Origin: Squalus acanthias
Taxonomy: Eukaryota
DNA length: 64,000 bases
NCBI GenBank assembly: GCA_030390025.1
Contig: CM059431.1
Span: 109,246,001-109,310,000 of the forward strand
Reading direction: 5' to 3'
Shown piece after piece: positions 1 to 64,000 of the stretch (positions are counted from its first letter, which is position 1; each line of letters starts with the position of its first letter). The notes under the pieces were generated by a model that searched no databases, was not told the origin of the DNA, and saw nothing but the letters and a program-made list of their open reading frames with translations. The translations under genes and the position numbers were made by a program.

Positions 1-1354
1 TGTAACTCACCAATGGAAAGTTACCACAGAGCTTGTCCCAAACCACTTGGAGCACAATAAAGTGAGGATGGAAAGTTTTAGAAATGTCTGTGATAGTGCT
101 GCCACTGGAAATGTTCCAATATTCAAGAGGCTGAAAGATAGCAATAACCTATCTCACAACCCAGTTTCAGAAATGTTGCCAGGTGATGCATTTATTCTTG
201 CTGTTATCAACCCTGGCTTATATATAGCTGCCAACTCGGCCTGGCTGAGATAGCCAGAGGTTGCCTCGGCTTACAACCTTGAACAAGATCTGTGAAAACT
301 GACTGCTCTGGAAGAGGTAAACAGCACTGGTTTGACGAAGGTGAAACCGTCAACATGTGCAGGTTCCCCCTTGCTTGGAGTCCTTTTGGTGCTGATACAA
401 AATGCACAGATCTTGTTTTACTGCCATCAACCGAATCCGCTGAGGTCAGGTAGCAGGCTAATTGTATGCGGGGAAAAATAGGATAAAATTTGAAACACTG
501 CCACGTAGAGTATTACGCAAAGGGGATGCATATTGGCAATTCAGGCATGGGCGGGGCAGTACACCCTGCACAATCTCCCACCCGTTATCAATTCATAACC
601 AGAATATTGGGTGGGATGCACTGACGTCCATGTCCAACTTCTCAGTATGTGCTTCTATTGCAAAAGGGAGCACTAATTTGTAAAAAATCTATCCCTTAAC
701 TGTTAGGTACAAGTGTATGTATTACGGGGTAGTGACCGTTTGCCGATTTCTATCAAGCTCCAAGGTGTCTTCTCCTGCAATGCAATGCACCTTCTGGGGT
801 TGTAAATATGTGAAGACACTAAGCAGCCATGCTGTGGAAAGTGAATGAGTACATGAGGAGCTGTTGACCTACAACTCGACATTAACCCTAACGATAGGCA
901 GGACTCCATTGCCAAGCAAAGGATCGCATTTAAGTGTTTGGGTTGGAAAAATTAATCAGGGTCGGAACGCACATGAAGATTGTGCGTCACGCTGCCAGCT
1001 GTTTTGGTGGAGAGGGCAACAGCTGGAATACTCAAGCCTGTGTCCAGCAGCGCTGTCCACAGAAAGACAACAGTACCTGAAGTCAAACACTTTGCATGTG
1101 TGGAGCCCAATAATATCTCATCAGCATTTAGTGATGAGGTAACCACACTGGACTGTTTACAGTTGTCTGTTTTATTACATACAAGCAAGGAAATAGATAA
1201 TATAAGGGGGGGAGGGGGAGGTGATATTCAATTTGGACGGGTACACAAAACGGACGATATTGCACTTGTTATATGCCTGTTATATGCCCAGTCCAAAATT
1301 CAGTTCCATTCATGTTGGGATGGGGCGTATAACTTTTAATTTGTGCCACATTAA

Positions 1355-3125
1355 TGGCTGAATTTTGCTGGCGCTCAGCGCGCAGGTTTGGAGGTGGGTC
1401 TGCTGTCAAAATCACCAAGATTGACAGCGGGTCAGTATCCCGTTGTAAACCCGCCTTTTTGTCAGTTTCCCAAGCGTCGGGCATGTCATCCCTGAACAGA
1501 CCCGACACCGTCAGCCAATTTAGATAGTTAAAAGCTTATTAAAAGGCAGTTAAGAACTATTTTCCCATGTACTTATCATTTTACCAGGTTTTCAACGAGG
1601 TTCCCGGAGAGTGGTTATCACGTCAGTTAATTATGTCGGGTTCTCAATGACTGTGGATTGCTGTGAATGGGTGAAAGCTGAAAAAGTGGTATAAAACCTA
1701 CCATTTCACAGCTGGTCACTTCCCAATCTTAGAAGCTGGAGCATTAATGATTTGGAACCAACTTTTGAGCTTTATGCACTTTTGAAATGTTTGGAGTAAT
1801 CTCTCTATCCACTGTCACCTCCCTGGAACAACCTATCTCAACATTGACAGATTACTTCTGTCATCTCAACCTCACCTGCCATCGATTCCATCTGTATCGG
1901 TGTCTGTGAAAAAATCTCACCTCGGTCCTCAGATCAGCCCCAACACCAGCATCACCGGGCACACCAGCAGCACCAACATCCATGCCAACCTTCTCCGCAA
2001 TCAACTGATGCTGCACTGGACACAGGGCATCATCACCTGTGCACATTGCTGCCCGGGACGCCAGAGATGACCTCACCATGACCAGAATTGCTTCACTTAA
2101 CACTGAACACCCTGGCTGCCACATGATGCACCAGGTTGGCACCACCCCACACCAGCACCATACAGCATCCCTACAATATCCAAGGCATTCCTTTCACACT
2201 CATCACTATTGGGGGTGGGGGTGGGGCGGGGCGGGGGGGGGAGGCGGTGAACGTTATGTCTCACCATTCACTGCAACTCATTAAGACACTTTCAAAGGTG
2301 CACACAAATCTGTCCAAGAAGGCAAAGTGGTGCCAATAAGGATTACAATGCTTGACAACACATTAACAGAATGTTTACACAAACATTGGCTAAAACACCC
2401 AAGTGCCTACCCTTGTGTGTTGTTAGTTGGTATGATTGGACTAGGATGAGGGTGAGTGTGAGGGGTGGCTAGTGAGATGGGGAAGTGATAATGTCGATAG
2501 AGAGGGATGGGTGGAGGTGCAAGTCAAGTTGGTGTGAGTAAGGATGTGCAGGAGTAGGGTAGGGAAGGCAGAGTGATGGGGATGTGATGAGTGGCACAGC
2601 AGGATGAGGTTGAGTGTGGCTTTGCAGTAACGTTTCGTGATCTACTGAGATCATTGAAAGGTTTGCGCCACTGCAGCCTGGTGCTCCTGATGACATCCCT
2701 GCTTGTGTCCTCCTGTGCAATGTGCAACCAGGCTGCATTGGTTTCCTGGGGAGGTCTCTTCCGCCCATTGGAAGGGAAGAGAACCTCCCTGCGTGCTGTG
2801 ACATGGGAGAGCCTGGGTGCAGCCCTGCACCTTTGTGCAGTTATTGTCAGTGTTTGCAGCACCTCAATGCTGTAGAACACTGACAGCAGAACTGCCAAAA
2901 TCACTTTGGACATGGCCCCTTTAAGGAAACCAGCTGATGACTCGTCCTCAAGTGATGTCATCAGACCCGCTTCCTATTAATTGGCCGGGAACCTCGCAGG
3001 GTGGGGTTAAGAAGCCCAATCAACGGAAAATCTTGTTGGAGGCCGGGATCGAGACAGATGCGAGGTCCCCACACGCCACGGATGTCACCCGCCCCGGACC
3101 GGCCGAGGTTGGAAAAATCCAGCCC
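1355..3125. mobile_element. Non-autonomous (internally deleted) PIF/Harbinger DNA transposon
   Basis: Imperfect TIRs TGGCTGAATTTT (1355) and AAAATCCAGCCC (3125), flanked by TAA on both sides (1352-1354, 3126-3128), the canonical Harbinger TSD. Contains a decayed Myb/SANT-like ORF on the minus strand. The left ~800 bp is homologous to 54949-55745. Confidence 0.8.
2620..2835 (-). pseudogene. Decayed Harbinger Myb/SANT-like DNA-binding protein fragment
   Basis: ORF 2524..2961(-) reads RAAPRLS..ARREVLFPSNGRKRPPQETNAAWLHIAQEDTSRDVIRSTRLQWRKPFNDL, fitting the Myb/SANT-like (trihelix) pattern W..IA..V......R...Q.RK.FNDL. The segment after APR appears deleted. Confidence 0.75.
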
Positions 3126-3214
3126 TAAGTGTGTGAGCTACGGATGGACTTTCAGATTACTTGATCTTGTTATAAGTGGATCAAAGTTTCTCAAAGAAAT
3201 CAATCTTTTAAAAA

Positions 3215-3445
3215 AAAGACTTGCATTTATATAGCACCTTTCACAAGCACCGGACGTCCCAAAGTGCTTTACAGCCAATGAAGTACTTTTTTGAAGTGTA
3301 GTCACTGTTGTAATGTAGGAAACGCGGCAGCCAATTTGCGCACAGCAAGCTCCCACAAACAGCAATATGATAATGACCAGACAATCTGTTTAGTGATGCT
3401 GATTGAGGGGACAACATTGGCCTGGGACTCCTAGAAGAACCCCCC
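3215..3445 (-). mobile_element. DeuSINE (SacSINE1-like), 3' half
   Basis: Matches the 3' half and tail (AAAGGCGCTATATAAATGCAAGTCTTT) of the complete copies, e.g. 36830-37290. Confidence 0.85.
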
Positions 3446-5553
3446 TTCAACGATAACAAGAACAGAGGAATAAATGAAATGCTGCAATAAAATATATATA
3501 AAATCTATACGATTTCAGTTACAAATCTAAGAATGCCGAACTGTAAGTATTCATATACAATATAAAATGTGCTTTCAGCTATTCTCTAAATCAAGACATG
3601 AAAACTATCTGCTGAAGAGGAAATTTTAAGAAGGTTGCACAGCCTTGCCCATCAGGGGTATATATCAGGGATTTGTGCGCCCCACAAACTTCTGTTCGTC
3701 AAATTTAATGGTTGTAAAAGTGGTGGGAGCGCAAGCCCCGTTCCCAATTTGCATTCCCAGTGGGTGAGGCTTTGCTCTGGCCACACAATTTCATACAATT
3801 AGCTGAAATGATTTTCAACGCGCAAGGATATTGTGCACTAATTCCCAATCAGCTCTGATAATTAAGAAATCGCAAGTTCCAAATCACCTTTTTTTAAACT
3901 GAGATTTATTACAGTTTCCCTTTTTTTGGTTTATTTTAACTGAAGTGAAAATACCTCTTTGTGTTCAAGCGTGTAATCAGCTAGCCCTCACAGGAAATAG
4001 AAAGAAAACAGATTTTCGAAATAGAGACAATTAATGTCCCTTTACATTCGAGTTCAACAGGAAATCCTTCCTGATTAATATTGATTGGTTTGAGGCCTTG
4101 TGATTCTGAGACATGTTCTTATAAACAAAAATTATCTTATGTTTATATTCTTTCCTTTTTAATAATTAATGAAATGTAAATAAAGTCAATGGAGTTAACA
4201 GTTTGAAATTGCTAACTATGACAGTATAATCACAGGCAGATGCCGACACAATACTCAGAACCTTTTTTTTGTATAGAAGAAGGTTACAAATTTGCACTCT
4301 TTCCCTCTTCAAAGTCGGAAATAATGGTGCCGGATCCCCTGAGCATTCGCTGTTAGAAACTGTTTGCATATTCAGTTATTGTTTCTGCTGCTCCAGTCAT
4401 CTGCTGAAATTCATTCTAATGTGGCCCTGATCAATTCTGCCAGCTGTGCTTAAGTGCTGTTTACTATAATACCATCACGTTGCATTTTCACTCGCAAACC
4501 AGCCGCCTGACAGCGCCTAAATGCATTTAGGGGATAAAATTAGTCACATCCCCTCGTCAGAATAGAGCTGCTCTCAGCAAATCAGATCTTCGAAAGAAAG
4601 AAAACAATTTTTTTTCTTCGTTTTGATATTTTTTTTTAAAAAAGCCATTCCGACCACAGACAGAAAGCCATTACATAACATGATTTTTTTTTCCAATTTT
4701 CTGTTATGACCTTCAGCAACCTCGCCAAGCCATCCCTCTAGCAGGTTGATTCTGTTCTATTCTTGAACCTTTTATTGTGCATTCGCCTGATGGAAGTTTC
4801 TGCAATCTGACTGCATGATATTTTACAGATAACTGGTCGGCTGATTGCTCAGGTGTTGCTGTCTTGTATTCGAAGATGCACCTTCGTGTAAAGCCACCGG
4901 AAAACCCAGTCTTGGGCTAAGTGTTTACTCGTGTCTCCATGTAAGAAAGACAGAATGAAGAGACAACAGCTTTAGGGTAAAATTGTGAAGTACTACAGCT
5001 GGACTAGTGGTAGGTCTCACCTCTGTCCACTCCAGTATTGTGCTGAAGTGCACTCCTATATGAAGAACATGCAATGAGTACACTCAACGTAACCATACTG
5101 TAAAATTGCACTAGCAGGTATACCCATCAGACTACTTGTCCTGTACTTGCATCAGACATTAAAATGACCCCTTTTCCAGAAGATGATTCAGGTGAAGCAT
5201 TCCACCACAGGTCAGGGGAAAGTAACAGGAAAAAACAAAAGCCAGCTCCCTGCTGGTTTAATTTACTTCCAATCAGCCCAGTTAAGGAGTGAGATGGGCA
5301 GAATCCTGAGAACAGCTCACCCACTCACCGTATCATTATTACGAAAAAAATAATGGGTGCAACAATTTGGGAGGAAACCAAGAGTGAACAGGGACCAGAA
5401 TAATAGCAGAACTTTGTTTTAATGACTTATTTTATTTGACTATAAATGGCTCTAAGTAAGTAATAGCCATTATGCATATGTTATAAATTACAGAGATCAG
5501 CTTTGCATCTTGCCATCTCCCAAAACATGCATTTCAAAATCGGGTTTGAGAAG

Positions 5554-5810
5554 CAACAACAACAACAACTTGTATTTATATAGCGCCGTTAACGTAGTAA
5601 AATGTTCCAAGGCGCTGCACAGCAGTATAAAAAGACAAAAAATTTGACACCGAGTCACATAAGGATAAATTAGGGCAGGTGACCAAAAGCTTGGTCAACG
5701 AGGTAGGTTTTAAGGAGCATCTTAAAGGAGGAAAGAGAGGTAGTTAGGCAGAGAGGTTTAGGCAGGGAATTCCAGAGCCTGGGGCCTAGGCAACAGAAGG
5801 CACGGCCAAC
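5554..5810 (-). mobile_element. L2 LINE 3' end fragment
   Basis: (GTT)n tail and AAAGGCGCTATATAAAT-like terminus, LWNSLP-type coding remnant; homologous to 29365-29742 and 51055-51223. Confidence 0.8.
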
Positions 5811-6803
5811 TGAAACGTGCTGATCCTTCCCAATACTTTAAATTGCATTAACGTACTTCCTTTAAAAAAAATTCTAATAAATATCATGACATGTTCAAGG
5901 CATTCTGACATAATGTACTCCTCCACATCACATTCCAATAACTAAGAAGCACTAGAGAAATGACAGGATGATGGATACCATGACAGATAATTCCAATATG
6001 GCACCATTTTACTTGATCAATATCTCCCTGCAATATCAGAAATAAAGGTTCGTCTGCATGGTGCGTTACTGATGAGGTGCGTTTCAGTCATGCTGAACTG
6101 AAGTTATAATTCAGCTCTGTTCTCTCTCTCCCTCGCCTTCAATTATTCAATACACTGGTATGTTTAACCCAACATCTTTTTCACTGTCATTCTGGCAATT
6201 TAGTAACACATGTCTGTGTGTGATTATCAATACATATACAGTAATATTCCCAGGGTACTCATTGGTAACACTTGAATAACTAATATACAAACACAGAAAA
6301 GTGGCCACCATATTAGAAACGCAAAGATTACCTTTTGGCATGAAGGGCTGAGAAGAGATTTGTGATTATTATGTGGGAGCTTTCTCACCAGTGTCTCTCT
6401 AACAATCCATTTCCATTGCACACTGATACTGGATCAACTCTAATGAGGTTGACACAGTGCTGTCTTCCTAATGAGGCAGGTTTTATTCAATGGTTTCTAT
6501 CCAAACAGATTTTGCCCTTCAGAAATTTTGCACTGATTATTGCTGCTGTATCTTTTAATTTTAACAAGAATTTCCTGCACTATTCAAATTAAGCAAATCA
6601 CTGAAATCCAAATAGTCACCACAGCTAGTCCGATGTTCATTTGATGCTCCTTTTTAAAGGTTAGTTCTTTTCCACTGGATCTACTTGGTCTGTGCTTTTA
6701 AAAGCAAAGGATTCGGGGTAACTCCATTTACGGTTTAATGTCCTGATCATCTGTACATCTTGTACAACATTTTACCTTTTTTTTTGTAATAAAATGCAGT
6801 ATT

Positions 6804-6966
6804 GGCCTTGAAATTACAGCATGGAAAACTAGTGTCCAAACGTCTAACATGGCCGTATGAAATTTCTTCCTCTGTTATGTTAATAAAGGTGTTAACCCAT
6901 TTGAAATAAATAGGTCAACATGTTAAACATTTGTACTGTAGCTTCCCACGGTGTCATTTCAGGGCC
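6804..6966. mobile_element. Short palindromic MITE (Harbinger-like)
   Basis: The left end GGCCTTGAAATTACAGCATGGAAAACTA matches the reverse complement of the right end, GGCCCTGAAATGACACCGTGGGAAGCTA. Flanks are ATT/ATA. Confidence 0.6.
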
Positions 6967-8054
6967 ATAATCTTTAAAAAAAAAACACATCAATTTGTAT
7001 TACGTTCAAAGTAATGTGTTATCATTGCTGTGGATGAATTTATTGTATAGACAATGAGAATATAACATTGACTGGTTCTGATCAATAGGTACTAGCCCTA
7101 GAAAGCAGATGGAAACTCAAAGCTGAAGTATTTGGATTAATTCAATGAATTTGTTTTAGTTGCCCGAATATTGAAATGCGATTTTATAAATTTGAGAGAA
7201 ATTTATGAGCAAAAAAATACTTTCTATAACACATATTTTAAAAACAAACTCATCATCGACAAGGTCTCCAAGATCAACACAGCAGCTTCTGATTTAATGA
7301 GACGCTCAGTACGCAGACAAACACACCCTAAAGCTTTTAATTGAAATATTGTGTGATGGTGATGTGTAAAAATATCCAAAGCTGACTCACAAACAGGAAA
7401 GTGGCAATCTGAGTAGCTCATGTTTCAGGCAGTCTGGTCACGTGATCAGATCTGTCCGAAGCCTTAGCCGGTACAAAGGCACAAATTAGTTAACTCTGCC
7501 AGCTTGTGAATTTGAAAGATGAATATAAAATGAATAAAGGCGATGTATAAACTGCTTTACATTTAAAAAAATGTTCAACAGTATTTTTACCACATTGCAA
7601 TTTCTGGTCAAACTAGCATTCACTTGACCTGCTCCTCTGCCAGCTGCCAGCCAATAATTGGTTGTGAGGAGCTTTGCAAGAGCAACCAAGAGTGACTTTC
7701 CCTCCCAAGTATTCCTCCTTACTGCTTCTACTGGGATCTCCCTGTAAAGGCACAGTTGAAGTGAGGAAGTGATGTGAGGGACTATGAGCCTGTGACCCAC
7801 CGTGTCCATGCTACAGCATGTTGGGCCTCCAACACGCAACAATGCCCCAGACAACCGTTCTTAATACAAGGTGGAGGGGGAAGATCTCTTTGGTTTACTA
7901 TCTGATGCAAAATCATAAACACATGTTTAAAGATTTTTTTTGCAGTGCTTATGTTAAATGTTATCCTAGTTTTAGCAGTTCCAATTGAAAACATTCCATG
8001 GAAACAATGATGTTTCAATGTACTGAGTTCTTTGTAATAAACTGTCCTCGAACT

Positions 8055-8479
8055 TTTTTTTTCATTCGTTCCTGGGATGTGGGTGTCGCTGGCAAGGCCA
8101 GCATTTATTGCCCATCCCTAATTGTCCTCGAGAAGGTGGTGGTGAGCTGCCTTTTTGAATACAACTGAGTGGCTTGCTAGGCCATTTCTGAGGGCAGTTA
8201 AGAGTCAACCACATTGCTGTGGGTCTTGAGCCACATATAGGCCAGACCGGGTAAGGGCAGCAGATTTCCTTCCCTGAAGGACATTAATGAACCAGATGGG
8301 TTTTTACAGCAATCCAGTAGTTTCATGGTCACCATTACTGATACTAGCTTTTTTTTATTCCAGATTTATTTATTTAATTCCCCATGGTGGGTATTTGAAC
8401 TCGTGTCTCTGGATCATTAATCTAGGACCTCTGGATTACTAGTCCAGTAACATAACCACTATGCTACCATACCCACTAA
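8055..8479 (-). mobile_element. Second tRNA-derived SINE family, near full length
   Basis: The minus strand starts with a tRNA-like head (GGTAGCATAGTGGTTA...GAGTTCAAAT; A/B-box-like). The 3' ~100 bp and poly-A are near-identical to the 3' end of the LINE at 59088-59585. Possible TSD CGAACT (8049-8054, 8480-8485). Second copy at 54690-54948. Confidence 0.75.
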
Positions 8480-8789
8480 CGAACTATTGGGACAGTTAAA
8501 ATTTTAATGTCACACAATTTTACTAAAAGTTATTCAATGATAAAATATTTTGCTAGGTTATTAGTCAAGAAGTAGTATACTACCCTAATTTATTCTCGGT
8601 TCGCCTATTTTTCCATGTGTTCGTAGTAGGAAAAACTCACAGTTCGGGAGAATTACCATTTTTCTCCCTTTCCTTTCTCAAGGAGCTGACTCTGGCCGGA
8701 GCGCACAGTGCATTGGGTGAAAGAGTCTTCAGGCTTGGATACTGTATTCTCCGTTTCTTTTCTGCTGCCATTTTCCTCCTTCTCTGACA

Positions 8790-9230
8790 GGGCTGCGATA
8801 TGATTCAGCTCAAAGGTTGGGGGGATGAGAGGAGGGAGGATGCCTCAGCGAGAAACTCAAGAGTGGGGCTCGGAGAGGCAGTCGGGAACAAAGAGAGGCC
8901 AGACGGGGTGGAACAAGGTGAGGTGCTCGGAGGTGGAGAAGGTACCAGAGGAGCAGGGGGAAGAGACAAAAGAGCGATTTGGTAATCAGGGCCACACCGT
9001 CGCTGTGCCGGTATGGACGGGGCAGGTGATAGAAAGTATAGCTGGGTGGGGAGGCTTCAGTAAGGGGCAAGGTGTCACCAACCATGAGACAAGTTTCAAT
9101 CAAAGCCAGGATGCCAAATGCAATCATCCATATATGGGTCGTGGATGCCAAGGGCCTTATTCATGAGTGAATGGACATTCCGGAGGGAAATGCAGAGAGG
9201 GGCAGTGATAGTTGAACCACTGACAGAGTC
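8790..9230 (-). mobile_element. L2-type LINE ORF2 apurinic endonuclease domain fragment
   Basis: ORF 8810..9151(-): ILALIETCL..GDTLPLTEASPPSYTFYHLPRPYRHSDGVALITK resembles the LINE EN motifs (ILALTETWL...PPGY..R...RGGGVALI). Degenerate. Confidence 0.75.
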
Positions 9231-9973
9231 CAAGGGGGCATTTGTATATTTGAATTTGGATCATTTGGCTCCACTGCAAAAGGAATATTGAATTTCAAAG
9301 CAAATCATACAGTACAGCGTTGGTATAAATGTTTTCCTATGTCTGGTTGGACAGTCTGAAAAACTGTAGGAACAAGCATGAAGAGAAATGTATTGTTCCT
9401 TTGTATAACAAGCTTTTTATTGTGCTATGGGTGGGGAAATTGAGTATAAAAGACAGTGTGATTTCTGCAGAGGTATGAAAAGGGCTTAATGGGAAAGATG
9501 GAAGAAGAGAAGATGATCATTTGGTATTTAAAAGCTGGAGAATCCAGCAAAAAAAAGTGGTGGCAGAGCAAAGCAGCTGACTTGTAAGTACAAGACAGTG
9601 AGGGGACCACCATGGGTCTGGTAGAGGTAGGGGAACAGTATCATGTGTCGCATTGCTCACTAGAAACAACAATATTTTCTTCAGATGTGGCTCCAGAGGA
9701 GCTGCACTGTTAGAGGACTCGACCAAGTCGGAGAACAATCCCCCCGAGGACTGTGATCCTGTTTCTAGTTAAGTACACGCTAATGACAAGAAGACAGCAT
9801 TACAAAGTAATTGTGGTCAGAATAACATAGCATTTCCATCAACTTGGAGTTCTGTTTGGACAAAGCTACTCTCTTGTTTTCTTTGGGATGAAGTGAAAAT
9901 TTAGGAGTTAAGACTATTTGAAAAATCACATCTTTGATATATCCTATGCCAAAGAGCATTTTTTTTGAAATGT

Positions 9974-10355
9974 CTTTGATAGAGGTGTTCAAAAATCATG
10001 AGGGGTTTTGATAGAATAAATAAGGAGAAACTGTTTCCAGTGGCAGGAGGGTTGGTAAGCAGAGGACACAGATTTAAGGTGATTGGCAAAAGAACCAAAG
10101 GCGACATGAGGGGAAACTTTTTTTAACGCAGCGAGTTGTTATGATCCGGAATGCGCTGCCTGAAAGAGCGGTGGAAGCAGATTCAATAGTAACTTTCAAA
10201 AGGGAATGGAATAAATACTTGGAAGGGGAAAAATTTGCAGGGCTACGGGGAAAGAGCTGGGGAATGGGACTAATTGGATCGCTCTACCAAACAGCCAGCA
10301 CAGGCACGATGAGCCGAATGGCCTCCTTCTGTGCTGTATCGTTCTGTGATTCTAT
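9974..10355 (+). mobile_element. CR1 LINE 3' fragment
   Basis: LIEVFKIMRGFDR...NALPERAVEADSIVTFKRE remnant, ending in the (ATTCTRTG)n CR1 tail. Confidence 0.85.
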
Positions 10356-11907
10356 GGTGTCATTTGCACCACAATTCTTGCTGGAAACACAATTTGAAGA
10401 TTTGGGAGATTCCCTGTAATTTATATGTGGTCTGTGTGGTCTATTTATCTTCACATTCTTTAGCGGTCCTCGTCTCATTATTTATAGTTTTATTTTGGAA
10501 GGAGAAGTTCCTGGTAGAATTATTTTTCTAAACATAAAACCCAAACAGTAGGGAAATCTTCTGGGAGGTTTATTTGCCAATATTTTGCCTCCCTTAGGAC
10601 TTGTTTTAAAATTCCCATTGTGTGGGTCTCAGGGTTCCAGATTCAAAGAGCTTGCAGAGAAATCCATTGCATAGGTCTTTGGAAAAAGGAAGTTTTTCGG
10701 TATGTCTGTGGGTTTTTTTTTATTGCTTGATTTCCATAATTAACAAAAATGTTGGCAGTACTTTCCCCAGCACAGCCCATTATCTGAAACCCTCCAGCTT
10801 CCTCATAGGTGCATTTCTGATTGTCTGCAAATTGCATTTCTTTCCGTCTCACGCATGGGAATACATGCCAAGAAACTTTTCCAGACAAACTATGCAAATT
10901 AACACACTTTATCTGACATTTGAGTATTTTGTGCTCATCAGTCTCTAATCAAACACTAGCAAGTTTGTCGCAGAAGGAAAAAGCAATTCTTTTAATAGCA
11001 TTAAACGAACCATGAGGATTCACTACTTAATGGTTCCTTTACCAGTCACAGCTGTGTCTGTGTAGCTCTGCTGCTGTGCTGCTGCGCAAATTTGTTTTCT
11101 TGGGAGACCAGATAGATGAGAATTCCGAATTCTTTGGCTATTTATGCGACATACATACACATGCCACAGCTCAACATGTGAAGACATTGGCTTCCTAGTT
11201 TGGTTTGTGTTTCCCAACACACATAAATATAATATAATGTACTTCATATTTACTCATTTAAATGTGTGTATTTTTTAAAGGACCATTAACTGCATTTACT
11301 TGCTAATTGAATCGTGGATTAAGTGGTGCACTGCGTTAAACCAGAACTAATTTTTTTAGCCAATAATATGGATTTTTTTTCGATGTTGAATCCTTCAAAA
11401 TTTTGGTTAATCTGTATCTTTGGGGCTCGCGGGGTGTGGGGGGGGGCGGGGTGCGGTTGGGAGATGGGGGCTCGGGACCGGGGGGTGAGGGATCGGGGGG
11501 TGAGGGACCGGGAGTCGGGCATTCCACAGGGCTGGTTTCCCTCAGTTCATGCCTCAGGGCAAACCATCCTTTGCAGTGGGTGCCTCATGCAAGTGTTAGA
11601 CGCCTAATTTGCATACACAAAGAGCCTAATCCCTGTTTCAGGCGTGGCAAAAGGATGCTTCTCGTTTGTCCTTACCCAATATGGTGGGCGACGCACTTCA
11701 GGCCAGATGTGGGTGCACGCTTCCTGCCCAACATTCTGGGGCCTTAGTAGGCCAAGTAGTGCCTGAAAAATACGCAACCCAATTTCTGGACCTATAAATT
11801 AGTAATTAGGTTCTGATCTGATTTCTTGAGAACATTAATGCTCCTTCCAAGAGGCCTTCTCATACTGGCCAGAGTTTGCACTGGACGCAGTATAACTGGA
11901 TCCTTAA

Positions 11908-12369
11908 AAAGAAAGACTTACATTTATATAGCGCCTTTCACGACCACCGGACGTCTCAAAGCGCTTTACAGCCAATGAAGTACTTTTGGAGTGTAGTCAC
12001 TAATGTAATGTAGGAAACACGGCAGCCAATTTGCACTCAGCAAGCTCCCACAAACAGCAATGTTGATAATGACCAGATATTCTGTTTTAGTGATGTTGAT
12101 TGAGGGATAAATATTGGCCAGGACAATGGGGATAACTCCCCTGCTCTTCTTTGAAATAGGGCGATGGGATCTTTTACGTCCACCTGAGAGAGCAGACGGG
12201 GCCTCGGTTTAACGTCTCATCCAAAAGACGACATTTCCGCGCTCCCTCAGCACTGCATTGGAGTGTCAGCCTAGATTTTTGTGCTCAAGTCCCATGGAGT
12301 GGGACTATGAACCCACAATCTTCTGCCTCAGAAGCCAGTGTGCTACCAACTGAGCCACAGCTAACACTT
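11908..12369 (-). mobile_element. DeuSINE (SacSINE1-like), full length
   Basis: tRNA-like head, Deu-domain motif GATGAGACGTTAAACCGAGGCC...GTAAAAGATCCCAT, and L2-like tail. Confidence 0.85.
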
Positions 12370-12509
12370 CAGGTGACAATTACAGGCTAATAGATGTTTA
12401 CAATTAGTATTTCTTTAAATAATGATAGTTTTTGTCGTAGTATGGAACTTTAGTTTAGCTGAAAAATATGGAGGCAATAGGAGGCAAAGCTCGAGGCCAG
12501 CAAGAAAGA

Positions 12510-12750
12510 AACAGCAAACTTCCTTTTATATACTGCCCCATGACACCTCTCAAATGCCCCAAAGCACTTCACATACAATGAAGTGGAATCGCTGTCACTG
12601 TTATGCATTGTAATGTGCCAGTCATTTTGTACAAAGCAAAGTTCCATAAATAACAACGAGAGGAATAACCAGTTCTTGGTAGTAATGTTTTTGGAGGAGG
12701 AATGTTGGCCAGGACACTCGGAGAATTCCCTGTTCTTCTCTCAAAAATGG
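12510..12750 (-). mobile_element. Diverged DeuSINE, 3' part, interrupted by the MITE/satellite
   Basis: Degenerate match up to GGCCAGGACAC..CCCTGTTCTTC. The SINE resumes at 24154 (TTGGGATCTTTTAC...GTTTAATGTCTCATC). Confidence 0.7.
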
Positions 12751-12753
12751 GAA

Positions 12754-15700
12754 GGGGAGACAATTTTTACTTTCGGCACAGGCAGTAAGATGGTAGTTGC
12801 GACTAGCTGCCCATTATAAACCTCGCCCATTGTACACCTCCTCCATTGTACACCTCGCCCATTGTACACCTCGCCCATTGTACACCTCTCCCATTGTACA
12901 CCTCGCCCATTGTACACCTCTCCCATTGTACACCTCTACCCATTGTACACCTCGCCCATTGTACACCTCTCCCATTGTACACCAAGCCCATTGTACACCT
13001 CGCCCATTGTACTCCTCGCCCATTGTACACCTCTCCCATTGTACACCTCGCCCATTGTACACCTCGCCCATTGTACACCACGCCCATTGTACACCTCTCC
13101 CATTGTACTCCTCGCCCATTGTACTCCTCGTGCATTGTACACCTCACCCATTGTACACCTCGCCCATTATATACATCTCCAATTGTACTTCTCGCCAACC
13201 CTACACCTCTCCCATTGTATACCTCGCCCATTATACTTCTCGCCAACTCTACACCTCGCTCATTATGCTCCTCGCCCATTACGCTCCTCACCCATTCTAC
13301 ACCTCGCCCATTGTACACCTCCCACATTGTACAACTCGCCCATTGTACAACTCGCCCATTGTACACCTCGCCCATGAAACACATTGCCCATTATACACCT
13401 CGCCCATTATACACCTCGCCCATTATACACCTCGCCCATTGTACTCCTCGCCCATTATACACCTCGCCCATTATACACCTCGCCCATTGTACTCCTCGCC
13501 CATTATACACCTCGCCCATTATACACCTCGCCCATTATACACCTCGCCCATTATACACCTCGCCCATTGTACTCCTCGCCCATTATACACCTCGCCCATT
13601 ATACAACTCGCCCATTGTACACCTCGCCCATGAAACACATTGCCCATTATACACCTCTCCCATTGTACACCTCGCCCATTGTACTCCTCGCCCATTATAC
13701 ACCTCGCCCATTGTACACCTCGCCCATTATACACCTCGCCCATTGTACACCTCGCCCATTGTACTCCTCGCCCATTATACACCTCGTCCATTATACTCCT
13801 CGCCCATTGTACTCCTCGCCCGTTATACACCTCGCCCATTGTACTCCTCGCCCGTTATACACCTCGCCCATTGTACTCCTCGCCCGTTATACACCTCGCC
13901 CATTGTACTCCTCGCCCGTTATACACCTCGTCCATTATACTCCTCGCCCATTGTACTCCTCGCCCATCGTACACCTCGCCCATTATAAACCTCTCCCATT
14001 GTACACCTTGCCCATTATATTCCTCGCCCATTGTACACCTCCCACATTGTACAACTCGCCCATTGTACAACTCGCCCATTGTACACCTCGGCCATTATAC
14101 ACATTGCCCATTATACACCTCGCCCATTGTACACCTCGCCCATTGTACTCCTCGCCCATTGTACACCTCGCTCATCGTACACCTCGCTCATTATACACCT
14201 CGCCCATTTTACACCTCGCCCATTTTACACCTCGCCCATTGTACTACTCACCCATTACACACCTCGCCCATGGTACACCTCGCCCATTTTACACCTCGCC
14301 CATTTTACACCTCGCCCATTTTACACCTCGCCCATTTTACACCTCGTCCATTGTACACCTCGCCCATTGTACTCCTCGCCCATTGTACTCCTCGCCCATT
14401 GTACACCTCGCTCATCGTACACCTCGCTCATTATACACCTCGCCCATTTTACACCTCGCCCATTATACACCTCGCCCATTATACACCTCGCCCATTGTAC
14501 TCCTCGCCCATTGTACACCTCGCCCATTGTACTCCTCGCCCATTATACACCTCACCCATTATACACCTCGCCCATTTTACACCTCGCCCATTATACACCT
14601 CGCCCATTGTACTCCTCGCCCATTGTACTCCTCGCCCATTGTACTCCTCGCCCATTATACACCTCGCCCATTGTACTCCTCGCCCATTATACACCTCACC
14701 CATTATACACCTCGCCCATTGTACTCCTCGCCCATTGTACACCTCGCCCATTGTACTCATCGCCCATTATACTCCTCGCCCATTATACTCCTCACCCATT
14801 GTACTCCTCACCCGTTATACACCTCACCCATTGTAATCCTCGCCCATTGTACACCTCGCCCATTGTACACCTCGCCCATTAAACACCTCCCCAATTGTAC
14901 ACCTCGCCCATTATAATTCTCGCCAATTCTACACCTCGCCCATTATACACCTCTCCCATTATTCATCTCGCCCATTAGACACCTCGCCCATTATTCATCT
15001 CGCCCATTATACTCCTCGTCCATTGTACTCCTCGCCCATTGTACACCTCCCCAATTGTACACCTCGCCCATTATAATTCTCGCCAATTCTACACCTCGCC
15101 CATTATACACCTCGCACATTATTCATCTCGCCCATGATACGCCTCGCCCATTATTCATCTCGCCCATTATACTCCTCGTCCATTGTACTCCTCGCCCATT
15201 GTACACCTCGCTCATTGTACACCTCGCCAATTATACACCTCGCCCATTATTCATCTCGCCCATTATACACCTCGCCCATTGTACTCCTCGCCCATTGTAC
15301 TCCTCACCCATTGTACACCTCGCCCATTATACACCTCGTTCATTGTACACCTCGCCCATTATACACCTCACCCATTGTACTCCTCGCCCATTATACACCT
15401 CGCCCATTATACACCTCGCCCATTATACACCTCGCCCATTATACAACTCGCCCATTACACACCTCGCCCATTTTACACCGCGCTCATTGTACACCTCGCC
15501 CATTGTACACCTCGCCCATTGTACACCTCGCCCATTATACTCCTCGCCCATTGTATACCTCGCCCATTATACTCCTCGCCCATTATACACCTCGCCCATT
15601 ATACACCTCGCCCATTTTCCACCGCGCCCATCGTACTCCTCGCCCATTGTACTCCTCGCCCATTGTACACCTCGCCCATTGTACACCTCGCCCATTGTAC

Positions 15701-18700
15701 ACCTCGCCCATTGTACACCTCGCCCATTGTACTCCTCGCCCATTGTACACCTCGCTCATTATACACCTCGCCCATTAAACACCTCGCCCATTATAATTCT
15801 CGTCAATTCTACAGCTCGCCCATTATACACCTCGCCCATTGTACTCCTCGCCCATTGTACTCCTCGCCCATTGTACTCCTCGCCCATTGTACTCCTCGCC
15901 CATTGTACTCCTCGCCCACTGTACTCCTCGTCCATTGTACACCTCGCCCATTGTACACCTCGCCCATTGTACTCCTCGCCCACTGTACTCCTCGTCCATT
16001 GTACACCTCGCCCATTATACACCTCGCCCATTGTACACCTCGCCCATTGTACACCTCGCCCATTGTACACCTCGCCCATTGTACACCTCGCCCATTGTAC
16101 ACCACGCCCATTATACACCACGCCCATTATACTCCTCGTCCATTGTACTCCTCGCCCATTGTACACCTCGCTCATTGTACACCTCGCCAATTATACACCT
16201 CGCCCATTATTCATCTCGCCCATTATACACCTCGCCCATTGTACTCCTCGCCCATTGTACTCCTCACCCATTGTACACCTCGCCCATTATACACCTCGTT
16301 CATTGTACACCTCGCCCATTATACACCTCACCCATTGTACTCCTCGCCCATTATACACCTCGCCCATTATACACCTCGCCCATTATACACCTCGCCCATT
16401 ATACAACTCGCCCATTACACTCCTCGCCCATTTTACACCGCGCTCATGGTACACCTCGCCCATTGTACACCTCGCCCATTGTACACCTCGCCCATTATAC
16501 TCCTCGCCCATTGTATACCTCGCCCATTATACTCCTCGCCCATTATACACCTCGCCCATTATACACCTCGCCCATTTTCCACCGCGCCCATCGTACTCCT
16601 CGCCCATTGTACTCCTCGCCCATTGTACACCTCGCCCATTGTACACCTCGCCCATTGTACACCTCGCCCATTGTACACCTCGCCCATTGTACTCCTCGCC
16701 CATTGTACACCTCGCTCATTATACACCTCGCCCATTAAATACCTCGCCCATTAGAATTCTCGTCAATTCTACAGCTCGCCCATTATACACCTCGCCCATT
16801 GTACTCCTCGCCCATTGTACTCCTCGCCCATTGTACTCCTCGCCCATTGTACTCCTCGCCCATTGTACTCCTCGCCCACTGTACTCCTCGTCCATTGTAC
16901 ACCTCGCCCATTGTACACCTCGCCCATTGTACTCCTCGCCCACTGTACTCCTCGTCCATTGTACACCTTGCCCAATATACACCTCGCCCATTGTACACCT
17001 CGCCCATTGTACACCTCGCCCATTGTACACCTCGCCCATTGTACACCTCGCCCATTGTACACCACGCCCATTGTACACCACGCCCATTATACTCCTCGCC
17101 CATTATGCACCTCGCCCGTTGTACACCTCGCCCATTGTACACCTCGCCCATTGTACACCTCGCCCATTGTACACCACGCCCATTATACACCACGCCCATT
17201 ATACTCCTCACCCATTTTACTCCTCGCCCATTTTACTCCTCGCCCATTTTACTCCTCGCCCATTGTACTCCTCGCCCATTATACACCTCTCCCATTGTAC
17301 TCCTCGCCCATTATACACCTCGCCCATTGTACTCCTCGCCCATTGTACACCTTGCCCATTGTACACCTCGCCCATTTTACACATCGCCCATCGTACACCT
17401 CGCCCATTATTCTCCTCGCCCATTGTACACCTCGCCCATTGTACACCTCGCCCATTTTACACATCGCCCATTTTACACATCGCCCATTGTACACCTCGCC
17501 AAGTGGACACCTCGCCCATTGTACTCCTCGCCCATTGTACTCATCGCCCATTATACACCTCGCCCATTGTACATCTCGCCCATTATACACCTCACCCATT
17601 ATACACCTCGCCCATTGTACTCCTCGCCCATTATACTCCTCGCCCATTATACATCTCGCCCATTATACACCTCATCCATTATACACCTCGCCCATTGTAC
17701 TCCTCGCTCATTGTACACCTCGCCCATTGTACACCTTGCCCATTGTACACCTCGCCCATTTTACACATCGCCCATTGTACTCCTCGCCCATTTTACACCT
17801 CGCCCATCGTACACCTCGCCCATTATTCTCCTCGCCCATTGTACACCTCGCCCATTTTACACCTCGCCCATTGTACTCCTCGCCCATTATTCTCCTCGCC
17901 CATTGTACACCTCGCCCATTTTACACCTCGCCCATCGTACACCTCGCCCATTATTCTCCTCGCCCATTGTACACCTCGCCCATTTTACACCTCGCCCATC
18001 GTACACCTCGCCCATTATTCTCCTCGCCCATTGTACACCTCGCCCATTTTACACCTCGCCCATTGTACTCCTCGCCCATTATACACCTCGCCCATTGTAC
18101 ACCTCGCCCATTCTACACCTCGCTCATTGTACACCTCGCCCATTGTACTCCTCGCCCATTGTACACCTCGCCCATTATACACCTCGCCCATTCTACACCT
18201 CGCTCATTGTACACCTCGCCCATTATACACCTCGCCCATTGTACACCTCGCCCATTGTACACCTCGCCCATTATACACCTCGCCCATTATACACCACGTC
18301 CATTGTACACCACGCCCATTGTACACCTCGCCCATTGTACACCTCGCCCATTGTACACCTCGCCCATTGTACACCTCGCCCATTATTCTCCTCGCCCATT
18401 ATACAGCTCGCCCATTGTACTCCTCGCCCATTGTACACCTTACCCATTATCCTCCTCGCCCATTGTACACCTCGCTCCTTATACACCTCGCCAAGTGGAC
18501 ACCTCGCCCATTGTACTCCTCGCCCATTAAACACCTCGCCCATTGTACTCCTCGCCCATTAAACACCTCGCCCATTGTACTCCTCGCCCATTAAACACCT
18601 CGCCCATTGTACTCCTCGCCCATTATACACCTCGCCCATTTTACACCTCGCACATTTTACTCCTCGCCCATTATACACCTCGCCCATTGTACACCTCGCC

Positions 18701-21700
18701 CATTATACACCTCGCCCATTGTACTCCTCGCCCTTTATATGCCTAGCCAATTATACGCCTCGCCCATTGTACACCTCGCCCATTGTACTCCTCACCCATT
18801 ATATGCCTCGCCAATTATACACCTCGCCCATTGTACACCTCGCCCATTATACACCTCACCCATTGTACACCTCACCCATTGTACACCTCGCCCATTGTAC
18901 TCCTCGCACATTGTACTCCTCGCCCATTGTACACCTCGCCCATTATACACCTCACCCATTATACACCTCGCCCATTATACACCTCGCCCATTGTACTCCT
19001 CGCCCATTGTACTTCTCGCCCATTATACTCCTCGCCCATTATACACCTCGCACATTGTACTCCTTGCCCATTGTACTCCTCGCCCATTATACACCTCGCC
19101 CATTATACACCTCGCCCATTATACACCTCGCCCATTGTACTCCTCGCCCATTGTACTTCTCGCCCAGTATACACCTCGTCCATTACACTCCTCGCCCATT
19201 ATACACCTCGCCCATTATACACCTCGCCCATTATACACCTCGCCCATTATACACCTCGCCCATTATACACCTCGCCCATTATACACCTCGCCCATTATAC
19301 ACCTCGCCCATTATACACCTCGCCCATTATACACCTCGCCCATTATACACCTCGCCCATTATACTCCTCGTCCATTGTACTCCTCACCCATTGTACTCCT
19401 CGCCCATTATATGCCTCACCAATTATACACCTCGCCCATTGTACTCCTCGCCCATTATATGTCTCACCAGTTATACGCCTCGCCCTTTGTACATCTCGCC
19501 CATTATACACCTCACCCATTGTACACCTCGCCCATTATACACCTCGCCCATTATACACCTCGCCCATTGTACACCTCGCCCATTGTACTCCTCGCCCATT
19601 ATACACCTCGCCAATTATACACCTCACCCATTGTACTCCTCGCCCATTATACACCTCGCCCATTGTACCCATCGCCCATTCTGCTCCTCGCCCATTATAC
19701 ACCTCGCCCATTGTACACCTCGCCCATTGTACTCCTCGCACATTATACACCTCGCCCATTGTACTCCTCGCACATTATACACCTCGCCCATTGTACTCCT
19801 CGCCCATTGTACTCCTCGCCCATTGTACTCCTCGCCCGTTATACACCTCGCCCATTGTACACCTCGCCCATTGTACTCCTCGCCCATTGTACTCATCACC
19901 CATTATACTCCTCGCCCATTGTACACCTCGCCCATTGTACTCCTCGCCCATTATACACCTCGCCCATTGTACCCATCGCCCATTCTGCTCCTCGCCCATT
20001 ATACACCTCGCCCATTATACACCTCGCCCATTGTACCCATCGCCCATTATACTCCTCACCCATTATACACCTCACCCATTGTACACCTCGCCCATTGTAC
20101 ACCTCGTCCATTGTACTCCTCACTTATTGTACACCTCGCCCATTGTACACCTCGCCCATTATACACCTCGCCCATTAAACACCTCGTCCATTGTACACCT
20201 CGCTCATTGTACACCTCGCTCATTGTACACCTCGCTCATTATACACCTCACCCATTGTACACCTCGCCCATTGTACACCTCGCCCATTGTACTCCTCGCC
20301 CATTATACACCTCGCTTATTATACACCTCGCCCATTATTCACCTCGCCCTTTATATGCCTAGCCAATTATACGTCTCGCCCAGTGTACACCTCGCCCACT
20401 GTACTCCTCACCCATTGTACTCCTCGCCCATTATATGCCTCGCCAATTATACACCTCGCCCATTGTACTCCTCGCCCATTATACGTCTCACCAGTTATAC
20501 GCCTCGCCCTTTGTACACCTCGCCCATTATACACCTCACCCATTGTACACCTCGCCCATTATACACCTCGCCCATTATACACCACGTCCATTGTACACCT
20601 CGCCCATTATACACCTCGCCCATTGTACACCTCGCCCATTGTACACCTCGCCCATTGTACACCACGCCCATTATACACCTCGCCCATTGTACACCTCGCC
20701 CATTGTACACCTCGCCCATTGTACTCCTCGCCCATTGTACACCTTACCCATTATTTTCCTCGCCCATTGTACACCTCGCTCCTTATACACCTCGCCCATT
20801 TTACACCTCGCCCATTGTACTCCTCGCCCATTATACACCTCGCCCATTATACACCTCGCCCATTATACACCTCGCCCATTGTACTCCTCGCCCATTGTAC
20901 TTCTCGCCCAGTATACACTTCGCCCATTTTACACCTCGCACATTGTACTCCTTGCCCATTGTACTTCTCGCCCATTTTACACCTCGCCCATTGTACTCCT
21001 TGCCCATTGTACTCGTCGCCCATTGTACACCTCGCCCATTATACACCTCGCCCATTGTACTCCTCGCCCATTATACGTCTCACCGGTTATACGCCTCGCC
21101 CATTTTACACCTCGCACATTGTACTACTCGCCCATTATACACCTCGCCCATTATTCACCTCGCCCATTATACACCTCGCCCATTATTCACCTCGCCCATT
21201 ATACACCTCGCCCATTGTACACCTCGCCCATTGTACTTCTCGCCCAGTATACACCTCGCCCATTGTACACCTTGCCCATTGTACTCCTCGCCCATTATAC
21301 ACCTCGCCCATTATAGACCTCGCCCATTATACACCTCGCCCATTGTACTCCTCGCCCATTGTACTTCTCGCCCAGTATACACCTCGCCCATTTTACACCT
21401 CGCACATTGTACTCGTCGCCCATTGTACACTTCATCCATTGTACTCCTCGCCCATTATACACCTCGCCCATTATTCACCTCGCCCATTATACACCTCGCC
21501 CATTGTACTCCTCGCCCTTTATATGCCTAGCCAAATATACGCCTCGCCCATTGTACACCTCGCCCATTGTACTCCTCGCCCATTATACACCTCGCCCATT
21601 ATACACCTCGCCCATTATACACCTCGCCCATTATACACCTCGCCCATTATACACCTCGCCCATTATACACCTCGCCCATTATACACCTCGCCCATTATAC

Positions 21701-24153
21701 ACCTCACCCATTGTACACCTCGCCCATTATACATCTCACCCATTGTACACCTCGCCCATTGTACTCCTCGCCCATTATACACCTCGCCCATTATACACCT
21801 CGCCCATTATACACCTCACCCATTGTACACCTCGCCCATTGTACTCCTCGCCCATTATACACCTCGCTTATTATACACCTCGCCCATTATTCACCTCGCC
21901 CATTATACACCTCGCCCATTGTACTCCTCGCCCTTTATATGCCTAGCCAATTATACACCTCGTCCATTATACACCTCGCCCATTATACGCCTCGCCCAGT
22001 GTACACCTCGCCCATTATATGCCTCGCCAATTATACACCTCGCCCATTGTACTCCTCGCCCATTATATGTCTCACCAGTTATACGCCTCGCCCTTTGTAC
22101 ATCTCGCCCATTATACACCTCACCCATTGTACTCCTCTCCCATTATATGTCTCACCAGTTATACGCCTCGCCCTTTGTACATCTCGCCCATTATACACCT
22201 CACCCATTGTACACCTCGCCCATTGTACACCTCGCCCATTGTACTCCTCGCCCATTATACACCTCGCCCATTATACACCTCGCCCATTGTACTCCTCGCC
22301 CATTATACACCTCGCCCATTATACACCTCGCCCATTGTACCCATCGCCCATTCTGCTCCTCGCCCATTATACACCTCGCCCATTGTACTCCTCGCCCATT
22401 ATACTCCTCGTCCATTGTACACCTCGCCCATTGTACCCATCGCCCATTCTGCTCCTCGCCCATTATACACCTCGCCCATTGTACACCTCGCCCATTGTAC
22501 TCCTCGCCCATTATACACCTCGCCCATTATACACCTCGCCCATTGTACCCTCGCCCATTATACACCTCGCCCATTGTACCCATCGCCCATTCTGCTCCTC
22601 GCCCATTATACACCTCGCCCATTATACACCTCGCCCATTGTACCCATCGCCCATTATACTCCTCGCCCATTGTACTCCTCGCCCATTATACACCTCGTCC
22701 ATTATACACCTCGCCCATTATACACCTCTCCCATTATTCATCTCGCCCATCATACACCTCGTCCATTGTACTCCTCGCACATTGTACACCTCACTCATTG
22801 TACACCTCGCCCATTGTACACCTCGCCCATTGTACACCTCGCTCATTGTACTCGTCGCCCATTGTACACCTCGCCCATTATACACCTCGCCCATTGTACT
22901 CCTCGCCCATTGTACTCCTCGCCCATTATACACCTCGCTTATTATACACCTCGCCCATTATTCACCTCGCCCATTATACACCTCGCCCATTGTACTCCTC
23001 GCCCTTTATATGCCTAGCCAATTATACGTCTCGCCCAGTGTACACCTCGCCCATTGTACTCCTCACCCATTGTACTCCTCGCCCATTATATGATCGCCAA
23101 TTATACACCTCGCCCATTGTACTCCTCGCCCATTATACGTCTCACCAGTTATACGCCTCGCCCTTTGTACACCTCGCCCATTATACACCTCACCCATTGT
23201 ACACCTCGCCCATTATACACCTCGCCCATTATACACCTCGCCCATTGTACTCCTCGCCCATTATACACCTCGCCCATTATACACCTCGCCCATTGTACTC
23301 ATCACCCATTATACTCCTCGCCCATTGTACACCTCGCCCATTGTACTCCTCGCCCATTATACACCTCGCCCATTGTACCCATCGCCCATTCTGCTCCTCG
23401 CCCATTATACACCTCGCCCATTATACACCTCGCCTATTGTACCCATCGCCCATTATACTCCTCGCCCATTGTACACCTCGCCCATTATACACCTCGCCCA
23501 TTGTACCCATCGCCCATTATACTCCTCACCCATTATACACCTCACCCATTGTACACCTCGCCCATTGTACACCTCGCCCATTATACACCTCTCCCATTAT
23601 TCATCTCGCCCATTATACACCTCGTCCATTGTACTCCTCGCACATTGTACACCTCACTCATTGTACACCTCGCCCATTGTACACCTCGCCCATTATACAC
23701 CTCACCCATTGTACTCCTCGCCCATTGTACACCTCGCCCATTATACACCTCGCCCATTATACACCTCGTCCATTGTACACCTCGCTCATTGTACACCTCG
23801 CTCATTGTACACCTCGCTCATTGTACACCTCGCCCATTGTACACCTCGCCCATTGTACACCTCGCCCATTATTCATCTCGCCCATTATACACCTCGTCCA
23901 TTGTACTCCTCACCCATTATACACCTCGTCCATTGTACTCCTTGCCCATTATACACCTCGCCCATTGTACACCTAGCCCATTGTACACCTCGCCCATTAT
24001 ACACCTCGTCCATTATGCACCTCGCACATTATACACCTCACCTATTATACTCCATTGAAGTCAATAGGAAGGAAATTTGGCCGGGGCATATAATGGAGAG
24101 GCCTACATACAACCGCCAATTTACAGCTTGTGCCGAAAGTCCAAATTACCCCC
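12754..24153. mobile_element. Palindromic Harbinger-type MITE (~170 bp of non-array sequence) hosting an 11.2-kb satellite
   Basis: Left arm GGGG..AATTTTTACTTTCGGCACAGGCAGTAAGATGGTAGTTG..GCCCATTATA matches the reverse complement of the right arm, GGGGTAATTTGGACTTTCGGCACAAGCTGTAAATTGGCGGTTG..CTCCATTATA. Central palindrome CCATTGAAGTCAATAG at 24052-24067. Confidence 0.75.
12808..24051. repeat. 16-bp tandem satellite/minisatellite, consensus CGCCCATTRTACWCCT, ~700 units
   Basis: Directly visible 16-bp periodicity over ~11.2 kb. It generates the 16-aa repeat ORFs (LYTSPIVHLAHCTPRP and MGEVYNGRGVQWARCT). Confidence 0.98.
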
Positions 24154-24607
24154 TTGGGATCTTTTACCCGTACAGTCAGTTTAATGTCTCATCTGCAGTC
24201 AAAAACCGTCTTTCCTAATTGTTTGCATCTGATGGTAAAATTAATAAGTTGGTAATTATGGCTGCATGTGTGCAATGGGTAATTAATGAGCAAGCAGGCC
24301 GAGATTTGCCACGGCAGTAATTGTTATCAATGAGCGCAGCAGGACTTTTACAACACTGTGATAACCGGTCAGAGCATTGATATCAACTGTACTGTGATCC
24401 AGTGTAGTATTAGTCAATCCAAAGCTAAATCACAATCACACGCCACCACTAAGGACAAAATAACGCGGCACATGTACAATTACAGCACAATCAATTTGTT
24501 GCTAAGTTTTCCATGAGGAGCCAGCTGGAAAAGTCATAGCCCTTCAAAAGTTTTTTTCACCTCTTTCCACTTGGAACAAATGGTGATATTTATGCTTCAT
24601 TGGGGAA

Positions 24608-24712
24608 GTCATAGAATGAAACAGCACAGCACGAGTCCATTTGGCCCATCATACAAGGGGCCGGCTCTTTGAAAGAGCTTCCCAATTAGTCCCACTCTCC
24701 TGCTTTTTCCCC
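24608..24712 (-). mobile_element. CR1 3' terminal fragment, diverged
   Basis: CATAGAATG..ACAGCACAG..CCATTTGGCCC..CCGGCTCT resembles the CR1 3' ends at 53936 and 57783. Confidence 0.55.
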
Positions 24713-25649
24713 TGTGTAGTGGAACATTCTACACTATTTTCAACCCATTTTGAGCCTTGTTGGGTAAACTACAGCACAGGTGAGATACAGGAGAGTCCGA
24801 ACTTTATTCCCACGGTATTCCTCAGCTTTCATTTCCCAGTTTTCAGAAGCCCGAGTTTTGGTGCGGCATTTCCTTTTTCTTCTGCTATTAATCCTTACGG
24901 CCTCTCTCTCTTATGGTGAGATAGTCCAGTTGGTGCTGAATTATAGGCAGTGTTCTGCCGTAGACTTGAGTTCACTGGGAAATAGATGACGATTACCCTA
25001 ACTCATCCACTGAGCATCAACAACACCCATTTTAGCATCCAACGTGAATAGATTGTATTTGATTCTGACTCGCAGAGATCTTTTCACACAATGCAAGGCA
25101 TCCTGTTCCATTTGTGTGAAGACCCATGGTCTTCCTATAGTGTTCAGTCATCCTCGTCTGAAGGAATGAAAGGCCTCGTAAAAATAGGAGGCACTAATAT
25201 GGTCAATGACATTATTCCCATGTCTGTGAAACACAATGCAGCAGAAAGCATTGCTGGCAATGGTGTTTAAAATGAATTCCAAAGCAAAAAAGACTAGCAT
25301 AAAAAATTGGGCAAGAAAGCAACTCCTTTTTAAGCCTCTCTCTTTTTGGCTAAATTACCTCATTTTCTTTTGTCTCCTCACTACGTGCATCATTTCTCAG
25401 CTGAGAAGGTTGGAAGGAGACCTGCTCCTTGGCTCCTCTGATTCTAAATTGGCTGCTCGGAGGTGTGTGGGAAAGCAGCGTGGGGTGATTGACCCTCCAC
25501 TTTTCCTTCTTTGTGAGCCAGTGGCTGCGCTTTACTCTGTGTTTTCCTCTGATGACTTGGCTAAAATATACTGTGCGACGTGATCACTGACATGGGGCTG
25601 CTTCCTGGCATGTTGGAGCTGTACCTCTACACCATCCTTACCACACAGC

Positions 25650-25866
25650 ATAATCTAGGCCGACGCTCCAGTGCAGTACTGAGGGAGTTCTGCATTGTCG
25701 GAGGAGTCGCCTTTCAGACGTGACGTTAAACTGAGGCCACGTCTTCCCTCTCGGGTGGACTCATAAATTGCATGGCACTATTCGAAGAAAAACAGGGGAG
25801 TTCTACCGGTGTCCTGGCCAATATTTATTCCTCAGCCAAGATCAATAAAACAGATTATCTGGTCAT
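25650..25866 (+). mobile_element. DeuSINE central fragment
   Basis: AATCTAGGC..CCAGTGCAGTACTGAGGGAG..GACGTTAAAC..GTCCTGGCCAATATTTAT..CAGATTATCTGGTCAT. Confidence 0.8.
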
Positions 25867-25907
25867 GTATCCTAAATCCTTTAAATCTTCCTTCTCTTAA
25901 ATGGAAG

Positions 25908-25909
<2 letters not shown>

Positions 25910-25949
<40 letters not shown>
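25910..25949. repeat. (TG)n microsatellite
   Basis: About 19 TG units visible. Confidence 0.95.
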
Positions 25950-25950
<1 letters not shown>

Positions 25951-26397
25951 TCATCGGGACCCCACGTGCATATCATAAAAAGGATCTGGCTGGCTTTGAG
26001 CAGACAACCTTGTCACGTGCTCAGGAGGTTAAAATACAAACCTGTCAGCTTCCGGCAGCTCAAAGGCGGGTTCGTCACTTGGGCGATTATAACTGCCCAC
26101 CCGCCCGGTTTACACATAGGATTAAAATCACCCCCGAGGGCTCGGTCACAATTTACAGATTTACACCAGATATTCTCTTGAGATCACAAGTCACTCCCCT
26201 AAGTGGGCCTCACATTCCCTACAATCTGGAGTGTCACTTTTGCTGTGTAATATCTAGTTAAACAATAGCTTGATCCAGGGATGGCAACAGAGAACCATTA
26301 CTCTGTCTACCAGTTACTGAATTATAACATGTGCCACCAAACCTCCTCGCTTTATGGATGGCAGACTGAAATAGCACTTTACAAAAACATGTAAAAA

Positions 26398-26800
26398 AAG
26401 ACTTGCATTTATACAATCTCAGGACTTCTCAAAGCGCTTTACAGCCAATGAAGTACAGTCACTGTTGTCATGCAAGAAATGTGGAGGCCAATTTACACAC
26501 AGCATGCTCCCACAACCAGCAATGTGATAATGGCCAGATGATTGTTTGAGGGATAAATACTGACCAAGGCACTGGGGAGAATTTCCCTCCTCTAATTTGA
26601 AATAGTCCACCTGAGAGGGCAAACGGGGACTCAGTTCAACATTTCATCCAAAAGACAGTTCTTTTGACAGTGCAGCGGTCCCTCAGTACTGCACTCGAGT
26701 GTCAACCTAGATTTTGTGCTCAGATTTCTGGAGTGGGACTTGAACCCACAACCTCCTGAATTAGAGGCCAGACTGCTGCCACTGAGCCATGACTGACACT
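26398..26800 (-). mobile_element. DeuSINE, near full length, diverged
   Basis: Head, Deu domain and tail all recognisable against the other copies. Confidence 0.85.
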
Positions 26801-26849
26801 GCTGCACTCAGACCTTCAATTGGCTTATTTACATAAAATACTATCAGTT

Positions 26850-27715
26850 CATTTCCGACAATCGTTTCTCCCCCTCATGTTTATATATTCATCTCCAGTG
26901 TGCCCAAGGCTCCATCCTTGGCACGCTTCCATTCCTCATCTAAATGCTGACACTCAGCAACACCATCTGCAAAGGATTCAGTTTCCATAGTACACTGATG
27001 GCACTTAACAATATTCCTCTGCCTCCACCTTTATTTCACAACTAATACTCTGTCTGTCTGAGCTCTGAACAAGTTGGAACTATCTCCATTTAATATCAGC
27101 AGGACTAAAGCAATCCCAGTTGTCTCCTGTCAGAGTCTTCATGCATTAAGTGCTGATCTTATTTCCATTCCCAGCTGCTCACTCCGGTTGAGCTCACAGA
27201 TACTTCTAATCCATCACCAAGATCGCTAATTCCTACCTCCCAAAGATTGCAGTCCTATTTCTGCTCTTCTGCTATTGAAATCCTCACCTATACCTTCAAG
27301 AAGATCTCAATGGTTGATTTGTCCAACACTCTCGACATTAATCTCACCAGCTGTAACCTATACACTAGCACAATCCCAGATCAAGTCCCACACCCATCAC
27401 TCCTCTCACTATCCACTGTCCCTGAGTACATTGGTTTGTCCTAATCTTCAAATAACTCCATGGCTTCTCTCGAAAGTACCTTCAGCCATACGTCTTATCT
27501 TCTTCACGCTCTGGTCTACAGGTCCCTCTCACTCCTCAGTTCCACCACAGATAGACTCTGTGAATTGTTTTCCTAAATCCCTTTGCTTCACTCTTCACTC
27601 CTTCAAAAACCTCCTCAAAAATGTAACTCTGTAACAATGCCTTTAGTCACCTGTCCTAAATTCTCCCCTACATCCTGCTCACTTTCCATTGTTTCCCACT
27701 GTAAAGCACATTGGG
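26850..27715 (+). mobile_element. Old, heavily decayed L2 LINE RT/3' region
   Basis: GTGTGCCCAAGGCTCCATCCTTGGCACGCTT is a decayed GVPQGSILGPLLF motif. Ends in CTTCAAAAACCTCCTCAAAA...GTAAAGCAC..TTGGGAC, like the L2 3' end. Confidence 0.6.
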
Positions 27716-27729
27716 ACATGAAAGGCATT

Positions 27730-28467
27730 GGGCTGGAAATTGCAGTCGGAGGCTTCCCGCGGGCGAATGCATCCGAACCACAAGTAAACTCCGCACCTAC
27801 CTGGTGCCTCCGTACCTTCGAAGACTCGCGCTCCTGGGCCTGCAGGTGTAACGCCTGCGTAAAGGCCCGCGGATCCCAGGGACGCAGGTGGTTCGCTAGC
27901 ATCCCAGAGATCACGTGGGCCAGCCCAACCAATCACAAAGGGGGGATTCCCATTATGCTTATGGGGATTCCATTTACGTACGGAGTCCCCATAAACATAA
28001 TGGAATCCACTAAAACACACACTTTCACAACACTGAAATAAAAAATAAATCATCACATGGTCAAAATTAATTAAAGTACAATTTAATTAAACATTTAAAA
28101 CAAAAATGTAATTTTTTGAAAAATAAATTTAAATATCTTTCAAGGGACCAAAAATAACCTGAACTAATTTTAAAGGTTTTTGTACGGTTAAATCATTAAA
28201 AAATATATACTTTAATATTTATTTAAACCCTTACATTGGTAAAAGAAGTCCTTATGCCTGCTTTTACCAGGCGTAAGGGTTTGGTGGGCAAGTAGTTGGG
28301 CAAAACCTGTGCCAGCAAATGCCCATTTCCTGCGGATTCGTACGATCGGTCGAGCTGAAACTTGACAGGTCGCAATTTCTGGGTTTACGCGCATGCGCAT
28401 CGCACACGGTAACCCGGAACTTGCGGGGCACTTAGTATGCGGTCGTAGTCCCCGGAAAATCCGGGCC
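27730..28467. mobile_element. Non-autonomous Harbinger-like element (MITE), CpG-rich arms with an AT-rich core
   Basis: Termini GGGCTGGAAATT and AAAATCCGGGCC are imperfect inverted repeats. A 3-bp direct repeat ATT lies on both sides (27727-27729, 28468-28470). Confidence 0.7.
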
Positions 28468-29364
28468 ATTATATATGTTGTTGCTACATTTCTAAGGACT
28501 ACTAGAGCTTTGCACTGACTAAAAACCAAGAGGTAGAATTTCACAGTTACTCCAAGAATGCTCAAAACATTCTCTGTGCATTGACCCTTACTCTCATTGC
28601 CCTTCCGAATATTCAAGGATTATTCCTCGAGGGACTCTAAGAGTAAATACATCACTCCTCACAACACAGGTGCAGTCCCACTTTCTGTACCGAAGCAGGC
28701 TGCAATCAAATCGAACAGGCAAAAGGAAGTAAATTAAAACATTCAAAGAATGTCATGGGCTCTTATCTATTAAACACCTAAAATATATTTGAACTGCTAA
28801 AATACGTTCAAGTAATTGAAACTTGAGATTGTTCCCTACAGTCTTTTAAACTGGTGTCTTTCCTGGTAGCATGAAAGATACTTTAAAGCTGCAAATTGAA
28901 TCTGCATAGACTTACGAGAGAAATTACACCGCATTCCCCAGAGCTATTTTAATTATACACATTCTAAAAACTTTCACTTTTTCTTTTATTAAGTTAAAGC
29001 CTCCCACTCAGCTAATGTTGTTGCCAGGCTCAGTCATGCTTCACTCCATTCTGCTTTTCTGCAGTCCTGTTAAATTCTCACCTTGCTCTGCCCTTGTCAT
29101 CAAGTCATTCAAGCACAAAGCAGGGAGCACAGGAGTGTTTACTCATTTCCCAAGTCCATTATCTCACACATTAATCAACATTCTGTAACTTTCAGGCAAC
29201 AGCAAATCTGTTACAGCTTTTTTCTCTGCCTGTATCGCCCCTGAATCCACTGGCTCAGCTGTATATTTATATTGGTTTTATTTATATAGTGAATGGACTC
29301 ATTCAAGACATTTCTATGTATTTGGTCCTTGCAGGTTTTGCTGATGATGCGCTTATTTCTTATA

Positions 29365-29742
29365 ACAACAACACCTTGCATTTATACAGCGCCTTTAACA
29401 TAGTAAAATGTCCCAAGGCGCGTCACAGGAGCGTTATCACACAAAATTTGACACCGAGCCACATCAGGAGCTATTAGGACAGATGACCAAAAGCTTGGAC
29501 AAAGAGATTTAAGGAGTGTCTTAAAGGAGGAGAGCGAGGTGGAGAGGCGGAGAGGTTTAGGGAGGGAATTCCAGAGTTTAGGGCCGAGGCAGCTGAAGGC
29601 ATGGCCGCCAAAGGTAGAGCAAAGAGAATCGGGGATGCGCAAGAGGTCAGAATTGGAGGAGCGCAGAGATCTCGGAGGTTTGTAGGGCTGGAGGAGATTA
29701 CAGAGAAAGGGAGGGGCGAGTCCATGGAGGGATTTGAACACA
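29365..29742 (-). mobile_element. L2 LINE 3' fragment
   Basis: ORF FKSLHGLAPPFLCNLLQPYKPPRSLRSS...GGHAFSCLGPKLWNSLP is a typical L2 ORF2 C-terminus, followed by a (GTT)n tail. Confidence 0.88.
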
Positions 29743-29744
29743 AA

Positions 29745-30058
29745 GAAAGAAAGAACGAACTTGCATTTATATATTACTTTTCACAACCTCATGACATCCC
29801 AAAGCACTTTACACTACTTTTTTTGAAGTGTAGTCACTGTTGTAATGTCGAAAAAGCGGCAGACAATTTGCGCACAGCAAGCTCCCACAAACAGCAATGT
29901 GATAATGACCAGATAATCTGTATTTAGTGGTGTTGGTTGAGGGATAAATATTGGCCCCAGAACACTGGGGAGAACTCCCTTGTTCTTCTTCGAAATAGTG
30001 GCCGTGGGATCTTTTACGTTCACCTGAAAGGAGCAGACGGGGCCTCGGTTTAACGTCG
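29745..30058 (-). mobile_element. DeuSINE, 5'-truncated
   Basis: Deu domain plus tail, directly abutting the L2 fragment. Confidence 0.85.
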
Positions 30059-30486
30059 AAAGGATCCAGCACCAATTTATGAGGCATAGTGATAGATTGT
30101 GTGTTTAGTGAGGAAATATCATTGAAGTCAGAACTTGATTTTACTAATGGCCCGAGTTTTCAAACCTTCAGAATCTAATCCCTGAGTAACAATTAACAAT
30201 GAATAAGAATCCCAGGATAGAGCAATGGTTGATTCTCTTTGAATAGGGGGTGCAGTGGCTTTAAACTGTCTGACCAAGTATTTGTTTGGGTCTTTGAGTA
30301 AGGACAGCAGCCCAGTGAAACAGAAGATAAAGTGCTTGTCATGTTCAAATATATCACACAGCAGGAAATCAGATTCAAGGCACTAGTTTTACATTTTAAC
30401 AATGGTTTTAAAGGGGCGGAGTCTGAATCATTCAATGTGGTACAAATGAAAGAAACACTCAGTTGAACTCTGACTACACATATCAG

Positions 30487-30718
30487 TGGTCATGATGCGG
30501 AGATGCCGGTGTTGGACTGGGGTGGACAAAAATGAGAAGTCGCACAACACCAGGTTATAGTCCAACAGTTTTATTTGAAATCACAAGCTTTCGGAGCTTA
30601 CGTGGCCCCTTCCTCAGGTGAAGTCACCTGAGGAAGGGGCCACGTAAGCTCCGAAAGCTTGTGATTTCAAATAAAACTGTTGGACTATAACCTGGTGTTG
30701 TGCGACTTCTCATTTTTG
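30487..30718. mobile_element. Penelope-like element (PLE) terminal fragment, present as a perfect inverted repeat
   Basis: Perfect 96-bp arms (30526-30621 and 30624-30719) with a 2-nt loop. A 12-bp direct repeat TACACATATCAG at 30475-30486 and 30719-30730. Contains CTGAGGA..GAAAGCTT followed by AATAAA, typical of PLE pseudo-LTRs. Confidence 0.8.
30624..30664 (+). ncRNA. Minimal type I hammerhead-ribozyme-like motif (mirror copy on the minus strand at 30581-30621)
   Basis: Stem I UCAC/GUGA; core CUGAGGA plus one extra A; stem II GGGGC/GCUCC; GAAA; palindromic AAGCUU in place of helix III; putative cleavage after 30660. Confidence 0.6.
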
Positions 30719-30869
30719 TACACATATCAGAGTTGTGGAGTTAAAGACGTGAAGAGATGTTGCACAACCATTTGTTTTGTCAAAAAATACTTCATTTAGC
30801 AACAGACAGTATTCAACCACTGTGGATGTGGACAACAAAATTAAATGTGACTCAAAATTACCCTTGAAA

Positions 30870-31238
30870 CGTGGCTCAGTGGGTAGCACACTCGCCTCTG
30901 AGTCAGAAGGTTGTGGGTTCAAGTCCCACTCCAGGGACTTATGCACAAAAATCTAGCCTGACACTCCAGTGCAGTGCTGAGGGAGCGCTATTTCGAAGAA
31001 GAGCAGGGGAGTTATCCCCGGTGTCCTGGGGTCAATATTTATCCCTCAATTAACATCACTAAACACAGATTATCTGGTCATTATCACATTGCTGTTTGTA
31101 GGAGCTTGCTGTGGGCAAACTGGCTGCTGCATTTCCTACATTACAACAGTGACTACACTTCAAAAATACCTCATTGGCTGTAAAACACTTTGGGACGTCC
31201 GGTGGTCGTGAAAGGCGCTATATAAATGCAAGTCTTTC
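30870..31238 (+). mobile_element. DeuSINE with an internal deletion
   Basis: Head GTGGCTCAGTGGGTAGCAC..GGTTCAAGTCCC. It jumps from GAGGGAGCG to CTATTTCGAAG (Deu-domain segment missing). Tail intact. Confidence 0.88.
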
Positions 31239-32187
31239 TTGCTTTATTCCAGAACAATAGACACTTATTTGGTCATCATCATCTTCTGCTTATAGTTTTT
31301 GCCAATGGCTGCCAGACAACAGTGGTTGTGGTGGACATGGGGAAATAAGATGCTTTCCTATACTGCTTGAATAGAGGAGAAAATAGATTACTCAAGGAAG
31401 TGTCTTAATACTTTAGGCAATGAGAAGCTGGACCTGTTTTGCTTCTTTAAGGAGTGGCTCAAGCCAACATGATCCTGTCCCTGTCTGATGCTCACATACG
31501 TGCTCTTTTAAAAAATGCTCTTCGAGTTACAGTGATTTGCATATATTTTATAGATCATTACTTATTGGAAAGTAATTTGCAGCTGAGCACACTTGAGGCT
31601 TTCTTCCTGTTTAACTGGAACCTTTACTCTATCTCTCTCTCTGAATAGCTCAGTATCACAGGTCATTTCATTCGTATCAACAGTTCCTTTACGGCGAAAA
31701 GATCACTTTCATCAAGGAAATTCAGGTTACAGAAATAAACTGCATTAATTCAAAATTGACCAATTACTGAAAATCTAAATCATGCCTCTTTTAAAATAGG
31801 AACAAATGATCCATAAAATGAAAAGGCCCAAAACGAAAAATAACATTGTAAATTCAGATAGAGCATGTTCCATCTACCAAGGACATAGTGCTTGTGAATG
31901 AACTCTCCCCCTGCTACCCTTTTGGTAGTAACAGGTCCTGCACTTTACGCATGTAACTCGAAATGAAAAAAGGAGCGTGTGATGCTAAATATACTGAGCA
32001 CTGTGTATCGGATTATTTCCTTCTTCTTTTGTAAAGTACAGGATTATTTACCCCTGTCCTTTATAAAGTACAAGATTGTTAATCCCTCTCCTCCCATACT
32101 GTGTAGAATTACTCCCCACCTCTCCTTCTGTACAATATAGCAATATTACCCCTTCTTTCCATACAGTACAGCATTATTATTATTTCG

Positions 32188-32197
32188 GTGTCAGCCA

Positions 32198-32236
<39 letters not shown>

Positions 32237-32610
32237 ATTCTGGGTTCAAGCCCCACTCCAGAGACTTGAGCACAAAAATCTAGGCTGACACTCCAGTGCA
32301 GTGCTGAGGGAGTGCTGCACTGTCGGAGGTGCCATCTTTCAGATGAGATGTTAAACCGAGGCTCTGACTACTCTCTCAGGCGGATGTGAAAGATTCTCCC
32401 CAGTGTCCTGGCCAATATTTATTCCTCAATCAACATCACAAAAACAGATTATCTGGTCATTATCACAGTGCTGTTTGTGGGAGATGCTGTGCGCAATTTG
32501 GCTGCTGCGTTTCCCACACTACAACAGTGACTACACTTCAAAAGTGTTTCATTCACTGTAAAGCACTTTCTGAGGTCGTGAAAGGCGCTATAGAAATGCA
32601 AGTCTTTCTT
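32188..32610 (+). mobile_element. DeuSINE, near full length
   Basis: GTGTCAGCC head through the GCAAGTCTTTCTTTC tail. Confidence 0.88.
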
Positions 32611-32697
32611 TCTATCTATTCATCCCTCCCTATATAGTACAGGGTTAATACCCCCTCTTTCCATGCAGTTCAGAATTATTAATCCCTCTGAGTATAG

Positions 32698-32823
32698 TGT
32701 CGGTCCCGCACAGCTCGGGACCGGCTTTTTCGATGTTAAATTTCGTGCATGCGCAAAGCTGTGAATGGGCCGTGCAGCCCCTTAAAGGGACCGGGCTTCC
32801 CCCCAAAAGTAGGGGAAACATTG
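32698..32823 (+). mobile_element. hAT MITE family A, left end truncated
   Basis: Ends in GGGGAAACATTG. Internal homology to 59820-59979. Confidence 0.65.
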
Positions 32824-32882
32824 ATTATTACCCCCTCAGTACAGAATTATTAATCCGTCTTCCTATAGTACAGGATTATTAC

Positions 32883-33008
32883 CTATGTTCCCTTTAAGCT
32901 GCACGGCCTCTGGGAACTTCCCGTGCAGCCAGCTCGCAATCTTTTCAATGCAAAAAAAAAACCTTAAAGGGGCCGCGCACCCAAAAAAAAAAATTAGAGG
33001 CAGCATTG
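32883..33008 (+). mobile_element. hAT MITE family A
   Basis: Ends CTATGTTCCC and GAGGCAGCATTG, with a perfect 8-bp TSD ATTATTAC (32875-32882, 33009-33016). Confidence 0.8.
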
Positions 33009-33631
33009 ATTATTACCCCCTGTTTACATTTAGTACAGGAGTATTGATCCTCTGTGTACAGTAAAGGACTACCCCCCTCCTCTTTCCATAGAGTACAGAA
33101 CTATTATCCCCCATTCTCTCCTGCTTTATAATACATGGTTATCACCACTTTCAACTGTCTGCAACTTTATCACCCTCTTTCCCCCTTTGCCAGAGATTAT
33201 TACCCTCTATCGACACTGCCAAAATATACAAATTATCCTCCAGCTCTCCTCTTGCAAAAGTGACTTCAAAATACAGAGATTGCAAAATACTTCCGCTTGC
33301 TCTTCAGATAATTGAGACTAACATGTGGGAACAAGATTTGAGAAAAAAATAAACAAATTATATGTTTATGTTACCACAGCCGAGAGCCCCATCCACACAC
33401 ATTTCTGTCAACCGCTGCGTTTAAAAAAAAAATCACTATCTAGCAGTGATTATTCGGCTTGTTTGAGGACTGGCACAGACCTGTGCTGACCACGTCAGTG
33501 CTGGCACAGCTCCCAACTCACAACTCAGCTTTGGAACCACAGAAGAACATCTGGCTCTCCTTCCGTCTTTGATACGATCGGTTTGGATGAAGCAGGCCCT
33601 TTCGCTCATTCGATTTTGCCATTCCGCAAAA

Positions 33632-34092
33632 GAAAGAAAGACTTGCATTTATATAGCGCCTTTCACAACCACCGGACATCTCAAAGCGCTTTACAGCCAA
33701 TGAAGTACTTTTTGAAGTGGAGTCACTGTTGTGATGTGGGAGCCAATTTGCACACAGCAAGCTCCCACAAACAGCAATGTGATAATGACCAGATAATCTG
33801 TTTTTGTTATGTTGATTGAGGGATAAATATTGGCCAGGACACCAGGGATAAATCCCCTGCACTTCTTTGAAATAGTGCCATGGGATCTTTTACATCCACC
33901 TGAGAGAGCAGACGGGGCCTTGGTTTAATGTCTCATCTGAAAGACGGCACCTCCGACAGTGCAGCACTCCCTCAGCACTGCACTGGAGTGTCAGCCTAGC
34001 TTTATGTGCTCAAGTTCCTGGAGTGGGACCTGAACCCACAACCTTCTGACTCAGAGGCAGTGTGCTGCCCACTGAGCCACAGGCTGACACTG
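33632..34092 (-). mobile_element. DeuSINE, full length
   Basis: Head, Deu domain and (TTTC)n tail all present. Confidence 0.9.
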
Positions 34093-34155
34093 ACGAGTCT
34101 ATGGGTCATTCCCATGACAGTGCCTTGCCGTTTCTTCAGTGACACCAGTGAGCGC

Positions 34156-35048
34156 TGTAAGATCTTAATGATCTCTGAGTTCTTGGACAAGACACCAATA
34201 GGCAGCAGCCAGTATGTTTGAGCAATAGATCAAGATTTATTAAGCTTACAGCGTAATATACTTAACAATAGGCGATAGTTTTAACGAGTAGCTCACAGCC
34301 CTTGGTCTCTGGAACCTCTCGGACACAGATGACATCGTCTTAAGTCTGTTCCTTTGTCCTCGCTTTACGTCTGTGCAAAGTTGTTCTTTGAGTATCGAGG
34401 TTTTAACCCTTTTCTTATCAAAAGTTGGTTTGGCCAGTGTCCGTATATGGTCTTTAACAAAATCACCTGTTTTAATTGGTTCTAATGGTCAAAATACCAT
34501 TGTCACTCAGACTAAGGTAGCATCCCGCCTTTCTAGTATTTTTCCACCAACTTTGCCATGCTCAGTGTTATCTTGTTTATAGTTTTTCACCCCATTGGAA
34601 TTTACTTTATCTCTTTCATTTCCTGCCTCCCTGGTACAAGGCCTTTATACCAAGGGCCCATATCAGCGCTGTTTCACTAGTCTTGAGGAATCCAAACTAT
34701 CTCACTTTAATCGACCAGATAAATACCTTATCTCCATGATCTCTCTCATTTTATGTCCTTATACTAATTATTTTTTAAATATCGTTGCAATTAGTTTTAT
34801 TAAGCGAATTCCACTTTCTACTTAGCATCATAATATGTTATTTAATGATTTAACCTTCACTCGCAGTCTGTGGCTGTTTGTTATCAAAACTTAGTCAAAA
34901 CTGCTTTTGACTGTTTGTAGCTACATTTTGAACAAGTCTTAGCTTTTTTAGTTACCCAGGAGTAATTATGGGTAATATTATTTGGTCAATGGCTACACTT
35001 GAATTTATATGTATATGATTCTCGTCTACTAAATATCTCTAAATATCA
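34156..35048 (-). mobile_element. Solo LTR (ERV or Gypsy-like), ~893 bp
   Basis: TG...CA termini (TGTAAG / ATATCA) and a 4-bp TSD GCGC (34152-34155, 35049-35052). AATAAA on the minus strand at 34236-34241, near the 3' end. No internal coding sequence. Confidence 0.65.
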
Positions 35049-35509
35049 GCGCTCTGTCACTCCACTGACTGACGGGTACTTGCACCACTTGTACAGCCTC
35101 GTTGCCCCTTTAGACTGCCCGATCGCTTTGCCACAACACAAAAGTGTCTCCTTTGAAAGGTGCGAGTCATTGGGTCTACCACTTCTCTGTGGCGGTTGAT
35201 CTGTGACTCAGCGATGTAGCAGGGTCGCATGCTGCTTACCGGAGAACATCTGCTGGAAACCCGCCAGCTGCTTTCCTCTGGGTGCAGCACAGCCAGGTGT
35301 TTGGCATTTGACAAAGATTCCACGCTACCCCAGCAGTCTTGGATGTCACGTGACAGCGGTCACATGTTTGCATTTGCACTGAGCCGAGGTGGCATGTGGG
35401 CGAGCGCCAAGGAGTGCACTGATTCGTTGCTACAAACACAGATACATAGGAGGAGAAATTCACGTAGCGCCCGAAACTGGCGCGGAACTGGCGCTGTGAC
35501 TGGAACCGT

Positions 35510-36025
35510 GGCTGGAAATTGGGCCCGGTCCTCATTTGCATAAAACCGGCGAGCACCGGACCCGAGTTGTGCTCTCCAATGTAGCTCACCCCGGTTGGGG
35601 CTTTTGGAAATTCAGCAAAACTCCAACGCCAAGCCAGCCCGCAGGTAGGTCCTGGGAGGTGGTGGAGGGAGGGAGGCGGACCGTGGTGGGGGCTAACCTA
35701 GGCCGGCAGCGGCCCTCAGTATATTAGTGGAACCAGGAGGGAGGACTCCTGCTCCTCCTGGCTTCACAGAAACAAAAACTATTGAAAAGTCTCTTAGCTT
35801 TTTGTGGGTGGCCTCCAGCAGCCCCTTTCAGGACCAATGGTTTAGGCTGCAGTAAATCTGGAGCATGCTCCACCCAGGTGATGACGAATATCGAGGTGGG
35901 TCCTAAAACAAACGTTAAGACCCTGATTTTCACGTTCAAGGTGGCTAACGCCTGCTCCAATTTGGAAGCCGGCACACTTCTGGGGGAGATTGGGTGCAGG
36001 ACATCATGACCCGAAATTGGTCCCC
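35510..36025. mobile_element. Harbinger-like non-autonomous element, diverged
   Basis: Starts GGCTGGAAATTGGG, like the element at 27730. GC-rich arms. Ends CGAAATTGGTCCCC. TSD not resolved. Confidence 0.5.
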
Positions 36026-36414
36026 CTCAATGCTAAGTTTTCACCCAATAAACAGGGAACCAAAAGATGAGAACCAATTCCTCCCCCCGTGGACACTTAA
36101 GTTCAAAGCACCCGCTGTCGATGGGGAAAGCGGACGATTGGCATGCGGGAATGATGATTGTGGTGCGGCAGATATGAAACTGCGCACACTGCATTTTCCT
36201 GTAGGAAATTGGGCGGCAGGACCTTGACCTGTTCCAAAGCCAACCCTTTAAAGATATTGTCAGCACTGGCATCTCTAATTTGTTCTTAAGTCGCTGTAAA
36301 TCACAGAGATTGAGCCCCAGGACTGATCAGCAGGAACCACTGCTTATATTCTTGATATCAATCTCTGCTGAAAATAATTAAAATTTCCCTCATTCAGAAT
36401 TATTTGCAATTTTT

Positions 36415-36556
36415 AAATCACGTTAGGCAAGGGTATTAAGGGTTACGGAACCAAGGCGGGTAGATGGAGTTAAGATATAGATCTGCCATGATATAATTGA
36501 ATGGCGGAACAGGCTCAAGGGGCTGAATGGCCTACTTCTGTTCTCATGTTCCTGTT
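36415..36556 (+). mobile_element. CR1 3' terminal fragment
   Basis: GCCATGAT..AATTGAATGGCGGAACAGGCTCAAGGGGCTGAATGGCCTACT, homologous to 47350-47440. Confidence 0.8.
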
Positions 36557-36829
36557 CAAATCGTAACTTTTTTTTCCCAGACCGTACTTGTTTGTAAAAG
36601 AAAATGTCATGGTTGGTCTAACACACTGGCATGCTGTGCCATGGCGTAACAGTACAACACTTTGTACCTGTAATTCCCACATATCGAGCTCCCAAACTCA
36701 GCGTAGCCATTACGAGGAGTCATTGAGCAGAGAGGTGCTCTCCCCACAGTGATGTTCTCCCCACAGCATCGAAGGCAAAATAGGGAGGGGAGAGTGGGAG
36801 AAATCATTCCCCTGCACCTCCAGCTTCAA

Positions 36830-37290
36830 AAAGAAAGACTTGCATTTCTATAGCGCCTTTCACAACCACCGGACGTCCCAAAGCGCTTTAGAGCCAATGA
36901 AGTACTTTTTTGAAGTGCAGTCACTGTTGTAATGTAGGAAACGTGGCAGCCAATTTGCACACAGCAAGCTCCCACAAACAGCAATGTGATAATGACCAGA
37001 TAATCTGTTTTAGTGATGTTGATTGAGGGATAAATATTGGCCAGGACACTGGGGATAACTCCCCTGCTCTTCTTCGAAATAGTGGCCATGGGATCTTTTA
37101 CTTCCACCTGAGAGAGCAGACGGGGCCTCGGTTTAACGTCTCATCCGAAAGACGGCACTTCTGACAGTGCAGCACTCCCTCAGCACTGCACTGGAGTGTC
37201 AGCCTAGATTTTTGTGCTCAAGTCTCTGGAGTGGGACTTGAACCCACAACCTTCTGAGGTTACAACCCACTGAGCCATTGGCTGACACTA
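36830..37290 (-). mobile_element. DeuSINE, full length, close to the family consensus
   Basis: Head, Deu domain and tail all present. Confidence 0.9.
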
Positions 37291-37404
37291 CAAGTGGCGC
37301 TGGCAGAGGCCTAGGAGAGGTTACCTGAACTCTGAGCCAGGAAGTGTAGCGAAGGTCCTGCATGAAGCTACTTTAGAACCTCCACACCACCCACAAGAAT
37401 TTAT

Positions 37405-37579
37405 GGGATGGATCTTCGATTTGCCGCCCGGGTTTGCAGATCGACTGCCCAAAATAGAAGCTGCCCAACTTTTATTTCTATTTACTTCAGTGGACATGGA
37501 AACCAGGGCAGATTCAGTAATGAGCAGCCTATCCACAACCACAGTAATGTGCCCGGGCGACAGGTTGAAAATTTACCCC
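37405..37579. mobile_element. Short palindromic MITE remnant
   Basis: GGGATGGATCTTCGATTTGCCGCCCGGG matches the reverse complement of the right end, GGGGTAAATTTTCAACCTGTCGCCCGGG. Confidence 0.5.
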
Positions 37580-37981
37580 ATATCTCAAAAAGACAGAGAA
37601 GGCTGTTCCTTTAAAACTGAAACTTGTATCTCAATCGTTCTACACGTAGAATACATTCTTCAACCCTTTGGTAACTCTTCAGTAGATAAAGGTTTTCCTG
37701 CAATACTTGTGACTTCGTGACTTGATAACACATTGAATCAAGTAGTCAGTAAGCCCAGTGTTTTAAAGACAGTGTTTTATTATGTTTTGAGTAGAAAATG
37801 TGCTGCCAGATTCCCACTAGATGCAATATTTATCCAACAGGCAGATGGACTCGCTTGTTTATTATTCAGTACACATCCTCTATTTAAATGAAATTGTCAA
37901 AAAGAAACTTTTATTGCAGGATTCAGGGTGGATTTATTTTCCACTGGCAGGATAGTTTAAATGGACTCATCTCGCAGCCAT

Positions 37982-38898
37982 GGAACATGCATGCTATGAC
38001 ACGTGCATACTATGACATGTGCATGCTATGACACATGCATGCTATGACACGTGCATACTATGACATGTGCATGCTATGATACATGCATGCTATGGAACTT
38101 GCATGCTATGACACATGCATGCTATGATATATGCATACTATGGCACTTACATGCTATGACGCATGCATGCTATGACACATGCATGCTATGATACATGCAT
38201 ACTATGGCACTTACATGCTATGACACGTGCATACTATGGCACTTGCATGATGTGGCACATGCATGCTATGACATGTGCATACTATGACACATCCATGCTA
38301 TGACATGTGCATACTATGACACATGCATACTATGACACTTGCATGCTATGACACTTGCATACTATGACACTTGCATGCTATGGCACGTGCATGCTATGGC
38401 ACTTGCATGCTATGACACGTGCATGCTATGACACTTGCATGCTATGACACGTGCATGCTATGAAACTTGCATGCTATGGCACGTGCATGCTATGACACGT
38501 GCATGCTATGAAACTTGCATGCTATGGCACGTGCATGCTACGGCACGTGCATGCTATGACACATGCATACTATGGCACTTGCATACTATGGCACTTACAT
38601 GCTATGACACATGCATACTATGGCACTTGCATACTATGGCACTTACATGCTATGACACATGCATACTATGGCACTTGCATACTATGACACTTGCATGCTA
38701 TGGCACGTGCATGCTATGGCACTTGCATGCTATGGCACTTGCATACTATGACACTTGCATGCTATGACACGTGCATGCTATGACACTTGCATGCTATGGC
38801 ACGTGCATGCTATGGCACTTGCATGCTATGGCACTTGCATGCTATGACACATGCATACTATGGGACATGCATACTATGACACGTGCATGCTATGGTAC
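37982..38898. repeat. 16-bp tandem minisatellite, consensus TGCATRCTATGRCAC(T/G/A), ~57 units
   Basis: Directly visible 16-bp periodicity. Confidence 0.95.
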
Positions 38899-39079
38899 AT
38901 GACGACATGACAATAGCACGCAAGTGATGACGGCGCAGTCGCAGCGAGTGAGCACTGCTCATGTCAGAGTTTTCAGCGCCCCAGTCCTCCCCAGCAAGCC
39001 CACAGCTGTCTGTGGAAATCCTGCACAATATGCAGTGAACGATGGCAGGAAAACAAGAGATAGGGGAAGGAAAGAGATG

Positions 39080-39810
39080 AAAAGAGGTCAATTAATGAAA
39101 TGCTGATAAATGGAACATTGTTTGTAACGGTCGCATTCTTCTCTGTAAATGTAACACACCATGTCCCGTTGAACTGTCCCAGGCCTGCAGTAATTCATTT
39201 AGCCAGGAACCTACTTGTGAAAATGTATAGTTTATTGCCTGGAATGCGGGCTATAATGAGGCACGGACAGCGGCAACATTACACTTAATGATTTCATCTT
39301 GTGTTGCAGACAGACCCCCTGTTCTCTTGCTATTAATGTTTTCCCAGATCTCCTGTGGCAACAGTGTCAGCAGAGAGAGAGAGAAAAAAAACCCATCTGA
39401 AATTCAAATAAATGAGCAATGTCAATAGTTTAAAAGAGTTTACTTAAGAGAACAATGGAGCCTTATAAGGCGCAAGTGACAAGAAATGGGAAAAAAATGA
39501 CCCAGCACAATGTAGTCTCTTTCCTGGAGCAACTTCTTATCAAGCAGTCACCAGGTCCCCACGAATCTGCATTAAAATACATTTCAATTCCGTCCCCTCA
39601 TTTGCATTAATTTCTCCCATTATATTTGAAATCGCTGAATGTCTACCAGACACAATGCGGCAGCCTATCATACGCAGAGCGCTGCACCTGATGCCAATTT
39701 ATTCCACTCGGCTCCTTTCATTACATTTGCTGATTTTGACAACTGGTGTTCCTTTACTGTCCGGGGGACTTTTCAATTGGATTTGCTCGTGGTGACAAAA
39801 TAATTTTGCT
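39080..39810. promoter_or_regulatory. Candidate conserved non-coding element or enhancer
   Basis: TE-free, non-coding, dense in TAAT/ATTA. Octamer ATTTGCAT at 39600, SOX-like (A)ACAAT motifs. Composition-based inference only. Confidence 0.4.
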
Positions 39811-39989
39811 GAAGGGGTGTTGAGGGGGGTGGGGGGGGTAGTTTGTGACTGGGCGTCTATCAATCTGCCATGGGAAAACGAGAAGTGAATGATTCTCAGT
39901 GGATTCTCATTTCCACTATTTGTTCAACGTTAGGCCCACTTATCTCCAGAAGAGAAAGCAACATGTGGAGAGCGACTGACAAGCAGAAA

Positions 39990-39991
<2 letters not shown>

Positions 39992-40033
<42 letters not shown>

Positions 40034-40631
40034 ACACACACACACTCACGCACACACACACACACACACACACTCACACTCACACACACACTCACACTCA
40101 CACACACACACTCACTCACACACACACTCACACACACTCACACACACACACACACACACACTCACACACACACACACTCACACACACTCACACACACACA
40201 CACTCACACACACTCACACACACACAATCACACACACACTCACACACACACACACACACACTCACACACACACTCACACTCACACACACTCACACTCACA
40301 CACTCACACACACTCACACTCACACACACACACTCACACTCACACTCACACACACTCACACTCACACACACACACTCACACACACTCAAACACACACACA
40401 AACACACACACACTCACACACACACACTCACACACACTCACACACACACTCACACTCACACACACTCACACTCACACACTCACACACACTCACACACACA
40501 CTCACACTCACTCACACACACACACACACACTCACTCACACTCACACACTCACACACACTCACACACACACTCACACTCACTCACACACACACACACACT
40601 CACTCACACACACACACTCACACACACTCAC
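39992..40631. repeat. Compound (CA)n/(CACT)n microsatellite, ~640 bp
   Basis: Directly visible; produces the spurious HT-repeat ORF. Confidence 0.97.
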
Positions 40632-41001
40632 CCAGCCACACTGAGCCTGTATTCAAACAAGAGGGGCCCGATTATAACCAAAGCTCCGAAGCAGACTTCA
40701 GTCAATTATCTCTGCTAATCCTTATTGCTCTATAAAGTAAATATTTCATTACAATTTCAAATAAACATTCAGACAATCTAACGAAGCGGGGTGGGGAGGG
40801 GTGGGTGCTGAAAGGAGGAATGGAGGGGGAACTTGTTAGAGAAAAGAAGAGGGCGGCCAGCGGAGGGGAAAAGAAAAAGATTACAGCTCTGTCATCTTTT
40901 GTTGTTCAACTTTTGATTCCAAAGGAAAGTGGGCAGTATTTTGTTTTCTTTAGTATGTCATTGCTCTAAAGACGCATTATCACTTTAAATAAAACGCAAG
41001 C

Positions 41002-41022
41002 GAGAGAGAGAGAGAGAGAGAG
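41002..41022. repeat. (GA)n microsatellite
   Basis: About 10 GA units. Confidence 0.9.
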
Positions 41023-41669
41023 ATGATAGAAGGCACTCAGTTCTCCTTGACCATTAATCACGGCAGCTTGCGCGTCCTTCGTCCATTTGCCAAGGGCAGA
41101 AAGCGTGAGGAGGTGGCCGACTTTTTTTTTAAAGCGAGGAGGGAGAAGAGAAAGAGAGAAGGAACGAGGGGCTATAGATATGCTAAACCCATGAGATGCC
41201 ACAACAGATTCCTAATCAAGAGTGAAATTAACAGCTTTATGCACGGTTAGTCTGAATTATACATTTCCCAGACTCTGGGTGGTACAAAGAGCCACGAAAA
41301 GGAGATACTGGTGATAGAGCAGCCAAGAACGTTGAATATTTACTTCTTTAAAAGAAACCGTAGAAAGTTCTGAAGTCTAAAATGGTTCATTTTTGGTGGA
41401 CACTCCCTCAGTAATTTGCTTTTTCTGAAAGGAAAATACTGAACTTTGCTAACAGAGTCTGGCACTTTGGAATGTTTTTTGTTCTCGAGATTTCTATTTC
41501 TGAAAGTTTTTTTCCCCTGTGCAATTAATGCTCAACTTGCTGCTATGTAGCTCTTGTTCTCCATTTTTCCTGACTTTTTAGATCCCCTCTCCCAAATAAC
41601 ATGAATTATCTGTTGTTCAATTGGAGGTGCACAAGTACGGTTCCACAAATTGACTCGACCTCCAATTTT

Positions 41670-42527
41670 TTCCCTCCCTCCCTCCTCACACCCTCCCTCC
41701 TCCTCCCCTCCCTCCCTCCTCCCCTCTCACCCTCCCTCCTCCCCTCCCTCCCCCCTCACACCCTCCCTCCTCCCTCACACCCTCCCTCCTCCCCTCCCTC
41801 CCTCCTCACTCTCCTCCCTCCTCACTCTCCTCCCTCCTCCCCTCCCTCCCTCCTCACTCTCCTCCCTCCCTCCTCCCCTCCCTCCCTCCTCACTTTCCTC
41901 CCTCCCCTCCCTCCCTCCCCACTCTCCTCCCTCCCCTCCCTCCCTCCCTCCTCCCCTCCCTCCCTCCTCACTCTCCTCCCTCCTCACTCTCCTCCCTCCC
42001 CCTCACTACTCCGTCCTTTCCTCCCCCTCACACCCTCCCTCCTGCCCTCCCTCGCTCCTCACTCTCCTCCCTCCCCCCTCCCTCCCTCCTCACTCTCCTC
42101 CCTCCCCCCTCACTACTCCGTCCTTTCCTCCTCCTCACTCCCTTCCTTCCTCCCTCCCCTCTCCCCTCTCCCCTCCCTACCCTCTCCCCTCCCTCCTTCC
42201 CACTCCCCTCCCTCCCTCTCCCCTCCCTCCCTCTCCCCTCCCTCCTTCTCCCCTCCCTCCTTCCCTCTCCCCTCCCTCCTTCCCACTCCCCTCCCTCCCT
42301 CTCCCCTCCCCTCCCTCCCTCTCCCCTCCTTCTCTCTCCCCTCCCTCCCTCTCCCCTCCCTCCTTCCCTCTCCCCTCCCTCCTTCCCTCTCCCCTCCCTC
42401 CCCTCTCTCCTCCACCTCCCTCCCCCTCCCTGCTCCCCATCCCCCTCCCTCCTCCTTCCTCCTCCACTCCCTCCCTTCATCCCTCCTCTCCTCCCTTCGT
42501 CTCTCCCCTTCCTCCCCTCCCCTCCCC
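41670..42527. repeat. Polypyrimidine/polypurine low-complexity tract (CCT/CCCT/CCTCACT motifs), ~860 bp
   Basis: Almost purely C/T on the plus strand; produces spurious P/S/L-rich and G/R/E-rich ORFs. Confidence 0.95.
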
Positions 42528-43076
42528 ATTCTGAGGTCACTTGGTGGGGAACTATGATGGGGGAGAGGCCTGCGCCCTATCACTGTGAGTGTAATAAAGT
42601 GTGCACATACACTCCAGTGTAGGGCCAGACCCACTTTGAAAGTGGCCGAACGCAGACTCTGGGCTGCTTTTACACAGTGAACAAATGCAGAAACCGAAAC
42701 CATATTGCACTTGGGCACAATAGCTGTTGGATTACGGAACACAAATTCAAATAAAAGATGTGCACTGCTGCTTAATCTTATAGGATGACATAAATAGTTG
42801 ACTTAATGAAATCCCTTTTAAAAATATTCTCAGCTGGAGATGTAAAGGAACAAAAGAAAGGATTTTCCATGCTGTTTTTTAAGGTATTTATTTAGTTGTC
42901 CTCTCTCTCCTCCCCCAGCACTACACAGGGGGTGGAAATATGGCCTTTAATCCGCTATCTTTGATTGTCACTGCAGTACTGGGAGTACAGAGCAGACCTG
43001 GTTGATGTACCCTGTGGTTTTTCCCTTTGCCCCATATGAGATTGTACCTCACCTCCACTCCACAAATTGCCATACA

Positions 43077-43506
43077 GTGTCAGCTGTGGCTCAGTGGGTA
43101 GCACACTCGTCTCTGAGTCCGAAGGTTGTGGGTTCATAGTCCCACTCCAGGGACTTGAGCACATCAAGCTAGGCTGACACTCCAGTGCAGTACTGAGGGA
43201 GTGCTGCACTGTCAGAGGTGCCGTCTTTCTGATGAGACGTTAAACCCAGGCCCCGTCTGCTCTCTCAGGTGGACGTAAAAGATCCTACGGCACTATTTTG
43301 AAGAAGAGCAGGTTATCCCTGCTGTCCTGGCCAATATTTATCCCTCAACATAACAAAAAAACCAGATTATCTGGTCATTATTACATTGCTGTTTGTGGGA
43401 CCTTGCTGTGTGCAAATTGGCTGCCGCATTTCCCACATTACACCAGTGACTGCACTTCAAAAGTACTTCATTGATATCCGGTGGTTGTGAAAGGCGTTAT
43501 ATAAAT
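43077..43506 (+). mobile_element. DeuSINE, full length
   Basis: GTGTCAGCTGTGGCTCAG head through the AAAGGCGTTATATAAAT tail. Confidence 0.9.
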
Positions 43507-44248
43507 ATTCTTTATAAAGTGTGGCTAGGACTACGGCTCAACACGTGATGGAATTGGAAGTGCAGGCATTCGGCACCCCACCCCATTCTACAGCAGTGAT
43601 TTAGCACATAGATTCTCCATACGATTGAGTCTTGCCATACAGTAACAATTTTCTGCTAGCAGTTAAGCAAAAATGGGAACTATTAGCCACGTAAGATTTT
43701 TTTTAAATGGCGCATCCAGCAACAGACCCATTCAAAAATAATCCTGATCGCCACTTACACTTCAGCCTAACTCCATTCAGAATTGGATGGTATGGCCAGA
43801 TGGATTTAATGTTAGTGTTACATATCCTGTCAACTCCCTCATTGCTTCTCATACCACTTAGAAAAGCAATGAAGATTTGAATCAGGAGTCATATCACTGC
43901 TGCTCTTCTTCCCCCTCCCCCCCCCCCCATTTTCTCATCTTGCAGACCATAAATTTTTTTTGCAATTTTTCTTTTCATAACACGTGTCAGTGGTTTAGTG
44001 GCTGTCATAATCAGGCCTGTTCACACTCCCGCATTGGGAAGGAGTCTCACAGTGCAAGAGGCAGCGTGTGAAGCCTTTAAGCTGTCAGACAAACCACCAC
44101 AGACATTACATCCAGCTCGAGTCACTTCGCCACATGTTTCATTGATGTCACTAACGGAAAAAAAAATAGAGACCGTGACTCCCAAGAAGATTTCTACCAA
44201 TCTTCCTTTTCTTCTCAACTTGACCATTGCATTTGGGGCTGTCAGACC

Positions 44249-44634
44249 TAGGGTTGCCAAGCCTCCAGGATTGCCCTGGAGTCTCCAGGAATTAAAGGCT
44301 CATCTCCAGGACACCGCTTGGAGCAACCCAGGAGAAAAATCATAGGGCCATTAAAAAATGGTGGGATTTTTAACATTTTTTTTGAACACTTTCGTTTACT
44401 AGTTATAAGAACTAGGACGTGGGGAAAAATGGTTGTTTGACTGACAGGTCAAGAATCATCCAATCCGGTAATGAAGAGTCTATTCATTTTCCAATTGGCT
44501 GTGGGAAGGTGGTGCATCGTGAGGATGGACATGTTGGACGACCAATGGCGGGAGTGTGGGGGCTGGGCGATTGGAGGCAGGCAGTCATGTGATGATACAT
44601 CCAAGGATATGTCCAACCAGAGTTGGCAACCCTA
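44249..44634 (+). mobile_element. hAT MITE family B (TIR TAGGGTTGCCAA)
   Basis: TIRs TAGGGTTGCCAA and TTGGCAACCCTA, with an 8-bp TSD GTCAGACC/GTCTGAAC (6 of 8 match). Confidence 0.85.
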
Positions 44635-45419
44635 GTCTGAACTCAAGCTCATCATTGGAGTGAGATCACTTGTGGTGCTCTTCAGCCTTGTCCAAGGCTC
44701 TGTGTTAACGGATCAGGCAGTGAAGATCAGTAATTGGATGGGGACAAGAGCCAGCTTTGGGCAAAGAAAACATTCACCAAGGACTGGCAGCAATGAGTGG
44801 GAGCTTAAGAGGAAGAAGATTAGGGAGGGGTGGGGGGGAAACAGAACACTAAATAAAAGTAATTGATTTACAGAAATATTAAAAAAAGGATGTTGAAAAG
44901 GCCAAAGAGATCAGAAAAAAATAGGAAAAAAAGGCAATATTAAAGCTGAGACTGAAATTTTGGGTAAAATAGTAGACTGAACTGAAATCACATTTAGTAA
45001 ATGGTTGGTATTGTAGTTTGGTGAGTTTTTAGACCAACTTAAACAGCCACTGGATATCTAGAAATATACTGAGCAAGACTGGATCCCCGGAGAAGCCCAC
45101 ACAGTCTAAAACAAGAGGCCACCCCAACCCAATATCAGCCCAAAAATCTGTTTTAAAGGGAAGACTGCGAAACCGGTATGTCTCACACCCTAATGCCTGA
45201 GGACCATGATCTCCCATGAGTATGCGCTCGCTTGTACTTCTTGGTATTTCTCTTGCTTTTTCTCATTGACCTGATCAGTACTCAGTGACCCCTGCTGGAG
45301 AGTGCATCTGTGTAGACATTGGGCAAGGACAGAATAAGGTTCTCACGATCAACGAATTGGCACTTATGTCATTCCTATTATTCCTCTGTCACCCCGTCTT
45401 TCATGTGACATTTTAAACC

Positions 45420-45712
45420 AAGGCTTCTTCTGCCTATTCTGCTGGTTCAGGTGGACACTAACGATCCCATCATACAATTGAAAGGAGAGCTTGGAATTCT
45501 CCCAGTGTCCTGGTCATCATTCCTCCTTCAACCTGGACCTCTTAAAAAGAACAGATTAATTGGTGGTTTATCTCATTGCTGTTTGTGGGAGTTTGCTATG
45601 TCTGCTGTATTTGCCTACATAACAATCACAATGCAAAGTAATCCCATGTATGTGAAGCGCTTTGAGACATCTGAGAAAGATGTGATAGGCACTACGCAAA
45701 AGCAAGTCTTTT
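45420..45712 (+). mobile_element. Old diverged DeuSINE-related fragment
   Basis: TCAGGTGGAC..GATCCCAT..CCCAGTGTCCTGGTCA..CATTGCTGTTTGTGGGAG..GTGAAGCGCTTTGAGAC..GCAAGTCTTT. Confidence 0.65.
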
Positions 45713-45909
45713 ATTTTTAGAAGATTTCCAGTAGATAAATGTATTGTCCATCATAGAACTGAGCCACACAGACCAAATATGTAAAAAAAAATCAAACTAC
45801 TTCAGATGCTGAACAATCTCAAACATAAACAGGTCCTTCTTCCAAACTTGAACCAGGTTTGTGGCAAGTTACTGATCTCAATCAGTAATAAAAAACAAAG
45901 TAGACTATT

Positions 45910-46460
45910 AAGAACATAAGAACATAAGAAATAGGAGCAGGAGTCGGCCATTTGGCCCTTCAAGCCTGCTCCGCCATTCAATAAGATCATGGCTGATCTT
46001 CTACCTCATCTCCACTTTCCTGCCCGATCCTCATATCCCTTGATTCCCTTAATATTCAAAAATCTATCGATCTCTGTCTTGAATATACTCAATGACTGAG
46101 CCTCCACAGCCCTCTGGGGTAGAGAATTCCAAAGATTCACCACCCTCTGAGTGAAGAAATTTCTCCTCATCTCAGTCCTAAATGGCCAACCCCTTATTCT
46201 GAGACTGTGACCCCTGGTTCTAGACTCTCCAGCCAGGGGAAACATCCTTCCTGCATCCACCCTGTCAAGTCCTGTAAGAATTTTGTATGTTTCAATGAGA
46301 TCACCTCTCATTCTTCTAAACTCTACAGAATATAGGCCTAGTCTACTCAATCTCTCCTCACAGGACAATCCACTCATCCCAGGAATCAGTCTGGTGAACC
46401 TTCGTTGCACTCCCTCTATGGCAAGTATATCCTTCCTTAGGTAAGGAGATCAAAACTGTC
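45910..46460 (-). mobile_element. CR1 LINE 3' fragment
   Basis: ORF QRRFTRLIPGMSGLSCEERLSRLGLYSVEFRRMRGDLIETYKIL...FTQRVVNLWNSLP, with a (TTCTTATG)n tail. Confidence 0.92.
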
Positions 46461-46496
46461 TCACCAGGACCCTATTAGTTTTTGTGTGGGTATGGG

Positions 46497-46766
46497 TAGG
46501 GTTACCAACTCTGGTTGACCATATTCCTAGAGTTTTATCACATGACCTTCCACCGTCAACCATCCCACCCAGTCAACCTACCTTTGTTCCCATTTCCACT
46601 ATTTTTATAAGGAATAAATGAAAGTGTTCAAAGAAAATGAGAAAAACACACAATTATTTTTTAATGCCCCGATGATTTTTCTCCTGGGTTGCTCACAGCA
46701 GTGTCCTGGAAATTAATCTTCAATTCCTAGAGACTCCAGGGCAATCCTGGAGGGTTGGCAACCCTA
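46497..46766 (-). mobile_element. hAT MITE family B, inverted and internally deleted copy
   Basis: TIRs TAGGGTTACCAA and TTGGCAACCCTA. Reverse-complement homology to 44249-44634. Confidence 0.8.
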
Positions 46767-47029
46767 ATATAGGGAGACAACATGTTCCTTTCCGATTTGA
46801 TTGTAGAAAGATCCCAATTCCTTCACTCAACAGAAAGCTGCTCTCCCACCATTCTGAATTTGGCAGCACACAAGAAACCCTCAGGGCTATACCTTCTGAA
46901 GCTTTCAAGTGTCTGCTGTATCCCACCAATTGTCAAATGCTCTTTAATGCTTTTAAAATACATGCCACACACCTTGTCCATTTTAGCATGATATTCCAGA
47001 AATCTGTTACAGAGCCAGAATTATAAAAC

Positions 47030-47440
47030 ATATTGTGTAGATTGGGTCTATACTCTCTGGAGTTTAGAAGAAAGAGATGTGATCTCATTGAAACATATAA
47101 GATTCTGAGAGGGCTTGACAGGGTAGATGCTGAGAAGTTGTTTCCCCTGGCTGGAGAGTCTAGAACTAGGGGGCATAGTCTCAGGTTAAGGGGTCGGCCA
47201 TTAAGACTGAGATGAGGAGGAATTTCTTCACTCAGAGGGCTGTGGAAGCTGAGTCATTGAGTATATTCAAGGCTGAGATAGATAGATTTTTGGACTCTAG
47301 AGGAATCAAGGGATATGGGGATCGGGCAAGAAAGTGGAGTTGAGGTCGTAGATTAGCCATGATCTTATTGAATGGCGGAACAGGCTCGAAGGGCTGTATG
47401 GCCTACTCCTGCTCCTAATTCTTATGTTCTTATGTTCTTA
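47030..47440 (+). mobile_element. CR1 LINE 3' fragment
   Basis: RLGLYSLEFRRKRCDLIETYKILRGLDRVDAEKLFPLAGESRTRGHSL, with a (TTCTTATG)n tail. Confidence 0.92.
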
Positions 47441-49247
47441 TTTCAATTTGCCATATTCACTGAATAAAGCATTTTGTTGTAGCCCAGCAAGGATTAAGGA
47501 GCAGTGGCTTGCCATCAGTTTACAGCACATTTTATGTGCCATTGCATTGTCTTGTGTTGCCTTGCTCCCCTGTTGCTTATTGACAAAAAACTAAAGATTA
47601 ATTTAATCTCACCCAAGCCCTACAGCACTGACAAAGCTGAGTTTGCAAAATACGGTCTTTTTAGTTATATCTGAAAACATGCTCCGGTGCACTAAAGTGT
47701 AAATAATATTTAACATTTAATTAGTTCGCAATACAAAGGGCTGTTTACAGTCAAAACTCCTTACATGCTTCTTCCCAGCACCCCTCACCCCGCCCAAAAC
47801 AAGAAACATGTTTGTTATTTATAGCCCAGAGATGTGAGAAATGAGTTTTGGGAATTTATCACACATGAAGGCATGGAATGTTTTTGCTTGTACTCCCCTC
47901 TTGGATCTATAAACCATTTTCTCAGCCACCCAAGTGAATTCTAATGGAACAGGCGTGATGAAATAATGTTTTTCTAGGCCTTTTAACACTTTGCCTACTG
48001 TGCGCAGATTGAAAGATCCTTCTCCAATCCATGCTGCTGCTCCATTTTTTTTCCTGTCAGGCACGTGACGAAAGAGTGGGCTAAAAGTCAAGGGTAAGGA
48101 ATTTCTGACTAACGCCTTTATGGAAAAACAATTGACCTTAATTACCACGTGTTCAGTTATGGTTCTCTCATGGTGCTTCTGCAAAGGGGTAGGGCACTGG
48201 GGCTAACTGGAATTTCTGACTGGCAAGCCCTAAAATTATGGCATTCAAACAAGAGACGGTTTGGAGCATCAAAATACGGCCTTGAGCCTGCAAACGGACC
48301 GCAGGTATTTTTAGTGCATTTTTGGACCGTTCAATAGGGGCAATCTTTGGGGAAGCTGCTTTCCTGTGATCTTTGCCCCATTTAATGTTCTTCAGAAACA
48401 ACTTCTATCCTTTATTGTCAAGCTATTACTGTTTCCATCATCTATGATGCACCAAGCCTAAACTAACCACTGTCCACAGCCAGGCATTTTGTTGGCCATT
48501 AAGCCTGGCACTGCCCCCTTTTAAGTCAGGACAGGCCCTTCTATCAAGAAGGCAAAAAATTATGCTGGGAGTTATCGTTACCATGGTGATGCATTGTAAA
48601 TTATTACATATTGTTTGGCATTCTGCATGTGACAAACATACATTGTCAGGAAACCCCGCATATTCGCTGCTAACCTTTCAAGTGTTATTCATACATCACT
48701 TGTTGTCTTTAAACAACTGCCGCTGAAGCTGCTTTACATTGACGCTCGTTATCTCATATTTTGCAGTTTGCAAAGGCCTCTTCTGTTCAGCTTTTTAAGG
48801 CTCCCTGGCCCCATTGCACTGTTTTGTCAGAACCTTTCCTGAAGTACAATTTATGGCTGTAGTACAATACACTTGACACTGCCACAGAAATGAAAGCTAA
48901 TCGGTTTCTATGGCGACCTTAACCAATCATGTCGCTGCCAGTACCTCAAAGCACTTCAGGCTCCACAGCCCTTGTAAATACATCTTAACTGCGTAAGCTT
49001 AGTGCAACATGTGTGACCACAAAGTAAAGATGGGCTTAAGCCTGCTGTTCACTCCGGTGAGGTGGTAATAATGAAGAGCTTGAGGTTCTATGTTGTACAT
49101 GCAAGTCATCAAAATACATATTATAGCATAACAGAGAGATTACTTTCACCAAGTATGCAATCACTGGCTTTGGAAGTCTGAACCAAATAGTACCGTGGTT
49201 TTTCATTGGATCAATGCCTGTGATCTATTAGGATTATGGATTTATAG

Positions 49248-49568
49248 AAAGAAAGAAAGACTTGCATTTATATAGCGCCTTTCACGACCACCGGATGTCT
49301 CAAAGCGCTTTACAGCCAGTGAAGTACATTTTGAAGTGGAGTCACTGTTGTAATGTGGGAAACACAGCAGCCAATTTGCGCACAGCAAGCTCTCACAAAC
49401 AGCAATGTGATAATGACCAGATAATCTGTTTTTGTTTTGTTGGTTGAGGGATAAATATTGGCCAGGACACTGGGGATAACTCCCCTGCTTTTCTTCGAAA
49501 TAGTGCCGTGGGATCTTTTACGTCCATCCGAGAGAGCAGACGTCTATTAACGTCTCATCCGAAAGACG
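49248..49568 (-). mobile_element. DeuSINE, 5'-truncated
   Basis: Tail and Deu domain match the other copies. Confidence 0.88.
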
Positions 49569-50497
49569 GTTATGATTAAGATGCATACGTCATGCTAATG
49601 TCGCTATTCTAATGGACCTTTCTTGTCTCAAAGATTGGGACGATCTGTGCAACCGACCCAGCCCCAATCTCCTCCTCCCCTTCCTACCTCCGATCTCCCA
49701 GCTCCTACCGAACCCTATCTCTGACCTATTACACTGTAGCTTCTCTGCTACAAACCACGCCCCCCCCCCACCCCGCCGCCCCCGACCATCATCATACTCA
49801 TCTTCTCCGCAATACCCACTTCCTGTTCCCCAGTTAAAGTGCAAAGTGCTGTGCGAAGGATTGGTGTTATTCCTGATGCACTGCTCCAACTAATGGGTGT
49901 TCCCTGCTCACCTGCTGCTTCCCTTCCTCATAGACTGACTGCGTATTCATTTTCTTTTTGAAACATCTACAGTAATTTGGAAATGTTTAAAGCATGCTGG
50001 TTTTTTTAAGCTGAGTTTCATTCAGCGCAGTTACGCACCAGTAGAGACACATTTCGATAAACGCCTTTTTTTTTGGAGTGTTTTTTTAAATTACGAGGCT
50101 GGATAATGAAACCACGTCTCAGCATAAAAACACCATCAGCGCTCAGCAAGTACAACACCATTCAGATGAGTCACAGAGCTGCACTGGCATCGGGCAGTCA
50201 ATCTGCAGTCCAATGAACGAAAGAGTGTGGCTTATCATATCTGTGCCATTTCCACAACTGACAAGTTTACTTGAGTCACAGTATACACTCAAGTAAAAAG
50301 TATCAGATCACGACCATCCAACAATTTGTTTGTTTGTTCCATTGTTTAAATAAAATTCAAAAAGGTGCAAAAAGAAACTAAAATTCCGAATTTCTTAAAG
50401 AGACCACATGTGTACAATTGATGAGAAGTTGGAGTAGGATTTACAGTTTGTACATGGGAACACTCGCGTTACTCTGTACTGCTTCAGAATTAACCAG

Positions 50498-50885
50498 ACA
50501 AAAGTCTAGGCTGACACTCCAGTGCAGTGCTGAGGGAGTGCTGCACTGTCGGAGGTGCCGTCTTGTGGATGAGACATTAAACCGAGGCCCCGTCTGCTCT
50601 CTCAGGTGGACGTAAAAGATCCCATGGCACTAATTCGAAGAAGAGCAAGGGGAGTTATCCCCAGTGTCCTGGCCAATATTTATCCCTCAATCAACATCTA
50701 AAACAGATTATTTGGTCATTATCACATTTCTGTTTGTGGGAGCTTGCTGTGCGCAATTTGGCTGCCGCATTTTCTACATTACAACAGTGACAACACTTCA
50801 AAAAGTATTTCATTGGCTGTAAGGCGCTTTGGGACGTCCGGTGGTCGTGAAAGGCGCTATAGAAATGCAAGTCTTCCTTTCTTTC
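50498..50885 (+). mobile_element. DeuSINE lacking the tRNA head
   Basis: From CTAGGCTGACACTCCAG through the tail. Confidence 0.88.
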
Positions 50886-51054
50886 TAACCGCTCTCCCTC
50901 CTTGGTGAAGAAAAAATTGAAAGTTCTCTTCTTAAATATTATTCTCGAATTATTTAATATGGTAGCTTATGTAGGAAGCCACTGTTGGTTCAATGGAGAT
51001 TTAGGCTTGGTGCAATGAACAGCTTGCTCCCAAAACTGCACTGCAACACTGCTA

Positions 51055-51223
51055 CTTCAAGACGCTGCTTGAAACCTACCTCTTCGACCGAGCTTTTGGT
51101 CACTTGTCCTAATATCTCCTATGTAGCTCGGTGTCAAATTTTTGTTTGGCAATTGCTCCTGTGAAGCGCCTTGGGACGTTTTACTGCCTTAAAGGCGCTA
51201 TATAAATGCAAGCTGTTGTTGTT
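51055..51223 (+). mobile_element. L2 LINE 3' end
   Basis: TTGAAACCTACCTCTTCGACCGAGCTTTTGGTCAC..GTGAAGCGCCTTGGGACG..AAAGGCGCTATATAAATGCAAG(TTG)n. Confidence 0.85.
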
Positions 51224-52140
51224 GGCACCAGGCACAGTTCACACACGACAATGAATATTATATCACCTGCAGCACAGATATTTGCAGTGTGGATTCAGGG
51301 TTATTCTCTTTACTTTTAAGGTCAGATTTTTTTTTGAGCAAGTCTGAATTTGGATCAAGATGCGAAGACACCACCACTCATGTCATTACTAACCTGGCAG
51401 ACAGCTAGAGAGTCCAGCAGATGAGCGAGCCCCTTTGCTGGTTTTAGCATTCTGGCGTGCATCTTTTCCTCTGGTCACTAATATGAGAATGTCAGTGTGA
51501 GCAGAAAACAGGTTCTCCCATTTTATACTTGCACCTACTTCTTCACTCCCTTTAGTGACTGGAGGAAAATATACCCATCTTTCTGTTACTTTCCTTTTAG
51601 CACAAAGTGAATAATGAAACAGCATCACTGAAATGTTCTGGATTCCACTCTCAATAACAGTGATCATCACTCACGCAAGACTCCTCGACTAACCCACACA
51701 CTCACAGCTTGCGCTTAACATGTATGAAAATAAAATAACCCACTTTAAGAAAAAGTGTCAAATCACCTTTCAATCATAACCCCTCCATCCTATCAGAGAG
51801 CAGAGATGCCTGGACTTAGCAAAACACTTTAAAGTGAGATTTCAGAAGTGGTGCAAAACACTGCAGAATTCTTAGGAGAGGCCACGACATAAGACTACCT
51901 ACAATTCCGTACTAATTAGGATTATTTGATTTGAACTCAAAGAGGCTTCCTACACAGCTAATCTATAAATGGAAATATTTCATTGATGAAGTCGGTGGGG
52001 GGTTGGGATTAAAGCACCTGGGGTGGGGGGGGGGGGGGGGGAGATTTCTTTGTGTGGTATATGTAACAAAATCATAAGCCAATTTATGAAGAACTGGTTT
52101 ACAATTTTGCTAGCACAGCACAAAGAGGAAATGTTCCTTT

Positions 52141-52323
52141 GTTATCAATGGTCCCTCATCATCAATGTTGGCTCGTTATCAATGTTGGCTCATTATCAAT
52201 GTTGCCTCGTTATCAATGATCCCTCGTTATTAATGATCCCACGTTATCAATGTTCCCTCGTTATTAATGATCCCACGTTATCAATGTTCCCTCGTTATCA
52301 ATGCTGCCTCGTTATCAATGTTG
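52141..52323. repeat. 17-bp tandem minisatellite, consensus GTTATCAATGTTCCCTC, ~11 units
   Basis: Directly visible. Confidence 0.9.
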
Positions 52324-53274
52324 AATAGAGAGAGCTTTATTCTGCATTTAACCTATACTATATCTGACCTGAGATTGCTCAAAGCTAACAATGGTCGCAA
52401 AAAGTGTCCATTCCTCAAACTTTATAGCCCCCTTGTTAATGAGTGCTAAATTCAAAACAAAAAGAAAAAAAATACTTTACTATAACATGTTATTCATTTT
52501 AATTTCAGAACCGAGTGATTGTCTCAGGTACAATTTTCCAATGTGTAGGTATGAAGTACAGATCTGTTAAATTTCCTTCATTCCAAAGACATTCCCAGTT
52601 CCACTGCAGACATTGCGATGGGTACTGCAAGCTTCATCCACTCCCACCATTGACATCAACCCGGGTTCCTGCTAATCACAGAGCCAAAAGCAACATGGAC
52701 AGAATAAAAGGTGCATAAACCATTGTGAACTGCCATTCTGTCGTGGAAGCTTAAATGGGAGACATGCAACTTTGCCTGTAACTTGAACGGGAGACAAGCA
52801 AATTTGCCTGTAGGTTGTAAATTGTAAATCAACATCGCCACGAAAGTCTCTCGTAATTAGAATTCCATTCACAATTGGAACGATTACAAATAACAATACA
52901 TTTTAATTTCCATTTTTTCTTATTTATTCTCTTCCACTGATTTCTTACTTTTAATTGTTTGCCGAGTTGTATGCATGTTAATAATCTCTATTTCTTAGAT
53001 AGTGTCCACTTGTCAATGATTGCATTGTCACGTGCTGCCCTGAGGTTGCACCAGAACGCTGCATGGCAAATTTCCTCTGCTGTGCCCCCTGTGGACTCCC
53101 ATGCTGCCTCGTGATGAAATGGCAATGTAAATACGTCAAAACCTCAGCTAACTTCCCTGATGGGGCTGTCAATGTAATTTTTATTTCCCTGCTTTAATGT
53201 AATGTGCTTTGAGACATCTTCCTACACAAGGAGCTAAGAAACCAGGGAGACGGATTAGGAGGACATGACATCGG

Positions 53275-54660
53275 AAGATGAGATTAGAAATGATATAACT
53301 GCATTGAAAATAAAAAGAGGAGAAATATTAAATAAACACAGGATAAAAACCCTGGTCCGGATAGATTGCATCCGTGCATTTTAAAAGAATCTAGGGAAGA
53401 GACAGCAGAGGAATTATTACACATACTCAATAATTTGCTCGAAAAATGTCTAGTGCCAGAGGATTGGTGGATAGCTAACGTTATATCTATATTCAGAGTG
53501 GCAGAAGGTGGGAAGTGGTGACCCACAAGGATCAGTGCTGGGACCACTGTTGTTTACAATTGGTATTAACGATTTAGACTTTGGAATCAAAAACACAATT
53601 TCTAAATTTGCGGACAGCACCAAATTGGGACGGATAGTCAACATTGAGGGGGACTACAACAAATTACAAGATGACATTAATAAACTTGAAGAATGGGCAT
53701 ATAATTGTCAAATTAATTTCAACATAGATAAGTGTGAGGCATTACATTTTGGTAGGAAAAATAAGGCAGTCAAATATTACTTGGAAAATAAGAATCTAAA
53801 TGGGATAGAGGAGCAAAGAGAGTACAAATACACAAATCACTAAAAGAAGCGACGCACTTTTAAAGCCATTAAAAAAAGCAAACCAAGCACTAGGTTTATT
53901 TCTAGAGGGGATAGAATTAAAAGGTAGAGAAGTTAGAATCATAGAATGGTTATAGCACAGAAGGAGGCCATTCGACCTGTCGAGCCTGTGCCGGCTCTCT
54001 GCAAGAGTACTTCAGCAAGTCCCACACACCCGCCCTTTCCCCGTAGCCCTGCAAATTTTTTTCCTGCAGTTATGCTAAACTTGTATCGAACCTTGGTTAG
54101 ACCACACTTGGAGTACTATGTACAGTTCTGGTCGCCATATTATAAAAAGGATATGAAGGCACTGGAGAGGGTTCAAAAATGATTTACAAGGATGATACCA
54201 GAAATGCAAAGTTATACCAATCAGGAAAGGATGAACAGATCGGGTCTCTTTTCTCTTGAAAAGAGAATGCTGAGGGGTGACCAAGTAGAGATCTTTAAAG
54301 TTATGAGAGGTTTTGATAGAGTGGATACAGAGAGAGTGTTTCCACTTGTTGGGAAAAGCAAAACTAGAGGCCATCAATATAAGATAGTCACCAAGAAATC
54401 TAATAGGGAATTCAGAAGAAAATTGTTTACCCAGAGAGTGGTGAGATTGTGGAACTCGCTACCACAGGGAGTAGTTGAAGTGAATAGCATAGATGAATTT
54501 AAGGGAAAGCTCGATAAGCATATGAGGGAGAAGGGAATAGAGGGTTATGCTGATAAAGTGAAATGAGGAAGGATGGTAGGAGGCTTGAGTGGAGCATAAG
54601 CGCCGGCATGGACTGGTTGGGCCTGAATGGCCTATTTCTGTGCTGTATATTCTATGTAAA
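53275..54660 (+). mobile_element. CR1 LINE ORF2 RT plus 3' end, decayed and internally deleted
   Basis: PGPDRLHPCILKE; SGDPQGSVLGPLLFTIGINDLD...KFADSTKLG (RT core); [34 protein letters not shown]1 tail. Confidence 0.92.
53936..54067 (-). mobile_element. CR1 3' terminal fragment inserted antisense into the older CR1
   Basis: Homologous to 57783-57910. Flanked by AGTTA direct repeats (53931-53935, 54068-54072). Confidence 0.8.
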
Positions 54661-54689
54661 ACAAATTATTATTAGAATTTTTTAAAATT

Positions 54690-54948
54690 ATTTATTCACA
54701 GGATGTGGGCATCACCGATAAGGCCAGCATTTCTTGCCCATCCCTAATTGCCCTCAAGAAGGTGATGGTGCGCTGCCTCCTTGAATACAACTGAGTGGCT
54801 TGCTAGACCATGTTAGAGGGCAGTTAGGAGTCAACCACATTGCTGTGGGTTTGGAGTCACATATAGACTGGGTAAGGACGGCAGATTTCCTTCCCTAAAG
54901 GACATTAGTGAACCAGATGGGTTATTCCGACAATCCGGTAGTTTCATG
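54690..54948 (-). mobile_element. Second tRNA-SINE family, 3' part, truncated by a Harbinger element
   Basis: Colinear with 8060-8328. Confidence 0.8.
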
Positions 54949-56014
54949 GGGCTGAGTATTGCAGGCGCTCAGAGGGCGGGTTCGGAGGCGGGTCCACTGT
55001 CAAAATCAAAATGATTGACAGCAGGTTGGGAACCCGCTCTGAACCCGCCTCCATGTAAGTTTCCAAAGTGTTGGGTCTGCGATTTCAGAACAGACCTGAC
55101 ACCAAGCGGCGGGGGTGGCATTTAAGATAGCTAAATGTTTGTTAAACGCTTGTTAACTACTATTTTGCCAGCCTATTTATATTTTGCCACTTTTTTAGCG
55201 AGGTTCACATCGTTCGGAGATCTCGTCAGGTAAGTAGGTCGGGTTCTCTATGTCTCCCCTTTGCTGTGAATAGGTGACAGCTGCAAAAGTGGTATGAAAG
55301 CTACCATTTCACAGCTGTTCACTTTCCAATGTCAGAAGCTTGAGCCTTCAGGACTTGGAAGACACTTTTGAGCTTTACGCAGTTTGGAAGTGTTTGGAGT
55401 AAACTCTCTATCCACTGTCACCTCCTTGAAGCAAGCTCTCTCACCATTGACGGATCGCTTCTGTCATCTCAACTTCAGCTGCCATCTATTCCAGCAACAT
55501 CGGTGCCCTTGAAAATATCTCACCTTGGTCCTCTGAATCCCTCCACAATCAGCCCCAACACCAACATCACCAGGCACACCAACATCAGCAACAACAACAC
55601 CAACCTTCTCCGCAATCACCTGATGTTGCACAGGACACAAGGCATCAGCATCCGACAACATTGCTGCCCGGGAGGCCAGCGATGGCATCACCATGGCCAG
55701 ATTTACTTCACTTGACGCTGTAAATCATGGCTGCCACAAGATGTGCCCTTTAATTATCGCCGCCCCAGCCGCAAGAACGCCCCCCTGGCCCTGTTGGACA
55801 TAGCGTCCGGCGGTACGTCGGGGGCGCGGCCCAAGTTTGCGGCCGGGACGCAAGCAGGACGTTGTGCACGGCGATGACGTCATCGCCCGAGGTGCAGCAC
55901 CGCGGGGCGCTACCGGCTACTGCCGCCACTAACCCCCCGCTGAATTTCGCGGGAGGCGTTAGCGGCGCCACGCCCGGGCGCTAACAGGAGGCGCAAAGCA
56001 ACTGAATTTTGCCC
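54949..56014. mobile_element. Composite Harbinger remnant: left end of the 1355-3125 family joined to a CpG-rich right end of another family
   Basis: 54949-55745 is colinear with 1355-2130. 55750-56014 is very CpG-rich and ends CTGAATTTTGCCCC. Confidence 0.7.
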
Positions 56015-56366
56015 CTCTGGAATCTCATATAGTAAAATACAGAATGTAACTTAATTGTCACTGTGAAGCAACGGGTCTGCATTCAGTGTTCTTTTAGAGT
56101 TGTCAGGTTTTTTTCCCCCAAGTTGTCGGTATTTTTGGGCCTGGGTCAGCTTTTATGAAACTTCTGCAGATTTTTTAGGTTGGAGCGTCTGCAGCTGATG
56201 ACATCACTGGGAGACACTGCTGTCAAGGAATCACTGAACCTGACAATGTGGAGGAGTTGAACGAGCTCGCATGCACAGTTGAAACTGTGTGATCATGGCA
56301 ATGTCCCATTGTAATGATTATGTATTTCAGGCTCCCAATCAATCAGTCAGCTTCAGTAACTCCGAA

Positions 56367-56529
56367 CAACGTCCCTGCTAAGCTGTGGGGCCGCGCAGCG
56401 GTCTGGAGGTTCCATGCATGCCGCTCACTGGCTTTTACGTGGAAGAAACCGCGCACGCGTTAAAATTTGATGGGCCGTGAAGCCAGTTAAAGAGACCGCG
56501 CACGAAAAGAAAAAATAGGGGGAACATTG
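56367..56529 (+). mobile_element. hAT MITE family A
   Basis: Ends CAACGTCCC and GGGAACATTG, with a degenerate TSD ACTCCGAA/ACTCCAAC. Colinear with 59820-59979. Confidence 0.8.
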
Positions 56530-57782
56530 ACTCCAACCCCAATGCTATTGGCACTTTTTTTAAAAAATTGGGGAAATTTCCTCTGCTTTCGTCGTGTAAG
56601 CAACATCATAAATATAGTGCAAATTTTCTAGCTTCACGATTTCTGACTTCTCATTTATGTATTTTGTTTGAAATAGTAGTCTGAGGAAATCTCCTCCCAC
56701 CACCGCAACATTCTCTCTCCACAAAAAAAATTTATACCGTTGATCAAAAGCCTACATAGCAATAATAATTCTTTGCAGGTGTTCGATTTTCAAAAAGGTT
56801 TTCTGATGGTGAGACTTACTTTTCAGCACCATGAAAAGGCCACCCTCATTATGCCTGCAGCTTGTAAAACTTAACTACAGAGATTAAACTCAATTTTTGA
56901 AAAGCTTGCAAGAAAAATAAAATATGCATCACTTGAAGTGTGTTCAAAGGTGTGCGACTTTGATTTCTAATCATTTTACGTGCAACAAAACAGTCGCTTC
57001 AAAACCCATCAAAAATGTTTGACACATTGCTCAGTCCACTCGGTTATGGTGACCCTGGGGTACGTTTTCATTTGTGTGTAAAGGCAAAGAATTTGTTTTC
57101 AACTGAACTGCCATTTTAAGTTAATAATAGTTTAACCAAATAATTCTTTTACCTTTACATGCAGAGTGAAATATCCTATTCCTCCCCCCTTCTCAAGTTG
57201 TATGTTATCTAGTGTGATTACCAAAAAGTCAGGCAGCCGAAATGGCACCATTCGCTGAATTTTCAGTCGCAAACAAATTAACGCAAACGATTGCTTTGAT
57301 TTGCTGAGACAGCTAGCATTAAGTGCGCTGCCAGCCCACATTGGCAAATCATTGTGCTCAACTTTGTAATGTTACCTTTTTCCTGCAAGTATAGCAATCA
57401 AAATGGCCTGTTGAGGGACGTCTGTGTAGCAGTCACATTATTAAAACAAGAACGTGTTTCTATAAATATATATTTTGAACATCTGTAATACTTTTCCTTA
57501 TCTATTTTCATTGCTGGGGAATAACTTAAGTGTATAGACCACACAGGAATTGTCATTACCGTTGTTCCATGCTGCTGCTTAACACACTTTTTCGATTTTA
57601 ATTATTAAAGAACGCATTTGGGGTAAAATGAAAGGTTTTCCATTGAGATAAAAGGAAACCTTTCAATAGTACTGGAAGTGTGTTTAACGAATAACCACCT
57701 ATTATATTAGTGTAGGCATGATGGTCCTTGGGATGCCCTAAAGCTGGAAGCAGTGCACTACAAATGAACTGACTGCTTCATA

Positions 57783-58260
57783 TAGAATCACAGAATCATA
57801 GAATGGTTACAGCACGGAGGAAGGCCATTCGGCCCGTCGAGCCCGTGCCGGCTCTCAGCTATTCCCACACCCCCGCCCTTTCCCCGTAGCCCTGCAAATT
57901 TTTTTCCTTCAGGTACTTATCCAACTCCCTTTTGAAAGATAAGACTGAGTCTGCCTCCACCACCCTCTCAGGCAGTGCGTTCCAGATCTTAACCACTCGC
58001 TGCGTAATAAAGTTTTTCCTCATGTCGCCTTTGGTTCTTTTGCCAATCACCTTCAATCTGTGTCCTCTGGTTCTCGACCCATCTGCCAATGGGAACAGTT
58101 TCTCTCTATCTACCCTGTCCAGAACCCTCTTATCTTGATTTTGAACACCTCTATCAAATCTCCTCTCAATCTTCTCTCCTCCAAGGAGAACAACCCCAGC
58201 TTCTCCAGTCTATCCACGTAACTGTAGTCCCTCATTCCTGGAATCATTCTCGTAAATCTC
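57783..58260 (-). mobile_element. CR1 LINE 3' fragment
   Basis: GSRTRGHRLKVIGKRTKGDMRKNFITQRVVKIWNALPERVVEADS, with an (ATTCTRTG)n tail. Confidence 0.9.
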
Positions 58261-59087
58261 TCGCACAGACACCTCTAAGATAAATAAAACCTTCTTCAGA
58301 ATGTGAGGGAATCTAACTGAACCTTCATCTCTGCCGATATCTGCTCTTCATACATGTTTCAAACTAGAAAAAGGCTTTTCGCTTTAATCATTCATATTCC
58401 TAATTATTTTTGTTAGCTAGCAAGATAAATACTTTATGAAACCATGAACAAGCCTCTGGCACAGAAAAAAACTCCCACTCACTGAAGAAATCTGGCCAAT
58501 GTATTTTGTGTAGCTTTTAAGTGGCTCTATGGTTAAATGCAATACCTCAGAACAGACTGCAATACATTGAAGTGCGGAAAGCTTTTTTGCTCAGCAGAAA
58601 GAGCTGATGAGACAGGTTTAGTTTAATCTCAGGCAATAGAAGTCATTAACCATTCTCTTAGGGATTAAAATATAGCTTGCCCTTTTCTTCTTTCAGTTAT
58701 CATTAGCATCACTTTAATCTCACAGCATTTCACATTGCTATTTTAATCAGTACTTACTGCCTTTTGAACAATTGCAAAAAAAATGCTTTTTTGCCCGGAT
58801 CTTAAAGGGAAACTATCCATTTTAAGTCTGATTTCCCTGGATAAGAATTTTTTTGTTTAAGTCAATTTTTTTTTTAAGAACAATCTCAAGTTTGGTTTGA
58901 GTGTAATTTCAACTGCGTTTTTGAGAACTCTGCTGGAGGTAGGTCAGTGCTTCCTCGAAAAAACATTCTTCTCAAAGATTTGGTAAAGGAATCCCTGGAA
59001 CTCTCAAACTTGCATTTTTCCACGGTTTGCCACTGTGAAATTTCTACATACTGCGCAAGAATGTTGATGGATGTATAAATTTGTAGT

Positions 59088-59585
59088 TTTTTTTTATTCG
59101 TTTGTGGGATGTGGGCGTCGCTGGCAAGGCCAGCATTTATTGCCCATCCCTAATTGCCCTCGAGAAGGTGGTGATGAGCCGCCTTCTTGAACCGTTGCAG
59201 TCCGTGTGGGAGGGAGTTCCAGGATTTTGACCCAGCGACGATGAAGGATTGGTGATATACTTCTAAGTCAGGATGGTGTGTGACTTGGAGGGGAACTTGG
59301 AGGTGGTGGTGTTCCCATGCGCCTGCTGCCCTTGTCCCTCTAGGTGGTAGAGGTCGCGGGTTTGGGAGGTGCTGCCGAAGGAGCCTTGGCGAGTTGCTGC
59401 AGTGCATCTTGTAGATGGTACACACTGCAGCCACGGTGCGCCGGTGGTGGAGGGAGTGAATGTTTAAGCTGGTGGATGGGGTGCCAATCAAGCGGGCTGC
59501 TTTGTCCTGGATGGTGTCGAGCTTCTTGAGTGTTGTTGGAGCTGCACTCATCCAGGCTAGTGGAGAGTATTCCATCACACTCCTG
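59088..59585 (-). mobile_element. LINE (CR1/L2/Jockey group) ORF2 C-terminus and 3' UTR with poly-A
   Basis: MEYSPLAWMSAAPTTLKKLDTIQDKAARLIG...LHHRRTVAAVCTIYK...SWNSLP, a post-RT thumb region. Its 3' end is shared with the SINE at 8055. Confidence 0.85.
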
Positions 59586-59819
59586 TGCCAGTGACAGCAT
59601 TTGCTGTGCTGACTGTGTGTTTGAAGCTAAGGTACATTTTAAGACTTCTTGCAAATCTTCGCCCTGTTCCCTGCAGGTGCCAGGATCAGTTCTGCTCCAT
59701 ACGAAGCTCACACTTTGCAAAGCGCTGTACTGAGTCACTGGCTATCAGCCAGTCACTTGCACTTTGAGGTAATTATGTATTTGAAGCCCCAGGTCTCTCT
59801 ATTCATCTACACCCTTCAG

Positions 59820-59979
59820 CAACCTTCCCGCTAAGCTGCGCGGCCGCGCTGCGGTCTGGAGATCCGCGCAGGCTGCTCACCGGCTTTTAAATGGGAAAAG
59901 CCGCGCATGCTCGAAAATTTGAATGGGCCGCGCAGCCACTTAAGGGACCGCGCACGAAAAAAAATTAGAGGGAACATAG
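59820..59979 (+). mobile_element. hAT MITE family A, CpG-rich
   Basis: Ends CAACCTTCCC and GGGAACATAG, with a perfect 8-bp TSD CCCTTCAG (59812-59819, 59980-59987). Confidence 0.88.
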
Positions 59980-61107
59980 CCCTTCAGTATCATGCTCAGG
60001 GGCTGTATTTTATGAGCTATTGGCAGTGATTGCACAGCCTAACTATCCTGTTTAAAATTGCTTTGGGGCTGCACACTCAAAAAGAGAACAATATCTGAAG
60101 TCAGATATGATTACACTGCTCTTTTGAACAGCTTTCTTTAAAAGGAGACAGGCAAATAACTACGTATATTAGGCATACATACACATAAACATTGCATGCA
60201 ATCAATTTTTCCACAGACATCGTGGCTGAGTTTCAGTTGCTATAATACAGTTTTATCTGCTCCAAACTTTGTGTTTACCAGACAAATTGCCGAACGAGTT
60301 AGCTCAAGAATTTCAAACTGTGTCAGTGATGGTGGTCTGTGGTCCTGCGAAGAAAAAATGATGGAATTGATTTCGATGTGTAATTTGAAATTGCTTATTG
60401 CCCACCAGAGTTAAGGTAACTGATGCGTTGTTGCTGAGGATCAGCTGTTGCTCAGATGCCAGCACTTACCACGACCTCTGGCTTTTATTTAAATACAAAA
60501 TCGCCATACTCTGAAAGTAAATCATCGCTACACAAGGTAAATATAGAAATATATAGGAGGTGACATGAGATGTCATGACATGCCAAATCAGTTGCCCTAA
60601 CCATTGTCCCCGTGTAGACAACAGCGGCTTGTATTGGCTAACTCAGAGATAGAAGCGTCCATTGTTTCAGTTCATCTCCCCTCCTCCCCCCAATTAAAAA
60701 AGTCAGAGAGAATCACAGTGCTCCAAATTCCAAAGGAGACAGGGCACCAGCCGAACATGGTGCCTAATTCCAGAGCTATCCGCACGAATACTATCGGTCT
60801 CACTTATTCAGGGATGTCAAACTTTCACATACTTACTGAACACTTTTGACTGTTACTCTATCTGAAAAGATGTTTAAAAAAATAATAAACCTTTGCTGCT
60901 CACAATCTCGGAGGGAAACCTGGGATTGATCCTGGACCTGTAACTGAAAAACATTCCTCCAGCCCAGTGAGATTTTTTATTCTGCTTTGTTTGAAAGGGA
61001 CTCCCAAGTTTCTTTTTATCCTTTACTTTACTTCCAGTCTCCGTACCATTCATGGATGAGAGGGTGTGCAAGCAGGCAGGCAGGCCTCAACTCTCAGTTG
61101 TATATCA

Positions 61108-61172
61108 CTGACTGTAAAGCACTTTGGGACGTCCTGAGGTTGCTAAATAAATGCAAGTCTTTCTTTCTTTCT
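61108..61172 (+). mobile_element. Isolated DeuSINE 3' tail
   Basis: CTGTAAAGCACTTTGGGACGTCCTGAGGT..ATAAATGCAAGTCTTTCTTTC. Confidence 0.7.
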
Positions 61173-61207
61173 TTCCTGCCATCTTTCTTTCCTTCCTCAC
61201 TTACTAG

Positions 61208-61650
61208 GTATCAGTCATGGCTCACTTGGTAGCACTCTCGCCTCTGAGTCAGAAGGTTGTGGGTTCATAGTCACACTCCAGAGACTTGAGCACATAAATC
61301 TAGGCTGACACTCCCAGTGCAGTGCTGAGGGAGCGATGCACTGTCGGAGGTGCCGTCTTTCAGATGAGACGTTAAACCGAGGCCCCGTCTGCTCTCTCAG
61401 GTGGACGTAACAGATCCCATGGCCACTATTTGAAGAAGAGCAGGGATGTCCTGGCCAATATTTATCCCTCAACCAACACTACTGAAACAGATGATCTGGT
61501 CATTATCACATTTCTGTTTGTGGGATCTCACTGTGTGCAAATTGGTTGCCGCGTACAACAGAAACTACACTTCAAAAGTACTTAATTGGCTGTAAAGCGC
61601 TTTGGGACATCCTGAGGTCGTGAAAGGCGCTATATAAATGCAAGTCTTTC
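61208..61650 (+). mobile_element. DeuSINE, full length
   Basis: Head, Deu domain and tail all present. Confidence 0.9.
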
Positions 61651-63109
61651 GTTCCTGACAGGGGAGTTGGATTTAACCAAGTGTAGAAGGGCAGTTGTGA
61701 AAGGATCTAGCCTCTGCTCTGTACCTACCTGTACCCATCTAGCTAAGGTCAGAAATTCAGCGTGTAAAAAAAAAACAACCCTGGAACTACTTTCTTCAAA
61801 AAGCACTGAATTAGCAGGTCTACTTTAACAATGACTTTAGAGCAGACAGAAGATGCTGTTATTATCATCTGTGTGTCAGTGTAATTTCTGTCCTGACTGT
61901 GTAGAGAATGTATTGATGGCTCAAAAATTAATATTTGATTTTTATTATACTGCTGTACAGAGCTTGATGTAAATGATATGATAATTCAGCTTTTAACACT
62001 AGCAGCCTTTTTGTATGAGCCAGATGGAAAGAATAGATCTTGACAGTGACAAAAAAATTATGAATTTATATATTTTTTTAAACTAGTCACGTGCCTACAG
62101 GGTGATTTACAGATATTTTACCCCTGGTATTAAAGTGGGGGAAGAAAAATTAAAATAGTGGTTTTATGTTCTACAAATTGAATCTTCAATGGCACAATCG
62201 TGTTTATCACACTCTGAAGAACAATCTTTGTAACTCGCTCAAGATTTTGTCACTCTTCAGTTCCACAGTATTCCTCGCTCACAGCATTCAAGTGGTATTT
62301 CACAGTCATCCAGCCAAATAAGTAGGGAATGATGGAAAGCTGGGAGTCGTTACCAGGCTGTAAACTCATCAAAGTGTTCAGATAACACAATGGAGAGGTT
62401 TTTGAGTGTTTTCCAACCACCATCTGAATTCGTGAAATGGCATTAAAGTCCTAAATCATGCCAGGGATGGTGTGTGCATGAGTGCTACAGCCACATCGCA
62501 GTAATGGGGTTAAAGGGATATACATGGATGCTATTTTGAAAACGATAAATATTATTATATGGTATGAATGTCACAAAAGTGTCATTTGTATATTTTGTGC
62601 CTCATATCATTGTGATGTGCCAACAGCAAAAAATGATACCAAGCTTTTCAAGCCCCTTTGTCTCTCCTAAAACAACAGCAATCTCCCTTTAAGCTGTTGT
62701 TGGGATCAGGTTGCCTGCCTACCCTCCTTACGGGACAACCTTTGGAACTCATTCTAGCTTTCTCAAACTCATTCCTCTCACTCGGAGTCAGTGCTACACA
62801 CGGCGCTTCCCTGAAACAAGCCAAGCGTAGGCAGAAGGAAACAAATGGTTTAAAATAACTCCACTCAACAATGAGCCAGTTTCTGTACACGCTGGGGAGC
62901 TTAAGCAACTGAATTTATTTAGTTTATTTTACTATTTGGCAAGGAAATGAGAGTAGAATGGTCCATCGCAAACCCATGAATGGTCTAGGAATAAGTCAGC
63001 TGAGTTTTTGCTTTGCACATTTCCAGGACTGGAGCAGATTCTCAAAAGGTGCCCTACATTTTTCTGTAGCTATTTCTGAAGGTTTTCATACTGTTTTTAG
63101 CAGCCTGAA

Positions 63110-63555
63110 CCACGGCTCAGTGGGTAGCACTGTCGCCTCTGAGTCAGAAGGTTGTAGGTTCATAGTCCCACTCCAGAGACTTAAACACAAAAATCTAGGT
63201 TAACATTCCAGTGCAGTGCTGAGGGAGTGCTGCACTGTCGGATGGTGCCATCTTTCGATTGAGATGTTAAGCTGAGGCCCCATCTCAGGTGGATGTAAAT
63301 AGATCCTATGGCACTATTTTGAAGAAGAGTTCTCCCCAGTGTCCTGGCCAATATTTATCCCTTAATCAACGTCACTAAAACAGATGATCTGGTCATTATC
63401 ACATTGCTGTTTGTGGGAGCTTGCTGTGCGCAGATTGGCTGCCGCGTTTCCTACATTACAACAGTGACTGCACTTCAAAAAGTACTTTGTTGGCTGTAAA
63501 GTGCTTTGGGACGTCCGGTGGTCGTGAAAGGCGCTATAGAAATGCAAATCTTTCT
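63110..63555 (+). mobile_element. DeuSINE, full length
   Basis: Head, Deu domain and tail all present. Confidence 0.9.
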
Positions 63556-63857
63556 TCTTACTTTTTTGGGTGTTAGGGAATTTTTGTGCACTCCAAAATG
63601 CCAACTAAAGGGTGTCGATGTGGAGGAATGGAACACTTTCTTGCTTTTGTCACCCAATGTTGGCATCAATGGCATGATCGGTTAAAGCATGGACAGATAG
63701 AGTAAAACTCTCTCAATCCGCCCCAACTAAATTTACCGCAATTAGAAAATAATATTCAGTAAGTTACTGGAGGGACAAGAAGCAACACATCCAATGATTA
63801 CGAGAATTCAGTGCCATACTGGAGCTTCTGTGAAGTACATCTTTCCAGTAAAGAGGC

Positions 63858-64000
63858 AACATAGTGTTTACAGCACTGAAACAGGCCATTCAGCCCAACA
63901 GGTCCATGCCGGTATTTATGCTCCACACGAGCCTCCTCCCACCCTGCTTGATCTAACCCCATCACCATATTCTTTTATACCTTTCTCCCTCATGTGCTCA
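63858..64000 (-). mobile_element. CR1 3' end fragment, running off the window
   Basis: Reverse-complement homology to the 3' UTR at 54520-54650 (CCATGCCGG..TTATGCTCCAC..AGCCTCCT..CCTTTCTCCCTCAT). Confidence 0.75.

Follow-up and report, generated by a model that had tools for sequence, protein, structure and literature searches.

The closest described counterparts of the locus analysed here are found in Xenopus and among human minisatellites. In the Xmix MITE/Xstir system of Xenopus (Hikosaka and Kawahara 2004), as outlined in the sections cited, an internal MITE segment was tandemly amplified, and plain MITE, composite and pure-array forms coexist (PMC6004289, PMC12628747). For miDNA4 of Xenopus tropicalis (Scalvenzi and Pollet 2014), the available account describes an internal monomer, flanked by short direct repeats, that occurs singly or as an array of variable length, with long arrays becoming satellite (PMC12628747, PMC9659126). 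For human minisatellites derived from Alu and other transposable elements (TEs), the passages cited set out short-direct-repeat and incomplete-terminal-unit models of minisatellite birth (Haber-Louis and Taylor-Breden), in which parental direct repeats of 5-10 bp flank the unit, the terminal unit is incomplete and hotspots lie within the element consensus (PMC3389668, PMC6947457); only ~6% of these minisatellites were assignable to a proposed mechanism, according to the portion cited (PMC3389668). Transposon-born repeats are already well known, and the shark array presented here is a further example beside Xmix/Xstir, miDNA4 and the Alu minisatellites. The origin of a minisatellite is hard to observe, as the parent is usually erased. 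Here one can still read the parent with its unexpanded relatives, the seed repeat, the incomplete end unit and an inverted twin, which makes the locus a clean example of the accepted model.

The window, a stretch of 64,000 nucleotides from Squalus acanthias (contig CM059431.1), contains a 16-bp array within a palindromic element within an older minus-strand tRNA-type SINE. An earlier note made from the letters alone had described this three-level nest, and all its parts (inverted arms, array and contiguous SINE halves) were found. The features are as follows.

12502..12752, minus strand: tail and body (3' part) of the old tRNA-type SINE that the element splits (alignment to the SINE majority sequence)
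12748..12752, plus strand: left-hand TGGGA of a possible target-site duplication (5 bp; the central 3 bp if the element is 1 bp wider), by direct reading
12753..12809, plus strand: left arm of the palindromic element, outer part (matches the right arm when inverted)
12809..24050, plus strand: tandem array, period 16, 702.7 copies (~703) (repeat detection and unit parsing)
24041..24051, plus strand: incomplete terminal unit, the element's native linker (second seed-repeat copy and AT-rich spacer), by eye against the loose-end consensus and the right arm
24052..24067, no strand: central palindrome (hairpin fold; contigs from other loci stack over 24050-24096)
24068..24154, minus strand: right arm, unexpanded, with an inverted counterpart of the unit at 24082-24097 (arm comparison; orthologous contigs of relatives C and D)
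24155..24159, plus strand: right-hand TGGGA of that possible duplication, at the same time the opening bases of the resumed SINE, by direct reading
24155..24196, minus strand: resumed SINE piece with an 18-bp internal deletion, head missing (alignment to the SINE majority sequence)

Like Xmix/Xstir, the locus shows an internal segment of a vertebrate palindromic element turned into a tandem array. In contrast, Xmix is described as a MITE of the T2/Kolobok type that targets TTAA, a target lacking at the shark element, and the mechanism given for Xmix/Xstir joins two neighbouring elements, whereas the shark period is set by a short direct repeat within one arm. With miDNA4 the locus shares a monomer present once or arrayed in a MITE, with short direct repeats alongside; in the account available, however, miDNA4 is a Tc1/mariner MITE whose monomer is thought to have been captured, whereas the shark monomer is part of an arm with an inverted twin opposite. 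The Alu- and TE-derived minisatellites, as presented in the passages cited, resemble the shark array in having a unit between parental direct repeats and an incomplete terminal unit, but the shark array has as its parent a palindromic DNA element that lies within a SINE, and its ~700 copies are very many for a unit of 16 bp.

Alignment of 12753-12829 with the reverse complement of 24078-24154 gave 56 identities, 19 mismatches and 4 gap positions, so that the arms are 75% alike. Their local score was 68, compared with a best of 43 in 500 shuffles, and a second test gave 78 against 53.5 (500 shuffles), in agreement with the inverted arms claimed around the array. The window's two other arrays (16-bp and 17-bp) have no inverted flanks, their scores being reached by 320 of 500 shuffles for one and 84 of 500 for the other, and were rejected as further cases. 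When the array is collapsed, the element measures 187 bp, against the ~190 bp proposed earlier, and folds as one long hairpin (-36.0 kcal/mol versus -19.2 ± 3.1, z = -5.4, 100 shuffles).

The arms that bracket the array also split a single old minus-strand tRNA-type SINE. We aligned both halves to a majority sequence built from 11 SINE copies in the window. The left part matches positions 18-286 (183 identities, 62 mismatches) and is 75% identical to the majority, compared with 83-96% for the 11 copies behind it; the right piece matches positions 281-348 with a score of 41 (best of 2000 shuffles, 35.1). The halves are thus contiguous on the same strand, as had been claimed, and the failure to join that had been named beforehand as counting against the nest was not seen. 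The picture of the right piece needed correction: it spans only ~42 bp, carries the 18-bp internal deletion and lacks the tRNA head. The window's other SINE copies, as represented by the majority sequence, do have such a head, which we take to be tRNA-type from A- and B-box-like motifs on the minus strand. The interrupted copy may be a DeuSINE, as labelled earlier. Searches of the window returned 0 Rfam matches and nothing from ARAGORN. SacSINE1, described in the cited part of PMC5499810 as a Deu-domain tRNA SINE of sharks, rays and chimaeras with copies up to ~460 bp, resembles the window SINE by description alone in being high-copy, tRNA-type and of similar size. Further SINE contigs lie over 24155..24196, giving extra depth among the public contigs.

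Contigs of four public runs (three species labels) were compared with the right flank of the array; two more runs, X6 and X7, had small shares only and did not enter the comparison. Between 69 and 77 contigs aligned per run (72, 70, 77 and 69), of which 26, 30, 29 and 27 had loose ends at the left edge of the centre (24050-24052), counts that are a lower bound for family size. In these contigs a single unit is followed, 16 nt on, by a second repeat of GCCC or ACCC type and then by an AT-rich linker, while their right loose ends run on as non-tandem arm sequence; among the listed matches, the loose ends sit inside contigs of 0.5-3.7 kb. The 16-nt-spaced direct repeat is present in the loose-end consensuses of all four runs. 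By eye, the unit of the main consensus agrees with the commonest array unit at 13-14 of 16 positions, a comparison drawn from consensuses of 30 letters with low agreement (0.54-0.57). A dispersed family matching arm and centre, with the unit inside its consensus, had been predicted, and its absence had been named in advance as decisive against the proposal; we find it both in the contigs and in the window, where one complete relative and a weaker, partial one lie.

37405..37579, no strand: unexpanded complete 175-bp relative with similar ends and centre (best of the window-wide scan)
1214..1340, plus strand: partial, more distant relative, left arm and centre (scan score 64.5, weak alone; aligned motifs)

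The complete relative scored 90, against a mean of 37.7 (sd 7.6) and a top value of 57.5 in 300 shuffles, and its left arm holds an exact 8-bp direct repeat 16 nt apart. Three other scan matches (~52200, ~33600 and ~6700), with scores of 61.5-63.5, were put down to chance once inspected. The partial copy scores much the same (64.5) and is kept as a relative only because it agrees in its ends, in the unit motif and in the centre; at 1267-1288 its unit motif is covered by a tandem duplication of two 11-bp copies. Neither of two degenerate family patterns matched any metagenome contig, and the one also run on viral contigs matched none there, as expected for animal DNA. We found no published description of the element or the array in a search to which Repbase, Dfam, subscription papers and supplements were external; the family may already be catalogued there.

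The element is short and non-coding (187 bp collapsed, 175 bp in the complete relative), its inverted repeats pair 56 of 75 aligned bases from the very ends, and it is dispersed in many copies (26-30 loose-end contigs per run in 4/4 runs, plus the complete relative). From this palindromic, non-coding, dispersed anatomy we infer a non-autonomous DNA transposon. It is most likely immobile now, with arms 25% apart and a length of 11.4 kb.

The earlier assignment to the Harbinger type was not established. The insertion scar is ambiguous and can be read in three ways, with a 5-bp duplication, a 3-bp duplication or none; the no-duplication alignment scores about the same as the duplication reading (96.0 versus 93.8), and the relative at 37405 has at most a 2-bp flanking repeat. 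The 3-bp TWA target duplication that defines PIF/Harbinger, according to the section cited (PMC4482050, section 5), is not seen at the element, where the flanking triplets are GAA/TTG or GGG/GGG depending on end placement; loss of TWA through decay is possible in so old a copy. Both ends start with A or G under every reading, as in PIF/Harbinger, but this carries little weight because the ends of ISL2EU, Pangu, Spy and T2/Kolobok are described as starting likewise. PIF/Harbinger also has an extended target preference, 15 bp in vertebrates in the part of PMC2836001 cited; under the 3-bp reading, 5 of the 6 bases flanking on the left (12743-12748) are complementary to those on the right (24159-24164), a post hoc comparison made by eye at a single site. 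Harbinger-N12A_XT (342 bp; PMC12676858, in the excerpt available) is likewise short, non-coding and internally palindromic with purine-starting ends, a likeness by description alone, and the element differs from palindromic Harbinger MITEs in that the TWA duplication is not seen. Membership of Harbinger is therefore unproven.

Two other superfamilies were considered and rejected. T2-MITE/Kolobok elements have a TTAA target and AGGRR ends in the section cited (PMC6004289); the ends here can be read as AGGGG, yet TTAA is found at neither flank. Spy, reported from invertebrates in the passage cited, inserts between AAA and TTT without duplication (PMC4122938); the no-duplication reading gives GAA/TTG, 2 of 3 on each side, and the SINE majority has no such site there. 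A Pfam scan of 59 of the 79 listed frames, most of the remainder overlapping SINEs or simple repeats, gave one match, a reverse-transcriptase fragment, with no transposase, no host gene and no autonomous partner (DDE transposase plus Myb/SANT protein) among the scanned frames of the window.

We then turn to the array itself. It parses into 702 units, 699 of them exactly 16 bp, in 136 variants, and the units differ by 9% from the majority and by 14% pairwise; the claimed ~700 copies of a 16-bp stretch are borne out in the assembly. There is no higher-order repeat beyond scattered block duplications, one of them of 960 bp (best 320-bp window 99.7% identical), and the best unit-level autocorrelation is 0.15 against a baseline of 0.08. 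It is highly improbable that assembly over-expanded a short array or joined two loci through the repeat. Contigs do stop inside units and no array-spanning read or contig was seen, but the variants follow one another in non-periodic order, the longest exact repeat is only 300 bp, and the arms and SINE halves fit each other across the array, unlike in a misjoin.

The first unit (12810-12825) occupies the position of the single unit in the unexpanded element. At the other end, the array had been thought to stop right at the central palindrome; it does run up to it, but not abruptly, as 24041-24051 is the native linker, ~2 nt shorter than in the family, which we read as an incomplete unit. Both ends are accordingly in register with the native arm and linker, so no donor is needed, and it is very unlikely that gene conversion or ectopic recombination copied a pre-existing satellite of the 16-bp unit into the homologous motif, even though sister arrays exist (see below); the T fixed in the array is also not in the sister consensuses among the matches listed. 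The inverted counterpart claimed in the right arm lies at 24082-24097 and matches the majority unit at 11 and the first unit at 12 of 16 positions. The right arm's own seed repeat has decayed; an exact run at lag 16 is not among its four top-ranking lags. As a record of the ancestral monomer, which the earlier note held to be kept here, the right arm is a decayed proxy (11-12/16), and the family consensus is closer (13-14/16).

All array units share a derived base at unit position 14: 683 of 699 read T and not one reads C, the base of the family and the right arm. The shared T is in keeping with descent from one founder unit or with a complete sweep. Orthologous contigs of relatives C and D, ~6% diverged, cover 24010-24605 and 24018-24605, including the right arm, and start inside units; the array thus predates the split from C and D. 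Among the contigs aligned to the right flank, the only flank compared, none showed an empty site or an element-only allele, and the order of events is for this reason a reconstruction.

We favour a reading in which the array grew from one arm of a small, old, hairpin-shaped element that had itself inserted into an older retroposon, and hold it to be probable (about 0.72). A ~190-bp fully palindromic non-coding element of a dispersed family first interrupted an old SINE copy, as the nest shows. In the family, each arm carries beside the centre a short imperfect direct repeat (GCCC plus 1-4 bases, exactly 16 nt spacing). Slippage or unequal exchange between the short repeats of the left arm may then have duplicated the intervening 16 bases, leaving one incomplete unit adjoining the centre, and further slippage, unequal crossing-over and gene conversion would have expanded and reshuffled the array to ~700 units. 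Tandem units were at the site before the window's lineage split from C and D, in line with the orthologous contigs, and block duplications appear to continue. The unit is homologous to a single-copy parent segment, and the seed repeat at the unit period is found together with an incomplete terminal unit; the family's 16-nt direct repeat and this end unit are the textbook signature of minisatellite birth by slippage.

That the locus preserves the birthplace, as proposed earlier, is likely, with arrival of a copy already holding a few units as the alternative. In three of the four runs, 4, 3 and 6 contigs (among the matches listed) continue beyond 24050 with in-phase extra units that keep the ancestral C (ACCCC), a pentamer occurring 0 times in the 11.2-kb array. 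Tandem units with a variant absent from the array mean that sister arrays exist, be it inside arms or not. Such contigs could reflect a first duplication in an ancestral copy, with a short-array subfamily then transposing and the array merely lengthening here, much as the portions cited propose for miDNA4 and LTR12 tandem repeats and describe for array-bearing elements spreading by transposition (PMC12628747, PMC3389668). We consider this unlikely, as the extra-unit contigs hold the ancestral C and the bulk of family contigs have one unit only. Birth of the array at the locus itself remains the likely reading.

Tentatively, and at somewhat less than even odds, the family may be a repeat nursery, its 16-nt direct repeat having seeded many independent 16-bp arrays across the genomes of the lineage, each with its own founder mutations and a retained unexpanded inverted twin. 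Support for repeated seeding, an idea raised in the earlier note, is indirect. If there were many independent births from the motif, rates and polarity of expansion would be measurable, and a true nursery would let minisatellite births be followed in replicate and with dates, from single copy up to >10 kb.

We imply no function for the array or the element, and take the array to be, most likely, neutral and non-coding. Neither strand of the six units tested folds by base pairing, and the stop-poor plus-strand frames of the array (up to 1265 codons) were not taken as coding, as they follow from unit composition.

The nest consists of a 16-bp array housed in the left arm of a palindromic element that interrupts a minus-strand SINE, with the following parts:

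12502-12752, minus strand: left half of the interrupted SINE
12753-12829: aligned span of the left arm
12809-24050: 16-bp array
24052-24067: central palindrome (the centre)
24078-24154: aligned span of the right arm
24082-24097: inverted twin, the right arm's counterpart of the unit
from 24155, minus strand: right piece of the interrupted SINE

The roughly 700-fold 16-bp array claimed in the earlier note was confirmed, with a period of 16 and 702.7 copies. Of the 702 parsed units, which fall into 136 variants, 699 measure exactly 16 bp; units diverge by 9% from the majority unit and by 14% pairwise. Later turnover of the array is visible in duplicated blocks, most clearly in one near 15161 with a period of 960 bp. 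The array had been said to end directly at the palindrome, which has to be corrected, as its final 11 bases belong to the element's native linker; they read as an incomplete unit. Strand bias is strong (GC skew about -0.63), and the minus strand carries one GGG run per 16 nt, and may be akin to the G-rich cores of classical minisatellites in human.

Inverted arms do bracket the array: 12753-12829 aligned to the reverse complement of 24078-24154 with 56 identities, 19 mismatches and 4 gap positions, exceeding all 500 shuffles by a wide margin in each of two separate tests. Collapsing the array by coordinates left an element of 187 bp that forms a single long hairpin around 24052-24067 (z -5.4). 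By the same flank test, inverted flanks were absent at two other arrays in the window, namely a second 16-bp array at 37988-38894 (56.7 copies of an unrelated unit, ~400 bp from an unexpanded relative of the element) and a 17-bp array at 52130-52322 (11.4 copies). The SINE, as proposed, halts at the left arm and restarts after the right arm, with its left half fitting positions 18-286 and its right piece, on the same strand, positions 281-348 of a majority sequence derived from 11 of the window's SINE copies (the right piece scores 41, while 2000 shuffles reached at most 35.1). This right piece is short, with an internal deletion and without the tRNA head; the SINE is of the tRNA type and putatively a DeuSINE. 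The interrupted copy shares 75% identity with the majority, the other copies 83-96%, so it is either old or from an older subfamily. At least 11 copies of this SINE occur in the 64 kb (12004-12368 and ten other places), several of them forming inverted pairs ~1 kb apart.

Ten public sequencing runs were listed with the right flank, and the contigs of four, X1, X5, X8 and X9 (two samples of organism A, one of C and one of D), were placed on 24010-24609 at 80% likeness. Placement yielded 72, 70, 77 and 69 contigs per run; run X1 is near-identical to the window and possibly the origin of its sequence. Many contigs match nothing beyond 24050-24096, the centre and the inner part of the right arm. 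Among the matches listed, at least 26, 30, 29 and 27 contigs per run depart from the window's sequence at 24050-24052. The main consensus of these loose ends comprises one 16-nt unit, after which the short repeat begins anew, and an AT-rich linker to the centre; rightward, the contigs carry on as non-tandem arm sequence resembling the outer arm of the focal copy. Because the listed loose ends lie in the interior of 0.5-3.7 kb contigs without continuing into the array's units, we read them as unexpanded copies at other loci. Together with a relative in the window, they substantiate the predicted dispersed family. Within the main consensus, agreement reaches only 0.54-0.57, which suggests that the family is old or of several subfamilies and makes the contig counts lower bounds. 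The window relative, complete and unexpanded at 37405-37579, was the top match of a window-wide scan (90 versus 37.7 ± 7.6), and a partial relative lies at 1214-1340. Inside the latter, the same arm motif carries an exact tandem duplication at 1267-1288 (two copies of 11 bp), which may be a nascent repeat of a different period. Two more short elements end in G-runs: 26040-26145 (minus strand), with only the terminus in common with the focal element, and 32767-32922, a 156-bp stretch with inverted ends.

The unit is present in the family consensus; compared by eye, the consensuses of the four runs share 14, 14, 14 and 13 of the 16 positions with the most frequent array unit. The right arm had been credited with keeping the ancestral monomer; its inverted twin is indeed readable but agrees at only 11-12 of 16 positions, and is therefore a decayed record, the family being the better ancestor. 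At unit position 14, 683 of 699 units have T and none has C, whereas the right arm and all four main family consensuses have C there, a pattern indicative of a single founder unit or a full sweep. A short direct repeat recurs at a 16-nt spacing in the family consensuses; in the window relative, 8 bp repeat exactly at lag 16. In the available text of PMC3389668 and PMC6947457, two accepted models, in which a minisatellite is born by slippage or unequal exchange, have as their hallmarks a unit flanked by short direct repeats and a last unit that is incomplete. Given these parallels, the 16-nt period was most likely set by the element itself, and the array was probably born by slippage or unequal exchange between the element's short direct repeats. 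Altogether, the first reading of the nest and of the unit's origin appears largely right.

In both C and D, a single contig extends from unique flank through right arm and centre into units, starting there (C, 24010-24605, 38 other letters and 11 gaps; D, 24018-24605, 35 and 11). The C contig spans more than a single unit plus linker and the D contig barely does so, which places tandem units at this locus before the split from C, and probably from D, at ~6% divergence. The four runs' contigs, which cover the right flank only and drop rare variants, showed neither an empty allele nor one with the element alone. Contigs that match units and then continue into further in-phase units number at least 4, 3 and 6 in X5, X8 and X9, with none in X1, among the matches listed. 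The consensus of these further units contains ACCCC, which occurs 0 times in the focal array, indicating sister arrays built from the same unit; organism A also has them, unless the allele in X5 is a very different one. A 1.7-kb contig found in both C and D matches 24029-24075 (last unit, linker, centre) near its start and then diverges, and is a candidate second locus with units adjoining the centre. That the family repeatedly seeds independent 16-bp arrays is a tentative proposal, somewhat less likely than not.

The element's ends read AGGGG and CCCCT, flanked by a 5-bp direct repeat; if the element's limits are moved out by one base, those letters read as a 3-bp duplication instead, and the SINE aligns equally well without a duplication (96.0) and with one (93.8). 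The bases beyond the G-run vary among the element's relatives in the window. As defined in the accessible parts of the respective papers, the TWA of PIF/Harbinger and other PHIS targets (PMC4482050), the TTAA of T2/Kolobok (PMC6004289) and the AAA/TTT of Spy (PMC4122938) are given by none of these readings. Of the proposed ~190-bp Harbinger-type MITE, the palindromic dispersed element of 187 bp stands, but a TWA duplication is absent under every reading. Harbinger is our best guess, at about even odds, since ends and size fit and the 3-bp reading lies within a near-symmetric 15-bp site, similar (one site, by eye) to that of vertebrate Harbingers in the available part of PMC2836001. Counting against this label, the accessible text of PMC9179366 reports Harbingers as not detected in the single cartilaginous fish examined.

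Tandem arrays from inside vertebrate MITEs are already known from Xenopus, where, in the available portions of two reviews (PMC12628747, PMC9659126), Xstir arrays were amplified from the Xmix MITE and the miDNA4 satellite likewise from within a MITE. Similarly partial sources give 7,276 TE-derived tandem repeats in human, with hotspots within elements (PMC3389668), and abundant simple tandem repeats in some shark and ray genomes (preprint 10.1101/2025.06.08.657570). A search of the literature, to which repeat databases and supplements were out of reach, found no description of the focal element or its 16-bp unit. Elsewhere in the window, 30522-30723 is a near-perfect palindrome of 202 bp (arms of 100 bp with 99% complementarity and a 2-nt spacer) that resembles a fold-back, made either by recent duplication of another repeat or in the assembly, and 53475-53840 holds a fragment of a reverse transcriptase (RVT_1, E 2.7e-08), probably the remnant of a LINE.
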